From an uncultured Gammaproteobacteria bacterium (GTDB lineage Bacteria; Patescibacteriota; Microgenomatia; Levybacterales; UBA12049), in NCBI GenBank assembly GCA_964503265.1, contig CAZCYO010000002.1:66604-130603 (forward strand): a stretch of 64,000 nt of DNA, in the 5' to 3' direction. The notes under the pieces were generated by a model, which saw nothing but the letters and a program-made list of their open reading frames with translations, was not told the DNA's origin and searched no databases. Positions 1 to 64,000 of this stretch are shown here, one piece after another. The number at the start of each line of letters is the position of its first letter. Position 1 is the first letter of the stretch. The position numbers and the translations under genes were made by a program.

Positions 1-741
1 AATTATCATAAGGAGAAAAAATTCTTCAAATGGAAACGTATAATTAAATAACGTCACCCATCCGATAAAATTGTGCCCTGGAAATGTCCAGTGACCTAGC
101 TGTAGTGCTGTCAGTTCATTTGTTAATCCAAAAAAAAGAAAATAGGGAGCTGTTTTCATAAATTTTGAAAAAAGGGCTGGAAATTTTACTAAAAATGCGA
201 CCACAGGGAGAAGACACAGTACTATATTTATCCATAAATATGCATATGCTATAGATAAAGATTGTGGTGCCCATGCTAGTTTTAACAGAAAACAAATAAG
301 CACTGCCACGATAAAGTATGCAAGAAGTTTCAAATGTGGATTAACCGCAGCATGCTTTCCTTTATCAAAAAAATGGTCATAAAACATAACAATAAAATAC
401 ACCATAAAGAATGCCCAAATAATATCTTCGACCGGAACAGTACCAAACATTCGAAATGGAAAGATTGTCGGGACAAACCACGCATTATCCATGACAGCTA
501 AGTGATCAGCCATTGGTAAAGCGAGGAGTGAGAAAAATCCAGAAAAAATAAGTGCTCGAACAACAGCATGAGGTGTTCTTATCGATAAATAGATACCCGG
601 AATACCATAGAAAAATAAAATTGAGAGAAGAAAGTTCGCATGAAAGAGGAGTGAAAGCCCTGCTGCAAGGATAGGGAATAGAACTAATAATACAATATCT
701 AAAAGTACACGTTTCTTTTGAATACTTGTTTTCTTAGACAT
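1..741 (-). CDS. Polytopic membrane protein, 5'-partial in window (start ATG at 741, runs off window start); lycopene-cyclase-domain-like PxE(E/D) motif (TVPVEDIIWAFF)
   Basis: Open frame from ATG at 741 to position 1 without stop; multiple hydrophobic segments; not in ORF track because incomplete. Confidence 0.35.
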   Translation of the reverse strand, partial: MSKKTSIQKKRVLLDIVLLVLFPILAAGLSLLFHANFLLSILFFYGIPGIYLSIRTPHAVVRALIFSGFFSLLALPMADHLAVMDNAWFVPTIFPFRMFGTVPVEDIIWAFFMVYFIVMFYDHFFDKGKHAAVNPHLKLLAYFIVAVLICFLLKLAWAPQSLSIAYAYLWINIVLCLLPVVAFLVKFPALFSKFMKTAPYFLFFGLTNELTALQLGHWTFPGHNFIGWVTLFNYTFPFEEFFLLMII

Positions 742-789
742 ACTCTCATTATCAGAGTAAATCACGATAACTGTCAATTGTGATTCATA

Positions 790-1389
790 CTATGAGAATG
801 ATCCAGTTTTTATAGCTCCAGCGCGTGCAAATGAAGCAATGATCACACCAGATGGCGAAACAGTTGACTCTACGAGTGTAAACGCAGCAGGGATAGTGCC
901 TTCTGCAAATAATCTCTTTCCAGAACCAAGTGTTACAGGAAATATTTTAAGCCAGAATTCATCGACTAAATCATGCTTAAGCAACGTTTGAATTAAACTA
1001 GCACTTCCATGCACTTGAAGATCTGGTCCATCTTCATCTTTAATTTTTTTTATTTGTTCGACTACATCTTTACCTATAAATACAGATTTTTTCCAGTCAT
1101 GAGTAGTCAAGGTTGTAGAGACGACGTACTTTGTCGCCATATTTATCCCTGGACCTTCATCACTGTGTTGTGGCCAGTAAGAAGCAAAAATCTCAAATGT
1201 CTTTCTCCCAAGTAATAAATCAAATGGACTATCCATTTGCTTCGTCATAACTTCTCCCAAAAATTCATCAAAATAAGGAACTGTCCATCCACCGAGAGTA
1301 AAATCACCACTCGTGTCTTCTGTCGGACCTCCAGGACCCTGCATGACGCCATCAAATGACACAAAACTGAGTACAATTATCTTTCGCAT
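790..1389 (-). CDS. RibD C-terminal domain / dihydrofolate-reductase-like reductase
   Basis: 199 aa; N-terminal MRKIIVLSFVSFDGVM and overall layout typical of bacterial bifunctional deaminase-reductase C-terminal (DHFR-like) domain. Confidence 0.5.
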   Translation of the reverse strand: MRKIIVLSFVSFDGVMQGPGGPTEDTSGDFTLGGWTVPYFDEFLGEVMTKQMDSPFDLLLGRKTFEIFASYWPQHSDEGPGINMATKYVVSTTLTTHDWKKSVFIGKDVVEQIKKIKDEDGPDLQVHGSASLIQTLLKHDLVDEFWLKIFPVTLGSGKRLFAEGTIPAAFTLVESTVSPSGVIIASFARAGAIKTGSFS

Positions 1390-1452
1390 TAGCGATTATT
1401 ATAGCAAATTATTGTTCGGATCAAAGATTTTTGTAAGATACCATCCGTAGCT

Positions 1453-2100
1453 CTAAGGTTTAATAATATTCGAGGCTGAAATAACAATAAAGATACCTAC
1501 AGCATTTAAGATAAACGAAAGGATAATAAAGTGTGATGTTTTCATTTTTGCTATTCCCATCAAGCTTACTCCCAGTTCATCAGGAAGAGGCGATGCGATG
1601 ATAAGTGCGCCAAAGACAGGAAATGTCCAACTAAAATATTTTGTATGCATAACAGCTGTAACATGTTTTCCACCTAGATAATTATAGATTGGTGTAATTT
1701 CATCTAAAAGACTATCCTTTATAAACCGAAAGATTGTGAGATCTCCCACGACTGCTCCTATACCAGCAAGTATTCCTATCTCTACAGCCGAAAGCTTCTC
1801 TGCTAAAACTAACAGAATAATAGCTCCAGTAGCCACAGTAAACGTAGAGACAAAGAGGATCCCTGCAATGAACGCACCTAGGTAACCTAAATTGCCAAGC
1901 TGAAGAAGAAATTCGTGAAAAGGCTCATAACGAGAAAGAAGAAACGCAATAATAAGAGAAAGAAGAAAAAGAGAAAGGTTTTTATACCGAAATGATCTCC
2001 AACGTTTCACTTTTCCAGTATAACAGAAACAAAAACAGCCAACGTTTGGTCTAATTTTCTGTCGAGCACTGCTTGCTCTTAGTATCTTCGCTCGTTTCAC
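1453..2100 (-). CDS. Integral membrane protein (start probably internal to listed ORF)
   Basis: Several TM segments; listed N-terminus runs up to a terminator hairpin so true start is likely downstream. Confidence 0.4.
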   Translation of the reverse strand: MKRAKILRASSARQKIRPNVGCFCFCYTGKVKRWRSFRYKNLSLFLLSLIIAFLLSRYEPFHEFLLQLGNLGYLGAFIAGILFVSTFTVATGAIILLVLAEKLSAVEIGILAGIGAVVGDLTIFRFIKDSLLDEITPIYNYLGGKHVTAVMHTKYFSWTFPVFGALIIASPLPDELGVSLMGIAKMKTSHFIILSFILNAVGIFIVISASNIIKP

Positions 2101-2147
2101 TCACTTCGACCTGGAACCGCTATCGCGACCATGCTCGCGCTTTCATA

Positions 2148-2178
2148 AAAAAGGACCCTTTAAAGGGTCCTTTTTTAT
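2148..2178. terminator. Bidirectional intrinsic terminator hairpin (AAAAAGGACCCTTTAAAGGGTCCTTTTTT)
   Basis: Perfect palindrome flanked by A-run and T-run, immediately 3' of tRNA-Gln on minus strand. Confidence 0.5.
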
Positions 2179-2181
2179 GAG

Positions 2182-2252
2182 CTGTCGAGCCTGGATTCGA
2201 ACCAGAATAGACGCCTCCAAAGGGCGCCGTCCTACCGTTAGACGACTCGACA
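2182..2252 (-). tRNA. tRNA-Gln (anticodon UUG)
   Basis: Cloverleaf read by hand: acceptor TGTCGAG/CTCGACA (U1:A72, G73), T-loop GGTTCGAATCC, anticodon stem GCGCC/GGCGU loop CUUUGGA. Confidence 0.75.
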
Positions 2253-2511
2253 AGAGTAAATTTTGCTTGTATGTATAAAAAATCGTTCTCAGAACATCTA
2301 AGAACGAATCATATTTCGCATCTGTAATGATACCAAATTACTACTGTGGCTTCAAGGAAAAGAGTTTAGCTATATTTCAAGCTTATCGTCCTTACGAATT
2401 TTATAGATCTGGAAAGAGAAAATCCACCTCACGATAATGCAAAACAAGACATACCCTCTCTTATCAATTTGAGTACAATTAGCGAAAGCGAAAAAACTTC
2501 CCCTTTTCTAT

Positions 2512-2883
2512 TTATTCTTCGTCTAAAAAATACATTTCGGCATCTTTTTTATCTTTCTCCATTTGCGTAATGAGAGCTTCCTGAGAATCGAACTTTTGAT
2601 TATCACGAAGTTTTTTAAGGAGACTTACTGAAATTTCTTTTTCATAAATGTCTTGATCGAAGTTAAGAATATACGTTTCTGATTGATACACATGTTCATT
2701 AAATGTTTTCGCGTTTCCGATAAATGTCAGTGAAGGATATGTTTTAAGCAGTATAGATGTCTCTGAAATATAAATTCCTTCTGGGATATGGATTGAAAGA
2801 GGGACATTAGCAGTGGGGAAATTAAGTAGTCTGCCACGTTTATTTCCATGTGTCACGATACCAGTAAATGTTTGCATATTCAA
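2512..2883 (-). CDS. Riboflavin kinase (stand-alone RibF C-terminal-type domain)
   Basis: GIVTHGNKRGRLLNFPTAN matches flavokinase G-x-V-x-x-G-x-x-x-G-R-x-L-G-F-P-T-A-N signature. Confidence 0.7.
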   Translation of the reverse strand: MNMQTFTGIVTHGNKRGRLLNFPTANVPLSIHIPEGIYISETSILLKTYPSLTFIGNAKTFNEHVYQSETYILNFDQDIYEKEISVSLLKKLRDNQKFDSQEALITQMEKDKKDAEMYFLDEE

Positions 2884-2885
2884 AA

Positions 2886-3485
2886 TTATTTTTTCGCTTT
2901 ACTCACTTTTTTAGTCGTCGCTGTGACAGGCAGAACGAGCAGTTGCTTCATGAAAAGATAACAGATTGTACTCATGATAGAAAAGAAAAGACATAATATG
3001 AGTAATTGAGATGACGTGATAATGTGTACTGAAGAGTTAATAACGAATGTTGGGTTAAATACTAAATCCCAGGAATTAACACGTTCGACTCTGCCTAAAA
3101 CGAGTGCGAATCCGACGATAACATTACATAAAAACAATAATCCAAGTCGAAAGGTACGTTTTTGTTTGATGTTATGGGGGAAAAGTACTTCTAGTGGGCG
3201 AAATGCGAAGAAATAGGTAACTAATCCTAAAGCGACCAGTATTACATACATAAACACCACCACAATTCGTTCTATAGAAGATGCTTCGATAAGATCAGAT
3301 GGCAAATGAATCAGATCAAGAAGAAGATAAATTGTATTTGGCAAAAAAGCTATCCAGAGACTCCCAGCAAGTAGTTTAAGAAATGGATTTTTTACAGTGC
3401 GAAAAAAATAGACGAAGAGAACAGGAAGAACCGCCAGAAAGATATTAAATGACATCCAAGATAAGTTTTCTAGAATAAGCGGCAT
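2886..3485 (-). CDS. Integral membrane protein, function unknown
   Basis: 199 aa, 5-6 hydrophobic helices. Confidence 0.4.
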   Translation of the reverse strand: MPLILENLSWMSFNIFLAVLPVLFVYFFRTVKNPFLKLLAGSLWIAFLPNTIYLLLDLIHLPSDLIEASSIERIVVVFMYVILVALGLVTYFFAFRPLEVLFPHNIKQKRTFRLGLLFLCNVIVGFALVLGRVERVNSWDLVFNPTFVINSSVHIITSSQLLILCLFFSIMSTICYLFMKQLLVLPVTATTKKVSKAKK

Positions 3486-3568
3486 AATTTTAGTATAACA
3501 GCTATTACTTATCTAACAGAATGTGTGAAAGTAGCAGCTGAGGATAGATAAAAAACGTGTGTGACGAG

Positions 3569-3640
3569 AGCGGGCGATGGGAATCGGACCCACTACCTTC
3601 TCCTTGGCAAGGAGACGTTCTACCGATGAACTACGCCCGC
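3569..3640 (-). tRNA. tRNA-Gly (anticodon GCC)
   Basis: GCGGGCG acceptor, anticodon stem UCUCC/GGAGA loop UUGCCAA, T-loop GGGTCCGATTCCC, discriminator U. Confidence 0.85.
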
Positions 3641-3714
3641 ATAGTTGTATTATACCAAATTCACCTAGATTTACCATATTTACATTTATTTGAGATTTAC
3701 GTACTGTAAATATA

Positions 3715-4431
3715 GTGAAGAAATCAGTTCTCAAAAAACACCGTACTCGTAAAATACTGACCTACTTTTTCATATTTAGTGCATTCTTTTTATTCGCCTA
3801 TTCAGTAACCACACTCTATCCCTATACGAAGATTCTACCTTGTGCTAATTCTATTAGTTGTATTACTAATCTTTCAGGAAAACCAGAAAAAGCTGATACG
3901 GGAATATTCATGAATAAAATCGTTACCGTTCCTCAGATAACTGACCCTCCACAACTCCCTCGAGTTCTTGGGGAGTCTACACCAGATAACAAACATATTT
4001 ATGTTGATCTCACAAATCAGCGACTTCTCGCCTATGATGGGGAGAATCTTGTCTATACATTTCTTGTTTCAACAGGAAAATGGGGAAAGACTCCTACAGG
4101 AGATTTTCGTATATGGATCAAGCTTCAAGCAACAAGAATGACAGGGGGAAATAAGTCTCTAGGGACATACTATAATTTGCCCAATGTCCCGTATACGATG
4201 TTCTTTTATAACGATGAAGTGACAAAAAGCGCAGGATACAGCCTTCATGGGGCATACTGGCATGATAACTTCGGTCACCCGATGAGTCATGGCTGTGTGA
4301 ATTTACGCCCAGAAGATGCACACACACTCTATGATTGGGCTAGTCCACCCACCACTGGCTGGACGACATATCCGACAGAAACGAATCCAGGAACTCTTGT
4401 AACCATATATGGGGAATCTCCGTTAGAGTAA
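3715..4431 (+). CDS. L,D-transpeptidase (YkuD domain), GTG start
   Basis: Catalytic motif HGAYWHDNFGHPMSHGCVNL (H...SHGC) plus N-terminal TM anchor. Confidence 0.75.
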   Translation: MKKSVLKKHRTRKILTYFFIFSAFFLFAYSVTTLYPYTKILPCANSISCITNLSGKPEKADTGIFMNKIVTVPQITDPPQLPRVLGESTPDNKHIYVDLTNQRLLAYDGENLVYTFLVSTGKWGKTPTGDFRIWIKLQATRMTGGNKSLGTYYNLPNVPYTMFFYNDEVTKSAGYSLHGAYWHDNFGHPMSHGCVNLRPEDAHTLYDWASPPTTGWTTYPTETNPGTLVTIYGESPLE

Positions 4432-5091
4432 TCCAGCTGCCTGCATTTTTCGTGCACAGCCTGGAAATTGAGTAAAGATACTTGATCGCGATAGAAGCCT
4501 TTGAACAGCATCTTTTTGTACTTCAAGAGGTGCTAAATCTGCGCGCTCATAGCCAGTGTTCATACTATTCCACGTTCCAATACTAAATTGAAAAGCGCCA
4601 TAATACCCATTTCCACTATTTCTATTCGCTGTCATCCCTGCTTCACAAGTACCTAAGTAGGTAATTTGCGCGTCTGTAAGTGGTCCACCAGCATAGGAAC
4701 TAGTTGCAGAAACAGAAACAGGCGATGGAGTAGGGGCTACATACGTCAGAGCAGCATAAAGTTCGCTCTGCTTTTCATCTAATGTTTCTGCTTGTTTTGG
4801 TGTTTGAAGACGAAGCGTTATGATTTCACCTGGGGTAATTGTAGATGGGTTAACAAGAGATGGGTTATCGTTCCAGAGGGTCGTCCAGTAATTTTCATCA
4901 CCATAATACGACTTCGCGATGGTAAAAAGCGTATCTTCAGGTTTTACAACCCAAATAAGCTTCTGTACACTAGGCACTGAAGTTGTTTGAAATTGAGCAG
5001 AGGGCGTGACCGGGACAGATGCTTGGGACGCTGTTAACAGGGCAAATGTTAATGCTCCAGGAACAATTGCCTGAATCATAAAAAAAACCAA
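4423..5091 (-). CDS. Secreted LysM-domain protein with C-terminal Rpf-like transglycosylase domain
   Basis: LysM: VVKPEDTLFTIAKSYYGDENYWTTLWNDNPSLVNPSTITPGEIITL; C-terminus CEAGMTANRNSGNGYYGAFQFSIGTWNS resembles the resuscitation-promoting-factor lytic transglycosylase fold. Confidence 0.6.
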   Translation of the reverse strand: MVFFMIQAIVPGALTFALLTASQASVPVTPSAQFQTTSVPSVQKLIWVVKPEDTLFTIAKSYYGDENYWTTLWNDNPSLVNPSTITPGEIITLRLQTPKQAETLDEKQSELYAALTYVAPTPSPVSVSATSSYAGGPLTDAQITYLGTCEAGMTANRNSGNGYYGAFQFSIGTWNSMNTGYERADLAPLEVQKDAVQRLLSRSSIFTQFPGCARKMQAAGLL

Positions 5092-5208
5092 CTACTCGGA
5101 AGTAGTTGGAACTGATATAAAGTATATCAAAAATAGATTGGTTTGTCAAACCAAATCACAAATAACGTGCGTAATTTGCTTAATTTTCTGATATACTTAC
5201 AGCTACTC

Positions 5209-5290
5209 GCCGAAGTGGTGGAATGCCGCGGTCCTCTGAGCAATATTCGCTCGGAGGGGTAGACACCCGGAGGCAAAGCGACGGAACTAG
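5209..5290 (+). pseudogene. tRNA-Leu 5' fragment (acceptor + D-arm) with 32-nt hairpin insertion; no anticodon/T arm
   Basis: First 17 nt GCCGAAGTGGTGGAATG identical to tRNA-Leu(CAG) 112 nt downstream, then CCTCTGAGC-AATATTC-GCTCGGAGG 9-bp hairpin, then GGTAGACAC (rest of D-loop) and no tRNA continuation. Confidence 0.4.
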
Positions 5291-5320
5291 TACGATAGTA
5301 TAATAACCAAGAAAGTATAA

Positions 5321-5406
5321 GCCGAAGTGGTGGAATGGTAGACACGCAGTGTTCAGAACGCTGTATCCGCAAGGGTGTGGAGGTTCGAATCCTCTTTTCG
5401 GCACCA
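5321..5406 (+). tRNA. tRNA-Leu (anticodon CAG), CCA encoded
   Basis: Long variable arm, anticodon stem CAGUG/CGCUG loop UUCAGAA, T-loop GGTTCGAATCC, 3' ...TTTCGGCACCA. Confidence 0.85.
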
Positions 5407-5483
5407 AAATAGTTTATGGCAAATAGCGTATAGCTTATAGATAGATATACTCATGACTATTTGTTATAATAATGATTCAAAAT

Positions 5484-5566
5484 GCGGACGTGGTGAAATG
5501 GTATACACGCTACCTTGAGGTGGTAGTGCTCGCAAGGGTGTGGAGGTTCAACTCCTCTCGTCCGCA
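5484..5566 (+). tRNA. tRNA-Leu (anticodon GAG)
   Basis: Anticodon stem CUACC/GGUAG loop UUGAGGU, long variable arm, T-loop GGTTCAACTCC; preceded by TGtTATAAT extended -10. Confidence 0.85.
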
Positions 5567-5585
5567 CAATAAGTAGTCATAATAT

Positions 5586-5659
5586 GGACGATTAGCTCAG
5601 CTGGCTAGAGCGGCTCGTTTACACCGAGTAGGTCGGGGGTTCGAATCCCTCATCGTCCA
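5586..5659 (+). tRNA. tRNA-Val (anticodon UAC)
   Basis: GGACGAT acceptor, anticodon loop UUUACAC, T-loop GGGGGTTCGAATCCC. Confidence 0.85.
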
Positions 5660-5665
5660 CTAAAT

Positions 5666-5738
5666 GCCGAGATAGCCAAGGTGGTCAAGGCACCTGTCTG
5701 AAGAACAGGCCATGTCAGTTCGACTCTGACTCTCGGCA
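5666..5738 (+). tRNA. tRNA-Phe (anticodon GAA)
   Basis: Anticodon stem CCUGU/ACAGG loop CUGAAGA, T-loop GTCAGTTCGACTCTGAC. Confidence 0.85.
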
Positions 5739-5852
5739 CATCGTCGAACCAATTCGAACCCTTTCCAGTGCCTTCGGTCTGACTTTCGGCACACTTCACC
5801 TCATTTTTACCTAAAATTTACTTGACTTTACCCCTAAATTTTGACACCATGA

Positions 5853-6443
5853 ATGATACTAATGAGAAGATTCTTTCTGCTTACTACGTTCTTTTCGATT
5901 ATTCCAGTCGTTTTTCTTTTCTCAATCGTTTTCTTACTCTTTTTATCCTATAAAACCTCTGAGCGTGACGATACGAATAACTTCCTCACTTCTCAGCGAA
6001 GCGTTAATTACGCTGCGCTTCCGACCAACGAAAATTCATTTAGTACGTCTATCGTACAAGAAGATGGTCGAATCGAGTTGATAAAAAAATTTCTTGATCG
6101 GTATCATTCACCACTTTACCCATATGCAGCCTCAATAGTAAGAGATGCTGATACATATGGTCTGGACTACCGTCTTATTCCAGCGATAGCCATGCAGGAA
6201 TCAAATTTATGTAAAAAAATGCCTATAGATTCAAATAACTGTTGGGGATTTGGTATTTATGGAGGAAAAATCCTGTATTTTGATACATTTGAGAAGGGAA
6301 TTACGACAGTAACGAAAGCATTAGCTACTAAATATAAAGCTCGAGGTCTTGAAACACCTGATGAAATCATGAAAATGTATACTCCTGGTAGTAATGGGAG
6401 CTGGGCAAATGGTGTGAATTACTTCCTCGACGAGATCCAATAA
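5853..6443 (+). CDS. Secreted/membrane-anchored putative peptidoglycan hydrolase (GH73-glucosaminidase- or SLT-like), paralog 1
   Basis: N-terminal TM; conserved AIAMQESNLCK...NNCWGFGIYGG...TPGSNGSWANGVNYF block shared with ORF 6701-7261. Confidence 0.4.
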   Translation: MILMRRFFLLTTFFSIIPVVFLFSIVFLLFLSYKTSERDDTNNFLTSQRSVNYAALPTNENSFSTSIVQEDGRIELIKKFLDRYHSPLYPYAASIVRDADTYGLDYRLIPAIAMQESNLCKKMPIDSNNCWGFGIYGGKILYFDTFEKGITTVTKALATKYKARGLETPDEIMKMYTPGSNGSWANGVNYFLDEIQ

Positions 6444-6528
6444 CATATTTTCTTACATTTCTCCCAAATGCAACTCATTTTAGGCACGAAATCATTATTC
6501 CTTCCCGCTGTTTAATACCCCATAATAC

Positions 6529-6557
6529 TTGACAAACCTATAGTTATATGATATAGT
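6529..6557 (+). promoter_or_regulatory. Sigma70-type promoter TTGACA-17-TATAGT
   Basis: Exact -35 TTGACA (6529-6534), 17-nt spacer, -10 TATAGT (6552-6557). Confidence 0.5.
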
Positions 6558-6563
6558 ACTGAC

Positions 6564-6645
6564 ATCCGGATTGGAGAGTTATTCCAACACTTTCGAGTCC
6601 GGCTCAAAGTATCCTAATTGGCATTAGTTCAATTAGGATTTTTTG
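6564..6645 (+). ncRNA. Candidate small RNA / cis-regulatory leader (about 82 nt) ending in intrinsic terminator
   Basis: Predicted TSS about 6564; nested stems CCGGA[UUGGA-GAGUUAU-UCCAA]...UCCGG; terminator AUCCUAAUUG-loop-CAAUUAGGAU + U6 at 6611-6645; 55 nt before ORF 6701. Confidence 0.35.
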
Positions 6646-6700
6646 TTAAATAGTGTTCGAACAAATAGTTAGTTCAAAACTAGCTATTTAGAAAGACATT

Positions 6701-7261
6701 ATGAGATATATTATTACATCGCTAATACTTGTAATTATTACAATGGTACTAGCTTTCCCTACAAAAGCGCAGGCTGAGGTTAAAACTCCATCAGCTACGT
6801 TTGGATATCTTGCTTCAAATACTCGAGTAACGAGTGTAAAAGAGCGACGTATCAAAATTCTCCAAAAATACCTTGAAGATCATGACTCATCTATGAGTAC
6901 GTCAGCACGAACATTCGTGGAAACGGCTGAAGCAAACGATCTTGACTGGAGATTCGTCGCATCTATTTCAGGTGTGGAATCATATTTTGGTAAACATATT
7001 CCTTACAACTCATATAATGGATGGGGTTGGGGAGTCTATGGAACGAATGTAATCCGGTTCTCGTCATGGGATGAAGCTATTACGACTATTTCTCAAACAC
7101 TTAAAACGCGCTATATAGATCGTGGTGCAACAGATGTACCATCTATTGGACGTATGTATGCAGCTGACCCTAATTGGTCAAGTAAAGTACAGCACTTTAT
7201 GACTGATATCGCGAAATACGAAAGTACCTTCACGGACACAAAGCTTTCCATTTCTATCTAA
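6701..7261 (+). CDS. Secreted putative peptidoglycan hydrolase, paralog 2
   Basis: Signal peptide ...PTKAQAEV; ASISGVESYFGK...NGWGWGVYGT...ADPNWSSKVQHF paralogous to 5853-6443. Confidence 0.4.
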   Translation: MRYIITSLILVIITMVLAFPTKAQAEVKTPSATFGYLASNTRVTSVKERRIKILQKYLEDHDSSMSTSARTFVETAEANDLDWRFVASISGVESYFGKHIPYNSYNGWGWGVYGTNVIRFSSWDEAITTISQTLKTRYIDRGATDVPSIGRMYAADPNWSSKVQHFMTDIAKYESTFTDTKLSISI

Positions 7262-7285
7262 GTCGATTATAATAATCACGTTCAT

Positions 7286-7366
7286 GCGGATGTGGTGAAA
7301 TGGTATACACGCAAGTTTTAGGAACTTGTGCCGTAAGGCATGGAGGTTCAAGTCCTCTCATCCGCA
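7286..7366 (+). tRNA. tRNA-Leu (anticodon UAG)
   Basis: Anticodon stem CAAGU/ACUUG loop UUUAGGA, long variable arm, T-loop GGTTCAAGTCC; TATAAT 12 nt upstream. Confidence 0.85.
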
Positions 7367-7500
7367 CAGTTAGTTAGGAGTGACTGATCATTCTTTTTTG
7401 TCCAATCACAAATAACCAATCACTAATAACTAGATGTCTTGAAGAGGATTGGCTAAATTGATAGAATTAGGGTATAATCCCAGTCACGGATTACAAAACT

Positions 7501-8349
7501 ATGAATAAAGCAGCGAAAACACCATCCTCAACGATACAAAGAGAAACAGACGGAACTATTACGCTTTCAATCAGTATTCCAAAAGAACAAATCGCTAAAG
7601 TTCGTGAAGAAGTTATCGATCAGACTGTAGCCACTGCTGATCTTCCAGGTTTTCGAAAAGGAAAAGCTCCTCGAAAAATCGTTGAAGAAAGTATTAGTGT
7701 TGAAAAGCTCAATGAAGAAATATTAAAAAAACTTCTTCCTGATTCATATATCGCCACAGTTCAAGAAAACAACCTCAAGCCAATTATCAATCCAAAAATT
7801 CATGTAAATTCAGTAGTTCCTGGAGAAGATTGGACCTATACAGCACTTACATGTGAAGTGCCAGACATCGAACTTGGAAACTATAAAGAAGCTATCGGAA
7901 AAATCACAGCGAAAAGTAAAATTGCGATTCCTGGAAAAGAAAAAATAGAACCAAATTTTGACGATATTATGAAAGCCCTCACAGACACGGTTAAAGTTCA
8001 GGTTCCAAGTATTTTAGTTGAACAGGAAGTAGATAGACTTCTTTCTCAAATGTTAGGAGAAATCAAAACACTCGGACTGACACTTGATCAATACCTCGCT
8101 TCAACGAAGAAAACTCCCGACGATTTAAGAAAAGATTATGGGACTAAAGCTGAGAATGATATAAAGATCGAATTTACTCTTCAAAAAATTGCAGACACTG
8201 AAAAGATTTCAGTCGAAGAAAAAGAAATTGAAGAGGCAATCACGAAAGCGACTTCAGTCGAAGAACGAAATCATCTGCAATCAAACCGCTATTTATTAAC
8301 AAGTATTATAAGACAGCAGAAGACGCTTGATTTCCTAAAGACTCTATGA
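7501..8349 (+). CDS. tig: Trigger factor (short form lacking PPIase domain)
   Basis: Ribosome-binding signature GFRKGKAP near N-terminus; 282 aa. Confidence 0.8.
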   Translation: MNKAAKTPSSTIQRETDGTITLSISIPKEQIAKVREEVIDQTVATADLPGFRKGKAPRKIVEESISVEKLNEEILKKLLPDSYIATVQENNLKPIINPKIHVNSVVPGEDWTYTALTCEVPDIELGNYKEAIGKITAKSKIAIPGKEKIEPNFDDIMKALTDTVKVQVPSILVEQEVDRLLSQMLGEIKTLGLTLDQYLASTKKTPDDLRKDYGTKAENDIKIEFTLQKIADTEKISVEEKEIEEAITKATSVEERNHLQSNRYLLTSIIRQQKTLDFLKTL

Positions 8350-8368
8350 TACATTCCAAACTAAGATT

Positions 8369-9034
8369 ATGGCCAGTAACATTGCATCACACCCTAAAGT
8401 AGGTTCAGCGAACACACATGAGACAGAATCCGTCTCAGGTGCGCTGCGTAGTGCTGCAAATGATATAAAAGACCAGATAACCCCTTTTGGTAGTGACTTC
8501 TTTAAACAACTCCTAGGCCTTGAAGAAAAAACCGCTTCTGCACATAAAAAAGGTGAAGTAGTTGACATGAAACCTGGTGAAGCAATCGACTTCAAAGCAC
8601 TTAAGAAGCAAAAATCGGCTGAAACGATGCATAATCCAAATATTCTTCCCGGCATCGATTACAGACGAGAGATCGTTCATGGATCAGAAACTATTAATGC
8701 CAAAGAGAAAAATGAAATCGCACAGACTATCAACGAAATTAAAAACGAACTTCAACGACTCGTCAGTTCATCAGCACTCCTCCAGGAAGAATTTAAAGGT
8801 GTATATATGAACCAAGCACCAGCTACTCCTGGAAAATATCATCAGAATTTCTTCGAATGGGTACTTATCGTTCTTAAACAAGCTCGCATGAAAGTTGAAG
8901 ATTCTGGGGCATGGATTCAAGCTATGAAAGGAAAAGGCAAAAAAGGAAAAGCAGACTACTGGGGCATGTTCAAAAAACATGGTACAACATTCGGTCAATC
9001 AAATGAACGAAGTGTCGCTACACAAACAGGATAA
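8369..9034 (+). CDS. Hypothetical protein with basic C-terminus
   Basis: 221-aa ORF directly after tig; no recognisable motif. Confidence 0.4.
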   Translation: MASNIASHPKVGSANTHETESVSGALRSAANDIKDQITPFGSDFFKQLLGLEEKTASAHKKGEVVDMKPGEAIDFKALKKQKSAETMHNPNILPGIDYRREIVHGSETINAKEKNEIAQTINEIKNELQRLVSSSALLQEEFKGVYMNQAPATPGKYHQNFFEWVLIVLKQARMKVEDSGAWIQAMKGKGKKGKADYWGMFKKHGTTFGQSNERSVATQTG

Positions 9035-9036
9035 CT

Positions 9037-9303
9037 ATGAGTGCTGAAAATCCACTCCCACCAGGACGAGCTCGTCGAGAACAACGAAAAGCAGCGAGAG
9101 AAGCTATCCGAGAACAAATACGTGACCCCCATCAAATTGATAAGATCGCCCATGAAGTTAGTGGCTCAGAGTACACTCCACCTCCACGTCAGGATAACTC
9201 AGTACAAGCTATCCTAGAACGTGCAGCACAAAGAGAAAAAGAAGAGAAAGAAGAGAATGTAAAATTAATTGATTTATTCGTTGATTCAAGGTTTTCAGAA
9301 TAG
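9037..9303 (+). CDS. Hypothetical charged protein
   Basis: 88 aa, Arg/Glu-rich; 2 nt after previous stop. Confidence 0.35.
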   Translation: MSAENPLPPGRARREQRKAAREAIREQIRDPHQIDKIAHEVSGSEYTPPPRQDNSVQAILERAAQREKEEKEENVKLIDLFVDSRFSE

Positions 9304-9499
9304 TTGACAACGCCAAGCTAAAAATTTATAATTCTCTCAATGTTAAGAAATATCGTGCTCCTACCAGTCGTGATTAATAACCTCCTAATTGGGGGCTTTC
9401 ATACTGGGGAGAATTCGATATAAGGTAAATAAAATACAAAAGACCGATAAAGACCACCTCCCCCAAAGGGAGGTTTTTTTATGGCTAGAAAAGGAATAT
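9304..9499 (+). promoter_or_regulatory. Attenuator module A: promoter TTGACA-17-TATAAT, leaderless leader ORF, hairpin 1 (9381-9395), hairpin 2 CCUCCC-CCAAA-GGGAGG-U7 (9457-9480) carrying SD
   Basis: -35 9304-9309, -10 9327-9332, leader ATG 9340 (7 nt after -10); GGGAGG 3' arm is 8 nt before ATG 9481. Confidence 0.45.
9340..9423 (+). CDS. Leader peptide A, MLRNIVLLPVVINNLLIGGFHTGENSI (Ile/Val/Leu-rich)
   Basis: Leaderless ATG 7 nt after -10; branched-chain codons precede hairpin-1 5' arm. Confidence 0.35.
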   Translation: MLRNIVLLPVVINNLLIGGFHTGENSI

Positions 9500-10267
9500 A
9501 TGTTAGACAAATATCAACAAACAGGGTATGACGCAGAAGCATTTAGATCACCTAAACCAGGTATCTTTACCGCACGTCAAGAAATAACACCAATATTACG
9601 CCCTAATTTTAAAGATCGTCAGCAAGCTAAACCACTTGGAAGACAAAGAGATAATGAAAATGAACAGATGATTGAACAAACATTTCGTTCGGAAGGAGGG
9701 GTAAGAGTCATGGTTCCTATTAAAATTCTTTCAGGAACTCAAAATGGCGAAGCGTATTCTCAAAGTAGACGAAGATATGTAGAAAATCAAATGCGAACTA
9801 ACGGTGTGCAGTTTTTACAGGAAAATCCAATACAAGCATGTTTTATTCCATCTGATGGAGATCAGAACGGAAATCAATTTGGAAGATTAGCAATCTTAGA
9901 AGGACATCATAGGGCCAGATATGCACCAAAATACGGTATTTCTAAAGTTCCAACTGCAATATTTACACTCGAACAAACAGCAAGAGTATTAAACAAAATT
10001 GGTGAGACGTTTAATGGTGATCCGTTTACACCAGAGACAGCAAAAGACTGGCTTGATTTTGGAATTATTAAAGCTGAATATGACTTTACGACATATCCTG
10101 ATAACCTCGCTGCACAAAGACGTCTTACAGGGGTAGCCTCTATAAATGAACTTGTCGATAGCTATAAACTCACCCCCATAGAGCAACCTCATCACTTTCA
10201 CCCAGCAGCTAATTACACTGCTATTGGCACGCATGCATATTATGACTATGCAGCAGGAGATAAATAG
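9500..10267 (+). CDS. ParB/Srx-like nuclease-domain protein (GHHR motif); start re-placed after the terminator
   Basis: LAILEGHHRARYAPKYG matches ParB N-terminal/sulfiredoxin DGHHR motif; TTG-extended track ORF 9389 reads through the hairpin and is rejected; ATG 9500 has GAAAAGGAA RBS. Confidence 0.5.
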   Translation: MLDKYQQTGYDAEAFRSPKPGIFTARQEITPILRPNFKDRQQAKPLGRQRDNENEQMIEQTFRSEGGVRVMVPIKILSGTQNGEAYSQSRRRYVENQMRTNGVQFLQENPIQACFIPSDGDQNGNQFGRLAILEGHHRARYAPKYGISKVPTAIFTLEQTARVLNKIGETFNGDPFTPETAKDWLDFGIIKAEYDFTTYPDNLAAQRRLTGVASINELVDSYKLTPIEQPHHFHPAANYTAIGTHAYYDYAAGDK

Positions 10268-10273
10268 CTATTA

Positions 10274-10449
10274 TTGACAAATAAATTGAAGAATTCTATA
10301 CTCAGATTATGTTCATAACAAGCGCTAACAACTCAATTATTATTATTAACTCCCTCCGGGAGGTTCTTTTCGTGTAATAAGTAAACTTACACGAAAATGA
10401 ATAACCTCCCAAATTGGGAGGTTTTTTTATGGGAAAAATAATTACTTAA
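10274..10449 (+). promoter_or_regulatory. Attenuator module B: TTGACA-17-TATACT, leader ORF, hairpin 1 (10350-10363), hairpin 2 (10405-10428) with SD, mini-ORF MGKIIT
   Basis: -35 10274-10279, -10 10297-10302, leader ATG 10309; hairpin 2 CCUCCCA-AAU-UGGGAGG + U7 then ATG 10429. Confidence 0.5.
10309..10377 (+). CDS. Leader peptide B, MFITSANNSIIIINSLREVLFV (four consecutive AUU Ile codons at 10336-10347)
   Basis: Ile run ends 2 nt before hairpin-1 5' arm CUCCC. Confidence 0.4.
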   Translation: MFITSANNSIIIINSLREVLFV

Positions 10450-10643
10450 ATAAGAGGGGGTCGTAATGCTGATTTAAATCAGCATGAAGATCTCGAGGCT
10501 TAAATAAGCCGAAGATCCTGGAATCATAAAGATTCTAGGGCATACGAACGAATGAAATGAGGAAAGGGGCCACGAGTCTTACGACATCGCGGCATCATAT
10601 ACGATTTATAGGTTACTAACCTAGGAATAAGAGGTGAATATAT

Positions 10644-11033
10644 ATGACAAGAGAAGAAAATTTACAGTACAGAGCAGCACATGGGTATATCGGTGATAAT
10701 GAAATCGGTGTAAATGTTACGCCTACTACAAATAGATCACCATTCAGAGAAACAGGTAGATTACTCAGACTTGCAGAAGCAGCGGGCCGAGGACTAAATG
10801 GTTGGGAAGCGCAATACGAACAAACACGCGTATCAGATCCTATGCCAGAAATAAACGTACCAGAGGCAGACAATCATGTAGCTGAGGCACTTACAACTGT
10901 ATTTGGAGGAGAGCCTACTATGTATAAAGCTGATGCAGCTACCCTTGCAGTAAAAGACCAAGCATATCAAGCAACAGAACTTCCTCGAATTCGAGCAGCA
11001 CTAGCTGATCTTAGTAATGGAAATAGAGAATAA
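10644..11033 (+). CDS. Hypothetical protein
   Basis: 129 aa, strong RBS AAGAGGTGA; GC higher than flanks. Confidence 0.45.
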   Translation: MTREENLQYRAAHGYIGDNEIGVNVTPTTNRSPFRETGRLLRLAEAAGRGLNGWEAQYEQTRVSDPMPEINVPEADNHVAEALTTVFGGEPTMYKADAATLAVKDQAYQATELPRIRAALADLSNGNRE

Positions 11034-11124
11034 ATAGGATTGATTCATTGCCAGGCGGAGACTCTTTCTACGCCTGGCAATAGGACTTGTCACATATCCA
11101 TACTCATGCTAGACTGCCAGGTTA

Positions 11125-11853
11125 ATGGTAACTGTTGAGCAACGGACACATACTGAGAGAACATATGCACAGGCTCCTATGGCTGTTGCGGATGCAATGA
11201 TGGTCGGAACGACTGAATTAGTAACGAGTTATGCAGCTAGGCATCCAGTACAAACACCAGATGGAAGACCTCCTTCTCTCACTGACATAGCACAGACATT
11301 TCCTAAGAATACGTTTATGTACAACATGGAGGTTGTCATGAAAAATGCGACAGAAAAAATGTGCCAAACAGGTTCTGAGGTTGCAGTACGATTTCTTCTC
11401 GATAACCATTCCTCGCTTTTCGATAGGATTGGCCTCATACAGGCAGAAGGGAAACTTAATAATGGAAGTTGGAGACTGCATGAGCTATTTTTAGTTCGTG
11501 ATACGCGGAAGATATGGTACGCGGGAAGTCCGGCAAATTACGAACCAGAAGTAGCTGATAGGAAGTTAGCCTCTAGAAAGAACCAATCTGGTACTCTCGA
11601 ATTATTTCAACATCCCGATCTAGATATGCTTCTGAGTCACATTAAACAATCTGTAGGCGGACAATGGCCTGATCCATCATTTATTGAAGAAACCATTAAC
11701 ACAGGACCATTTCCAGGTAATCGGGAATGGTCATCGAATTATGCTATTCCTTTTAAACGATTAAAACGTGTTTACTCGTCTGATCAAGAAACCTATGACA
11801 AAGAAGAAAAAATCCTTCTTCAACCATATCGACGAGGAGGAAGAGTACTCTAA
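11125..11853 (+). CDS. Hypothetical protein
   Basis: 242 aa; no recognisable motif. Confidence 0.45.
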   Translation: MVTVEQRTHTERTYAQAPMAVADAMMVGTTELVTSYAARHPVQTPDGRPPSLTDIAQTFPKNTFMYNMEVVMKNATEKMCQTGSEVAVRFLLDNHSSLFDRIGLIQAEGKLNNGSWRLHELFLVRDTRKIWYAGSPANYEPEVADRKLASRKNQSGTLELFQHPDLDMLLSHIKQSVGGQWPDPSFIEETINTGPFPGNREWSSNYAIPFKRLKRVYSSDQETYDKEEKILLQPYRRGGRVL

Positions 11854-11893
11854 TTGTGAGAAATGAATAAATTTGTTAGAATAGGCACTACAC

Positions 11894-11970
11894 GGAGCTA
11901 TAGCTCAGTTGGCTAGAGCGTTTCATTGACATTGAAAAGGTCACTGGTTCGAGTCCAGTTAGCTCCACCA
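11894..11970 (+). tRNA. tRNA-Val (anticodon GAC), CCA encoded
   Basis: GGAGCTA acceptor, anticodon stem UUUCA/UGAAA loop UUGACAU, T-loop GGTTCGAGTCC, ...TAGCTCCACCA. Confidence 0.85.
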
Positions 11971-12042
11971 GGCACAATTCTGCGCCTGGCTTCGCCGGAT
12001 TTAGTCTTGTATATCCTCATTAAACAACCGTATACTAATCAT

Positions 12043-12651
12043 ATGATTACAGTAGCATCACCATCTTCATCTTTTACCCGTGAACAGGCAAATGAAATTC
12101 TCCATAAGTATTTAAAAAATATAAATCTTTTGAAACATTCATTTGCGGCTGAGGCGGCGATGAAGGCAATTTATGAGAAGTTCTATCTTAACGATATTAA
12201 TTACTCACTCGCCGAGAAAGAAAAGTGGGGGATAACTGGGCTTCTTCATGATGCAGATTATGAGTTATCTAAAAATAATCCTGAAGTTCATGGGTTACTG
12301 CTGTTTGAAAAAGAAGTAGGTGTCGTACCTGAGGACATTGCCCACGCAATTAAAGCACATAATTGGGAATACACGAAAATCATGCCAGAGTCACTCATGG
12401 ATTGGGCGATCGCATGTTCCGATCAACTAACGGGTTTAATCGTCGCTGCAACGCTAATTCATCCGGACAAGAAAATAAAGAATATTACCGCAGATTTCGT
12501 CCAGAAGCGTATGAATGAAAAAACATTTGCAAAAGGTGCTAAAAGAGAATCAATTCTACTATGTGAAGAAAAACTAGGTATCCCACTTCCAGAATTTATC
12601 GAAATAGTTTTACGTGCTATGCAAGGAATAAATACAGAGTTGGGGTTATAA
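12043..12651 (+). CDS. HD-domain phosphohydrolase
   Basis: H...HD motif (LLHDADYE); track ORF start (TTG 11926) lies inside the tRNA so ATG 12043 preferred; TTGTAT-18-TATACT upstream. Confidence 0.55.
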   Translation: MITVASPSSSFTREQANEILHKYLKNINLLKHSFAAEAAMKAIYEKFYLNDINYSLAEKEKWGITGLLHDADYELSKNNPEVHGLLLFEKEVGVVPEDIAHAIKAHNWEYTKIMPESLMDWAIACSDQLTGLIVAATLIHPDKKIKNITADFVQKRMNEKTFAKGAKRESILLCEEKLGIPLPEFIEIVLRAMQGINTELGL

Positions 12652-12693
12652 TTCTCTTGACGTCACAGTTATTACATTTGTTATACTGCTATT

Positions 12694-13026
12694 ATGAACC
12701 ATCAGACTCCACAATTAACAAAGTCAGATCTTCAGGAAACATTGAAGGACTACCCTACGAAACAGGATCTCCATAATGCGTTGAAAGATTACCCGACCAA
12801 ACAAGACCTTCATAACGAAATAGCAATTACTCATGAAGTTATGGAGATAAAATTAAAAGAACAAAGTAATAGTATTTTTGAGAAATTAGACTATCTTATT
12901 AAACAATTTGAGGAAATGAGAGAAGATAGAGAATTAAAAACATATCATGATGCAAATACGGCAAAAACACTTCAAAATCATGATAAAAGAATAAAAAAAC
13001 TTGAACAAACAATCCAGAAAGCATAA
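12694..13026 (+). CDS. Coiled-coil protein with tandem 14-aa repeat LKDYPTKQDLHNxL
   Basis: Two consecutive near-identical 42-nt units at 12745-12830 with synonymous changes. Confidence 0.45.
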   Translation: MNHQTPQLTKSDLQETLKDYPTKQDLHNALKDYPTKQDLHNEIAITHEVMEIKLKEQSNSIFEKLDYLIKQFEEMREDRELKTYHDANTAKTLQNHDKRIKKLEQTIQKA

Positions 13027-13028
13027 TA

Positions 13029-13244
13029 ATGCAAAAATACGAACAGGCAGTTGAAACAAATCGTAAGAAGATTTTCATCAATAACGTTATTGGTGGATTT
13101 GGATGGGCACTAGGAAGTACTATTGGATTAGCGATCTTTGCGACACTTCTAACATTTTTACTAAGTAAAATTGATTTGATTCCACTACTAGGAACCTATC
13201 TCGCTAAGCTTAATGCATTTATCGCTACACACCCGCACCAATAA
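13029..13244 (+). CDS. Small membrane protein (2 TM)
   Basis: 71 aa, hydrophobic, 2 nt after previous stop. Confidence 0.4.
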   Translation: MQKYEQAVETNRKKIFINNVIGGFGWALGSTIGLAIFATLLTFLLSKIDLIPLLGTYLAKLNAFIATHPHQ

Positions 13245-13248
13245 TTCT

Positions 13249-13381
13249 TGACGATTATAAATAACCATGATACAGTAAAAAAAATGAGTAACTTTTCTAA
13301 GATTATTACAACAACTACAACTCCCTAGCGGAGGTTGTTTTGTTATAGAGACAGACACCTCCCACATGGGAGGTTTTTTTT
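13249..13381 (+). promoter_or_regulatory. Attenuator module C (Thr leader) upstream of thrS operon: TTGACG-16-TACAGT, leader ORF, hairpin 1 (13321-13334), hairpin 2 (13358-13381)
   Basis: -35 13249-13254, -10 13271-13276, leader ATG 13284; hairpin 2 CCUCCCA-CAU-GGGAGG + U8 then ATG 13382. Confidence 0.55.
13284..13328 (+). CDS. Leader peptide C, MSNFSKIITTTTTP (Ile-Ile-Thr x5)
   Basis: Thr codons ACA ACA ACU ACA ACU at 13308-13322 abut hairpin-1 5' arm; stop UAG lies in hairpin-1 loop. Confidence 0.45.
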   Translation: MSNFSKIITTTTTP

Positions 13382-13654
13382 ATGATTGAATCACAAATAC
13401 AAACCCTCGAACAAGCAAGTAATGAGCCTAAAAATAGAGAAGGATTTGATCCAACCATACGAGGTCCTATTGCGACACTTTACTTACCACTAGAGAAAAA
13501 AGTAATAGCACATGCAATTCAATTTGAAAAATGGCAAAAAGAAACTATTGACTCAGGGAAGCCTCTCAATGGGATTACGAGAGAAAGCGAAGTAACAACT
13601 CAGCCAACCCGACAAGAAGAAATTATTCTCTTTGAAACTAGTGAAAGTAAATAA
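13382..13654 (+). CDS. Hypothetical 90-aa protein (possible divergent TGS-like N-terminal piece of ThrRS)
   Basis: SD in hairpin 2; C-terminal GKPLNGITRESEVTTQPTRQEEIILFET weakly resembles ThrRS TGS domain (..KLNGKEIDL.TPI.EDGTVEII.). Confidence 0.4.
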   Translation: MIESQIQTLEQASNEPKNREGFDPTIRGPIATLYLPLEKKVIAHAIQFEKWQKETIDSGKPLNGITRESEVTTQPTRQEEIILFETSESK

Positions 13655-13707
13655 ATCTTTAAAAGCATATCTGTATCTGCTATAGTCGAGATCAGAGGAG
13701 ATAAATT

Positions 13708-15462
13708 ATGGAAAACGACAAAAGACAACATATGAGACATTCTGCAGCACATTTACTCGCTGCTGCGATGATGAAACTGTATCCTAAAACCAAACTTACT
13801 ATTGGTCCTGCGATTGAAAACGGGTTTTATTATGATTTCGATTTGGAAAATCCTATTAACGAGGAAGACTTTTCTAACATTGAAGCAACTATGAGAGAAC
13901 TACTTCCTTCATGGAAAGCATTTACTCACCGTGAAGTATCAGAGCATGATGCGAAAGAATTTTATAAGCATAATGAGTATAAGCTAGAACTGATCGATGA
14001 AATTATCGCTAAAGGCGAGAAGATTACATTTTATACGTCTGGTGACTTTGAAGATCTTTGTCGTGGCGGACATAGTGAGAATCCATCTAAAGATATTGGC
14101 GCTGTAAAACTTCTTTCGATTGCAGGAGCGTATTGGCGAGGGAGTGAGAAAAATAAAATGCTTACTCGTATCTATGGAACGGCATTTGCCACTCAAGAAG
14201 AACTTGACGAGTATTTAGGGATGTTAGAGGAAGCAAAAAAGCGTGATCATAAGAAGTTAGGTCGAGAACTTGATCTCTTCTTCTTTACAGAAACCTCTCC
14301 TGGCATGGCATACTGGCTTCCAAAAGGACTTACCGTGTATAACACACTTTATGGGTATGTACGAGAAATGTATAAAAAGTATGGATATCAAGAAGTCGCT
14401 ACCCCACAACTAAATAAAAAAGAACTATACGAAATATCTGGTCATTGGCAGCACTACCGTGGGGACATGTTTATTTCTCCGATGAGCTATATAACCGAAG
14501 ACTCGTCTGAACTTCTAGAGGGAAGTGAGGTGTTTGGTATTAAGCCGATGAATTGCCCAAATGCCATGACAATTTTCGATTTGAGAACGAGATCATACAC
14601 AGAATTACCACTTCGACTTGCCGAGACATCCATTCTCCATCGATTTGAACTATCCGGGACACTTAATGGTCTTTTCAGAATTCGACAATTCCGACAAGAT
14701 GACGCTCACGTATTTATGACAGTTACTCAAATAAAACAAGAGTTTGAAGCTCTCATGGACATGATTGCTGATATGTATGCTCCATTTGATTTATCATACA
14801 AGCTTCGTTTTGGAACCCGGCCAGAAAAATTTATGGGAGAAAGTAGCGATTGGGATGTGGCAGAACGAGAACTCAAACAAGTATTAGTTGATTCAGGCCA
14901 AGAATTCTTTGAGGCAGCAGGTGAAGGAGCTTTTTATGGTCCTAAAATTGATATCTTAATGCGTGATTCAATCGGGAGAGAATGGCAGACAGGAACGATT
15001 CAACTAGACTTCCAACAGCCAAAGAATTTTACATTGAAATATACCGATAATGACGGTTCTGAGAAAACTCCGGTTGTCCTTCATCGTGCTATTTATGGTT
15101 CGTTCGAAAGATTTCTTGGAATTCTCGTTGAACACTATGGAGGAAAATTCCCATTATGGCTTGCTCCTATACAATTAACGCTTCTTCCAATTGCTGACAG
15201 ACATGTCGAGTTCGCTGAAAAAATAGCCTCAGAATATAAAGAATTAGGAATTCGAGTCGAAGTTGACAGTACGTCAGAGCGCTTACAAGCTAAGATTAGG
15301 AACGCTACTTTACAAAAAGTGCCGTTTATGGGTATAATAGGGGACGCGGAAATTGCTGAGAACGTAATTTCGGTTCGTGTAAGAAGCGGCGAAGATCTCG
15401 GTAAAATCGAAACTTCCAAGTTTCTGACCCAACTTAAAGAAAACATTGATAAAAAAGTATAA
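13708..15462 (+). CDS. thrS: Threonyl-tRNA synthetase, lacking N-terminal TGS domain
   Basis: Starts at editing-domain HxxxH motif (HMRHSAAHLLAAAMM); class II aaRS core and anticodon-binding domain alignable along full length. Confidence 0.9.
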   Translation: MENDKRQHMRHSAAHLLAAAMMKLYPKTKLTIGPAIENGFYYDFDLENPINEEDFSNIEATMRELLPSWKAFTHREVSEHDAKEFYKHNEYKLELIDEIIAKGEKITFYTSGDFEDLCRGGHSENPSKDIGAVKLLSIAGAYWRGSEKNKMLTRIYGTAFATQEELDEYLGMLEEAKKRDHKKLGRELDLFFFTETSPGMAYWLPKGLTVYNTLYGYVREMYKKYGYQEVATPQLNKKELYEISGHWQHYRGDMFISPMSYITEDSSELLEGSEVFGIKPMNCPNAMTIFDLRTRSYTELPLRLAETSILHRFELSGTLNGLFRIRQFRQDDAHVFMTVTQIKQEFEALMDMIADMYAPFDLSYKLRFGTRPEKFMGESSDWDVAERELKQVLVDSGQEFFEAAGEGAFYGPKIDILMRDSIGREWQTGTIQLDFQQPKNFTLKYTDNDGSEKTPVVLHRAIYGSFERFLGILVEHYGGKFPLWLAPIQLTLLPIADRHVEFAEKIASEYKELGIRVEVDSTSERLQAKIRNATLQKVPFMGIIGDAEIAENVISVRVRSGEDLGKIETSKFLTQLKENIDKKV

Positions 15463-16009
15463 AACAAAACAAGATCAAAAGTTCTATAGAATAAACGAGC
15501 GTATCTTTGCCCAGACGCTTCGAGTGATTGATCTAGAAGGAAAACAAATCGGGGTTATCTCAAAAAGCGAAGCCATAAGCCTCGCCCGAGAGCAAGGGTT
15601 AGACGTAGTTGAAATTGCACCACTCGCTACACCGCCTGTTGCTAAGATTATCGATTATAATAAATTCCTTTACCAAGAAGAAAAGAAAAAAAGAGAAGAA
15701 AAGAGAAACGCAAAGGTATCCGAGACGAAGGAAGTTCGACTAGGTCCGTTTATGTCTGACAATGATTTAGCAACCATGGTCAAGCGAACACGAGATTTTC
15801 TAGAAGACGGAGACAAGGTTCGACTGGTCGTTAAATATAAAGGAAGACAAATAACCCATCCAGAATTTGGACAGGTTATAATGCAAAAAGTAATACTAGC
15901 AGTTGACGATATATCGAAAGTAGATCGTGAGCCTAAATTTGAAGGTAAACAACTGATTACATTACTCTCACCTGAAAGGAAGAAAAAGAATGCCGAAGAA
16001 AAAAATTAA
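15446..16009 (+). CDS. infC: Translation initiation factor IF-3 (non-ATG start: TTG 15446 or AUA 15449)
   Basis: YRINERI...LDVVEIAPLATPPVAKIIDYNKFLY typical IF3; overlaps thrS end. Confidence 0.85.
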   Translation: MIKKYKTKQDQKFYRINERIFAQTLRVIDLEGKQIGVISKSEAISLAREQGLDVVEIAPLATPPVAKIIDYNKFLYQEEKKKREEKRNAKVSETKEVRLGPFMSDNDLATMVKRTRDFLEDGDKVRLVVKYKGRQITHPEFGQVIMQKVILAVDDISKVDREPKFEGKQLITLLSPERKKKNAEEKN

Positions 16010-16187
16010 AAAATCAGTATCTAGACGCTTTAAAGTTACAAAAACTGGAAAAGTGATGTTTAGCCATCAATATGCTGGTCATCATAAAATCCATAAATCA
16101 AAAAAACGTCTTCGCAGACTGAAAGAACCAGCAGAAATGACTGGAAGATTCGCAAGAAACATTAAAAAATTATTAGGAGCACTATAA
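15990..16187 (+). CDS. rpmI: 50S ribosomal protein L35
   Basis: MPKKKIKKSVSRRFKVTKTGKV... 65 aa basic. Confidence 0.85.
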   Translation: MPKKKIKKSVSRRFKVTKTGKVMFSHQYAGHHKIHKSKKRLRRLKEPAEMTGRFARNIKKLLGAL

Positions 16188-16188
16188 T

Positions 16189-16539
16189 ATGGCAAGAGTA
16201 AAACGAGGTATTGTTTCAAGACGCAAACACAATAAACTACTTGGATTAACCAAGGGTTTTCGTGGTACAAAAAGCAGTCTTATTAAAACAGCACATGAAG
16301 CTGCACTTCACGCTGGAGCATATGCATTCCATGGACGAAAATTACGAAAACGAGATATTCGATCTCTATGGATTATTAGAATTGGTGAAGCAGTTAAAAA
16401 AGAAAGTCTTTCATACAGTAAATTTATTGATATGCTTAAAAAAGCAAATGTTGAACTTGATAGAAAGATTCTAAGTGATCTTATCGTAAACCATCCTGAA
16501 ACATTTAAAAAAGTTCTTGACAGTGTTAAAACTGCTTGA
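16189..16539 (+). CDS. rplT: 50S ribosomal protein L20
   Basis: MARVKRGIVSRRKHNKLL... 116 aa. Confidence 0.9.
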   Translation: MARVKRGIVSRRKHNKLLGLTKGFRGTKSSLIKTAHEAALHAGAYAFHGRKLRKRDIRSLWIIRIGEAVKKESLSYSKFIDMLKKANVELDRKILSDLIVNHPETFKKVLDSVKTA

Positions 16540-16708
16540 TAAGCTAATACCCATGATCACAACACGACAATCATATTTCTATTTTTACTTTACTTCCTTA
16601 ACCGGGAGGTCTTTTGCTGTCTAAGCAAGAAAAGTAAAACATAGACACAAAAGAGTACACCTCCCACACGGGAGGTTTTTTTATGGGAAAAATAAGAAAG
16701 GAATCACT
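16517..16708 (+). promoter_or_regulatory. Attenuator module D (Phe/Tyr leader, pheM-like): TTGACA-17-TAAGCT, leader ORF, hairpin 1 (16593-16609), hairpin 2 (16661-16682), mini-ORF MGKIRKESLCQE overlapping next start
   Basis: -35 16517-16522 overlaps rplT stop; leader ATG 16553; hairpin 2 CCUCCCA-CAC-GGGAGG + U7 then ATG 16683. Confidence 0.55.
16553..16624 (+). CDS. Leader peptide D, MITTRQSYFYFYFTSLTGRSFAV (Phe/Tyr run; compare E. coli PheM [15 protein letters not shown])
   Basis: Six consecutive Tyr/Phe codons 16574-16591 end 1 nt before hairpin-1 5' arm CUUCC. Confidence 0.45.
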   Translation: MITTRQSYFYFYFTSLTGRSFAV

Positions 16709-17662
16709 ATGCCAGGAATAGAAATGCGACATCATTCAGTTGAAATTATTGCAGGACCATGCTCAATGGATGAGAAAAACAGAGGAGAAATAGATACCAT
16801 TGCAGGGATTAGTTTACCTGACGGCCGTCCTGCCATTTATGGAACACGTGTGGTCGGATATAAATCACGAACAGAGTTAGATCCTTCAGGGAAAGGAATG
16901 GGGGTCGATTATCATGCAGTCGAACATGCGTTAGATACGAATGAACTAGGAGATGATCCACAAAGTGTAATGTGGGCACGGGAAATCGTAAAAGATACTG
17001 GCCTTCAAATTGCAACTGAAATTATGGTTCCTCATATTCAATTAGGATATTTTCAACGAGACCCGCTATTTCAAGGCAAACTATTACCATGGAATCCATC
17101 AGTTGATCAATTAGGACCTCATATGAGGCAAATGGGGAAATTTGCAATTAAAAATGAGTGGAGACTAGGTATAAAAAATGGAAAAGATTTAGGAGTAACC
17201 CCAAGTGTTGCAAATGATAAGAATGGCCGAGCACCTACCCCTCTTGAAAAAACATGGGGAGGACTTGCCACATGGGCACATGGATTAGATGAAAGTAATT
17301 TGGTTTTCATACAACGTGGAGTAAATATTCCTGAGAGAGGAGATCATAGAAACCTTCCAATACATGAAGCGACACGGCGAATTAAAGAAAGGTTTCCACA
17401 TGCTATTACATTATTTGATCCAAGTCATAGCTTTGGACCGAAGATGCGAGATCAAATTGTAGAAGGAAGTATAGATGCATTACGAATGACAGCAGGGAGT
17501 AGACCACTATATGATGGACTACTTATTGAAGCAGGGAGCTCAGATACTGATACAGACCAACATATTACCATTCAAGAACTTACCGAACTTGTTGATACCG
17601 TTCAACGGATTAGAGATGTTCGCACACGAGAACCACACAACTTCTATCAAAGAAGGGCGTAG
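16709..17662 (+). CDS. 3-deoxy-7-phosphoheptulonate (DAHP) synthase, class I-alpha (AroG-like)
   Basis: IIAGPCSMDE (GPCS), KSRT (KPRT analogue), KTWGGLATWAHG...FIQRGVN, LFDPSHS, GLLIEAG line up with E. coli AroG blocks. Confidence 0.6.
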   Translation: MPGIEMRHHSVEIIAGPCSMDEKNRGEIDTIAGISLPDGRPAIYGTRVVGYKSRTELDPSGKGMGVDYHAVEHALDTNELGDDPQSVMWAREIVKDTGLQIATEIMVPHIQLGYFQRDPLFQGKLLPWNPSVDQLGPHMRQMGKFAIKNEWRLGIKNGKDLGVTPSVANDKNGRAPTPLEKTWGGLATWAHGLDESNLVFIQRGVNIPERGDHRNLPIHEATRRIKERFPHAITLFDPSHSFGPKMRDQIVEGSIDALRMTAGSRPLYDGLLIEAGSSDTDTDQHITIQELTELVDTVQRIRDVRTREPHNFYQRRA

Positions 17663-17685
17663 TAGTACATAAAACATATTCAATT

Positions 17686-18645
17686 GTGTCGGTCACACAG
17701 TTGCAGTATAATGAGCTAGTTATGAAAAATGAAATGATTTTTATCGATGGCAAATTTGTTTTAGAAACTGATGCGAGAATATCGCTTAAAACACATGCAC
17801 TCCAGTATGGAACTGGCTGCTTTGAAGGAATTAGAGCGTACTATTCAGAAGAAGACGATGCGCTCTATGCATTTAGAGTAGAAGATCATTTTAGGAGATT
17901 TCTTAAATCATGTCATATACTGTTTATGAAACTTCCATATTCTGTTGAGGAATTAACGACATTTACTATCGAACTCTTAAAAAAGAACTATGACAAAACA
18001 GATATTTATATTAGGCCATTCGCTTTTAAATCTGAACCGACAGTCAGTAGTTTTAATCTTCAAACTCTTAAAACAAGTGTAGCGATCTATACAATCGCGA
18101 TGGGAAGATATCTCGATACAAAAGGTCTGAAAGCAAATATCTCTACCTGGAAAAGAGTCAATGACAATGCAATTCCACCTCGTGCAAAGATTACTGGCTC
18201 ATATATAAATACAGCACTTGCTAAAACAGAATCTCAGCTGAACGGATATGACGAAGCATTATTTTTAGATGAATCTGGCCATGTCGTCGAAGGAAGTGCA
18301 GAGAATATTTTCATTATTAAAGGAAATACTTTGATTACTCCATCTATCTCTGAAGATATTCTTCAGGGAATCACGAGGGAAACTATTATGATGTTAGCTC
18401 GTGATCATACTAATCTCACACTTGTCGAAAGAAGTATCGGGCGAACAGAACTATATCAAGCTGATGAAGTATTTTTAGTAGGAACGGGAGCCGAAGTAGC
18501 ACCAGTTATCGAAATTGATAAACGTGAAATTGGTACAGGTAAAACAGGACCACATACAGAAAAGATAAAAGATCTTTATTTTAAACTCGTTCATGGACAG
18601 TTACCAGAATATAAACAGTTATTTACCAAAATAACGTCTGACTAA
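17686..18645 (+). CDS. ilvE: Class IV PLP aminotransferase (branched-chain/aromatic amino-acid aminotransferase)
   Basis: EVFLVGTGAEVAPV and GSAENIFIIKGN motifs; probable start ATG 17722 (TTGTGT-17-TATAAT 9 nt upstream). Confidence 0.7.
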   Translation: MSVTQLQYNELVMKNEMIFIDGKFVLETDARISLKTHALQYGTGCFEGIRAYYSEEDDALYAFRVEDHFRRFLKSCHILFMKLPYSVEELTTFTIELLKKNYDKTDIYIRPFAFKSEPTVSSFNLQTLKTSVAIYTIAMGRYLDTKGLKANISTWKRVNDNAIPPRAKITGSYINTALAKTESQLNGYDEALFLDESGHVVEGSAENIFIIKGNTLITPSISEDILQGITRETIMMLARDHTNLTLVERSIGRTELYQADEVFLVGTGAEVAPVIEIDKREIGTGKTGPHTEKIKDLYFKLVHGQLPEYKQLFTKITSD

Positions 18646-18647
18646 AC

Positions 18648-18721
18648 GTCATTCTGGAGCGCAGCGATAGAATCTCACATATTTTGAGATCCTATCAAAG
18701 TCGTTGCTTTTCCAGGATGAC
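18648..18721. repeat. REP-like imperfect palindromic element, copy 1 (GTCATTCTGGAG...CCAGGATGAC)
   Basis: 74-nt near-palindrome; reverse complement of copy at 21846-21917 aligns over almost entire length. Confidence 0.5.
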
Positions 18722-18734
18722 AGAGTAATAAAAT

Positions 18735-19787
18735 ATGGAAGATAAACTTAATTCTATTAAAAACGCAGCGCTTCCTCTTGTTTTGGATGCGAAATCTGCC
18801 AAAGAACTTGAAGATATTAAACTACAATTTTTAGGCAGAAGTGGACTCTTAACCGTAGCTCTTAAAGAACTCTCAAGTGTTCCAGCAGAAAAAAGGCCAG
18901 AAATCGGACGAGTTGCCAATGAAGTAAAACAGACGATAGAAAATGCGATAGAGTCGGTTGCAGAATCATTTATTAAACAAAAAAGACAACATAAAACGAA
19001 ACTTGACGTAACCGAGCCTGGAATAAGACCTTCTCTTGGGAATCTTCATCTGGTAACACAGGCGATAGAAGAAATTACTGCTATTTTTAATTCAATTGGA
19101 TTTACACGAGTTCGATATCCAGAAGTAGAATGGGATTGGTATGCTTTTGAGGCTCTTAATTTTCCTGAAAACCATCCAGCACGTGATGACTGGGAAACGT
19201 TTTTTATTAAACAGTCACCTGATGCTAAAAAAGGACCTGTCATTTTAACTCCGCATACCTCAAGTGGACAAATTCGTGAAATGGAAAAAGGAATACTTCC
19301 AATTAAAATGCTTAACATCGCTAAATGTTATCGAAGACAATCAGATGTTTCTCACTCATCGATGTTTCATCAATTTGAAACATTATGTGTCGGTGAAAAT
19401 GTCTCTATTGCAGATCTTAAAGGAGCACTTGATTACTTTGCCAAATCGTATTTCGGAGAAAAAAGAAAAACGAGAATCAGGCCATATCATTTCCAATTCA
19501 CCGAACCGTCTTTTGAGGTAGATATCTCATGTGGAATTTGTAATGGTACTGCTAAACTTGAGAATGGTGAGCCATGCAAACTATGTAAATCAGGATGGCT
19601 GGAGTTAGGTGGAGCAGGAATGGTTCATCCAAATGTATTAAAATATTGTGGTATCGATTCAACCAAATATACAGGATTTGCATCAGGATTTGGTGTTGAG
19701 CGAGTACTGATGATGAAAGATGGAATAGAACTCGATGATTTACGGCTCATTTACAGCCCTAAACTTGAGTTTTTACAACAGTTCTAA
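18735..19787 (+). CDS. pheS: Phenylalanyl-tRNA synthetase alpha subunit
   Basis: Class II motifs in a pheS-length ORF directly followed by pheT. Confidence 0.9.
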   Translation: MEDKLNSIKNAALPLVLDAKSAKELEDIKLQFLGRSGLLTVALKELSSVPAEKRPEIGRVANEVKQTIENAIESVAESFIKQKRQHKTKLDVTEPGIRPSLGNLHLVTQAIEEITAIFNSIGFTRVRYPEVEWDWYAFEALNFPENHPARDDWETFFIKQSPDAKKGPVILTPHTSSGQIREMEKGILPIKMLNIAKCYRRQSDVSHSSMFHQFETLCVGENVSIADLKGALDYFAKSYFGEKRKTRIRPYHFQFTEPSFEVDISCGICNGTAKLENGEPCKLCKSGWLELGGAGMVHPNVLKYCGIDSTKYTGFASGFGVERVLMMKDGIELDDLRLIYSPKLEFLQQF

Positions 19788-19830
19788 TTTTAGCAAAAAG
19801 CATAGAGCAAAGGGCTAAGAGAAATACCCT

Positions 19831-21813
19831 ATGCACTATGCTCAAAGCTCTAAGCAATTTATGGATATAAAATTACTTGATAGTCACGTACGTGAATTTT
19901 TAAAAACAAATGCGACAGCGAAAGAAATCGCTGAGAAGCTAACATTAACCAGTCTTTCTGTCGAAAAGGTAGAGAAATGGAAAGAAGACTATATTTATCA
20001 TGCGGAAGTTATGACGAACAGACCGGATCTTGCATCAGTGGTCGGATTTGCGAGAGAGGCAAGTGCGGTCCTTCCACAACATGGAATTAAGGCTAACTTT
20101 GTACGTCCTGAGATTGAAAAAGCCACAACGGTAAAACAGCCAGTATCAATCACAATTAAAAGTAACGATAAACTTATTTATCGAATTTGTGCAGTTGTCA
20201 TGGAAGTCGAAATAGGGGAGTCGCCAGACTTTATAAAAAAACGTCTTGAAGCAGCAGATATAAGAAGCCTCAATAATGTAATCGACATTACAAATTACGT
20301 CATGCGAACGATTGGACATCCAGCACATGTTTTTGATTATGATAGACTCCCAAATCACACAGTCAACATTAGAGAATCTAAAAAAGGAGAACAGCTCACG
20401 ACGCTTGATCATAAGACGCATACGCTTCTGGGTGGAGATATCGTAGCTGACGATGGAAACGGGAATATTATCGATCTTATCGGCATTATGGGGCTTGAGA
20501 ATAGCGTTGTTACAAAAGAAACGAAACGAATTCTTTTCTTTATCGATAATAATGATGTAAACAAAATTAGAAATACGTCTATGAACCTAGGGATTCGTAC
20601 GGACGCAGCACAGTTAAATGAAAAAGAATTAGATCCAGAGCTAGCTATGGAAGCACTTCTTTATGGGATATCTCTATATAAAGAGCTAGCTCACGCAAAA
20701 GAGTTATCAGACATTATCGATATCTATCCGCATCCTAAAAAAATATCTTCAGTAACTGTCAGTGAAGAAAAAATTCAACAAGTCATCGGTGTACCTATTA
20801 CGCTTAAACAATCAAAGGAGATTCTTGAAAACCTCGGTTTTCAAGTTGAACTAAAAGGAGAATCGATCACTGTTACTCCATCATCTTTGCGAAGTAAAGA
20901 TATTCTTATTCCAGAAGATGTTATTGAAGAAATTGCTCGAATTTACGGATATCATTTGATTCCAAACAAATTACCATCATTTGTTGAACAACAGATTAAA
21001 AATCCCGAAAATAACGAATTCTTCTGGGAATCACACATTAAACACGCGATGAAGTATTGGGGATTTACTGAAGTTTTCACGTATTCAATGGTTAGTGAAA
21101 ATCTCTACGAAGGTCCATTAGAAGATGCAGTTACTATTTCAAATCCACTGAGTGAAGATATGATGTATTTACGTTGCACACTCGTTCCAAGCTTACTCCA
21201 AGTGCTTTCAGAAAATAAAACGACAGAGCAAATAAACATATTTGAAATAGCAAATGTGTACCATAAAAAAGAAAAGAGTTTACCACAAGAAATACTGACA
21301 TTTGCTGGAGTTATTAAAAAACCTAAAATCTCTTTCTTTGAAATAAAAGGCATCGTCGAACAACTCGCAAAAGATTTAGGGATCAGAGACATCTCGTTTA
21401 AAAATAATGAGGATGCAAATGAAGTCGAGATCTATAGTCAAAAAACACATATCGGAAATATCGAAATATTAGGTGACGATCTTATTAACTTCGAACTAAA
21501 TGCAAAACTACTAATCGATATGGCAACGACAAAGAAAGTATACACGCCACTTTCCAAATATCCCTCTGCTTCAGAAGATATAACAGTAATTTCAACTCCT
21601 GAAACATTGGCAGATGAGATCATCCATCTGATAAAAAGACAAAGTACTCTTATTAAAGAAATAACACTTTTTGATAAATACCAAGACGCACGAACTTTTA
21701 GAATTACCTATCAAAGTAATCAGAAAAATTTAACAACAGAAGATATAAAACCAATTCGCGAAAAAATAGTTTCATCACTCAAATCAGAACTCCACGCCAA
21801 GATAAAAGAATAG
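19831..21813 (+). CDS. pheT: Phenylalanyl-tRNA synthetase beta subunit (short form; start may be ATG 19861)
   Basis: ...AKEIAEKLTLTSLSVEKVE, B3/4 and B5 domain order; 660 aa. Confidence 0.85.
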   Translation: MHYAQSSKQFMDIKLLDSHVREFLKTNATAKEIAEKLTLTSLSVEKVEKWKEDYIYHAEVMTNRPDLASVVGFAREASAVLPQHGIKANFVRPEIEKATTVKQPVSITIKSNDKLIYRICAVVMEVEIGESPDFIKKRLEAADIRSLNNVIDITNYVMRTIGHPAHVFDYDRLPNHTVNIRESKKGEQLTTLDHKTHTLLGGDIVADDGNGNIIDLIGIMGLENSVVTKETKRILFFIDNNDVNKIRNTSMNLGIRTDAAQLNEKELDPELAMEALLYGISLYKELAHAKELSDIIDIYPHPKKISSVTVSEEKIQQVIGVPITLKQSKEILENLGFQVELKGESITVTPSSLRSKDILIPEDVIEEIARIYGYHLIPNKLPSFVEQQIKNPENNEFFWESHIKHAMKYWGFTEVFTYSMVSENLYEGPLEDAVTISNPLSEDMMYLRCTLVPSLLQVLSENKTTEQINIFEIANVYHKKEKSLPQEILTFAGVIKKPKISFFEIKGIVEQLAKDLGIRDISFKNNEDANEVEIYSQKTHIGNIEILGDDLINFELNAKLLIDMATTKKVYTPLSKYPSASEDITVISTPETLADEIIHLIKRQSTLIKEITLFDKYQDARTFRITYQSNQKNLTTEDIKPIREKIVSSLKSELHAKIKE

Positions 21814-21845
21814 TTAGCACGTCATCTCCCAGAGGGAGTCTGTGA

Positions 21846-21917
21846 CCTGGAGCAAAGCGATAGGATCTCATACAATGTGGGATTCTATCATGGTCGCTGC
21901 CATTCCAGAATGACAAG
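21846..21917. repeat. REP-like palindromic element, copy 2 (inverted relative to copy 1)
   Basis: CCTGGAGCAAAGCGATAGGATCTCA...GGGATTCTATCATGGTCGCTGCCATTCCAGAATGAC. Confidence 0.5.
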
Positions 21918-21968
21918 AACAAAAATAACTATGAGAAACAATTTTACTTAGTATCAATTGCATGTGTA

Positions 21969-24260
21969 TTACGGCGTCGCTGTTGGAGTAGGAGTTGCAT
22001 CTACTTGTTGTGCTTGACCGCTATTCGCATTCTTTAATTCATCTGGTGGATTCCAGAGCTCTTCACCTTTATGGTTTTGCTCAATCCACGCTGTAATTCC
22101 TTCTTGCCAGCGATTTTTTCCATCTGTTGAAACTGGATCATCTTCTTGAAATACGACAAATTGTTTTCCGTCTTTAGACTTGTACGCTGGTGATTCTGTG
22201 GTTGGTTCTGTTCCTTTAATAAAATATTCAGAACGAGTTGACTGGCCACCATGAGGAAGACCACCAGCTAATGCATCAATTTGTAAAGCATTTACCGAGT
22301 CGGGTTTGTATGGTTGTTCATCAGGTTTTCCTTTAAGAACTGCAGTCATGATTTTATTCCAAATAGGACTTGCACCTGTAATACCAGAGGCGATTTTTTG
22401 ATTCATGGGTGAGTTATCATTATTTCCAACCCATACACCCACAACATACGAAGGAGTATATCCAAGTGTCCAGTTATCTCGTTTTTCATCGGTAGTTCCT
22501 GTTTTAACTGATACAGTTTTACCCGACACGACAAGAGCTGAATTTGTTCCAAATTCAAGTGCGCGCGCACTATTATCTAAGAGGATATGTGAGATAAGAA
22601 AAGAAATTTCAGCAGAAAGTACTTGAGGCCCATCTTTTTTCTTATATTCATAAAGGACATGACCATTTCCATCTTCTACTTTAAGAATGCCTACTAAGTC
22701 TTGTTTTACTCCACGATTGGCAAATACACCATATGCTTCCATCTCGTCCATTAATGTCGTTTCACGCCCTCCTAAAACCAGAGACAGACCAACATTTGCC
22801 ATGTTGGCTGTAGTTGGCTCCCACTGAGAAATTCCCATATCATATGCTTTTTGCATCGCAGATTTAATACCAACTTTCGCAAGCATTTTAACTGCTGGAA
22901 TATTCATAGAATTAGCAAGAGCATATCTGACTTGAACTGGTCCATGAAATTTTCCATCATAATTTACAGGTGAGTAGGGAGGTTGTGTGTCTGACGGATC
23001 CCCAGTCGTAAAATCTGTTTTAACGTCCATGAGAACCGTTGCAGGTGTATATCCTTTTTCAAAAGCCGTTGCATAGATAATCGGTTTTAGCGAAGAACCA
23101 GGTTGTCTATTTCCTTTAACAGCTACATTAAAATTTCCATCATTATTCTCATCAAAATAATCTTTACTGCCAACCATAGTTAGAATCTCTCCAGTCTTTG
23201 GATCAGTAACCATTGCAGCACCATTACCCACTCGATATGATTTCAAATCATCAATTTCATTTTTAACAATTTCTTCAGCTTTTTCCTGAAGTTTGTAATC
23301 AAGTGACGTAGTTATTTTAAGCCCTCCTGCTTCAAGTGCTTGCTCACCAAATTGTTCAGCTATTTTTTCTTTAATATACATGACAAAATGTGGCGCTTTA
23401 ATCCCTGTAGCGTGTTGGGAGAATGTCATTTTTTGGATTGATACAAGAGCGGCATCACTTTGTTTTTGGGAAATGAATTTATCTTCAACCATTTGCTTAA
23501 GTACAGCTTTAGCTCTATCAATGTAATATTTGTTTCCGGTAAATGGAGAATAGACACTAGGACTCTGTGGTAATCCAGCTAGGAGCGCTGATTCGGCAAG
23601 CGTTAATTCCTTTGCTTTTTTTCCAAAATACGTTTCAGATGCTGCTTCAATACCAACAGCTGCGCCACCGTAAGGAATATTATTTAAATACATCTCAAGA
23701 ATCTGATCCTTACTATATCTCTTATTAACTTGAATCGCTAAAATAAATTCTTTAATCTTTCGAGAAGGTGTGCGCCTGGCATCTTGAAGTAGCGCAATTT
23801 TTACTAACTGCTGAGTTATCGTTGATGCACCTGCAAGTCCTTTTCCAGTTAAGAAATTTTTAAGTACTCGTACATATCCAATCGGTGAGAAACCATTGTT
23901 CTTATAAAAGTCTTTATCTTCAATTGCGATGGTTGCTTCTTGGAGAGTTTTTGGAATATCTGAGAGTTTTATATATGTACGGTTCTGGTCCGTATATACT
24001 GAATAGAGAAGCGTACCATTTCGATCATAGATACCTGATGAGTTTTTTGTATTTGATGCTACAAGTTTTCCAGGAGTTGGAAGATCTCGACTAAACCACA
24101 AGAACATCAGAGGGATAATCACGATTAGAGAAAGAAGCCCAAAGAAAATATATTTTGTTATACGACTAACGAGAAAAATAGTTTTTGGATCACGGAGGTT
24201 AAATTCAGTAACACTACTGTTTTTTACTCTACGCCGACTACGCTGACTGTAATCAACCAT
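21969..24260 (-). CDS. Class A penicillin-binding protein (transglycosylase + transpeptidase)
   Basis: GT51 motifs (ITQQLVK), SxN (SMN), KTGT; track ORF N-terminal extension to 24476 rejected: ATG 24260 gives signal-anchor MVDYSQRSRRRVKN... and leaves promoter region. Confidence 0.8.
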   Translation of the reverse strand: MVDYSQRSRRRVKNSSVTEFNLRDPKTIFLVSRITKYIFFGLLSLIVIIPLMFLWFSRDLPTPGKLVASNTKNSSGIYDRNGTLLYSVYTDQNRTYIKLSDIPKTLQEATIAIEDKDFYKNNGFSPIGYVRVLKNFLTGKGLAGASTITQQLVKIALLQDARRTPSRKIKEFILAIQVNKRYSKDQILEMYLNNIPYGGAAVGIEAASETYFGKKAKELTLAESALLAGLPQSPSVYSPFTGNKYYIDRAKAVLKQMVEDKFISQKQSDAALVSIQKMTFSQHATGIKAPHFVMYIKEKIAEQFGEQALEAGGLKITTSLDYKLQEKAEEIVKNEIDDLKSYRVGNGAAMVTDPKTGEILTMVGSKDYFDENNDGNFNVAVKGNRQPGSSLKPIIYATAFEKGYTPATVLMDVKTDFTTGDPSDTQPPYSPVNYDGKFHGPVQVRYALANSMNIPAVKMLAKVGIKSAMQKAYDMGISQWEPTTANMANVGLSLVLGGRETTLMDEMEAYGVFANRGVKQDLVGILKVEDGNGHVLYEYKKKDGPQVLSAEISFLISHILLDNSARALEFGTNSALVVSGKTVSVKTGTTDEKRDNWTLGYTPSYVVGVWVGNNDNSPMNQKIASGITGASPIWNKIMTAVLKGKPDEQPYKPDSVNALQIDALAGGLPHGGQSTRSEYFIKGTEPTTESPAYKSKDGKQFVVFQEDDPVSTDGKNRWQEGITAWIEQNHKGEELWNPPDELKNANSGQAQQVDATPTPTATP

Positions 24261-24291
24261 ATAGTTTAGTATAGCAAAAATAGAAAGAAAA

Positions 24292-24466
24292 CTCGAATAT
24301 CGAAGCACGAAATACGAAACGCACATTACCATCTCGGTAAATGGTATCGAAACTCGTATCGTTAAGCGTAAAACGTTATTCCTAACCAAACATCGATACA
24401 AGCATCCATACCGACAAACAAAAAAATCGCATTCTTTCGTTTCGGATTTCGAAATTTGGTATTCGA
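24292..24466. repeat. Cluster of 8-bp-periodic TTCGAA-type palindromic repeats in PBP/tyrS divergent promoter region
   Basis: CTCGAATATCGAAGCACGAAATACGAAACG ... TTTCGTTTCGGATTTCGAAATTTGGTATTCGAG; related block at 48751-48823. Confidence 0.35.
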
Positions 24467-24496
24467 GTTTTATCATGTCTATGATATACTTTTGCT

Positions 24497-25687
24497 ATGG
24501 ACCAGACTGAGGAATTATTAACACGAGGTGTTGCAAATATTATTCCAAACAAAGAAGAATTGAGGAAAACACTTGAAAGTGGACGAAAACTTAACATTTA
24601 TATTGGAATTGATCCAACTGCGACAAAAATTCACGTCGGCCATGCTGTTCCTCTTCGAAAACTCCAAAAGTTTGCAGATATGGGACACAATGTAACCTTT
24701 TTAATAGGTGACTTCACCTCTCTCATTGGTGATACATCAGATAAAGATACAGAGCGCCCAGTATTAACGACAGAAAAAATAGAAGAGAACTTTCAGACAT
24801 ACAAAAAACAAGCTGAAAAAGTACTCGATTTTTCAAAAGTAAACGTAAGACATAACAGTGAATGGCTTAAAAAGCTTACCTTTGAAGAAATCGTCAAGTT
24901 ATGCCAACACTTCTCAATGAACGACTTTATTAGTCGGGAACTCATTCGTCGTCGACTTGATGCTGGAACGAAAGTGGCATTACACGAAGTACTTTACCCA
25001 GTCATGCAAGGATATGATAGTTACTTTATGGATACGGATGTTCAACTTGGAGGAACAGATCAGACGTTTAATATGCAGGCAGGACGTATGCTTCAAAAAG
25101 ATTTACGAGGCAAAGAATCATTTGTTATGTCGAATGTTTTCCTAGAGGGAACAGATGGACGAAAAATGAGTAAATCATGGGGGAATGCGATCTGGCTTGA
25201 TGATTCACCAGTTGATATGTACGCCAAAGTTATGGCAGTTCATGATGATTTCGTGATTAATTATTTTACACTCGCGACAGCACTTCCACTATCTGAAATT
25301 GAAGTCATAAAAAAACAACTTGAAGATGGAGAGCACCCGATGGAAATTAAGAAAAAACTAGCTGAACAAATTGTTACCGAACTTTATTCTAAGGAAGAAG
25401 CTCAGGAAGCTCGTGAACATTTCAAAAAGACTGTGCAAGAAAAAGAAATTAACTCAGAAACGATCGAAATACTTTCTCTTCAAAGTGATAGTCAGACAAT
25501 AGTTGATTTTTTAGTTGAGAAGAAACTCGTTGAGAGTAAATCTGAGGCTAAAAGACTCATCGAGCAAAAAGCTATTGAAATTGATAACGTCACGATAGAG
25601 TCAAATAAGCTCCTTGCTGAAATTCCAGGGTTTAAACATAATATTCTTCTTAAAGTTGGGAAAAGAACCCTTGTCAGATTACAGTAA
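24497..25687 (+). CDS. tyrS: Tyrosyl-tRNA synthetase
   Basis: GIDPTATKIHVGH (HIGH), GDFTSLIGDTSDKDTER, KMSKS, C-terminal S4 domain. Confidence 0.85.
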   Translation: MDQTEELLTRGVANIIPNKEELRKTLESGRKLNIYIGIDPTATKIHVGHAVPLRKLQKFADMGHNVTFLIGDFTSLIGDTSDKDTERPVLTTEKIEENFQTYKKQAEKVLDFSKVNVRHNSEWLKKLTFEEIVKLCQHFSMNDFISRELIRRRLDAGTKVALHEVLYPVMQGYDSYFMDTDVQLGGTDQTFNMQAGRMLQKDLRGKESFVMSNVFLEGTDGRKMSKSWGNAIWLDDSPVDMYAKVMAVHDDFVINYFTLATALPLSEIEVIKKQLEDGEHPMEIKKKLAEQIVTELYSKEEAQEAREHFKKTVQEKEINSETIEILSLQSDSQTIVDFLVEKKLVESKSEAKRLIEQKAIEIDNVTIESNKLLAEIPGFKHNILLKVGKRTLVRLQ

Positions 25688-25817
25688 TACGCTACAATAA
25701 CAGTATGGAATTCATTCGAAAACACGAAAAATTCTTTAGAATCATAATGGCAATCTCTATTGCTGCGCTTATTCTTTCATCATTCTTGCCATTTCTTCCC
25801 TACCTTTCACAGTAACT

Positions 25818-27899
25818 ATGACACTTGATACTCCTGTTGAGAAATTGCCACGCGCTGGCAAAGCTTACGCCGAAAAATTAGAAAAACTAAATATTTTTAC
25901 GTTTGGTGATTTGCTTTTACATATTCCCTCACGCTATGAAAACTATTCCATTATTTCACCCATTGATAACCTTCAAGAAGGAGAAACAGTGACAGTCATC
26001 GGAACTATTACAGAACTGAAGAATACGCATATATCAAAATTTAAAACTATTCAACGAGGAGTTATAACAGATGAGACAGGTTCTATGAATATTAGTTGGT
26101 TCAATCAGCCATTTCTCACGAAAAATATTCAAGTAGGAGACAATGTGGCAGTTGCAGGAAGAGTAGAGATATTTGCACATAAACTTTCAATGCAGTCACC
26201 AGACTACGAAAAAGTAGTTGAAGGCCAGGAACTCATCCATACAGGAAGGCTTGTTCCTGTTTATCCAGAAACCAGAGGTGTAACATCCAAATGGATTCGT
26301 AAGCAAATCCACACACTTCTTACAGTAAACGGTGACATCATAGAGGAGTTTATGCCAGAAGATATAAAGAAGAAATATGATCTTATTGATTTACTAGATG
26401 CGTATAAGAAAATTCATTTTCCAAAAGACTTTGAAGAAGTATCTGTTGCCCGAAAAAGGCTTGCGTTTGATGAACTACTAACATTACAGCTAAAAAGTAT
26501 GCATAAACGTGAAGAATGGAAAGCATTATCGCTACGAAAACCCTTTGAGGTAACCAAATATGAAAATAAGGTTATAACGCTTAAAGAAAAACTGCCATTT
26601 ACTCTAACAGATGCACAAGAATCAGCTGTAAAAGATATTTTTCACGATATGGCTTCTACAACTCCCATGAATAGATTACTCCAAGGAGATGTGGGAAGTG
26701 GAAAAACGATTGTAGCATGCATTTCAATGTATCTATCCTATCTTAATGGTTACCAAAGTGTCCTCATGGCGCCGACAGAAATCTTAGCCCAGCAGCATTA
26801 TGCATCGATTTCAAAACTTTTGACGCCACTTGGAGTAACTGTTGGACTTGCCACTGGGAGTAATAAACTTAAAGCAAAGAGCATAGAGCAAAGTGAAGAA
26901 AAAATTAATAAATCTTTTGCCCTTAGCTCAACGCCGCATGCTGAAGATATCCTTATTGGCACTCATGCAGTGTTATCAGAAAAAATTACGTTTACGAACT
27001 TAGGACTCGTCGTTATCGATGAGCAGCAACGGTTTGGTGTTGAGCAGCGAGGATTAATACGCCAAAAAGGAGAAAACCCACATCTTCTCACTATGACAGC
27101 GACACCTATCCCGCGAACTGTTGCACTAACTCTTTATGGAAATTTAGATCTTTCATTTTTAAATGAACTTCCAAAAGGAAGAAAAATTATTAAAACATGG
27201 CTCGTTCCGCCAACGAAAAGAGATAGCGCGTATGCATGGATACAAAAAGAAATAGAAGTAAATGATTCCCAGGCATTTATTATTTGTCCCTTAATTGATG
27301 AGTCAGAAAATATGACGACTGTCAAAGCTGCAAATAAAGAACACGAATATTTACAGAAAGAAGTATTTACCGAGTTTAATCTCGGACTTCTTCATGGAAG
27401 AGTAAAGGCAAAAGAAAAAGATGCTATCTTGCAAGATTTTCGAGATAAAAAATATGACATCCTCGTTGCTACACCAGTAGTTGAAGTTGGGATAGATATC
27501 CCAAACGCCACAATTATCATGATTGAAGCATCAGAACGATTTGGGTTATCACAACTTCATCAACTACGAGGACGAGTTGGCAGGGGAGACAAACAATCAT
27601 ATTGTCTTCTTTTTACTGAAGCGACAAACGACGTAACTCTCACGAGACTTAAAGCAATGGAACGAATTCATATTGGTGGAGAGCTTGCTGAGCTAGATTT
27701 AAAACTTCGTGGGGCAGGGGATATGTATGGAACAACACAACATGGAAGAACATTTCTTCGAATTGCGTCGTTTTCAGATAGTAAATTAATTGCAGATGTC
27801 CAGATTGCTGCAAAAGAACTATTTGCAAAACGTGAAGTTCTTTCATTCGTTAAAGATAAAATTGCGACAGTCACATCGAGACTCGTTACTCCTGATTAA
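25818..27899 (+). CDS. recG: ATP-dependent DNA helicase RecG
   Basis: N-terminal wedge/OB domain, GDVGSGKT Walker A, DEQQRFGVEQR DEAH box, C-terminal helicase domain. Confidence 0.85.
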   Translation: MTLDTPVEKLPRAGKAYAEKLEKLNIFTFGDLLLHIPSRYENYSIISPIDNLQEGETVTVIGTITELKNTHISKFKTIQRGVITDETGSMNISWFNQPFLTKNIQVGDNVAVAGRVEIFAHKLSMQSPDYEKVVEGQELIHTGRLVPVYPETRGVTSKWIRKQIHTLLTVNGDIIEEFMPEDIKKKYDLIDLLDAYKKIHFPKDFEEVSVARKRLAFDELLTLQLKSMHKREEWKALSLRKPFEVTKYENKVITLKEKLPFTLTDAQESAVKDIFHDMASTTPMNRLLQGDVGSGKTIVACISMYLSYLNGYQSVLMAPTEILAQQHYASISKLLTPLGVTVGLATGSNKLKAKSIEQSEEKINKSFALSSTPHAEDILIGTHAVLSEKITFTNLGLVVIDEQQRFGVEQRGLIRQKGENPHLLTMTATPIPRTVALTLYGNLDLSFLNELPKGRKIIKTWLVPPTKRDSAYAWIQKEIEVNDSQAFIICPLIDESENMTTVKAANKEHEYLQKEVFTEFNLGLLHGRVKAKEKDAILQDFRDKKYDILVATPVVEVGIDIPNATIIMIEASERFGLSQLHQLRGRVGRGDKQSYCLLFTEATNDVTLTRLKAMERIHIGGELAELDLKLRGAGDMYGTTQHGRTFLRIASFSDSKLIADVQIAAKELFAKREVLSFVKDKIATVTSRLVTPD

Positions 27900-27985
27900 T
27901 TCTTCTTGCAAATCTCTTACCACGTATTTGTCTATTTCTCATGAACTGCATGTATTGTAGATGTGAGAAGAAAGGAGGGAAATAT

Positions 27986-28135
27986 ATGGCTAATAAAAAC
28001 GCAGCAGCTAACTTAACCAGAGAAGCAAGAAGTAAAGGAGGCAGTATGAGCAGTGGAAATTTTAAATATGATCGTAAAAGAGCAAGTATTGCTGGGCAAA
28101 AAGGTGGGAAAAGTGTTCATAAAAGATCAGCTTAA
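27986..28135 (+). CDS. KGG-repeat stress-protein-like small basic protein
   Basis: SKGG...GQKGGKS repeats; perfect RBS AGGAGG 8 nt upstream; track ORF start 27941 lacks RBS. Confidence 0.45.
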   Translation: MANKNAAANLTREARSKGGSMSSGNFKYDRKRASIAGQKGGKSVHKRSA

Positions 28136-28179
28136 TTCATCAATACTCATATATTTAAATTAGGTATCATGACAGATAT

Positions 28180-28665
28180 CTAATTTAGTTTTGAAACTGA
28201 TGTGCCTGAAGTAATAATATAATTGAATAATTCAATGCTTTTGATTACTGCAGATGACATACGCTCTTTATCTTGAATCCCAGCATCAATAGTAATGTGA
28301 AATGTTCCAAACGGGTCATCAACCCAATTCCATGATGTTAGTCCGTTATATTCAGAATCAATTCCTTCAACTGATTTCTCTAGACAGAGATACTCAAGAA
28401 GAATGTGTTCAAATAAATGTCCAATTTCTGTTTTTTTTGCTTCTTTATGAAATGGCAAAGAGAATTCATTAAAACAAACAGAGAGTAGTACACCTGGTAA
28501 CATTTTTTTTAAAATTTTCACTGTTTGGGGGAAATATGTTGTATTAACCTGGGAAATTGATAACGACATAATAATTTTAGTTTCATGATCAAAATGATCA
28601 AGAAATAAGTTACAGTAGTTAGCTGAAATCGTTTGTGAGTAATGGGCTTCACGAGAAGTATTCAT
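28180..28665 (-). CDS. Hypothetical protein
   Basis: 161 aa, no recognisable motif. Confidence 0.4.
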   Translation of the reverse strand: MNTSREAHYSQTISANYCNLFLDHFDHETKIIMSLSISQVNTTYFPQTVKILKKMLPGVLLSVCFNEFSLPFHKEAKKTEIGHLFEHILLEYLCLEKSVEGIDSEYNGLTSWNWVDDPFGTFHITIDAGIQDKERMSSAVIKSIELFNYIITSGTSVSKLN

Positions 28666-28803
28666 AAGCGAGCTCTTACATATTCCTTACAAATAGCGTA
28701 TCGTACCTTCCTTTGTTCGTCAAGCTGAACGATACACTGTTCACTTATTGCAAGAAAACGATAAATACAGTAAAATAAGAGATACCTAAAAGAAAGGAAA
28801 TAT

Positions 28804-28944
28804 ATGCCACACGAACCAAAGAAAAGACATTCTCGAGCACGACAGGGAAAAAGACGAGCAAGTATCTCACTTACAGTCACTAATCTTTCTCATCGTTTAG
28901 CTAAGTATCTTACTATTGAAAAAGATGCTGCTATTAAAAAATAA
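28804..28944 (+). CDS. Small basic protein, ribosomal protein bL32-like (no zinc ribbon)
   Basis: MPHEPKKRHSRARQGKRRASISLTV parallels L32 N-terminal signature P-x-R-R-T-S-K-x-x-K-R-K-R-R-T-H-x-x-L-S-V; RBS AAAGGAAAT; not in ORF track (<60 aa). Confidence 0.35.
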   Translation: MPHEPKKRHSRARQGKRRASISLTVTNLSHRLAKYLTIEKDAAIKK

Positions 28945-28958
28945 TACATCCGTAACGC

Positions 28959-29318
28959 ATGAAAACTTCTGAAGATCCACGACACAAGAGGCGACAAGAG
29001 ACTGTTCAGGAGTTATTCAAAATTCAGTTTCATAATCAACATGTTTCTTCTCGTGCCCAGGAAGTTGTGGATAACTTCGAAACCATAAATAGTATTATTC
29101 AAAAAGCTGCTCCAGAGTTCACCATTGATAAGATTCATAAAGTCGATCTCGCAATATTACAATTAGCGATTTTTGAACTAGTGATTGAAAAAAAAGAACC
29201 ACCACACGTTATTATCGATGAAGCGATTGAACTTGCTAAAGAATTTGCTGGAGAAAATAGCCCAGCATTTGTAAATGGTGCACTAGGTAACGTAATAAAT
29301 AATGAAAAATCTTCCTAA
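28959..29318 (+). CDS. nusB: Transcription antitermination factor NusB
   Basis: DLAILQLAIFELV...IIDEAIELAKEF...FVNGALGNV. Confidence 0.8.
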   Translation: MKTSEDPRHKRRQETVQELFKIQFHNQHVSSRAQEVVDNFETINSIIQKAAPEFTIDKIHKVDLAILQLAIFELVIEKKEPPHVIIDEAIELAKEFAGENSPAFVNGALGNVINNEKSS

Positions 29319-29967
29319 TTTCGTCAACAAACAATTACTTGAACAAGCTTTTGTCCATAGATCGTATCTCAACGAGACACGAGATCATATGGAATCAAAC
29401 GAACGTCTTGAATTTTTAGGTGATAGTATCCTCTCGTATATTATTTCAAACCACTTATATCGCACGTATCCAGAATTTAATGAAGGTATTTTAACTAATT
29501 TACGATCACTCGTTGTTAACACCAAAAGTCTCGCTGAAGCAGCACGTTCTTTGGAATTTGGTAGTTTATTAAAGCTTTCCCATGGAGAAGAAGAATCAAA
29601 AGGCCGAGAAAATGAATCATTACTCGCAAATTCTTTTGAAGCCTTCCTCGGCGCACTTTTTATCGATCAAGGTATCGAACCTGTTGCATTGTTTCTTGAA
29701 GAAGTATTATTCCCTAAAATTGATATGCATGTCCAGACAAAAACGTTTAAAGATCCTAAAAGTTTACTCCAGGAATATGTCCAGTCTAAAAAGCAACCAT
29801 CTCCACTCTATAAAGTAATTGGAGAGGATGGTCCACCACATGCAAAACATTTCACCATAGGAGTTTTTGTCCAAGATAAGCTGCTTGGTGAGGGAGAAGG
29901 AAAATCAAAACAAGAAGGTGAAGAGAATGCAGCAAAGCAGGCGCTTGAGAAGCTGCGCAATTTTTGA
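29302..29967 (+). CDS. rnc: Ribonuclease III
   Basis: ERLEFLGDSIL catalytic signature plus C-terminal dsRBD. Confidence 0.9.
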   Translation: MKNLPNFVNKQLLEQAFVHRSYLNETRDHMESNERLEFLGDSILSYIISNHLYRTYPEFNEGILTNLRSLVVNTKSLAEAARSLEFGSLLKLSHGEEESKGRENESLLANSFEAFLGALFIDQGIEPVALFLEEVLFPKIDMHVQTKTFKDPKSLLQEYVQSKKQPSPLYKVIGEDGPPHAKHFTIGVFVQDKLLGEGEGKSKQEGEENAAKQALEKLRNF

Positions 29968-30048
29968 TACAATACACACACGAGCGTATAGAAAAAAGCG
30001 TATAGCGTATAGTTGCTCTAAAACTATTTGCCATAAGCCACAACCTAT

Positions 30049-30285
30049 ATGCCAATACATATGGCAGTTGTAATTAGATTAACTAAAACAGGCAAACGTG
30101 GAGAACGAAAGTTCCGTATCGTTGTTAAAGAAAAAAGAAGTCGTCGTGATGGCGGCTATATTGAGGAACTTGGTTGGATCGAAAAAGGTCCTACAGGGAA
30201 AAAACAAGTCAATATGGATAGATATGCTTATTGGACATCACAAGGTGCACAGCCAAGTCCAACAGTTCAGGAAATTGTTAAATAA
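30049..30285 (+). CDS. rpsP: 30S ribosomal protein S16 (start probably ATG 30061)
   Basis: MAVVIRLTKTGKRGERKFRIVV. Confidence 0.85.
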   Translation: MPIHMAVVIRLTKTGKRGERKFRIVVKEKRSRRDGGYIEELGWIEKGPTGKKQVNMDRYAYWTSQGAQPSPTVQEIVK

Positions 30286-30521
30286 TGAAAGATACGCTTA
30301 ATTTTATTATCGTAAGTATTGTCGATAATCCAGATGCTGTTTCTATCGATGAGTCAGAAACAGATGGATATATTACCTTCACGGTTACTGCTGCTAAAGA
30401 AGATATGGGGAAAATCATAGGAAAAGAAGGAAAAATTATCCGTAGTATTCGAAATATTATGAAAATTAAAGCAATGAAAGAAAATAAAAGAATAAACATT
30501 ACCCTTGCAGAGAATGTCTAA
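30285..30521 (+). CDS. khpA: KH-domain RNA-binding protein (KhpA/YlqC-like)
   Basis: GKIIGKEGKIIRSIR KH motif; rpsP-adjacent synteny. Confidence 0.7.
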   Translation: MKDTLNFIIVSIVDNPDAVSIDESETDGYITFTVTAAKEDMGKIIGKEGKIIRSIRNIMKIKAMKENKRINITLAENV

Positions 30522-30665
30522 GCAGATTTCTTCTTCGTACTTCAACAATCCAACACATATCAGTTATCTAATTTACAAGTTAAAATTTTTAACCAAATCC
30601 TAATGTTTTAACCATTTAATTTTAAAAATTGATTGTAAATTAAAAATTTCAAATTAAAAATTATA

Positions 30666-31373
30666 ATGAAAATAACCATTCTCACTCTTTTTCCAGAAAT
30701 GTTTCGCGGTCCATTTGATGAATCAATCATTAAACATGCACAAACCAAAGGTCTTGTTGAAATACAATTAGTTAATATCCGAGATTTTGGGATAGGAACC
30801 CATAAAACAGTCGATGATACTCCGTACGGTGGGGGAATAGGCATGGTAATGAGAGTTGATGTGATCCATAGCGCAATTAAACAGATTCGCGATAAGAACT
30901 ATACAAAAGATGAAGAAAAAGTATATTTACTTAGTGCAGGTGGCAAAATATTTAATCAGGAGACAGCAGTCTTTTTATCAAATCTTAAACATCTTATTCT
31001 TATTTGTGGTCATTATGAAGGAATAGATGGACGGATTGAAGCATTCATTGATGGAGAGCTTTCAATTGGAGACTATGTACTGACCGGAGGAGAGATTCCA
31101 GCAATGGTTATCACCGATAGTGTTACTCGGCTGATTAGCGGTGTACTAAAAGATGATGCTACAAAACTGGAATCATTTTCAACAAATACTGATTCTAACA
31201 AAAAAAGAGTGGAACATAGGCATTTCACACGACCTCAAAGCTATGAAGATCATATTGTCCCTGAAGTACTATTATCAGGCAATCACAAAGAAATTGAAAA
31301 TTGGAGACAAAAAGATTCACTCGAGAAAACAAAACAAAATCGCCCAGATCTTCTTACCGATTTCCAGGAATAG
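30666..31373 (+). CDS. trmD: tRNA (guanine37-N1)-methyltransferase
   Basis: MKITILTLFPEMF... SPOUT fold signature. Confidence 0.9.
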   Translation: MKITILTLFPEMFRGPFDESIIKHAQTKGLVEIQLVNIRDFGIGTHKTVDDTPYGGGIGMVMRVDVIHSAIKQIRDKNYTKDEEKVYLLSAGGKIFNQETAVFLSNLKHLILICGHYEGIDGRIEAFIDGELSIGDYVLTGGEIPAMVITDSVTRLISGVLKDDATKLESFSTNTDSNKKRVEHRHFTRPQSYEDHIVPEVLLSGNHKEIENWRQKDSLEKTKQNRPDLLTDFQE

Positions 31374-32058
31374 TTGGAATTACAGGTATATTTGATACAT
31401 TATCCGAGTTGACTTCCCACCCAGATAAAATTGCATAAATATCATTAAATTTTCCAGATATTTTCTGAATTGGGTCCGCATCATTCACTTTAAAAACCGG
31501 CAACGTTTTATAATAAATATTCAGTGTTAACTCGGCATTCTGTCCATTTAATTCAATGTTAGCAATATCAACCAATGGCAGACGTGATTGCAGATTAGCA
31601 ATAAATTTTCGCTGAAGAGTTGGAACGCCCTTCGCACTAACGGTCAACTTTAACGATGATAAGTTAGATTTTGCTCCTTTTGGCGATAACTCTCCAATGG
31701 TGAGTGAAAAATCATCAAGTTCTACTGATGCATTTAGTGCTGAAGAAGAAATAATCGTCAATAATCCTTGGACATCTTTTTCAAGAGGAAGTGCACGAAC
31801 AAATAACGTACGTTTTTGGGCTAAATCTTGCTCCTCAAGGGAATTAATATATGCTATATTTGCATCAATTACATCAATTTTTTTCCTGGTCGCTATAACT
31901 TCATTATTAATTGAAAACCAATTATACATTTGTGGTAGCACTACTTTTAGTAATAACAATCCCGCAATAAGTAGCAATACGAAAAATATACTAAGAGAGA
32001 AGTATGTTGAGTCTTTATATTTATAGTAATAGAGCATTAAATGCCTTCGCGAATACAT
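31354..32058 (-). CDS. pilO: Type IV pilus assembly protein PilO-like
   Basis: Single N-terminal TM, coiled coil, position after pilM/pilN. Confidence 0.5.
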   Translation of the reverse strand: MYSRRHLMLYYYKYKDSTYFSLSIFFVLLLIAGLLLLKVVLPQMYNWFSINNEVIATRKKIDVIDANIAYINSLEEQDLAQKRTLFVRALPLEKDVQGLLTIISSSALNASVELDDFSLTIGELSPKGAKSNLSSLKLTVSAKGVPTLQRKFIANLQSRLPLVDIANIELNGQNAELTLNIYYKTLPVFKVNDADPIQKISGKFNDIYAILSGWEVNSDNVSNIPVIPTIPGNR

Positions 32059-32060
32059 AA

Positions 32061-32624
32061 TTACAGTGTAAAAACGATATGAACCTGTGCTTTGTTACTA
32101 TTTGGAGTTATAGAAAAAGCTGACTGTGTAATTGTAGAAAAAAGTTTTTTATCAGTATTCTCTTTTACAAGAGCATCAACATATGTTTGCAAACTAAGAA
32201 GTGATGTACTTGAAGCATCAAGAAGTATATCTGTATCAATTGATTTTAACGCATCAACAGTGACACCAGATGGTACATTGTCTAAAATTCCCCCTACAAT
32301 TGCATCATAATTAACTCTCTTATCCAATACTTCAGACACTCCTTTCATTCGGTCGTTAAGAATATATAAATCTGTAATTTTTCCATACAGAGAACGTAGA
32401 GCAAGTCGTTTTGCATTTTCTTCTCTTCTAAGAGAGGGAAGTGGGGAAACTAATACTAAAAAGAAAAATGTGACTGAAAGAAATGCAACCAGAAAAAGCA
32501 AAAATACAGCGATAGTACGCAAAATATCAACTTTATTTGCAAGTGAATTAAGTGGTGATTTAGTTTTGGAGTGAAGTAAGTTAATATCATTTTTCATACT
32601 CTTTAAGTGCAAGTCCAATCGCAA
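32061..32624 (-). CDS. pilN: Type IV pilus assembly protein PilN-like
   Basis: N-terminal TM anchor, follows pilM with overlap. Confidence 0.5.
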   Translation of the reverse strand: MRLDLHLKSMKNDINLLHSKTKSPLNSLANKVDILRTIAVFLLFLVAFLSVTFFFLVLVSPLPSLRREENAKRLALRSLYGKITDLYILNDRMKGVSEVLDKRVNYDAIVGGILDNVPSGVTVDALKSIDTDILLDASSTSLLSLQTYVDALVKENTDKKLFSTITQSAFSITPNSNKAQVHIVFTL

Positions 32625-33624
32625 TGGTATATTCCGAAACTGTATCTACAATTTCTTGGGGTACATTTTGAATGTTTAATGTCTGCCATGGATTTACAAT
32701 CGATGTTTCAAGGCCAGCATTCTTCACAAAGAATTTTTCAATTCCAGGCAATCGTGCAGTTCCTCCTGAAAGGAGAATCTGAGTAATTGGAGAGTCATTT
32801 TTATATTTTTCGGTATAAAAAGACACTGCTTTTTTAACTTCAGTCACAACAGCCATAAGAATGGGGCTAATTGCGTGATTAATTTTAGTTCCTACACTAT
32901 CTTCATTGATACCATATATTTTTTTATATTCTTCAGCCTGTTCAATACTGAAACCGAAATCGGTAGAAATAGCACGATTAATAGCGACTCCTCCAAGAGG
33001 AACAGTATAGGTAAAAATAATATTTCCACCTCTAATAATTGCAATTGATGTGCTCATCGCTCCGAGGTGGATAATACATGATGTAGGAAATGCATCTTGC
33101 GTAACAATTGATCGAATAACTGAAAGAATCTCTGTTTCAAGTGATGCAATAGTAAGACCAGCAAGCCCTAAAATGTTTTGATATTTCTTAATCAGAAGCG
33201 TTGGTGCACCGACCAATAAGACTTGCATACGGGGTTCTGCTTGCGTTTTATCATCTCGAGATAACACCTGGTGATCAATTGTAAGCGTATTTAATGGAGC
33301 AGGAATATATTGTTCTGCTTCCCAATAAATAGCACTTGATAACTCACGATCAGAAAGTAACGGCATTTCTATAACTTTCATATACACTTGATTCTCGGCT
33401 AAGGCAATATTGACTGAACGAGTAGCTACCTTCGAATCAATAACCAGTTGATGAATTGCATCTGCCATGTCTTCTTGATCAAAAGGGGAGTCAGAAATAA
33501 TTCCTTTTTCAGGTGTAACCCCAGTTGCAGCCATCTCAAAGGAAAGTACCTCCTTATCACGACTTAAGGAAACTGCCTTCATTGTGGTTGTACCAATATC
33601 TAATCCAAATGTATTACTTTTCAT
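32587..33624 (-). CDS. pilM: Type IV pilus assembly ATPase-fold protein PilM
   Basis: Actin/FtsA-like fold motifs FGLDIGTTTMKAV. Confidence 0.75.
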   Translation of the reverse strand: MKSNTFGLDIGTTTMKAVSLSRDKEVLSFEMAATGVTPEKGIISDSPFDQEDMADAIHQLVIDSKVATRSVNIALAENQVYMKVIEMPLLSDRELSSAIYWEAEQYIPAPLNTLTIDHQVLSRDDKTQAEPRMQVLLVGAPTLLIKKYQNILGLAGLTIASLETEILSVIRSIVTQDAFPTSCIIHLGAMSTSIAIIRGGNIIFTYTVPLGGVAINRAISTDFGFSIEQAEEYKKIYGINEDSVGTKINHAISPILMAVVTEVKKAVSFYTEKYKNDSPITQILLSGGTARLPGIEKFFVKNAGLETSIVNPWQTLNIQNVPQEIVDTVSEYTIAIGLALKEYEK

Positions 33625-33627
33625 AAT

Positions 33628-34476
33628 TTATTGTGGCCAAAATAACATGTGCGGGAAAACTTCTGATGGAAGTTTAGAATACCCTTTAAAGGTCACTATT
33701 TTGCGTGTAGCATCTCCTGATGAACCAACTGACTCTATGATAGTTCCTTGTGCTGGAAGAGCGACACTTCCTTCAACACCAATTTTCGTATCTGCGTAGA
33801 GTGGAATTATCCGAAGGAGCAGGCCATTCGTGATACCTGAAATGGTTGATTTGAATCGGAATGTACCCCATCCAGAAGGAGTAGTTACGACACCATCAAA
33901 TTTATTCGATGCAGCTCTGGAAGGACTACCACTCGTACATGGATCAAAGAGATAATGATGACTCGAAGGAGCAGTATCAGTTCCTGTTATTGTAACTACT
34001 TCAAGTGCAGCCATTGTGTTATTTGCAAGAGTTGATGAACAGGTATCTGATGCACTGCCCCAATAAACAGACAGATTACCATTCCATGAAGACGAATAAT
34101 TTGGTGTCCCATCTGCATTGTGAGGAACAAACCAAACATCAACTCCATCATCACGGCTCACAATCGAACCATTATTGACCAATAGTTGATTTCCAGAGAG
34201 TTGTGCAACAGTCAACGTTTTTATTTGTGCTTTACTATCTAATTGAATTGGAGATGCAATTGTTCCACTATTTGAACTATTCAATGCCCGCTCTATACCA
34301 GCTTCAGCAGCAGAAAAAGCACGTTGAGAATCTTGTTCTTCACTTGAAGTTCGTAGATTTGTGATACTCCGGGTTGCCACGGATAGACCAATTGTCATAG
34401 AGATAACGAGAACAATAACCACAAGCAACAGTGCTTGTCCTTGTTGAGCGAAAAACAATACGTTTTTTTGGTTCAT
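33628..34476 (-). CDS. PilX-like minor pilin/pilus-associated protein
   Basis: PilX_N-like QGQALLLVVIVLVISMTIGLSVA; start trimmed to MNQKN. Confidence 0.45.
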   Translation of the reverse strand: MNQKNVLFFAQQGQALLLVVIVLVISMTIGLSVATRSITNLRTSSEEQDSQRAFSAAEAGIERALNSSNSGTIASPIQLDSKAQIKTLTVAQLSGNQLLVNNGSIVSRDDGVDVWFVPHNADGTPNYSSSWNGNLSVYWGSASDTCSSTLANNTMAALEVVTITGTDTAPSSHHYLFDPCTSGSPSRAASNKFDGVVTTPSGWGTFRFKSTISGITNGLLLRIIPLYADTKIGVEGSVALPAQGTIIESVGSSGDATRKIVTFKGYSKLPSEVFPHMLFWPQ

Positions 34477-34542
34477 AAACAAAATCCCTAAAAAAGGGGC
34501 TCTATTTAGAGTACATTGCAAGCATTAGTACTGTCAATCATA

Positions 34543-35175
34543 CTACTCTGACACTGGATTCCTAAATGTAACCGCTGTCTGAAAAGGAATAGTCGTGTTC
34601 TTCTCTGTAATACCAGGTATCCCTACTTCTGAAAGTGTGAGATTTATGAGAATTGTCGGAGAATCACCTTTATTTGCTTGTGAACAACTAAACGAACATG
34701 CATCTACTCGTTTAACAATATTTGTATCTAGAAGCGACGCACTATTCGATGCAATATTTCCATTATCACCAGTCGTACACTGAAAAACAGTGGGCTGCCC
34801 ATCAAACGACTGTATTTTAAGATAGGGATATGCAGTATCTTTAACTGGCGCGACATCACATGCTGGAGAATATGTGACACCATCTGCACTAACTCCTTCA
34901 AAGACAACCGCATATCGAATCATTTTTGTCATCTGACTTAATGCATAGTTACCGTTTTCACGAAGTGATGCAATTGAATTTGATTTATTAACTACACGAA
35001 GAGAGGTAAAAAATATAGCTGCAGCAATAGATCCAATAACAATAAAAACGATAATAACTGCTAGTATTTCAACAATTGTAAAACCCTGCTGACAAGCCGC
35101 GAGCTTTACGTGCAAAGCTCTAAAAGACGCCCTCTTTTTGTGATTTATTTTTTGTGATTTATTATTTTTTCTCAT
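34543..35175 (-). CDS. Type IV prepilin-like protein (minor pilin)
   Basis: Class III signal QQG|FTIVEILAVIIV. Confidence 0.6.
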   Translation of the reverse strand: MRKNNKSQKINHKKRASFRALHVKLAACQQGFTIVEILAVIIVFIVIGSIAAAIFFTSLRVVNKSNSIASLRENGNYALSQMTKMIRYAVVFEGVSADGVTYSPACDVAPVKDTAYPYLKIQSFDGQPTVFQCTTGDNGNIASNSASLLDTNIVKRVDACSFSCSQANKGDSPTILINLTLSEVGIPGITEKNTTIPFQTAVTFRNPVSE

Positions 35176-35657
35176 AATCCTGATACCACGTTTGTAACAG
35201 CGATGCACGAAGAAATAGTTGCATTGTGACAAAATGATGAGCTTGTACACTTCCCATCATTCCACGTAACAATTACAGTTGTTTTTGTTCCTCCAGCACA
35301 TATCGCTGCATTATTTTTTTCAATTGTTACAGATCGTTTAAATAACGTTCCAATGTTAACTGTACACGCGTTTGACTGGGTTAAGACATCGCTATCCTCA
35401 GCAAGACAATATGATCCATTAAGTGCACTAAATGTTGAAAGTTGGGAATTTCGTATGCTTCTTATGGTTTCCATTCCTTCTTGTGCATATTGTGTCGCTT
35501 GATTCTGTGTTTTACTAAATTCCATATTCGAAAGGGAAGTAGCCGTTGAAATTGTTATTGTTGAAACCACAACAACAATCACGCTTAGCGCCACAAGCAC
35601 TTCGATAAGAATTTGTCCTGATGCAATGTTAGTTTTCAGTAAGAGTAATTTGTCCAT
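35172..35657 (-). CDS. Type IV prepilin-like protein (minor pilin)
   Basis: SG|QILIEVLVALSVI. Confidence 0.6.
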   Translation of the reverse strand: MDKLLLLKTNIASGQILIEVLVALSVIVVVVSTITISTATSLSNMEFSKTQNQATQYAQEGMETIRSIRNSQLSTFSALNGSYCLAEDSDVLTQSNACTVNIGTLFKRSVTIEKNNAAICAGGTKTTVIVTWNDGKCTSSSFCHNATISSCIAVTNVVSGL

Positions 35658-36183
35658 ACGACGAAACGGAAACAGTACGACTGCCAGCAGAATTCGTAAT
35701 TTTAAATAATCCAGTCATTGCGCCTCCCGTTAACACATCAAACGAAAGTGTTGTAGCACTTGAGTTATCAAACGACACATTGGGGGAGAGTGATTTCTCC
35801 TCCACCAAAAATGTCCCATTACTACACACAGACTGAAGTTCAAATGTCGTAGCTGTTGCACCAGTCGTTTTACAGACAGGACCAGCAGAACAACGCATGA
35901 GTTGGTAGCTTTTAAGCGATGTGCATGATGATGATGCTGTTTGTGCTTGGGCTTTTGCTTTAGCTGTATGAAGCAGTACGAGTATGTCTTGTGCGGAGTT
36001 ATTAAGTTGTTGTTTTGTATTATAAGAAGAATAAGCTACCACACTCGCAACTGATAAAATAGCTATAACGGAAAATACGAGAAGAATTTCAATTAAGGTG
36101 AACCCTCGTTGTAATGATTCATGTCTCAAGCTACAAGCTCGAGAATAATTTTTAACAACATATTTTTTATAAACATTTGACAT
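35629..36183 (-). CDS. Type IV prepilin-like protein (minor pilin)
   Basis: QRG|FTLIEILLVFSVIAIL. Confidence 0.6.
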   Translation of the reverse strand: MSNVYKKYVVKNYSRACSLRHESLQRGFTLIEILLVFSVIAILSVASVVAYSSYNTKQQLNNSAQDILVLLHTAKAKAQAQTASSSCTSLKSYQLMRCSAGPVCKTTGATATTFELQSVCSNGTFLVEEKSLSPNVSFDNSSATTLSFDVLTGGAMTGLFKITNSAGSRTVSVSSYGQITLTEN

Positions 36184-36199
36184 TTGAGTTAGACATTTC

Positions 36200-36760
36200 T
36201 TAAGGATTATTCACCCAGTAATTAAACGTAGCACTACATCCCGTCGTGGTCGAATACTGTTTGCATTTACCCGCAACACTTCCGTTCAGACAGTTAGAAA
36301 CAAGCCCTGCATTGGAAAGAGGAGCTTTTTTATCGACAGTAGCATCAGCGTCGTTACTATTTTCAAGAATTGTATAAATAGTGTAGCTTGAGCCAGTAGA
36401 CGAGACTAAATAATTTGCACATGAACTAGATGGCAATGGATCTGTAATATCATCGTTAAGGTATCCGACCAGTGTCGCAGATAAATTATCGACAATATTT
36501 GCTTTACTTTCAGTACAATCTGCAGGATACGATCCAATGCATGGATAATGACCATTATCTGATCTATACACTTCAAACGCAGATTGCAGTTGCTTGAGAT
36601 GCGTTTTACGTTGAGCATCACGAGCACGTTGTCTAACTCCGATGAAATTAACCATTAGTACCGAAGATAAGATACCAATTATTGCAATGACGACAAGTAA
36701 TTCAATAAGAGTAAAACCTTTCTGCTTAGCTTCAAAAATTGTATTTTTTTTGTTGTTCAT
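36200..36760 (-). CDS. Type IV pilin-like protein
   Basis: KQKG|FTLIELLVVIAIIGIL. Confidence 0.65.
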   Translation of the reverse strand: MNNKKNTIFEAKQKGFTLIELLVVIAIIGILSSVLMVNFIGVRQRARDAQRKTHLKQLQSAFEVYRSDNGHYPCIGSYPADCTESKANIVDNLSATLVGYLNDDITDPLPSSSCANYLVSSTGSSYTIYTILENSNDADATVDKKAPLSNAGLVSNCLNGSVAGKCKQYSTTTGCSATFNYWVNNP

Positions 36761-36779
36761 ATGTTTCTCAACACCACGT

Positions 36780-37370
36780 TCATGGTTCAATAGATACATT
36801 TGGACTAGTTACACCAAAATTACAAAAAACACCATTCCCGCACATGTTATTTGCCGGTGTACTTGTACAGTTAACTCCATTATTACATACTGCAGGATCA
36901 CTTGCACCACGTTCAAGAGACACAAAAAGATAATAGGACTGTCCTTTAGATGCAACAGGTGAATAATAAGCAAATTTTCTCGCTGGAGATTTAGGATCAG
37001 TAGGAAGAACATCCATGTACGGTTGCCATGTGTCACCCCATGAAAGAGTTGTAGTTATGCTATTTACAATACTAACAATTCTATAACTATTATCAGAGGC
37101 AGGATATTGGCCGTGATCTTGATAGTATGATTCTAACGCTCGCTGGATTTGGCCGATAGATGACTTGCGCTGTGTATCACGTGATTTTTTAAATTGCTCA
37201 AGTGGGTTAACTGTCGTCAATAATGCAGTAAACAGAACTCCCAATACGGCAATAACGATAATAAGTTCAATAAGCGTAAACCCATTTGTGAAACCAGTAT
37301 TATTACTGAGAAATAGTGCTTTATTCTTAAAGTAATACATAGATCTTTTCATAGTTAATTTTGTGGACAC
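36780..37370 (-). CDS. Type IV pilin-like protein
   Basis: TNG|FTLIELIIVIAVLGVL. Confidence 0.65.
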   Translation of the reverse strand: MSTKLTMKRSMYYFKNKALFLSNNTGFTNGFTLIELIIVIAVLGVLFTALLTTVNPLEQFKKSRDTQRKSSIGQIQRALESYYQDHGQYPASDNSYRIVSIVNSITTTLSWGDTWQPYMDVLPTDPKSPARKFAYYSPVASKGQSYYLFVSLERGASDPAVCNNGVNCTSTPANNMCGNGVFCNFGVTSPNVSIEP

Positions 37371-38011
37371 TCTTCTATACAGAAGATCCCTTGTCCTGCA
37401 GGAGCTATGTTACATGTTCCATTACTGTCTTTAATATAGTTTTTAGGACTGTTCACCGGACAGCTACCTGAACCTAGATTATTTATCGGATTATTTGAGA
37501 TATAATTACAGTCCACGGCTCCCGAAATTGAACATGCCATTTGCCCTGAATAATTACAGGTAGTCATGGCAGTTAATGGGCAATCTTCATCAGTAAACGG
37601 ACGAGACGTGTATGTAGAATAAAGGACATTCCATTGTGGGCATGAATCAGTTGCATCTATTTGATAACCATATCCGCTGTTGGTGGATGTTCCAATATCA
37701 GGATCTTTAGGGACTTTTATCATATAAACTACTCCGTTTTCGATCCATGTATCTGTCGGGATTGCATCAGGATAACACTTATGATCATCATAGTAGAGAT
37801 CGAGTGCTGCTTTTAGTTGTCTGATGTCGCTGATACGTTCTGCATCTTTCGCTTTGGAAGATTGAAGACTCGGGTTACCAAAGATTAGATAGACTGTGAC
37901 AAGTGTCGCTGCTATGCCTACAACTATCACAAGTTCTATCAGGGTAAATCCATTTAATGGATGAGTACATGAAGGAAAAAGGTTGTAATAGAATTTCCGT
38001 AAAGAAGACAT
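37355..38011 (-). CDS. Type IV pilin-like protein, Cys-rich C-terminus
   Basis: PLNG|FTLIELVIVVGIAATL; track ORF 5' extension overlapping pilD rejected. Confidence 0.6.
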   Translation of the reverse strand: MSSLRKFYYNLFPSCTHPLNGFTLIELVIVVGIAATLVTVYLIFGNPSLQSSKAKDAERISDIRQLKAALDLYYDDHKCYPDAIPTDTWIENGVVYMIKVPKDPDIGTSTNSGYGYQIDATDSCPQWNVLYSTYTSRPFTDEDCPLTAMTTCNYSGQMACSISGAVDCNYISNNPINNLGSGSCPVNSPKNYIKDSNGTCNIAPAGQGIFCIEECPQN

Positions 38012-38742
38012 ACATATGTCCCGAAAACTAAAAAGGGTCCAAATGGAATCGTACCATTTTTTAGCTTCTTTATTCTCCATAGAATTAGTATGAGTGAAAC
38101 AAAAGCCCCAGTCAAGAATGCGATGTAGAAGGCAGTTATAATGTTTGGAAATCCTAAAAGTAATCCCATTAATAATGCAAAAATACAATCTCCAAATCCC
38201 ATACCTCGTCCCCTCGTTCCTAAAAATATCAAAAATAAAAATAAGAAAGCGCCTATGCCAGATTGAAGAAAAAAGAGTGGAGCATCAAGAGGAAACATAG
38301 TATTTGAACTAAGAAGAATGACTATACACGGAATAACTACAAAAAACGGAATAATTCCAGATTTTATATCTATAAAAAAAGTGAGAATAAACGTGCATAA
38401 GACAAATAGTGTGCTTATAATCGAAAGTATATGAACAGCGTCGAGTGAAAAAGTATTAACAACAGAGAGTTGTTGGAAGGAATATAAGAAAAAGAGTGCA
38501 GTACCAAATTCAGATAATGGAAAAAGTAACGATAGTTTTCTATGACAATATCTACATTTTCCACTAAGACTTAAAAAGGAAATAATTGGAAGTAGATCAT
38601 ACCAAGCCAGAGTATGGTGACAGTAGTCACATTTCGATCTTCCTCGAATAAATGATTCGCCTGCACAATAACGGTTAATAACAACGAGAAGAAAAGATCC
38701 AATAAATAATCCTACTAGAAATATATAAAGTAAAAAGAGCAT
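37954..38742 (-). CDS. pilD: Prepilin peptidase (A24 family)
   Basis: N-terminal CDYCHH...CRYCHRKLS zinc motif; polytopic membrane domain with catalytic Asp (GFGDCIFA). Confidence 0.8.
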   Translation of the reverse strand: MLFLLYIFLVGLFIGSFLLVVINRYCAGESFIRGRSKCDYCHHTLAWYDLLPIISFLSLSGKCRYCHRKLSLLFPLSEFGTALFFLYSFQQLSVVNTFSLDAVHILSIISTLFVLCTFILTFFIDIKSGIIPFFVVIPCIVILLSSNTMFPLDAPLFFLQSGIGAFLFLFLIFLGTRGRGMGFGDCIFALLMGLLLGFPNIITAFYIAFLTGAFVSLILILWRIKKLKNGTIPFGPFLVFGTYVCLLYGNSITTFFLHVLIH

Positions 38743-38770
38743 TGTATTAATGGTACAGAAGGGTGAAGCA

Positions 38771-38800
38771 AAAAAAAAGAGTCAATTTCTTGACTCTTTT
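38771..38800 (-). terminator. Intrinsic terminator of pilA (AAAAAAAGAGTCAA-TTTC-TTGACTCTTTT)
   Basis: 8-bp stem, 4-nt loop, U-run on minus strand directly after pilA stop. Confidence 0.55.
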
Positions 38801-39407
38801 ATGGGAGACAGTAGAATTTATTTACTGTCGAGCAGGCTTCAGTTGGAAAGTCTGAAGGTGGTGTTCCATTACATCGTGTTGCTGCTTTCTGTTCGATCGA
38901 TCCAGACTGTGGAAGGAAACAAACATAGACACTGCTTCCAGCTGCTGCATCTTTATACACATAGAGTGGATTAGATGTACTATCATTCAAACGTGTGATG
39001 TATGCTGGAAGTAATTCACCTGTTCCTCCAAGAGCTGTATCAGTTCCAAGCAAATCGAGAACTAATGGATTACCTGATACATTACTTTCCCAGCCAGAAG
39101 CAAATACTGTTCCTTGTTTATCTGTATATGCAGCATTTTTAACTACTTGCCAATCCTGTGTATCAACTGATCCTTCTCCATCTTGCCATGGGAGAAATCC
39201 TTGAGCAGCATTATAACGATCGATAGCACTATGAAGTTGTTCTGCATCAGAAAGAGAACCTGTATCACGACCACGATTTATTTGTTCAACTGGATTGATA
39301 GCGGAAAGGACTGCTGCAGCAAGTACACCAAGAATAGCGATTACGATAAGTAATTCGATAAGGGTAAAACCTTTTTGAATTTTTTGAAATGTAGATTGGG
39401 CAGTCAT
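38799..39407 (-). CDS. pilA: Type IV major pilin PilA-like
   Basis: QKG|FTLIELLIVIAILGVLAAAVL; own promoter region and terminator, monocistronic. Confidence 0.7.
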   Translation of the reverse strand: MTAQSTFQKIQKGFTLIELLIVIAILGVLAAAVLSAINPVEQINRGRDTGSLSDAEQLHSAIDRYNAAQGFLPWQDGEGSVDTQDWQVVKNAAYTDKQGTVFASGWESNVSGNPLVLDLLGTDTALGGTGELLPAYITRLNDSTSNPLYVYKDAAAGSSVYVCFLPQSGSIEQKAATRCNGTPPSDFPTEACSTVNKFYCLP

Positions 39408-39498
39408 ACTTTTTAGATAACGTTTTTATTTATCTGTATTCATTATTCACATGTTTGCTAATCTGTGTCAATAGAGCAAAATAGATCAATATCTTTTC

Positions 39499-40704
39499 TT
39501 ACTGAATAGATGAAATAAGACTATAAATAGGCGTAATAATTGAAATAATAAGGAACCCCACGCCTCCAGCTAAGAAAATCATAATAAATGGCTCTAGTGC
39601 AGATGTTAATGTCTTAACACGCTGATCTACCTCTCGTTCAAAGTAATCAGACACACGCAGCAGTGATTCGTCAAGCTTTCCAGTTTGTTCACCAATTTTC
39701 ACAGTTTCAACAACGATAGAAGGGAATAACGGACTAAAACTCATCGCATCGCCAATCGCTACTCCTTTTTCAACACGTTTTGCCACCGATTCAATAGCAC
39801 GTTGATAAGGAAGATTCCCGACAACTCCTCCACTTTTCTCAAGTGAATCAACGACAAGTGATCCCGTACCAACAAGTAATCCAAACGTTCGTGTAAATTC
39901 TGCCATAATTGTTTCAGAAAGTAATCTTCCAAAAACAGGTATTTTTAGTACCATTCCATCAACACGCATTCTCCCAGGTTCAGTCGCGTACCATTTTTTA
40001 AAATAATAAACAGCTCCAACGCAAGTACCTAACACAAATGGCCAGGTATAAATAAAGGTATTTCCAATACCTACAATTATTTGTGTAGACATAGGCAATT
40101 CAACATTAAGACCTTTATAAAATTTAGTTAAATTAGGAATAACAAACACTAACATTAGAATCACTACTAATATCATCATGATCACAACAATTGCAGGATA
40201 GGTTAGTGCACCACGAATAGTAGATTTCAACTTCATTTGCTTCTCAAGAGTATCTGCCAATCGTTCAAGCACTTTATCAAGTAATCCTGACTCTTCAGCT
40301 GCTTTTACAAGTGCTATATAAATAGGGGTAAAAGCAGCTGGGTATTTAACAATCGAATTAGAAAATGAGTTTCCTTCTTCAATATTTGTAATAATGCCAT
40401 TTACTATGTCTTTCATTTGTGCATTTTGGACTTGTTTTTTTAGAATTGAGAGAGCTTGCATTAAGGTCAAGCCTGAATTAAGCATTGATGCCAACTGTCG
40501 GGTAAAAAAAACAATTTCTTTTCGGTTTACTTTCTTCCCAAATGTGAGAAAGCGCATAAGATTAGCTTCGTCTTGGGGAACAATTTTAATCGGATGGTAG
40601 TCGTGATTACGAAGATACGTCGCAACCTCAGCTGGAGTTTTCGCTTCGATAAGCCCTTGAATAATTTTTCCTTCTTTGGTTGCTGCTTTATAAACAAGTT
40701 TCAT
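39499..40704 (-). CDS. pilC: Type IV pilus platform protein PilC (GspF family)
   Basis: Two GspF repeats, three TM segments. Confidence 0.85.
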   Translation of the reverse strand: MKLVYKAATKEGKIIQGLIEAKTPAEVATYLRNHDYHPIKIVPQDEANLMRFLTFGKKVNRKEIVFFTRQLASMLNSGLTLMQALSILKKQVQNAQMKDIVNGIITNIEEGNSFSNSIVKYPAAFTPIYIALVKAAEESGLLDKVLERLADTLEKQMKLKSTIRGALTYPAIVVIMMILVVILMLVFVIPNLTKFYKGLNVELPMSTQIIVGIGNTFIYTWPFVLGTCVGAVYYFKKWYATEPGRMRVDGMVLKIPVFGRLLSETIMAEFTRTFGLLVGTGSLVVDSLEKSGGVVGNLPYQRAIESVAKRVEKGVAIGDAMSFSPLFPSIVVETVKIGEQTGKLDESLLRVSDYFEREVDQRVKTLTSALEPFIMIFLAGGVGFLIISIITPIYSLISSIQ

Positions 40705-40721
40705 ATGAATAAAATACCAAG

Positions 40722-40827
40722 GGTATCAAGAGTATCAAAGGTATCAAGGGTTTAACATACTTCAGAAAAAAAGCTCTTGATACTCCTGATACTCTTTTTA
40801 TACTTCATGTCTTACCCCTGATACAGG
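40722..40827. repeat. GTATCAAG repeat array: 3 direct copies (GGTATCAAG AGTATCAAA GGTATCAAG) + 2 inverted copies + CCCTGATACAGGG hairpin
   Basis: Read directly at 40722-40748 (direct), 40776-40793 (inverted), 40815-40827; lies between pilT 3' end and pilC start. Confidence 0.4.
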
Positions 40828-40831
40828 GTAT

Positions 40832-41899
40832 TTAGATGATCATTTTCTGAAAATCTTCTGGATGTAATGCGTAGCCTTTGGCGTCATCGACTGTTACCAT
40901 ACCTGCTTTAACTAAATCTGCAAGTGATTCTTCAATCGTCATCATGCCAATATCTTTAGATGTTTGCATCGCTGATTCAATAAGATGTGTTTTACCATCT
41001 CTAATATTACTCGCAATAGCAGGTGTACCGAGAAGTATCTCAACTGCAGGTATTCTTCCGCCACCAATTTTAGGAAGAAGACGCTGGGAAATAATTCCTT
41101 TGAGCGTAGTTGAGAGTTGTACACGTATTTGTGACCTTTGATGGTCTGGAAAAGAGTCGACGATACGATCAATACTTTGTGAAGCAGAATTCGTATGCAG
41201 CGTTGCAAATACGACGTGTCCTGTTTCTGCCACGGTAAGTGCAGCCTGCATAGTTTCTGGATCTCGCATTTCTCCAACAAGTACAACATCTGGATCTTCA
41301 CGAAGAGCCGATTTAAGTGCCATCGCCCATGAATGAGTATCATTCCCAAGTTCTCGCTGAGAGATGATACTCATACCTTTTGGATAAACATATTCGATCG
41401 GATCTTCAATCGTTAAGATATGGACAGGTTTGTTTTTATTAATCTCATTTATAATTGCAGCCAGTGTGCTTGATTTTCCATGTCCAGTCGGACCTGTTAC
41501 CAGAACAAATCCTTGTACTAACTGTGCAAAATCATTGCAAATTTTCGGGAGTTCTAATTCTTCAATTGTTTTAATATTTGGAGGCAAGAAACGAAGTGCA
41601 GCGGACATATACGAACGCTGAAAATACGCGTTCACTCGGAATCGTCCTAAATCACCATACGTACCACCACCATAGCCAAATGAGAAATCAAGTTCTTTGT
41701 TTGTTAATAAAAGCTCCTTCTGTTCAGGGGTAATGAGTGCAAACACCATTCGCTGAATATCCTCGCCAGTTATTGGAGGGAGATCCGCAACTGGACGAAG
41801 TGTGCCGTCAATTCTCAGAGATGGTGGAAGCCCTGCTAATAAATGCAAATCTGATGCTTTTGATTGAATCGTTACTGCTAATAATTCTTGTATTTCCAT
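40832..41899 (-). CDS. pilT: Twitching-motility ATPase PilT
   Basis: MEIQELLAVTIQSKASDLHL..., Walker A GPTGHGKSST; track TTG start at 41926 adds 9 aa. Confidence 0.85.
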   Translation of the reverse strand: MEIQELLAVTIQSKASDLHLLAGLPPSLRIDGTLRPVADLPPITGEDIQRMVFALITPEQKELLLTNKELDFSFGYGGGTYGDLGRFRVNAYFQRSYMSAALRFLPPNIKTIEELELPKICNDFAQLVQGFVLVTGPTGHGKSSTLAAIINEINKNKPVHILTIEDPIEYVYPKGMSIISQRELGNDTHSWAMALKSALREDPDVVLVGEMRDPETMQAALTVAETGHVVFATLHTNSASQSIDRIVDSFPDHQRSQIRVQLSTTLKGIISQRLLPKIGGGRIPAVEILLGTPAIASNIRDGKTHLIESAMQTSKDIGMMTIEESLADLVKAGMVTVDDAKGYALHPEDFQKMII

Positions 41900-41920
41900 A
41901 ATATTAGTTAAAAATGTAAC

Positions 41921-41986
41921 ATTCAAAATTAAAAGTTATTTTTTTTGAAATTACAATTTTGAACTTTTCACTTTTAATTTTGAACT
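41921..41986. repeat. AT-rich palindrome TTCAAAATTAAAAGT ... ACTTTTAATTTTGAA sharing TTTTGAAnTTTTCACTTTTA core with 49428-49520
   Basis: Inverted arms read directly; core ATTTTGAACTTTTCACTTTTAATTTTGA vs ATTTTGAATTTTCACTTTTACATTTTGA. Confidence 0.3.
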
Positions 41987-41989
41987 AGA

Positions 41990-44146
41990 TTATTCCTGTG
42001 CAACTCTTAGTACTTCTTCTATTGTGGTCAGTCCGGCTAATACTTTCAAGTATCCATCTTGCATCATCGTGATCATTCCATCTGCAATTGCTTGTTTTTG
42101 AATTTCTTCACTTGCTGCATGCTCCAAAACGAGTTTGCCTAATTTCTCAGTCGCTGAGAGTACTTCGTAAATACCGATTCGTCCGTTATATCCAGATCCA
42201 CCACATTCATTACATCCTTTTCCTTTATATACTTTCACTTCAGCATCCTGAACAGTGTAAAAACGCCCAAGAACTGTTTTCATTTCATTGAGTTCCTGGG
42301 GAATTGGGGGAGAGCTTACTTTACAGTATTCACAAATACGTCTGACGATACGTTGTCCAACAATCGCATTAATTGTCGATACGAGAAGAAATGTTTCAGC
42401 ACCTAAATCTAAAAGTCGCGGAAGTGCGCCAGCTGCATCTGAGGTATGAAGCGTTGAAAACACCAAATGCCCAGTCAGTGCTGCTTGCATCGCCAGATCA
42501 GTCGTTTCTTTATCTCGGATTTCTCCGACCAGAATGATATTTGGATCTTGACGTAAAAAAGAACGAAGTCCAGACGCGAATGTTAATCCAACTCCTGTAT
42601 TAATCTGCACTTGATTAACACCCGGCATTTGATACTCGACTGGATCCTCAAGTGACATAATATTTACTTTTGGCGTATTTAATTTTGAGAGAAGAGAGTA
42701 GAGTGTCGTGGTTTTACCAGAACCTGTCGGACCACACACTAAAATAATTCCATGAGGTCGCGAAATGGCGGTCTCTAAACTTTTAAGTGATGTCCCGTCT
42801 AGGCCCAATTCGTGAAGTGTCGGAATTCCGCCTGATTTTCGAAGCAAACGCATAACGATTTTTTCACCATCAACTGTCGGTACAACTGAAATACGAAGAT
42901 CAACCTCATCATCTCGAACTTTAAAATTAAACCTTCCATCCTGAGGGCTTCGATGTTCATCAATCTTCATTTCAGAAAGAATTTTAATACGAGACACAAG
43001 TGCTTCCTGAACGTTTTTAGGTAGACTTAATTTATCGTAGAGAATACCATCAATTCGGTACCGAACACGCACACGATCTTCTTGGGGTTCGATATGTACA
43101 TCAGATGATCGGCTCGTTACAGCATACTCAAGGATGGTCGAAACGATTTTTGCAATTGGTGCTTCCTTAATGATCTGACCGATTTGGGTACTATCAACGG
43201 TTCGTCTTGCAAATTGTTCTGTTTCTTTAACAGCTGCACCGACTTCACCTACTAATTCTTGACGATATTGTTGATCTATCGCGTTTTTAACATCTTTGGG
43301 TGAAGCGGCCAAAGATTTAATTGAAAGGCCTGTTTTTTGCCTGACGAAGTCAATCGCATCTAAATCGACTGGATTAGACATCGCAATTGAGAGCGTTTTC
43401 GATTTATCATCGAAAAAGATAGGAATTAACTGAAACCGTTCTACAACAGCACGTGGAAGAAGACTTAGCGCTTCTGGAGAAAAAGACATGGAAGCAAGTG
43501 AGACATAGGGAACATTTAATAATTTCGCCTTTGCTTCAGCAAATGCATCTTCTGAGACAATTTGAAGTGATTTTAAAATTTCATCCCCATTCGCACCATC
43601 TAAAGCAGCTTTTACTTTTACTTCATCATACTGTTCTTTTGTAATTTTGTGCTCCATCAAGAGAATATCGAGAACTGTTTTCTCGTCATTTATTCCAGCC
43701 GTTCCAGTCGCATCGATCGATTGTGCAGTGACATTATCAGCACGCGGAGTTAACGTCGACTCATCTGTTAACATTTCTTCTTGAACTGGCTCCTGAGGAG
43801 GTAGGGTAGCAGGATTATTCGTCTGTTGAGCAGGTGATGGGGTACTAAGCGTATGTTGAATATCTTTTAAGGCTGAGAGTGATGCATCAAGTGATTTTTC
43901 ATCAAGTGGCGTTTCACCTAACTCATTTGCATGAGTATGTAGTGTAGGTGAGGACGTAGCAGTCTCATTAGTCGGTATAGGATGAGAATTATCAGTAGAT
44001 GGCACTGATGGATTTGTTTTAACAATAAGTGAATCCCCAGATACGAGAGGAGCTGGCATCGACGGAAGAGATGATGGGATTGTCGTATCCGTATTTTGAG
44101 ATGGGAGCAGTGAGTTTACATCAGGCATTACTTTTATAGTACTCAA
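41990..44146 (-). CDS. pilB: Type IV pilus assembly ATPase PilB (GspE family) with about 150-aa S/T/P-rich N-terminal extension
   Basis: MshEN-like region, Walker A GPTGSGKTTT, C-terminal CNECGGSGYNGR zinc motif; alternative start M125 (about 43774) possible. Confidence 0.85.
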   Translation of the reverse strand: MSTIKVMPDVNSLLPSQNTDTTIPSSLPSMPAPLVSGDSLIVKTNPSVPSTDNSHPIPTNETATSSPTLHTHANELGETPLDEKSLDASLSALKDIQHTLSTPSPAQQTNNPATLPPQEPVQEEMLTDESTLTPRADNVTAQSIDATGTAGINDEKTVLDILLMEHKITKEQYDEVKVKAALDGANGDEILKSLQIVSEDAFAEAKAKLLNVPYVSLASMSFSPEALSLLPRAVVERFQLIPIFFDDKSKTLSIAMSNPVDLDAIDFVRQKTGLSIKSLAASPKDVKNAIDQQYRQELVGEVGAAVKETEQFARRTVDSTQIGQIIKEAPIAKIVSTILEYAVTSRSSDVHIEPQEDRVRVRYRIDGILYDKLSLPKNVQEALVSRIKILSEMKIDEHRSPQDGRFNFKVRDDEVDLRISVVPTVDGEKIVMRLLRKSGGIPTLHELGLDGTSLKSLETAISRPHGIILVCGPTGSGKTTTLYSLLSKLNTPKVNIMSLEDPVEYQMPGVNQVQINTGVGLTFASGLRSFLRQDPNIILVGEIRDKETTDLAMQAALTGHLVFSTLHTSDAAGALPRLLDLGAETFLLVSTINAIVGQRIVRRICEYCKVSSPPIPQELNEMKTVLGRFYTVQDAEVKVYKGKGCNECGGSGYNGRIGIYEVLSATEKLGKLVLEHAASEEIQKQAIADGMITMMQDGYLKVLAGLTTIEEVLRVAQE

Positions 44147-44158
44147 AGGTGACTTCGT

Positions 44159-44893
44159 GTGTCAATGTTCACTGGTATAATAGAATACATGACAAGTTTT
44201 CTGATAACTGCAAGCGACAAAGAAAAGAGAGAAGCGTATGCATTTACGTTCTGTCAGGAGAAACAGATAGACCAATTCGACACCACCGTTCTCGGACTTG
44301 AAGTTGAAGAAAAAGGTAAAAAAACCGCTCCAAAACAAAGTATCGGCATCGAGGAGATAAAAGTCATTCAACAAAAACTGTTTTTAAAACCTATGCACAG
44401 CCCTCAAAAAGCAATCATTATCCATGATGCACATACACTCACCACAGAAGCCCAAAACGCAATGTTAAAAGTCTTAGAGGAACCACCTGAACAGACTATT
44501 ATAGTTCTCGTCGCAGAGTCAACTGAAAGCTTACTTCCAACCATCATCTCACGATGTTTCGTTATATCGCTTGAAGAAGAGATAAGAGAAGTACTATCTG
44601 AAGATACGGCAGAAATCGCTGAATTTTATCAGTCACTTGGAAGCTTTACGATTAATGACGCACTAGGACACGCCGAGCGAATAGGCAAGTCAAAAGTAAT
44701 TGCACTAAGTTGGCTTGAAAAAGCGATTACTATAATAAGAGAAGATCAGTTATTACAAAGTTATAACCAAGCTTCAATCGCCGCAAAGGTAATTCGAGAC
44801 CTCCAAAAAACCCACACGCTCATCAAAACAACGAACGTAAACGTCCGCATGGCACTAGAAGCAGTCTTCCTCTCTTTTGTCTCATCACACTGA
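44159..44893 (+). CDS. holB: DNA polymerase III delta-prime subunit-like (degenerate AAA+)
   Basis: LKVLEEPPEQTIIVLV and TIISRCFVISL (SRC motif) without Walker A. Confidence 0.6.
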   Translation: MSMFTGIIEYMTSFLITASDKEKREAYAFTFCQEKQIDQFDTTVLGLEVEEKGKKTAPKQSIGIEEIKVIQQKLFLKPMHSPQKAIIIHDAHTLTTEAQNAMLKVLEEPPEQTIIVLVAESTESLLPTIISRCFVISLEEEIREVLSEDTAEIAEFYQSLGSFTINDALGHAERIGKSKVIALSWLEKAITIIREDQLLQSYNQASIAAKVIRDLQKTHTLIKTTNVNVRMALEAVFLSFVSSH

Positions 44894-46109
44894 GTGCTAC
44901 AATGACGCCATGAACCTCGCGTATAACCTCCGTCCAGGCACACTTGCAGAATTCTTTGGCCAGGAACACCTCGTCGGGGAGGGAAAGATCCTTCGTAAAA
45001 TGATCGAGTCGGGCAACCTATTCTCGATTCTCTTCTGGGGACCTCCAGGGAGTGGGAAGACGACACTCGCATATCTGATCGCGAAAGAAGCTAAAGCCGA
45101 CTTCCACGAACTCTCAGGTGTGACCAGTGGGAAAGAAGACTTACGAAAAGTCATCGAAGCAGCCAAAAAAAGTAAAGAAGAGGGGAGACCCACCATTCTT
45201 TTTATCGATGAAATCCACAGATGGAATAAAGCCCAGCAGGATGCACTCCTTCCACAAGTCGAAAGTGGACTCCTGACCCTCATCGGTGCGACGACAGAAA
45301 ACCCGTCATTCGAAGTCATCAGTGCACTCTTATCAAGGAGTAGAGTCTTCGTCCTCCAGGGATTATCGTATGAAGACTTACAAAAAGTCATTAAACGAGC
45401 ACTCACTGATAAAGAAAAAGGACTCGGGGAGTATAAAAGAACGATAGCAGACTCAGCTGAGGAACTCCTGATAAGATTTTCAGGCGGAGACGCCAGAATC
45501 ATGCTCAACGCTCTTCAAATCGCTGTCACGAATTATCAAGAGAAGAAAATCACTGATGAAATCATCAAAGAGGTTTTCCAGACGAGAAGTGCTGGCATTT
45601 ACGATAAAAAAGCCGATGAACACTATAATATAATAAGCGCCTTTATCAAAAGCATGCGCGGTTCAGACGTCGATGCATCACTATATTACTTAGCAAGGAT
45701 GCTAGAGAATGGAGAAGACCCTAAATTCATCGCTAGACGAATGATCATCTTCGCTTCAGAAGACATAGGACTCGCCGACCGCGGAGCGCTCATCCAAGCC
45801 AACGCAGGATTTGAAGCCATCACGAAAATCGGCATGCCCGAATCTCAGCTCATCCTCGCACAAATAGTATGCTATCTCGCAAGTGCAAAGAAATCACGCG
45901 CCACCACAAACGCACTAGGAAAGGCTAAAGCCGCAGTCTACGAATTTCCAAACGAACCAATTCCGCTCCATCTGAGAAATGCACCGACGAAGTTAATGAA
46001 GAATCTAGACTATGGAAAAGGCTACGCCTGGTCAGAAACCAACGTTGGACCAACAGATGGACAATCATTTCTCCCTGAGAAAATAAAAAACAAACGATTC
46101 TACGAATAA
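44877..46109 (+). CDS. rarA: Replication-associated recombination protein A (AAA+ ATPase RarA/MgsA); start probably ATG 44907
   Basis: LRPGTLAEFFGQEHLVGEGK..., WGPPGSGKTTLA, C-terminal MgsA domain. Confidence 0.85.
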   Translation: MSHHTECYNDAMNLAYNLRPGTLAEFFGQEHLVGEGKILRKMIESGNLFSILFWGPPGSGKTTLAYLIAKEAKADFHELSGVTSGKEDLRKVIEAAKKSKEEGRPTILFIDEIHRWNKAQQDALLPQVESGLLTLIGATTENPSFEVISALLSRSRVFVLQGLSYEDLQKVIKRALTDKEKGLGEYKRTIADSAEELLIRFSGGDARIMLNALQIAVTNYQEKKITDEIIKEVFQTRSAGIYDKKADEHYNIISAFIKSMRGSDVDASLYYLARMLENGEDPKFIARRMIIFASEDIGLADRGALIQANAGFEAITKIGMPESQLILAQIVCYLASAKKSRATTNALGKAKAAVYEFPNEPIPLHLRNAPTKLMKNLDYGKGYAWSETNVGPTDGQSFLPEKIKNKRFYE

Positions 46110-46137
46110 TAGAATCCCTATCAATTAATCCCATAGT

Positions 46138-46166
46138 TTGACAGCGTGAGGATAATCTAGTATAAT
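46138..46166 (+). promoter_or_regulatory. Consensus promoter TTGACA-17-TATAAT, 7 nt before ATG 46174 (leaderless mRNA)
   Basis: Exact hexamers read at 46138-46143 and 46161-46166. Confidence 0.55.
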
Positions 46167-46173
46167 TTTACCT

Positions 46174-46722
46174 ATGAAAGATCTTGATGGTATTTACCAA
46201 CCTGACATCCTTACTGCATCATTTCAACCTGATGAGCAGCTACTTCGTGATATACGAGAAGAATTAGAAACGGGTACGTTCGACTTTCATGAGGGATATG
46301 AAGAAAATCAGGGTAACGCGGCTGCTGTTGAAAAATATCTCGATGAAGAAGTTACAAGTAATAGTGGAATTTTAGGTGAAGCATATCAATATGGTGGACG
46401 AATTATGAATGTGATTGTCCAAAGAACGTATGAAAGAAATGGCAAACGTCTCCCACAAATCCGTAGGGAACACTTTTCATTAAATAGACAGATCGATCTT
46501 GAACTAGCAGCTAGACTTGATACGGATCAGACCATTTTAGACGGCAGAATGATTGAATGGAAAGTGATGCAACAAGAAATGCCAGCCTTTGGAAAAGCTC
46601 CAATTGTTCCTGATGAATCTACACATCTAGGAAGACAGGTATGTGCAGGATTTGTTGATATAGCAAACCTCTATGATATTGCTGCAAAAAAACCAGTAAG
46701 AACATTTCCCACTTCAAAATAG
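46174..46722 (+). CDS. Hypothetical protein
   Basis: 182 aa, acidic N-terminus. Confidence 0.45.
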   Translation: MKDLDGIYQPDILTASFQPDEQLLRDIREELETGTFDFHEGYEENQGNAAAVEKYLDEEVTSNSGILGEAYQYGGRIMNVIVQRTYERNGKRLPQIRREHFSLNRQIDLELAARLDTDQTILDGRMIEWKVMQQEMPAFGKAPIVPDESTHLGRQVCAGFVDIANLYDIAAKKPVRTFPTSK

Positions 46723-46738
46723 GAATGTATTGTGCATG

Positions 46739-46767
46739 TTGATCTCCCTTGACACTATATGTATAAT
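46739..46767 (+). promoter_or_regulatory. gyrB promoter TTGATC-17-TATAAT, 8 nt before ATG (leaderless)
   Basis: -35 46739-46744, -10 46762-46767, ATG 46776. Confidence 0.5.
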
Positions 46768-46769
46768 AG

Positions 46770-48746
<1,977 letters not shown>

Positions 48747-48750
48747 AAGT

Positions 48751-48823
48751 AAATTCGAAGTACGAATATCGAAATACGAAGAAAATATCTTGTTTCGAAT
48801 TTCGTACTTCGATATTCGAATTT
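48751..48823. repeat. TTCGAA-periodic palindrome after gyrB (AAATTCGAAGTACGAATATCGAAATACGAAG ... GTTTCGAATTTCGTACTTCGATATTCGAATTT)
   Basis: Read directly; shares CGAATATCGAA/CGAAATACGAA units with 24292-24466. Confidence 0.35.
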
Positions 48824-48834
48824 ATTTATATATG

Positions 48835-49419
48835 GCTAAAAGACTAATAGATCACACAAATACCTGGGAAGTGTCATTCTTTCAAAAGAAAGACACGATT
48901 AAGACTGAAAAATACGGGAATAGTGAGACGTTTGAAAGTCCAAAACGACAAATCGAACAGATTGGACAAGCATCACTTCTGTTTACTAGATTTGATAAAA
49001 AAGATATTCCGAGCATGTATAAGGAAGACGAAAAAGCATACGCTCTGGATAGCTTTGGAAACTTCATGCTTGCAAATGCACGAGAGCTGGCTCTATCAAA
49101 TATGTTTGAAGTGATGGTAATGCTTCGAACAAAAAAAAGAAAAATCGATGAACAAATGATTTGTAATCTATGGATTAAAGACCAAACAAATGTATTCTCA
49201 ACACACATGGAGAGTAAAAGTACTGCTAAACAGCCGACGACACTCTATATCGGAGGATTTACCTGGTGGTCAAGTGAAGAAGTAAATATACAAGTAAAAA
49301 AATTACTTCTCCCTAAGAATATGAATATATTAAGTACAATTTGCATGAGTGTCGCAACAATTCCATCACAATTGCATAAACATGACAGTGATGATATAGA
49401 TGATATGTTCTTTTGGTAA
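48835..49419 (+). CDS. Hypothetical protein (start moved to MAKRL)
   Basis: Track ORF 5' end overlaps the palindromic repeat; ATG 48835 preferred. Confidence 0.4.
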   Translation, partial: AKRLIDHTNTWEVSFFQKKDTIKTEKYGNSETFESPKRQIEQIGQASLLFTRFDKKDIPSMYKEDEKAYALDSFGNFMLANARELALSNMFEVMVMLRTKKRKIDEQMICNLWIKDQTNVFSTHMESKSTAKQPTTLYIGGFTWWSSEEVNIQVKKLLLPKNMNILSTICMSVATIPSQLHKHDSDDIDDMFFW

Positions 49420-49427
49420 ATAAAAAG

Positions 49428-49520
49428 TTAAAACTCAAAAAGCAAAAATACAAGTCAAAAATCAAAAGTTTTTACTTTTTACTTGTAATTTTGAATTTTC
49501 ACTTTTACATTTTGAGTTTA
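49428..49520. repeat. AT-rich imperfect palindrome upstream of ppa
   Basis: AAAACTCAAAAAGCAAAAATACAAGTCAAAAATCAAAAG / ACTTTTTACTTGTAATTTTGAATTTTCACTTTTACATTTTGAGTTT. Confidence 0.3.
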
Positions 49521-49587
49521 TTAAAAGTAAGAGAACATGATAAAATGCAAATTACGTTAAAAACGAAAGTGAGGTGAAATATAATTT

Positions 49588-50103
49588 ATGGATGTAACTA
49601 AATTACCAACGGGTAAAAACCCGACAAATGGCGAAGTAAATGTCTTTATCGAAATTCCTAAAGACAGTACGATTAAGTACGAACTCGATAAGGATTCAGG
49701 AGTCGTCATGGTCGATCGCTTTTTATATGGAGCGATGGCATTTCCATTTAATTATGGATTTGTACCAAACACACTCGCTGAAGATGGAGACCCACTTGAC
49801 GTGATGCTTATCGCTGATAAAACTCTCGTTCCTGGAGTAATGGTCCCATCAGTGATTATCGGAATGCTTGAAATGGAAGATGAAGCTGGAATCGATACAA
49901 AAATTATCGCTGTTCCAACTGCTAAAATCGATCCTTTCTCTGCTCACTACAAAGATATCTCAGACGTGCCACAAGCACTAAAAGATAAAATGAAGCATTT
50001 TTATGAGAACTATAAAACACTTGAACCTGGAAAATGGGTCAAGTTAAAGGAATGGAAAGGGAAAGAAGAAGCACTCAAGGCAGTACAAAAAGCTTTGAAA
50101 TAA
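49588..50103 (+). CDS. ppa: Inorganic pyrophosphatase (family I)
   Basis: Conserved Asp/Glu metal-binding blocks; RBS AGGTGA. Confidence 0.9.
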   Translation: MDVTKLPTGKNPTNGEVNVFIEIPKDSTIKYELDKDSGVVMVDRFLYGAMAFPFNYGFVPNTLAEDGDPLDVMLIADKTLVPGVMVPSVIIGMLEMEDEAGIDTKIIAVPTAKIDPFSAHYKDISDVPQALKDKMKHFYENYKTLEPGKWVKLKEWKGKEEALKAVQKALK

Positions 50104-50110
50104 AACAACT

Positions 50111-50173
50111 GTCATTCTGAGGCGACGCCGAAGAATCTTGAAGGAAAAGATCCAACAAGACCCTCAGGATGAC
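50111..50173. repeat. REP-like palindromic element, copy 3 (GTCATTCTGAGG...CCTCAGGATGAC)
   Basis: 12-nt terminal inverted repeats with 1 mismatch, same GTCATTCTG/CAGGATGAC termini as 18648 and 21846 copies. Confidence 0.45.
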
Positions 50174-50198
50174 ATTGTTCGTTTAGAAAAATAACACT

Positions 50199-52778
50199 AT
50201 GGATATAGGAAGACTACAAAAAACAAATATTAGTACGGAGATGAAGAAAGCGTATCTTAATTACGCTATGTCTGTTATCGTCGCACGTGCACTTCCAGAT
50301 ATTAGAGACGGGCTTAAACCAGTTCATCGCCGCATTCTTTTTGCTATGCATGAGATCGGACTTACACATAGCGCGAAATATAAGAAAAGTGCGACGGTCG
50401 TCGGAGAAGTGCTCGGTAAATATCATCCACATGGTGATGTTCCAGTCTATGATGCGATGGTACGTCTGGCTCAGGATTTCGCGATGCGCTATCCACTTAT
50501 TCAAGGTCAAGGAAATTTCGGATCAATTGATGGCGATCCACCAGCTGCTATGCGTTATACCGAAGCTCGAATGGCTGCTATTGCAAGTGAATTACTCGCA
50601 GATATTGATAAAGAAACGGTAAACTTCTCACCTAACTTTGATTCTAGCTATAGTGAACCAGACTATTTACCAGCAAAACTTCCAAATTTACTTCTCATGG
50701 GATCAGAAGGAATTGCTGTTGGTATGGCGACTAAGATTCCACCACATAATTTAGGTGAAGTAATTGATGCAATTATTTACACGATTAGTAAAACAACCAT
50801 AGTAGGCGGTTCAGCAGCGATTCAAGAAACGAAAACCCCAGCTATACCTACACCAACAGATGAAAAAGCACAATCAACTGAAGTCGTATTTAATCTAACC
50901 AGTGAAGCAACTATCGAAGAATTACTTGAATTCGTTAAAGGACCTGATTTCCCAACTGCTGGAAATATATACGACATAACTGAAATTCGCCAAGCATATA
51001 TGACAGGACGTGGAAAAATTATGATTAGAGGAAAAGCAGATATTGAGGAAATTGGACAAGGAAAATCAGCGATCATTATTACTGAACTTCCATATCAGGT
51101 AAATAAAGCACTGCTCGTCGCGAAGATCGCTGACCTTGTTAAAGAAAAGAAATTAGAAGGCATTTCAGATCTTAGAGACGAATCAGACAGACGAGGCCTC
51201 AGAGTATATGTCGAATTAAAACGTGATGCTACACCGAAAAAAGTATTAAATAATCTCTTTAAACATACGTCACTACAGACATCATTCCCAGTTAATATGG
51301 TTGCACTCGTTAATGGTACGCCTCAAACAGTAAATCTTAAACTTATTCTTGAGGAATATCTTAAGCATCGCTACATCGTTATCAGAAAGCGTTCAGAATT
51401 CGAACTTCGACAAGCAAGAGCAAGAGAACATATTTTGGAAGGACTCAAGATTGCAGTTGATCATATCGATGCAGTTATCAAAACTATTCGTGAATCAGCT
51501 GACCAAGAAGAAGCCAAGAAAAACCTTATTGAGCGATTTAAACTATCTGAAATACAAGCCACAGCAATTCTCGATATGCAACTTCGTCGTCTTGCTGCAC
51601 TTGAAAGACAGAAGATTGAAGATGAATTAAAAGCTATTCGTGAGACAATTGCGTTTCTTGAAGATTTACTTGCTCATCCTGAAAAAATACTTTCAGTCGT
51701 TAAAGAAGAGTTACTCTCGATCAAACAAAAATATGCCGATCCTCGACGAACGAAAGTCTTTAAGAGTAAAGTAGGGGAGTTCTCAGAGGAAGATCTTATT
51801 CCAAATGAACCAACTGTTATCACAATGACAGAAACAGGATATATTAAACGCCAAAGTGTGAATAGTTTCCAGGTCCAGCACAGAGGAGGAAAAGGAATTA
51901 GTGGTATGAAGATGAAAGACGAAGATGCAATTTCACATATTCGCTACGCACAGACACACGATAATATTATTTTCTTTACCAATAAAGGGAAAGCATATCA
52001 GATAAAAGCATATGAGATAGGGGAGAGTAGTCGAATTAGTAAAGGAACAGCTGTCGTCAACCTCCTTAATATTGAAGCTGGAGAAGAAGTTGAATCATTT
52101 ATCGTGTATAGCAATAAAGAGAAAAATGGCTACGTCTTTCTTACCACACGAAGTGGAACTGTGAAGAAAAGTAATATTTCAGAATTCGAAAATATTAGAA
52201 AAAATGGCATGATCGCGATTAAACTTGACGCTGGTGATGAGCTCGTATGGAGTAACCTCACCAATGGTGATAATCAAGTCTTACTTGTAACGAAAATGGG
52301 GAAATCAATTAAATTTGCTGAAAAGTCAGTGCGACCTATGGGAAGAGCTACTATGGGAGTTCGTGGAATTTTAATTGGAAAAGATGACCAAGTCATCGGG
52401 ATGGAAGTAATCGGAAAGGACGATAATTCACTTGTCCTTTCAGTTATGGAAAACGGACTAGGCAAGAAAACCCCAGTAAGTCAATTTCCGCTCCAAAACA
52501 GAGGTGGACAAGGTGTTAAAGTCGCTAAAGTAAGTGATAAAACAGGACAGGTAGTCGTCGCTCAAATTATCCCACCTAAAGCTGGAGAAGTTATTCTGAC
52601 ATCTAAACGTGGTCAAATTGTTCGACTCGGACTGGCTTCAGTTCCAAAACTTGGACGTGATACACAAGGAGTAATCCTCATGCGTTTCTCAAACGGAGCA
52701 GATAAGATTTCAGCAGCTACCTGTGTTGAATCAGAGCCAGAAGGCAAGCAGGAAAGTAGCAAAGAGCTTAGAGCTTAG
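50199..52778 (+). CDS. gyrA: DNA gyrase subunit A
   Basis: Catalytic Tyr region (...AMRYTEARM), QRDR ([12 protein letters not shown]), C-terminal beta-pinwheel; about 35-aa insertion near 50770-50930. Confidence 0.95.
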
Positions 52779-52866
52779 AGTTCGTCACTTTTGCGCCTAC
52801 GCTTTCCTTTCCATCCTCTTACACACCTCACATATCCTTCTCATAAAGCGGTGTTAAAGTAGTTAT

Positions 52867-53283
52867 ATGATTGCATTAATAATATTATTACTTTTCGGAA
52901 TTGGAGTAAGTATTTTCGCCCTTCAAAACACGCTTGTGACCACAGTATCATTTTTCGGAAATAGCTTTACTGGAGTTCCACTATATACCGTAATACTCGG
53001 CTCAATGCTCTTTGGTGTGATAGCTGCAAGTATTATCGGGCTTATAGATTCTGTGGGAAATGCATTTACTCTTTCACGAAAAAATCGCCAAATTGCATCA
53101 GTCAGTAACGATGTAGAAGCACTACAAAAAAAGATAGGAGAACTTGAGGATGAAAACGCACTGCTGCGTCAAGATAAAAAAGAAATAATAGTCGAAAAAA
53201 ATGCTGAACTCTATAAAAAAGATGAAGAAGTTAGAGCTGCAAAACCAACGTTCATGGAGAACCTCAGACAAACCTTCAGATAA
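52867..53283 (+). CDS. Membrane protein with 2 TM + coiled coil (LapA/DUF1049-like)
   Basis: Two N-terminal hydrophobic helices then heptad-repeat region. Confidence 0.4.
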   Translation: MIALIILLLFGIGVSIFALQNTLVTTVSFFGNSFTGVPLYTVILGSMLFGVIAASIIGLIDSVGNAFTLSRKNRQIASVSNDVEALQKKIGELEDENALLRQDKKEIIVEKNAELYKKDEEVRAAKPTFMENLRQTFR

Positions 53284-53300
53284 ATCATTGTACTACTTCC

Positions 53301-54680
53301 TTATTTACACGCAATTGATAGCGGCGCATAGATACACCACCACGGCTTTGAAGAGATAGTAGGTGTAGGGGTTATTGTAGGTACAGCTGTTGGAGCGAGT
53401 GTTGGTTTGGGAGTAGGGGAAACTGTCGGCGTAGGGGAAGAGATAGGTGTAATAGTCGGTGCTTGAGTAATAGTCGGAGTAACTGTTGGAGTGATAGTTG
53501 GTGTCGTTGTTGGAGTAGGGTTGATCGGAACACAATCTACAGCTTTACAAGCATTAATACGACCATATTTCCAAAACATTCCCGTTCCACTGATGGAATC
53601 TGCAGTAGTTTCAATTTTATTTATTACCTCCGATGCTGACCAGTCAGGATGGAGCCCTCGAATAAGACTTGCTAACCCAGAAACAAAAGGAGAAGCCATC
53701 GAGGTCCCAGACAGATACGCATAGCCACCTTTGTATGTTGAATAAATCGAAACACCTGGAGCAGCGAGTGTTACCCAATTCCCATAGGTTGAAAACGATG
53801 CCTTTTTATCACTAGAATCTGTGGCTGCAACACTTATGACTTGTGGATAATTCGCTGGATAGGTAGGTGCGATTCCGTATCCATTCCCGGCTGAGGCAAT
53901 AATAATGACACCTTTATTTGCTGCATATTCAACAGCATTCTGTAATGTAGATGATGGAGCAGAACCCCCAAGGCTCAGATTAATAATTTTCACTCCATTA
54001 TCAGCAGCCCAGATAATCCCATTTGCAATCCAAGAATAATAACCACTACCTGTACTATCTAATACCTTAACTGAAATGAGTGAAGAATTATAGCCAACTC
54101 CAGCAATTCCCATACTATTATTCGTAACTCCACTCGCAATTCCTGCCACATGTGATCCATGGCCATTAGTATCGATATCTGAATCTGTCGTGAAATTTAC
54201 TCGCTGAATAATATGACCAGCTAAGTCTGGATGAGCTGCATCAATTCCAGAGTCAATGATCGCAATCGCAGATTGCGATGAGCTGTGTGTCATATCCCAT
54301 GCACCAGGTGCTTGGATTTTTTGTAGTCCCCACTGAATAGAATAACTTGGATCATTGGGTACATCAAAGGCCTGAGCAATTTGATCCATTTCTGCATATT
54401 GTACATGTGGAAGCTTTCCAAGCTGTTTAATCATATTCTGTGCTACTCCACGCGGAATAGTAATAGCAAGTGCATTATGCAATTTCAGCTTTTCTTTTTT
54501 AATAATGGCAAATTTATTTACAATATCATTTTGAACATCCTCGGAAGCTGACGAGGTAAAGCGAACAAGAATTCGTTCATTGAGCTGTGTCTGGGATGAA
54601 ACTGCAAATACTTTTTGAGAAAGTGAAACAATACTTAAAACTACAGAAAACAAAAAGAAGATAGCAACTATTTTTCTCAT
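53301..54680 (-). CDS. Secreted subtilisin-family (S8) serine protease with Pro/Thr-rich C-terminal linker
   Basis: Catalytic triad contexts IIDSGIDAAHPDL (D), HGSHVAGIASG (H), GTSMASPFVSGLASL (S); signal peptide; PTPTTTPTITPTVTP... tail. Confidence 0.8.
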   Translation of the reverse strand: MRKIVAIFFLFSVVLSIVSLSQKVFAVSSQTQLNERILVRFTSSASEDVQNDIVNKFAIIKKEKLKLHNALAITIPRGVAQNMIKQLGKLPHVQYAEMDQIAQAFDVPNDPSYSIQWGLQKIQAPGAWDMTHSSSQSAIAIIDSGIDAAHPDLAGHIIQRVNFTTDSDIDTNGHGSHVAGIASGVTNNSMGIAGVGYNSSLISVKVLDSTGSGYYSWIANGIIWAADNGVKIINLSLGGSAPSSTLQNAVEYAANKGVIIIASAGNGYGIAPTYPANYPQVISVAATDSSDKKASFSTYGNWVTLAAPGVSIYSTYKGGYAYLSGTSMASPFVSGLASLIRGLHPDWSASEVINKIETTADSISGTGMFWKYGRINACKAVDCVPINPTPTTTPTITPTVTPTITQAPTITPISSPTPTVSPTPKPTLAPTAVPTITPTPTISSKPWWCIYAPLSIACK

Positions 54681-54763
54681 ATACTATAAGAAAATATAGC
54701 ATGAAAAATCATTTATGAATAGTATATTTAGCATAATAAGGTACACACTGCTATAATAGGAGC

Positions 54764-55600
54764 ATGGAAATTAACGGAAAAGAAATCGCATCGAACATGT
54801 ATACTGACCTCAAGGCAAAAGTCACACGACTACATTCAGAAGGAATAGTTCCACATCTGGTTGTTCTCCTCGTCGGACAAAATCCAAGCTCAATCGCCTA
54901 CGTTAATCAGAAAAAAATATGGGCAGAATTTATTGGAGCAAAGATAACAGTCGATACCTATCCAGAACACACATCTCAAGAACTATTAGAGAATAGAATC
55001 AGAGACTTAAACGCTGATAACTCTGTTCACGCAGTACTCGTCCAGATTCCACTTCCACCACACTTAGATGCACAGAAACTCACAGAACTCGTTAGTCCAG
55101 AAAAAGACATCGACGGATTTCATCCTGATTCACCCTTTACTCCACCTCTTGCAGCAGCAGTGATGACAATTCTTGAGGAAATAAAAACAAGAGAAGGAGA
55201 AGGAAGTGAACTATATGCGTGGTTACGAAGTAAACGTATTGTTCTATTAGGAAAAGGAAAAGCTGGTGGTATGCCAGTTCACAATTTGCTAACTGCAAAG
55301 GGCATAGAGCATAGTGTTATAGATAGTAAGACTGAAAACCGAGAAGAGTTGATGAAAGCTGCAGATATCATCATCACGGCTGTCGGGAAAAAGCATATAG
55401 TAACAAGTGATGCGATTAAAGAAGGAGTCATTCTGATTGGGGTGGGGATGAACTTAGATGAAAACAATAAACTTTATGGAGACTATGACGTAGATGATAT
55501 TCAAGAAAAAACATCTTATTACACACGAACACCTGGGGGAGTTGGTCCTGTTAATGTTGCTTGTTTACTCAGGAACCTTATCTCAGCGGTAACCAAATAG
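54764..55600 (+). CDS. folD: Methylenetetrahydrofolate dehydrogenase/cyclohydrolase
   Basis: Length and conserved blocks (VGQNPSSIAYV, IPLPPHL, DIDGFHP) typical of FolD. Confidence 0.85.
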   Translation: MEINGKEIASNMYTDLKAKVTRLHSEGIVPHLVVLLVGQNPSSIAYVNQKKIWAEFIGAKITVDTYPEHTSQELLENRIRDLNADNSVHAVLVQIPLPPHLDAQKLTELVSPEKDIDGFHPDSPFTPPLAAAVMTILEEIKTREGEGSELYAWLRSKRIVLLGKGKAGGMPVHNLLTAKGIEHSVIDSKTENREELMKAADIIITAVGKKHIVTSDAIKEGVILIGVGMNLDENNKLYGDYDVDDIQEKTSYYTRTPGGVGPVNVACLLRNLISAVTK

Positions 55601-55667
55601 TAGTCGCTTTCTATAATTATTGATATCGTATTGCAATTGTAAAATGTATCTTGTACAGTAATATGCA

Positions 55668-56624
55668 ATGAACGCTGGAAAGAAACAAAATCTCTTTCAC
55701 AACCTCGATATTTTATCTCTCGACCAATTTACCTCGTCAATGATCACAATACTCTTCAACGAGACTGCTCACATGGCAACAATAGCTAAACACTCAATAC
55801 CTTCAGATCTGTTAAAAGGGAAAAACCTAACGCTGTTATTCTATGAACCCTCTAGTCGTACATATGGTAGTTTTGCGTCTGCGATTAATAGATTAGGGGG
55901 AACTGTCGTGAGTATTCTCAACCCTCAACAATTTTCATCTGTCGCTAAGGGAGAGACACTTGAAGATACAATCAGAACATTCCAATCATACAGTGAAGCA
56001 ATTATCATGAGACATCACCAAGCAGGTGCTGCAAAGATAGCGGCAAATGTTTCGACTATTCCTATTATTAACGCAGGAGATGGGGTAGGTGAGCATCCTT
56101 CCCAAGCACTTCTTGATCTATATACGATTTATGAACATACAGGAAGACTCGATAACTTAACCATACTAATTGCAGGAGATATTCTTAACGGTCGTACTGT
56201 TCATTCGCTTATTCGAGGATTGTCGTTATATAAAAATAATACGATATACCTTCTTTCACCCAAAAATCTTACCTTGTCATCTGAAGAAAAGACATTGTTA
56301 ACAGCGCGTGGGATAACACTTATTGAAATTACTAGTGAAAAAGATATTCCTAAAAATGCTCATGTCTGGTATTGGACACGTGTTCAAAAAGAACGGTTTA
56401 ATAGCCTTGAGGAATACGAAAAAGTAAAACATTCATTTGTCGTGACGCCTGAATTAATGAAAAAATATGCAAGTAACGAAATGATTCTTATGCATCCACT
56501 TCCACGAGTGGGTGAGATAGACGAGCGAGTAGATTCAGATCCACGTGCCGTATATTTAACGCAACAAATGAGAAATGGCATGTATGTACGAATGGCTCTA
56601 TTACACCTCGTTTTGAATAAATAA
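55668..56624 (+). CDS. pyrB: Aspartate carbamoyltransferase catalytic subunit
   Basis: LFYEPSSRT (STRTR-type), HPSQALLD, HPLPRVGEIDERVD (ATCase HPLPR signature rather than OTC HCLP). Confidence 0.7.
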   Translation: MNAGKKQNLFHNLDILSLDQFTSSMITILFNETAHMATIAKHSIPSDLLKGKNLTLLFYEPSSRTYGSFASAINRLGGTVVSILNPQQFSSVAKGETLEDTIRTFQSYSEAIIMRHHQAGAAKIAANVSTIPIINAGDGVGEHPSQALLDLYTIYEHTGRLDNLTILIAGDILNGRTVHSLIRGLSLYKNNTIYLLSPKNLTLSSEEKTLLTARGITLIEITSEKDIPKNAHVWYWTRVQKERFNSLEEYEKVKHSFVVTPELMKKYASNEMILMHPLPRVGEIDERVDSDPRAVYLTQQMRNGMYVRMALLHLVLNK

Positions 56625-56713
56625 GCTCGCTTTCTTACGTACCTCTTACCATTACTTCACTTAGCCTTTACTGACGAGCTATAGTATAGATACAGAAAGG
56701 AGGAAAACAATAT

Positions 56714-57049
56714 ATGACAAACGATAAAAAACCAGGTTCATCAGTTGCAGCAGGCGTAGCAGGAGCAATCGTCGGAGTAGCAGCTGGAGCAGCAGCAGTA
56801 TTTCTTAGTGAAAAGAAAAACCGCGACCTTGCAAAAAAGAAAATCGAGCATTTAAAAAAACAGGGTAATAAAATGCTTGGATCAATGAATGATAAAACAC
56901 AAGAAATGACAGACTCTGCAAAAGAATCTGTTAAATCTATGGCTGATAAAATGCAGTCGAAATCTGCTGAGACAGCAGAAGAAGTTAAAAAGGCAGCAGA
57001 TAAAGCATCTGGTGCAGTTAAAAAAACCACAGAGAGAATTGCTAACTAG
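56714..57049 (+). CDS. YtxH-like general stress/coiled-coil protein
   Basis: N-terminal Gly/Ala-rich TM then Lys/Glu-rich helices; RBS AGGAGG. Confidence 0.45.
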   Translation: MTNDKKPGSSVAAGVAGAIVGVAAGAAAVFLSEKKNRDLAKKKIEHLKKQGNKMLGSMNDKTQEMTDSAKESVKSMADKMQSKSAETAEEVKKAADKASGAVKKTTERIAN

Positions 57050-57078
57050 CATTCTCTCTGTCACAAGAAAGGAGGAAT

Positions 57079-57162
57079 ATGGAATTCTCATACATGCTAA
57101 TATATATGGTACCACTAGCTTTTTTACTACTCACATGGGTAGTTAAAGAAAACTATAAATAA
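57079..57162 (+). CDS. 27-aa hydrophobic micro-protein (MEFSYMLIYMVPLAFLLLTWVVKENYK)
   Basis: AGGAGG RBS 7 nt upstream; one TM; not in ORF track. Confidence 0.25.
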   Translation: MEFSYMLIYMVPLAFLLLTWVVKENYK

Positions 57163-57164
57163 TT

Positions 57165-57425
57165 ATGGACGCACAAACAATTTTCTATACACTTGGAAGT
57201 GTATTTATGACACTTGGAATAATTACCCTCATTGGAGTTATTGTGGGAGTAATAATAGTTATAAATATTGCTAAACAAACCCAAAAACAAATAATCGAAA
57301 AAATAGACTCTTTCAAAGAGACTATTCTTGAACCCACAAAATACGTAAAAGGAATGGGAGCACTTACAGCAGGAATGCTATCTTTTGGAATGAAACAGTT
57401 CTTCAACCGCTTCACAAAAGAATAA
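57165..57425 (+). CDS. Small membrane protein
   Basis: 86 aa, one long TM segment. Confidence 0.4.
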   Translation: MDAQTIFYTLGSVFMTLGIITLIGVIVGVIIVINIAKQTQKQIIEKIDSFKETILEPTKYVKGMGALTAGMLSFGMKQFFNRFTKE

Positions 57426-57476
57426 GCAATTTTCTGCCTACTAAACACCTCTTTCAATCCGTGATAAACTATTAGT

Positions 57477-58247
57477 ATGTCTAAGGAAAACAATCCAATT
57501 ATTTCTGTTTCTAACCTGATTAAGAAATATGCTGATTTTACTGCAGTAGATGATATTACATTTCACGTAAATGAAGGGGAGATTTTTGGTATATTGGGTC
57601 CAAATGGGGCAGGGAAGACCACTACTCTTGAAATCATGGAGACGCTTAAAGAACAGACAAGTGGAACAGTCTTGATTGACGGAGTAGACACAAAAGAAGC
57701 ACCAGAAGAAGTAAAGCGTCGTATTGGGGTTCAGCTCCAGTCATCGAATTTCTATCCAGAACTAACACTCGTTGAGCTCCTTCAAATGTTTGCTGCTATG
57801 TATGATGTTCCAGTTAATCCAATGGCGATGCTTAAAAAAGTACAGCTTGAAGATAAAGCGAAAAGTTTTGTTAACAAGTTATCTGGTGGTCAAAAACAGC
57901 GTTTTTCTATCGCGACAACACTTATTAATAAACCTCGGGTAATTTTTCTCGATGAGCCAACCACTGGACTTGACCCACAAGCGAGAATTAACTTATGGGA
58001 GATGATTCGTGAAGTCCGTAAAGAAGGTGTCACACTCGTTCTTACCACACACTACATGGATGAAGCACAGGAACTGTGTGATAGACTCGCAATCATGGAC
58101 AGTGGAAAGATCATAACCATCGGATCTCCACGGGAACTTATCGATAAGCTTCTTAAAACAGGCTTTAAAAAAGAAGTAAAACCACAACCTGCTACACTTG
58201 AAGATGTCTTTTTACATATGACAGGAAAGGCACTACGAGATGAGTAA
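57477..58247 (+). CDS. ABC transporter ATP-binding protein
   Basis: Walker A GPNGAGKTTT, signature LSGGQKQR, Walker B VIFLDEPTTGLD. Confidence 0.85.
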   Translation: MSKENNPIISVSNLIKKYADFTAVDDITFHVNEGEIFGILGPNGAGKTTTLEIMETLKEQTSGTVLIDGVDTKEAPEEVKRRIGVQLQSSNFYPELTLVELLQMFAAMYDVPVNPMAMLKKVQLEDKAKSFVNKLSGGQKQRFSIATTLINKPRVIFLDEPTTGLDPQARINLWEMIREVRKEGVTLVLTTHYMDEAQELCDRLAIMDSGKIITIGSPRELIDKLLKTGFKKEVKPQPATLEDVFLHMTGKALRDE

Positions 58248-59340
58248 AACATATAAAAAACCAAGTCAATTTAAAGCGTTTGTCGCAATCGCCTGGTTTG
58301 CTCTTAAAGCGCAGACGAGAAATCCTGCTACATTCGCATTTGGATTTATTTTTCCTATCGTTTTTATTAGTGTATTTGGCCTCATCGGAACCTCAACTCC
58401 AAAACTTTCTGTAGGAATTCCCACAGAAAGTCCTAGCCATAATTTTTTTATGGAAACTCTTCAAAAGCAGCCTATTCTTACAATTCAACGTGGAAGTAAA
58501 GAAGAGCTTGAAAAAAAATTGACACAAGGGAAATTAGCTGGAATTGTTTCTTCTGATAACCAAGGAAATTCTAATGAAGCTATAATTTCGGTAACATACT
58601 CGTCAGCAACACCCCAAGAATCAGGAAGTCTCAAAGCACTCATTACAGGAATAGTAGATAAAACAAATCTCATGTCTGCTGGGGTAATAGATCCTCCAGT
58701 GAAACTTCAAGAACAAAAAATAGAAGGGAGACAAGCTCGTTATATAGATTTTGCTCTTCCTGGTCAAATAGGTTTCTCTCTTCTCTCAACTGCAATATTT
58801 GGTACTGTTTTTGGTCTTATTTATCTTAAAAAGGCAGGGGTACTTAAGAGAATGTTTGCCACTCCAACAAAAGCGTTAACTATCCTGCTCGCACAAGGAT
58901 TAAGTCGACTCGTCGTAGCACTCATGCAAACGATGCTTATTCTCGTGATCGGAGTACTCGTGTTTAAATTCTATCTTCCGCATGGATTTATCACCCTTCT
59001 CGAACTTATCTTACTCTCAACCATCGGACTAATCGCATTTCTTGGCTTTGGCTATTTCTTCGCTGGACTTGCTAATGATGAGAACTCAGCTGGGCCACTG
59101 GTCAACCTGGTTACCCTTCCACAATTCTTACTTAGTGGTACATTCTTCTCAACAGATAGTTTACCGACATGGCTTCAACCAATTGCAAATAATCTTCCAC
59201 TGTCATACTTTAACATGGCTGTTCGTAAGATAACGACTGAAGGGGGATCACTGTCAGAAACTACCCCATACATCATTGGCCTTCTTATTTGGGGAGCTGT
59301 GATGTATATACTCGCCGCACGAACATTTAAGTGGGAATAA
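58240..59340 (+). CDS. ABC-2 family transporter permease
   Basis: 6 TM with large periplasmic loop after TM1; overlaps ATPase gene stop. Confidence 0.75.
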   Translation: MSKTYKKPSQFKAFVAIAWFALKAQTRNPATFAFGFIFPIVFISVFGLIGTSTPKLSVGIPTESPSHNFFMETLQKQPILTIQRGSKEELEKKLTQGKLAGIVSSDNQGNSNEAIISVTYSSATPQESGSLKALITGIVDKTNLMSAGVIDPPVKLQEQKIEGRQARYIDFALPGQIGFSLLSTAIFGTVFGLIYLKKAGVLKRMFATPTKALTILLAQGLSRLVVALMQTMLILVIGVLVFKFYLPHGFITLLELILLSTIGLIAFLGFGYFFAGLANDENSAGPLVNLVTLPQFLLSGTFFSTDSLPTWLQPIANNLPLSYFNMAVRKITTEGGSLSETTPYIIGLLIWGAVMYILAARTFKWE

Positions 59341-59404
59341 GATACAATTCGTAATTTAAAATTTCAAATTTGACATTTTTTCTCTCAGTCTCTAGTATAA
59401 ATAC

Positions 59405-60151
59405 ATGCCTTCACTCTTTGATCAAGTAAAAGTTCCATTTCTGACTGTATTATTTGCGTTAATTTCATTTTTTCTTCTTGGTAAACTCTTTGGCGTTATT
59501 CCATTTACTGTGACAAATATTAGTCCTAATTACTTCACTGCAACTGGAGTAGGGGAGGTATCTGGTGTCGCTGGAAAAGCATCTGCATCACTGGGTATTA
59601 CTGTTACTGATAAAACAGCAGAAGCAGCAAAGGATAAAGCAAATCAAATGATAAATAAACTAACTACTGACTTGAAAAATACCGGAGTCGAAGCGAAAGA
59701 TATTAAGACATCTAACTTCTCTTCTTATCCAGAAAGAGACTTTTCAGGGAAAAACGAAATTACGGGATATACAGTTAGCGAACAACTTGACGTAACATTT
59801 GCGTCTATTGAACTGGCAAATAAAGGGATTGATCTCGCAACAGCAGCTGGTGCCAATCAAATTGGAAGTCTTTCATTTAATCTCGATGATAAGGATAAAG
59901 AAACATTCCAAGACAAAGCACGCGACATAGCAATTAAAGATGCAAAAGAAAAAGCTATTCGAACCGCAAAAGCAGCTGGGATTAAACTCGGTCGAGTGGT
60001 AAATATTTACGAAGATAGTGGTAGTCAACCTATGCCAATGTATGACCTGAAATCAGCCAATCAAGCTGCACCAGCATCAGAAACCACACAACTTAATCCA
60101 GGTGAAAATAAAGTTACCCTCAACGTCACCCTCACTTACGAAGTATTGTAA
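59405..60151 (+). CDS. SIMPL-domain (DUF541) secreted protein
   Basis: Signal anchor; C-terminal TQLNPGENKVTLNVTLTYEV typical of SIMPL family. Confidence 0.55.
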   Translation: MPSLFDQVKVPFLTVLFALISFFLLGKLFGVIPFTVTNISPNYFTATGVGEVSGVAGKASASLGITVTDKTAEAAKDKANQMINKLTTDLKNTGVEAKDIKTSNFSSYPERDFSGKNEITGYTVSEQLDVTFASIELANKGIDLATAAGANQIGSLSFNLDDKDKETFQDKARDIAIKDAKEKAIRTAKAAGIKLGRVVNIYEDSGSQPMPMYDLKSANQAAPASETTQLNPGENKVTLNVTLTYEVL

Positions 60152-60290
60152 AGTAATTCTTCTTGCTTCCTTCTTACAGAATCTTTATTTCTTTCACACC
60201 GGTAAGCTCTAATATAAGGTAACGTCAACCTTAATCCTTCTCGTAAAAGACGAAGGAGAGACGAGACAAAAATTTATTGAAAGGAGGAAT

Positions 60291-60440
60291 ATGGGATTAC
60301 TTGAAATCGTCGCAATTATTTTAGTTATTGCATGGCTTGGTGGATTCTCACTGCACATCGCAGGGGGACTTATTCACATTTTACTCGTAGTAGCAGTAGT
60401 ATTATTTCTATTACGTTTTTTCAGAAGTAACACAGTATAA
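60291..60440 (+). CDS. lmo0937-family small membrane protein
   Basis: MGLLEIVAIILVIAWLGGFSLHIAGGLIHILLVVAVVLFLLRFF; RBS AGGAGG; not in ORF track. Confidence 0.5.
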   Translation: MGLLEIVAIILVIAWLGGFSLHIAGGLIHILLVVAVVLFLLRFFRSNTV

Positions 60441-60441
60441 G

Positions 60442-61377
60442 TTACTTGTTACCACTGTGGAATGATTTATGAACCTCACGGAGCTGTTTATTTGTTACGT
60501 GTGTATAGATTTGGGTAGTCGCAATGTTTTTATGACCTAACATCTCCTGCACCGAGCGAATATCAGCTCCATTCGTTAATAAATCAGTCGCGAATGAGTG
60601 TCTAAGAGTATGGACTGTCGCATCGACAGGAAGCCGTGTCGCCAGCACATATTTCTTCACAATTCTTTCAATAGTGCGCACAGTTAACCGCATTTTCTCT
60701 CCTTCATCTATTTCGATTTGTGCTCCCGAATACCGGATAAACAGTGGTTTATACTCATCTTTTCTCGTTTCTGTATAAAGCTGTACCCATTGTGCAGCAT
60801 GATCAGAGACGAAAACAATTCGAGATTTTCTCCCTTTCCCGATGATTCCAAATTCTCGTCGCTCAAAATTAATTTGATTACGATTAAGACTTACTAACTC
60901 TGACACACGAAGCCCTGTGGAGAAGAGAAGTTCGAGTATTGCTCTATCACGAAGTCCTTCTTCTTTCGTCACGTCTGGAGCTGCTACAAGCCGTTCTACC
61001 TGTTCTCGTTCAAGGAATTTAAGACTTCGACTTTCAGTCTTTGGAAGATCTATCTTTGAAGGCTCTATCGTCTTTACATCGTTTTTCAGAAGGAAACGGA
61101 GAAACGAACGAAGTGCAATAACATAATAATTCTGTGTAACTTTTTTCATCGTCTGACCATGTTGGTCAACTCTGTTAGAGAGGAATACACGGTATTTCCG
61201 TATCGAAGGAAGATCTAAATCTGCTACCGTTTTTCCTTGCATATGGATTTCAAACCACCGATTAAACACGACGAGATAGTGCTTATAATCACGAATCGTA
61301 AGTTTGCTACAATTTTTTTCAATCTCCAAATATTCAAGAAATTGATCAATCAGACTAGTAAGTGAGGCGTTCTGCAT
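60442..61377 (-). CDS. Tyrosine site-specific recombinase (XerC/XerD family)
   Basis: C-terminal HTLRHSFATDLLTNGADIRSVQEMLGHKNIATTQIYTHV (R-H-R-Y catalytic set); N-terminal core-binding domain. Confidence 0.8.
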   Translation of the reverse strand: MQNASLTSLIDQFLEYLEIEKNCSKLTIRDYKHYLVVFNRWFEIHMQGKTVADLDLPSIRKYRVFLSNRVDQHGQTMKKVTQNYYVIALRSFLRFLLKNDVKTIEPSKIDLPKTESRSLKFLEREQVERLVAAPDVTKEEGLRDRAILELLFSTGLRVSELVSLNRNQINFERREFGIIGKGRKSRIVFVSDHAAQWVQLYTETRKDEYKPLFIRYSGAQIEIDEGEKMRLTVRTIERIVKKYVLATRLPVDATVHTLRHSFATDLLTNGADIRSVQEMLGHKNIATTQIYTHVTNKQLREVHKSFHSGNK

Positions 61378-61428
61378 ACATCTACTCTATACCACTTCAT
61401 CATTGTCTTGCAAATCATAATGATTTTC

Positions 61429-61653
61429 TTATGCTATTAGTATTTCATAGATTAAAACCAATGCGCTTATAATCGATGAAATACATGAGATAATAATGAC
61501 CCCCGTTAATAATTGAAGCAATTTAGGTGGAGTTTGAATACTGGTTTCTTTTTGTGCTTCTTTAACTTTCTGTCTATATAATGCGCAATATATTCCAAGG
61601 TACAATCCGACTAGAATAAACGTCGAAAGAATGACAATGCTAATAAGCTTCAT
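61429..61653 (-). CDS. Small membrane protein
   Basis: 74 aa, two TM. Confidence 0.35.
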   Translation of the reverse strand: MKLISIVILSTFILVGLYLGIYCALYRQKVKEAQKETSIQTPPKLLQLLTGVIIISCISSIISALVLIYEILIA

Positions 61654-62267
61654 ATCGCGTGTTTCGGAATGATTGTATCGATCATATAGAATTTATGATC
61701 TTTATTATCTTTATACCACTGTGCTGAATCCACCTGTGAACTCGAATTCATGAGAAGCTGAGTCAAAAGCGATCCAACTTGACGCGCATGGGTCATATTG
61801 CTTAAAACAAACTCTTCACGATGAGTAGGACGATCAAAGGTCATCGCGATATCACCAATCCCGAGCATTTCACGTAAAAAACCGCTCATACGTATGTCAA
61901 TCTCCGTACATTTTACCTGCTCGAGAAATACATCGTTTACTGTATAAGAGGAGAGTGGGATATAGACGATCTCAAGTATTTTTTTATTCGTAACAATGAA
62001 CATATGGAAGTACCATTCTATGATGACTTTAAGACATAACAAAAGCCCGATATCAACCATTATCACTATACCAATTGCTGAAACATAAAAAGGAACAAGT
62101 CCGTAAAAAGAAATCGTATAGAACGCTATAATAAAAAAAAAGCATAGCATTGTAATAAGTGTAATTAATGGAACGAGTGTCAGGAGAGATGTACGTTTAA
62201 TGAAGTGAATTTTTTCCCCAGAAAAAGTTAAATAATGCTTTAGAATTTCATTAGTATCCTGATTCAT
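61650..62267 (-). CDS. Membrane protein with bacterial PH-like (YdbS/T-type) domain
   Basis: Two TM followed by soluble domain; overlaps downstream small ORF. Confidence 0.4.
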   Translation of the reverse strand: MNQDTNEILKHYLTFSGEKIHFIKRTSLLTLVPLITLITMLCFFFIIAFYTISFYGLVPFYVSAIGIVIMVDIGLLLCLKVIIEWYFHMFIVTNKKILEIVYIPLSSYTVNDVFLEQVKCTEIDIRMSGFLREMLGIGDIAMTFDRPTHREEFVLSNMTHARQVGSLLTQLLMNSSSQVDSAQWYKDNKDHKFYMIDTIIPKHAI

Positions 62268-62370
62268 ACTTGGAAATTTTTTCCTCTATCAAGCTACCTT
62301 ATATAGTCATATTGATCGATTTGTATAAGAGATATATGAAACTTTCGTAAGAGATATGTAGTAAGAAAAA

Positions 62371-62979
62371 TTAACAGGTAGTATCTGGAATAGTAATTAT
62401 AACTGTCGTAAAGCCAAGTGATTTAAAAAGCGCTGTGAGCTGTGAACGTGCATTTTTGGACGCTTCCGTAAGAATATTTCCAGTACATGCAGCCTGTGAA
62501 ATGATTTTCTCAGCTTCAGCTCTAGCGTTGGCTTCTAAATTTTTATCTCCCTTTGAAAGGAGGCCTGTTCGTCTATCATAAACTCGAGTTTGCGTATTAT
62601 CTAACTTCGTCACCAGTATAGAAGGAGAGGGGAGTGTAAGACGAAGTGTCGACTGATCAATCGCTATACTATTTGCTGGAAGCTGTGAAAGATCAAAACC
62701 AGCGATTACTTCCCCATGGGCGATCAGCAGTAGCCGATCACCAAAAAGAAATTGAGAAAGAGCATTTCCAGACGTCCCAGCGTCAATTATTTTTTCAATC
62801 GTGAATGTCGCAGTTTCAAGACGATTAAGTGAGCGCATTTCTTTAATTACGGTTTCTGAACTCGTCGTAAAAGTATATGGCGCTTTCGCTGAAAAAAGGT
62901 GGCGGAATGTAAAAATAAAAGCAAAGATACATACTATGATAACGATAAACACCACAGAAATAAGACGTAATGATTTCAT
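62371..62979 (-). CDS. DUF4230-like membrane-anchored protein
   Basis: N-terminal TM; domain layout typical of DUF4230. Confidence 0.4.
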   Translation of the reverse strand: MKSLRLISVVFIVIIVCIFAFIFTFRHLFSAKAPYTFTTSSETVIKEMRSLNRLETATFTIEKIIDAGTSGNALSQFLFGDRLLLIAHGEVIAGFDLSQLPANSIAIDQSTLRLTLPSPSILVTKLDNTQTRVYDRRTGLLSKGDKNLEANARAEAEKIISQAACTGNILTEASKNARSQLTALFKSLGFTTVIITIPDTTC

Positions 62980-63047
62980 ATATAAAAGTATACCACTTTT
63001 CTTAGCTATGTATTGACAAACAAACCATGGAAGATTAGTATCGTTTT

Positions 63048-63929
63048 ATGACGAAATTTATCCTCGATAGCGGCAATCCACAAGAATATCGAGAAATAAG
63101 TCACCTCGCTAAGGAGCATAACAGCATGATCTGGGGAAGTACGACTAATCCTAGTCTGGTTGCCAAACAGCTCTCAGGCAAGCATCTCACACTCGAACAA
63201 GCATTTGCACTTCAGAAAGAACTTGTGATGGAAATTCTAACTATTGTACCAGGTGCTGTATCAGCTGAAGTGTATGCTGATGCAGAAACAAAAGCTGAGG
63301 CGATGATAGAACAGGGGAGAGATATCGCTTCATGGCATGAAAGAGTAGTCGTCAAACTCCCGACCACGCTCGAAGGATTTAAAGCAAGAACTGCACTACG
63401 ATCTGAAGATATTTTAACTAATAATACACTTGTATTTAGCCAACAACAAATTTTCGCAATTTGTCTGCATGAAAAAATAATCCTCACCAATAATTCGTTA
63501 ACACCGAAAGCATATCCATCATTTATTTCACCCTTTGTCGGTAGACTTGATGATATCGGAGAAAACGGCATGGACCTCATCGCAAATGGCATGAAAATTA
63601 AATCTCTTTTCCCATCAGTCACTCTCTGGATGCTAGAGGCATCAGTCAGAAGTACATACCATATCACACGGGGCATAGAAGTAGAGACAGAACTCATTAC
63701 TGCACCAGCAAAAGCGTACCAAGAATATTTCTCTAATAACTCAGCTCAAGCTGAAGAGAAAGAGCTAAAAACAATCTCTTACTGGGAACCATCACCTGAA
63801 CTACTTGCTATTGAAACCATGGACGAATTTATGCAAGCGATAGAAAGTGATATGCTTGATATTACTCATCCCTTAACTGAAAAAGGAATAGTTCGCTTCG
63901 CCGAAGATTGGAAAGCCATCCTCACATAA
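63048..63929 (+). CDS. tal: Transaldolase / fructose-6-phosphate aldolase family
   Basis: FILDSGNPQE, TTNPSL signature, VKLPTT, NNTLVFS blocks. Confidence 0.75.
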   Translation: MTKFILDSGNPQEYREISHLAKEHNSMIWGSTTNPSLVAKQLSGKHLTLEQAFALQKELVMEILTIVPGAVSAEVYADAETKAEAMIEQGRDIASWHERVVVKLPTTLEGFKARTALRSEDILTNNTLVFSQQQIFAICLHEKIILTNNSLTPKAYPSFISPFVGRLDDIGENGMDLIANGMKIKSLFPSVTLWMLEASVRSTYHITRGIEVETELITAPAKAYQEYFSNNSAQAEEKELKTISYWEPSPELLAIETMDEFMQAIESDMLDITHPLTEKGIVRFAEDWKAILT

Positions 63930-64000
63930 TCCTTCTAGTAGCAAAGATTCACCAATTCAGAGACGCAAAGAGAACCTGATATCATCTATGACAAACGCAG

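Follow-up and report, generated by a model that had tools for sequence, protein, structure and literature searches.

In the DNA analyzed here (a stretch of 64,000 nucleotides, hereafter the window), a short reading frame rich in Tyr and Phe codons separates rplT from a DAHP-synthase-like gene, an aminotransferase gene and pheS-pheT. What does this leader sense, and which of the downstream genes does it serve? As in E. coli pheM-pheST, an aromatic leader follows rplT and precedes co-oriented pheS-pheT without an intervening terminator; unlike in E. coli, two biosynthetic genes intervene and Tyr would be sensed besides Phe. Pfam searches confirmed the gene order of the original prediction, thrS-infC-rpmI-rplT-leader-317-aa ORF-class IV aminotransferase-pheS-pheT. 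The features are listed below, with the 317-aa ORF given the name dahL.

13708-16539, +: upstream operon thrS-infC-rpmI-rplT (Pfam)
16517-16545, +: sigma70-like promoter of the leader (-35 TTGACA, 16517-16522; -10 TAAGCT, 16540-16545)
16553-16624, +: leader ORF, MITTRQSYFYFYFTSLTGRSFAV, 23 codons plus stop (ATG 16553, TAA 16622-16624)
16574-16591, +: six consecutive regulatory codons Tyr-Phe-Tyr-Phe-Tyr-Phe, inside the leader ORF
16592-16598, +: segment B, ACUUCCU, putative anti-antiterminator arm, predicted to pair with C if no ribosome covers B
16604-16610, +: segment C, GGGAGGU, predicted partner of either B or the terminator 5' arm (segment G); C:G is the antiterminator
16612-16618 and 16624-16630, +: segments D and E, a small hairpin in the minimum-free-energy fold of 16540-16712
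16631-16645, +: segment F, paired with the Phe/Tyr codons in the same fold
16659-16682, +: intrinsic terminator predicted from the sequence (stem ACCUCCC/GGGAGGU, 16659-16676; loop ACAC; U7, 16676-16682)
16683-16721, +: mini-ORF, MGKIRKESLCQE, 12 codons, beginning right after the U tract and overlapping ATG 16709
16709-17662, +: dahL, 317-aa divergent type I-beta-like DAHP synthase
17686-18645, +: ilvE, class IV branched-chain-type aminotransferase (PF01063, 7e-49)
18648-18722, +: long imperfect palindrome (REP-like hairpin) in the ilvE-pheS spacer, without a U tract
18735-19787, +: pheS (PF01409, PF02912)
19831-21813, +: pheT (PF03483, PF17759, PF03484, PF03147)

The run of six Tyr/Phe codons lies, as predicted, just ahead of hairpin 1 (B:C, ACTTCCT/GGGAGGT, 16592-16610), whose first base directly follows the last codon. 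Segment A (16578-16591), within these codons, can pair alternatively with segment F, and in the minimum-free-energy fold D:E, F and B:C form a three-way junction that sequesters segment C. Aromatic runs are not rare by themselves in the AT-rich window: runs of at least six codons occur four times in its six frames (0.3 expected), the remaining three being antisense to genes, and 27% of simulated windows contain at least one. The leader region folds better than 200/200 shuffles (z -4.1), and chance predicts 0.01 occurrences of the terminator motif CCTCCC-N4-GGGAGGTTTT per window. The antiterminator duplex C:G reaches -11.2 kcal/mol (z -4.8 against shuffles) and the B:C duplex -8.4 kcal/mol.

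The comparison was then extended to 82 loci with a gene for the 317-aa protein (81 plus L081), mostly from CPR genomes. A leader with Phe and Tyr, in some cases also Trp, codons lies upstream of the dahL operon in 65 of them (64/81 plus L081). Both Phe and Tyr occur in all 64 orthologous leaders, and Trp as well in 20, so that the expected conservation of Phe/Tyr codons is borne out; the conserved core consists of an in-frame ATG, the series of aromatic codons and a stop, and its substitutions are synonymous or exchange F, Y and W. A hairpin with a U tract is present in 57 of the 64 leader loci, and the tract measures 6-10 bases in every one of the 57. There, the terminator 5' arm is predicted to pair best with a segment at +30 to +40 relative to the run start (median -11.2 kcal/mol, median z -4.0); this segment falls inside the leader ORF in 53/57 loci, and its alternative partner B is located at +19 to +29. 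The stems form two classes, CCUCCC (22 loci) and CCGCC (33 loci), and antiterminators are more stable between cognate arms (mean -11.3 kcal/mol) than across classes (-7.3 kcal/mol, p = 4e-23). One pair of the terminator stem shows a compensatory change, CG in 21 loci and GC in 13.

In the window, the promoter has a spacer of 17 nt with the rplT stop codon inside it, and its -10 element ends 7 nt 5' of the leader ATG. A promoter (at least 8/12) ending 6-11 nt 5' of the ATG was found for 57 of the 64 orthologous leaders, versus 14% at random ATGs, and an SD-like motif for just 1 of the 64. With this spacing and no SD, the leader mRNA is probably leaderless or nearly so, the transcription start being placed by promoter spacing. 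The poly-Cys uORFs of leaderless attenuators in mycobacteria (bioRxiv 10.1101/834739) are likewise regulatory short ORFs at the transcript 5' end without SD; they sense cysteine, and their leaderless start is experimental whereas that of the window is deduced from promoter spacing.

Ribosome stalling was modeled by footprint-constrained folding at equilibrium, which gives a predicted terminator probability for each ribosome position. Averaged over loci, this probability reaches its minimum of 0.17-0.19 when aromatic codons 1-4 of the run occupy the A site; it rises to at least 0.97 from 8 codons past the run start and amounts to 0.91 for a ribosome at the stop codon. For the window itself, the value falls from 0.99 at early leader positions to 0.46-0.55 at Y8-F11 and is 1.0 past the run. 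As the equilibrium model brings the probability in the window no lower than about 0.5, the switch has to depend on co-transcriptional kinetics.

The locus thus combines tandem regulatory codons, an intrinsic terminator between leader and first structural gene, mutually exclusive antiterminator and anti-antiterminator pairings, and a codon placement that lets a stalled ribosome, and not one at the stop codon, block the anti-antiterminator. The element is most likely a classical ribosome-mediated (leader-peptide) transcription attenuator sensing charged tRNA-Phe and tRNA-Tyr, and serves as leader to a shikimate operon of the CPR/Patescibacteria type. In the searched literature, we found no description of such a Phe/Tyr leader attenuator in CPR bacteria. 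Transcription would start from the promoter overlapping the end of rplT, at or a few bases from the leader AUG. With ample Phe and Tyr, the ribosome would pass YFYFYF and reach the stop codon, B would pair with C, and the terminator with its U7 would form and stop transcription ahead of the first gene. When Phe or Tyr is scarce, the ribosome would stall in the run and cover segments A and B; C would then pair with the emerging terminator 5' arm and block the terminator, so that RNA polymerase could continue into dahL, ilvE and probably pheS-pheT. Aromatic shortage would in this way very probably switch on dahL and the aminotransferase gene. The original prediction of a Phe/Tyr-sensing attenuator before a DAHP-synthase-like gene, an aminotransferase gene and pheST is supported, with pheS-pheT probably included in the response.

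The first gene had been predicted to encode an AroG-like DAHP synthase. The 317-aa ORF gave no Pfam match, PF00793 included, even at E up to 10, and NCBIfam DAHP synthase models scored under cutoff (NF006421, 27.4 bits vs 335; TIGR01361, 20.9 vs 268), with matches that cover the C-terminal part only. Although these thresholds were missed, the assignment as DAHP synthase is rescued by profile, fold and operon context. The protein has 334 homologues, mostly CPR, many of them with PF00793; many at 45-54% identity carry a precomputed match to this family. The GPCS, DPSHS and GLLIEAG blocks already recognized in the ORF are present (IIAGPCS, FDPSHS, GLLIEAG), and six residues are invariant: C18, H240, E274 and D281, which correspond to the DAH7PS metal ligands, and K52 and R54 of the KxRT motif. 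When the AlphaFold2 model (mean pLDDT 92) was compared with the PDB using Foldseek, 15/15 top matches were type I-beta DAH7PS, followed by KDO8PS, and a profile search of the PDB returned DAH7PS only. Like the type I-beta enzymes (P. furiosus 1zco, A. pernix 1vs1, T. maritima, Listeria 3nvt), the dahL product is modeled as a TIM-barrel (Foldseek E around 1e-12; TM-score 0.63 query-normalised, 0.77 target-normalised), and it shares with them the GPCS, K-x-R-T, xRG and DPSHS motifs and the step-1 operon slot. It differs from them by its low identity (16-19%), about 55 extra residues and the lack of a regulatory domain. As to genomic context, dahL is the first or second gene in shikimate operons; further co-oriented aro/phe/tyr genes accompany it in 51/80 loci, and aroB, aroA-aroK, aroE, aroD and aroC all stand beside it in 13. 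Modeled fold, motifs and operon position mark the 317-aa protein as a putative DAHP synthase of type I-beta with a divergent sequence. The AroG-like (type I-alpha) label was wrong, as the solved structures closest in fold belong to type I-beta: the 50 top-ranked PDB fold matches included no type I-alpha enzyme, and sequence and profile matches were all I-beta.

Control might instead be mainly translational, with the hairpin at 16659-16676 hiding the SD GGGAGG, stalling freeing it for the mini-ORF and the first gene, and termination at U7 secondary. The terminator 3' arm GGGAGG can indeed act as an SD for ATG 16683, a perfect one 7 nt 5' of it, and in 17 of the 22 CCUCCC-class loci a start codon follows GGGAGG at a distance of 4-9 nt, belonging to the gene itself in 7 of those 17 (e.g. 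L010, L015) and otherwise to a mini-ORF. However, the 33 CCGCC-class loci retain the switch although their 3' arm, GGCGGG, does not resemble an SD; the U tract, a termination signature, is retained in 57/57 loci; and dahL in the window has an AAGGA of its own, 6 nt 5' of ATG 16709. We consider mainly translational control unlikely. Within the transcription attenuator favored here, the freed 3' arm might conceivably serve as SD for the AUG after the U tract and add a translational component. The mini-ORF overlapping ATG 16709 is present as predicted, and its coupling to dahL is plausible, but it is not clearly conserved.

The leader had also been called pheM-like. As a pheM homologue or analogue, it would have pheST as its ancestral and primary target, with the two intervening genes inserted later. 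Its position after rplT and the downstream pheS-pheT do match E. coli, and the same layout was observed in L001, L003, L023, L058 and L081. Across the orthologous loci, however, we found no general linkage of leader and pheST: pheST lies downstream in 6/82 loci and rplT upstream in about 16/82, so that 59 of the 65 leader-bearing loci lack the former and about 49 the latter. Regardless of the upstream genes, what comes after the leader is always dahL or PfkB-dahL and then aro genes. The leaders moreover carry Tyr, and in 20 cases Trp, codons besides Phe, which fits an enzyme of the common pathway better than PheRS. A pheM origin is therefore rather improbable; the resemblance holds for the layout in the window and not for the leader as a pheM counterpart. 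On comparative sequence grounds, the leader is part of the shikimate operon rather than of pheST in about 65 related, mostly CPR genomes, and the rplT-leader-...-pheST layout most plausibly goes back to an operon fusion within a single sub-lineage. The shikimate operon would have been fused ahead of pheST there, and the other aro genes lost or relocated; the 64-kb window contains no other shikimate genes.

Two further explanations are highly improbable. The hairpin and U7 could be the mere terminator of the thrS-infC-rpmI-rplT operon, with a fortuitous Tyr/Phe ORF in AT-rich DNA, as no terminator of that operon was found ahead of the leader or elsewhere past rplT and aromatic runs are not rare in the window, but the comparative data strongly disfavor this: the same ORF type with promoter, antiterminator and terminator occurs where other genes lie upstream, the stems co-vary between classes, and the minimum of terminator probability falls on the aromatic codons. 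The RNA could also sense tRNA, a metabolite or a protein (T-box, riboswitch, protein-mediated attenuator) instead of the ribosome, and CPR relatives do use T-boxes (L015, 9066-9427), but Rfam gave no T-box or riboswitch match here, its sole sub-threshold match being Phe_leader, and the trait conserved through synonymous and F/Y/W changes is the in-frame series of ATG, aromatic run and stop.

Regarding the extent of the operon, no promoter-like site was found in 16624-16709, in agreement with the prediction, nor any terminator-like site between the attenuator terminator and the first gene. The 17686 ORF is a class IV aminotransferase, as proposed, and meets the IlvE equivalogs NF005146 (352 bits, cutoff 279) and TIGR01122 (322 bits, cutoff 246); from its place in the operon, the product presumably acts as Phe/Tyr transaminase here. 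In all six loci with pheST downstream (6/6), we detected no terminator-like site from the leader to the end of pheT besides the attenuator terminator, and in L081, the closest relative (71% identity), pheS begins 23 nt past dahL. Control of pheST is less secure than that of dahL and ilvE, because of the strong ilvE-pheS hairpin (-34.5 kcal/mol, z -6.4), the absence of an obvious SD for pheS and the presence of weak internal promoter-like sites (e.g. 17486), which are not above shuffled sequence. A related copy of the ilvE-pheS palindrome lies at 21843-21915.

Among known systems, the E. coli pheL-pheA attenuator (Rfam Phe_leader, RF01859) shares with the window a ACCUUCCC/GGGAGG hairpin directly after the aromatic (Phe) codons, a three-way junction, and a U-tract terminator of the form CCUCCC...GGGAGG. 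In a 7.5-kb search, the RF01859 model aligned over its full length (1-125) to 16563-16684 (38.6 bits, E = 8.6e-4); the gathering score (55 bits) was not reached in the window or in any of 12 related loci. Since the same model gives 32.4 bits for an Ile attenuator (10347-10430), most of the RF01859 score reflects shared architecture and not the Phe codons. The window differs from pheL-pheA in its alternating Tyr and Phe codons, in a leader ORF that lacks an SD and probably has a leaderless start, and in its target, which is not pheA but a DAHP synthase operon; homology between the two leaders cannot be shown. In Corynebacterium glutamicum, the DAHP synthase gene aroF is preceded by a leader-peptide attenuator with Phe-Tyr-Phe (PMC4046766). 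The leader in the window likewise precedes a DAHP-synthase-like gene and would place the first shikimate step under the same control by aromatic-tRNA charging. The aroF system belongs to another phylum, with unrelated sequence, another DAHP synthase class, a shorter regulatory run and no link to an aminoacyl-tRNA synthetase. Elsewhere, the window holds three further attenuators of the same design, for Thr, Ile and Ile/Val/Leu.

The leader, hairpins, terminator and mini-ORF of the original prediction are all present in the sequence, as follows.

16517-16522 and 16540-16545: leader promoter, -35 TTGACA and -10 TAAGCT, before ATG 16553
16539: end of rplT, 5' of the leader
16553-16624: Tyr/Phe-rich (F/Y) leader ORF MITTRQSYFYFYFTSLTGRSFAV, 23 codons from ATG 16553, stop at 16622-16624
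16574-16591: six Tyr/Phe codons within the leader ORF
16592-16610: hairpin 1, ACUUCCU/GGGAGGU, 7 bp, beginning directly after the Tyr/Phe run
16659-16676: terminator, ACCUCCC-ACAC-GGGAGGU, with a U7 tract at 16676-16682
16683: ATG of a 12-codon mini-ORF overlapping ATG 16709

A small hairpin and an A-rich stretch separate hairpin 1 from the terminator, and the fold of 16540-16712 (-41.5 kcal/mol) beats 200 of 200 shuffles (z = -4.1). Pfam searches confirmed thrS, infC, rpmI and rplT upstream and a class IV aminotransferase, pheS and pheT downstream; the aminotransferase scores 352 bits with the NCBIfam IlvE equivalog model, whose cutoff is 279. Runs of six aromatic codons occur four times in the six frames of the window, and at least one is found in 27% of simulated windows. 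Such a run is thus unremarkable in AT-rich DNA, and the case stands on context and conservation.

Our comparison set comprised 80 fetched loci encoding relatives of DahL, the 317-aa DAHP-synthase-like protein (dahL, 16709-17662, + strand), the contig of its closest relative (L081, 71% identity) and the window. An ATG-started short ORF upstream of the operon with at least five aromatic residues in six was counted as a leader. By this definition, F/Y leaders are present in 65 of the 82 loci (63 fetched loci, L081 and the window), for example MTQTSRFFYFYFASLTGRFAAV in L001, MVQKASHNSFYFYFYFTASGGVGSCA in L020 and MQKNLNKNFSFYFYFLMATPLG in L029. Phe and Tyr occur together in every one of the 64 analysed leaders, and Trp in 20 of them too. 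The leader had been likened to pheM and tied to pheST, but its constant partner is the DAHP-synthase-like gene, which always lies 3' of it; rplT is found 5' of the leader in about 16 loci only and pheST 3' in only six. The genes after dahL in relatives are aroB, aroA-aroK, aroE, aroD, aroC and those for prephenate dehydratase, prephenate dehydrogenase and an aminotransferase. In 51 of 80 loci, one or more additional aro/phe/tyr genes lie on the same strand, and 13 loci carry aroB through aroC. This link to dahL and the aro genes makes the element an aromatic-pathway leader.

The first gene of the aromatic operon encodes a PfkB-family sugar kinase in 24 loci (L002, L003, L004, L007, L013 and others). 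Located directly 5' of dahL, it might provide an aldose phosphate substrate. The kinase gene is missing from the window, where tblastn searches of the 64 kb with relatives' queries for aroB, aroA/K, aroE, aroD, aroC, pheA, tyrA, PfkB and aminotransferases found nothing at E up to 1e-4. The leader, the DAHP-synthase-like gene and an aro operon also occur together in two Elusimicrobia (L029 and L059), which suggests transfer or deep ancestry. L029 is Elusimicrobium posterum strain Dip510 (NZ_CP152277.1, 936268-949209), a sequenced isolate with a complete chromosome, so that the mechanism may be testable in culture.

Leader and first gene are separated by a single hairpin with a tail of 6-10 U's in 57 of the 64 leader regions. 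The best upstream partner of the terminator 5' arm lies at +30 to +40 nt, counted from the first aromatic codon, with a median energy of -11.2 kcal/mol and a median z of -4.0 relative to shuffled sequence, and falls within the leader ORF in 53 of the 57 loci. The competing partner of this leader segment is found at +19 to +29, right after the aromatic run. Two classes of stem exist, CCUCCC/GGGAGG (22 loci including the window) and CCGCC/GGCGG (33 loci), and the leader segment co-varies with the class: cognate pairing averages -11.3 kcal/mol against -7.3 for cross-class pairing (p = 4e-23). One terminator pair switches in a compensatory manner between C-G (21 sequences) and G-C (13). From 37 leaders aligned with MAFFT, RNAalifold recovered just four terminator pairs because the register of the hairpin between segments B and C (16592-16598 and 16604-16610 in the window) differs between the two classes; we therefore used per-sequence duplex and constrained-folding analyses instead.

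To model stalling, we set a 30-nt ribosome footprint on each codon in turn and folded every transcript as far as the terminator. The terminator stem then had a mean probability of 0.17-0.19 with the A site on aromatic codons 1-4 and of at least 0.97 from eight codons past the start of the run; a ribosome at the stop codon gave 0.91. A stalling mask extending to +13 nt past the last aromatic codon covered segment C and wrongly gave termination; the per-codon scan replaced it. In the window, the terminator probability is 0.99 in the early leader, 0.46-0.55 at Y8-F11 and 1.0 past the run. Given this modest equilibrium effect, the switch would have to rely on the co-transcriptional order of pairing, in which segment C would reach the terminator 5' arm while the 3' arm is still to be synthesised. 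The predicted mechanism is textbook leader-peptide attenuation, for which we infer transcription throughout from sequence.

In 57 of the 64 loci, a sigma70-like promoter with a score of at least 8/12 ends 6-11 nt (mostly 6-7 nt) upstream of the leader ATG; the same definition holds for 14% of random ATGs. An SD-like motif before this ATG is present in 1 of 64 loci only. The closeness of the promoter and the missing SD make it probable that the leader is read from an mRNA that is leaderless or nearly so. Leaderless translation is known for mycobacterial attenuator uORFs (bioRxiv 10.1101/834739); here it is predicted for the F/Y leader. In the window, the leader promoter overlaps the final rplT codons, and we found no terminator belonging to rplT itself. 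Since free RNA strongly favours the terminator (0.99), the attenuator may also end the thrS-rplT transcript.

The original prediction called DahL an AroG-like DAHP synthase that family models should recognise. Formally, this failed: Pfam gave no match at default thresholds or with E relaxed to 10, phmmer found none among PDB sequences, and NCBIfam DAHP synthase models gave a 27-bit match to the C-terminal part only. AroG-type enzymes are also absent from the 50 best structural matches. We assign the protein nonetheless on the basis of profile search, structure prediction and operon context. Its 334 homologues come nearly all from metagenome-assembled genomes of CPR/Patescibacteria (Roizman-, Woese-, Gottesman-, Levy- and Dojkabacteria), with a few from Elusimicrobia and other reduced genomes, and many have a precomputed PF00793 match. 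Our taxonomic placement of the window follows the labels of these homologous genomes. A 30-member profile retrieved only type I-beta DAH7P synthases from the PDB, via the GPCS, xRG and DPSHS motifs. The AlphaFold2 model (mean pLDDT 92) best matches DAH7PS of P. furiosus, A. pernix, T. maritima, Listeria and Geobacillus (E about 1e-12, TM-score 0.63/0.77, 16-19% identity), followed by KDO8P synthases. Cys18, Lys52, Arg54, His240, Glu274 and Asp281 are invariant in the family and agree with DAH7PS in its metal ligands and KxRT motif, where Glu274, Asp281 and KxRT are matched by what is generally described for DAH7PS. With aro genes following leader and dahL in relatives, the protein fills the missing step-1 slot of the shikimate operons. 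The family is thus a predicted divergent and previously unrecognised DAHP synthase, missed by Pfam in this genome, which gives a function to a large group of "hypothetical proteins".

In all six loci with pheS-pheT downstream, the attenuator terminator is the sole terminator-like site from the leader to the end of pheT, and intergenic gaps are short. In L081, pheS begins 23 nt past the DAHP-synthase-like gene, with no ilvE between them. We consider it somewhat probable that pheST is co-transcribed with the F/Y-led operon. On this view, the locus illustrates how operon fusion can put aminoacyl-tRNA synthetase genes behind a leader peptide, converging on E. coli pheM-pheST. The window also contains two long palindromes.

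18648-18722: REP-like imperfect palindrome in the 89-nt ilvE-pheS spacer, -34.5 kcal/mol, z = -6.4, without a U tract
21843-21915: related long imperfect palindrome after pheT

The first could be a processing or stability element. Similar elements (GTCATTCTGAGCG...) were found after the attenuator in L023 and L058.

Translational coupling through the mini-ORF had also been proposed. A perfect SD, formed by the terminator 3' arm, lies 7 nt upstream of ATG 16683, and a start codon lies 4-9 nt past GGGAGG in 17 of the 22 CCUCCC-class loci, although a U tract followed by G trivially gives TTG. This codon is the first gene's own start in 7 of these 17 loci; in 8 it begins a short ORF that stops close to the gene start. 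Against coupling, the CCGCC class has no SD-like arm and dahL carries its own AAGGA. A translational layer is therefore plausible but not established.

At gathering thresholds, Rfam detected only tRNAs in the window. With E-value thresholds, Phe_leader (RF01859) aligns full-length to 16563-16684 and scores 38.6 bits; its gathering score is 55, which none of 12 related loci reached, and the same model aligns to the Ile attenuator described below with 32.4 bits. The F/Y element would work like E. coli pheL/pheM and shares the CCUCCC/GGGAGG terminator and three-way junction, but membership in Phe_leader was rejected at this score and homology cannot be shown. Functionally, the closest precedent is a Phe-Tyr-Phe leader, that of C. 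glutamicum aroF (PMC4046766). Leader-peptide systems were long deemed limited to Proteobacteria and Actinobacteria, with Firmicutes examples described later (PMC2965389). CPR genomes are generally described as being without complete amino-acid pathways (PMC7143001), and the same paper mentions leader peptides solely in regard to bacteriocins. In the literature that we searched, nothing relevant turned up on attenuation or leader peptides in CPR/Patescibacteria, nor on this DAHP synthase family in CPR. The F/Y element is real and its predicted mechanism is a known one, and about 65 co-varying examples of predicted classical ribosome-mediated attenuation now stand in a radiation for which we found no such report. 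Many of these reduced genomes retain a regulated, complete shikimate pathway. The interest lies in the host lineage, the family size and co-variation, the unrecognised DAHP synthase and the fusion placing PheRS behind an aromatic leader.

Three further elements of the window have the same design: promoter, ATG, codon run, GGGAGG switch, CCTCCC-N4-5-GGGAGG terminator and U7-8 tract.

13248-13381: Thr element, leader MSNFSKIITTTTTP (ORF 13285-13329), terminator 13357-13381, own TTGACG/TACAGT promoter
10275-10640: Ile element, leader MFITSANNSIIIINSLREVLFV (ORF 10310-10378), terminator 10405-10428, promoter TTGACA/TATACT
9304-10267: Ile/Val/Leu region, leader MLRNIVLLPVVINNLLIGGFHTGENSI (ORF 9341-9424), terminator 9457-9480, consensus promoter

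The Thr terminator is near-identical to the F/Y one and precedes a 90-aa ORF without family (13382-13654), which has no homologue in the fetched loci, and then thrS. Thr leaders also precede thrS in L001 (MMNAIRTTTTTTS) and L058 (MSQGITITTTTIL); judged by this arrangement, thrS would be under leader-peptide attenuation rather than T-box control or autoregulation. The Ile attenuator is followed by a mini-ORF (MGKIIT), then by about 215 nt that hold several hairpins but match nothing in Rfam, and then by ORFs 10644-11033 and 11125-11853, neither of which has a counterpart in Pfam, NCBIfam or the PDB sequences. The Ile/Val/Leu leader precedes a 255-aa ORF of unassigned family (9500-10267). Such leaders precede ilvE in L031, L036 and L038; the window ilvE belongs to the F/Y operon. 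This repetition in the window and relatives makes leader-peptide attenuation look like a general strategy of the lineage that reaches aminoacyl-tRNA synthetase genes, which renders F/Y control of pheST more credible.

A wider reading, which we hold only tentatively and think unlikely, is that CPR/Patescibacteria-type bacteria, commonly portrayed as devoid of amino-acid biosynthesis, share leaderless leader-peptide attenuators that form one modular family (promoter, AUG, codon run, GGGAGG switch, U7 tract, start codon). Their targets would be a full shikimate operon headed by a new DAHP-synthase family, thrS (Thr), pheST (F/Y) and function-unassigned genes behind the Ile (10310) and Ile/Val/Leu (9341) leaders. 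In the present organism, the shikimate operon would be reduced to its first and last enzymes and fused to pheST, the attenuator chiefly tuning PheRS and a remnant or repurposed DAHP synthase.

A tRNA gene (11894-11967) overlaps the listed TTG start of ORF 11926-12651, which has no family match and probably starts further downstream. In L015, positions 9066-9427 match a T-box leader with 98 bits, above the gathering score; T-boxes and leader-peptide attenuators thus coexist in the CPR group.
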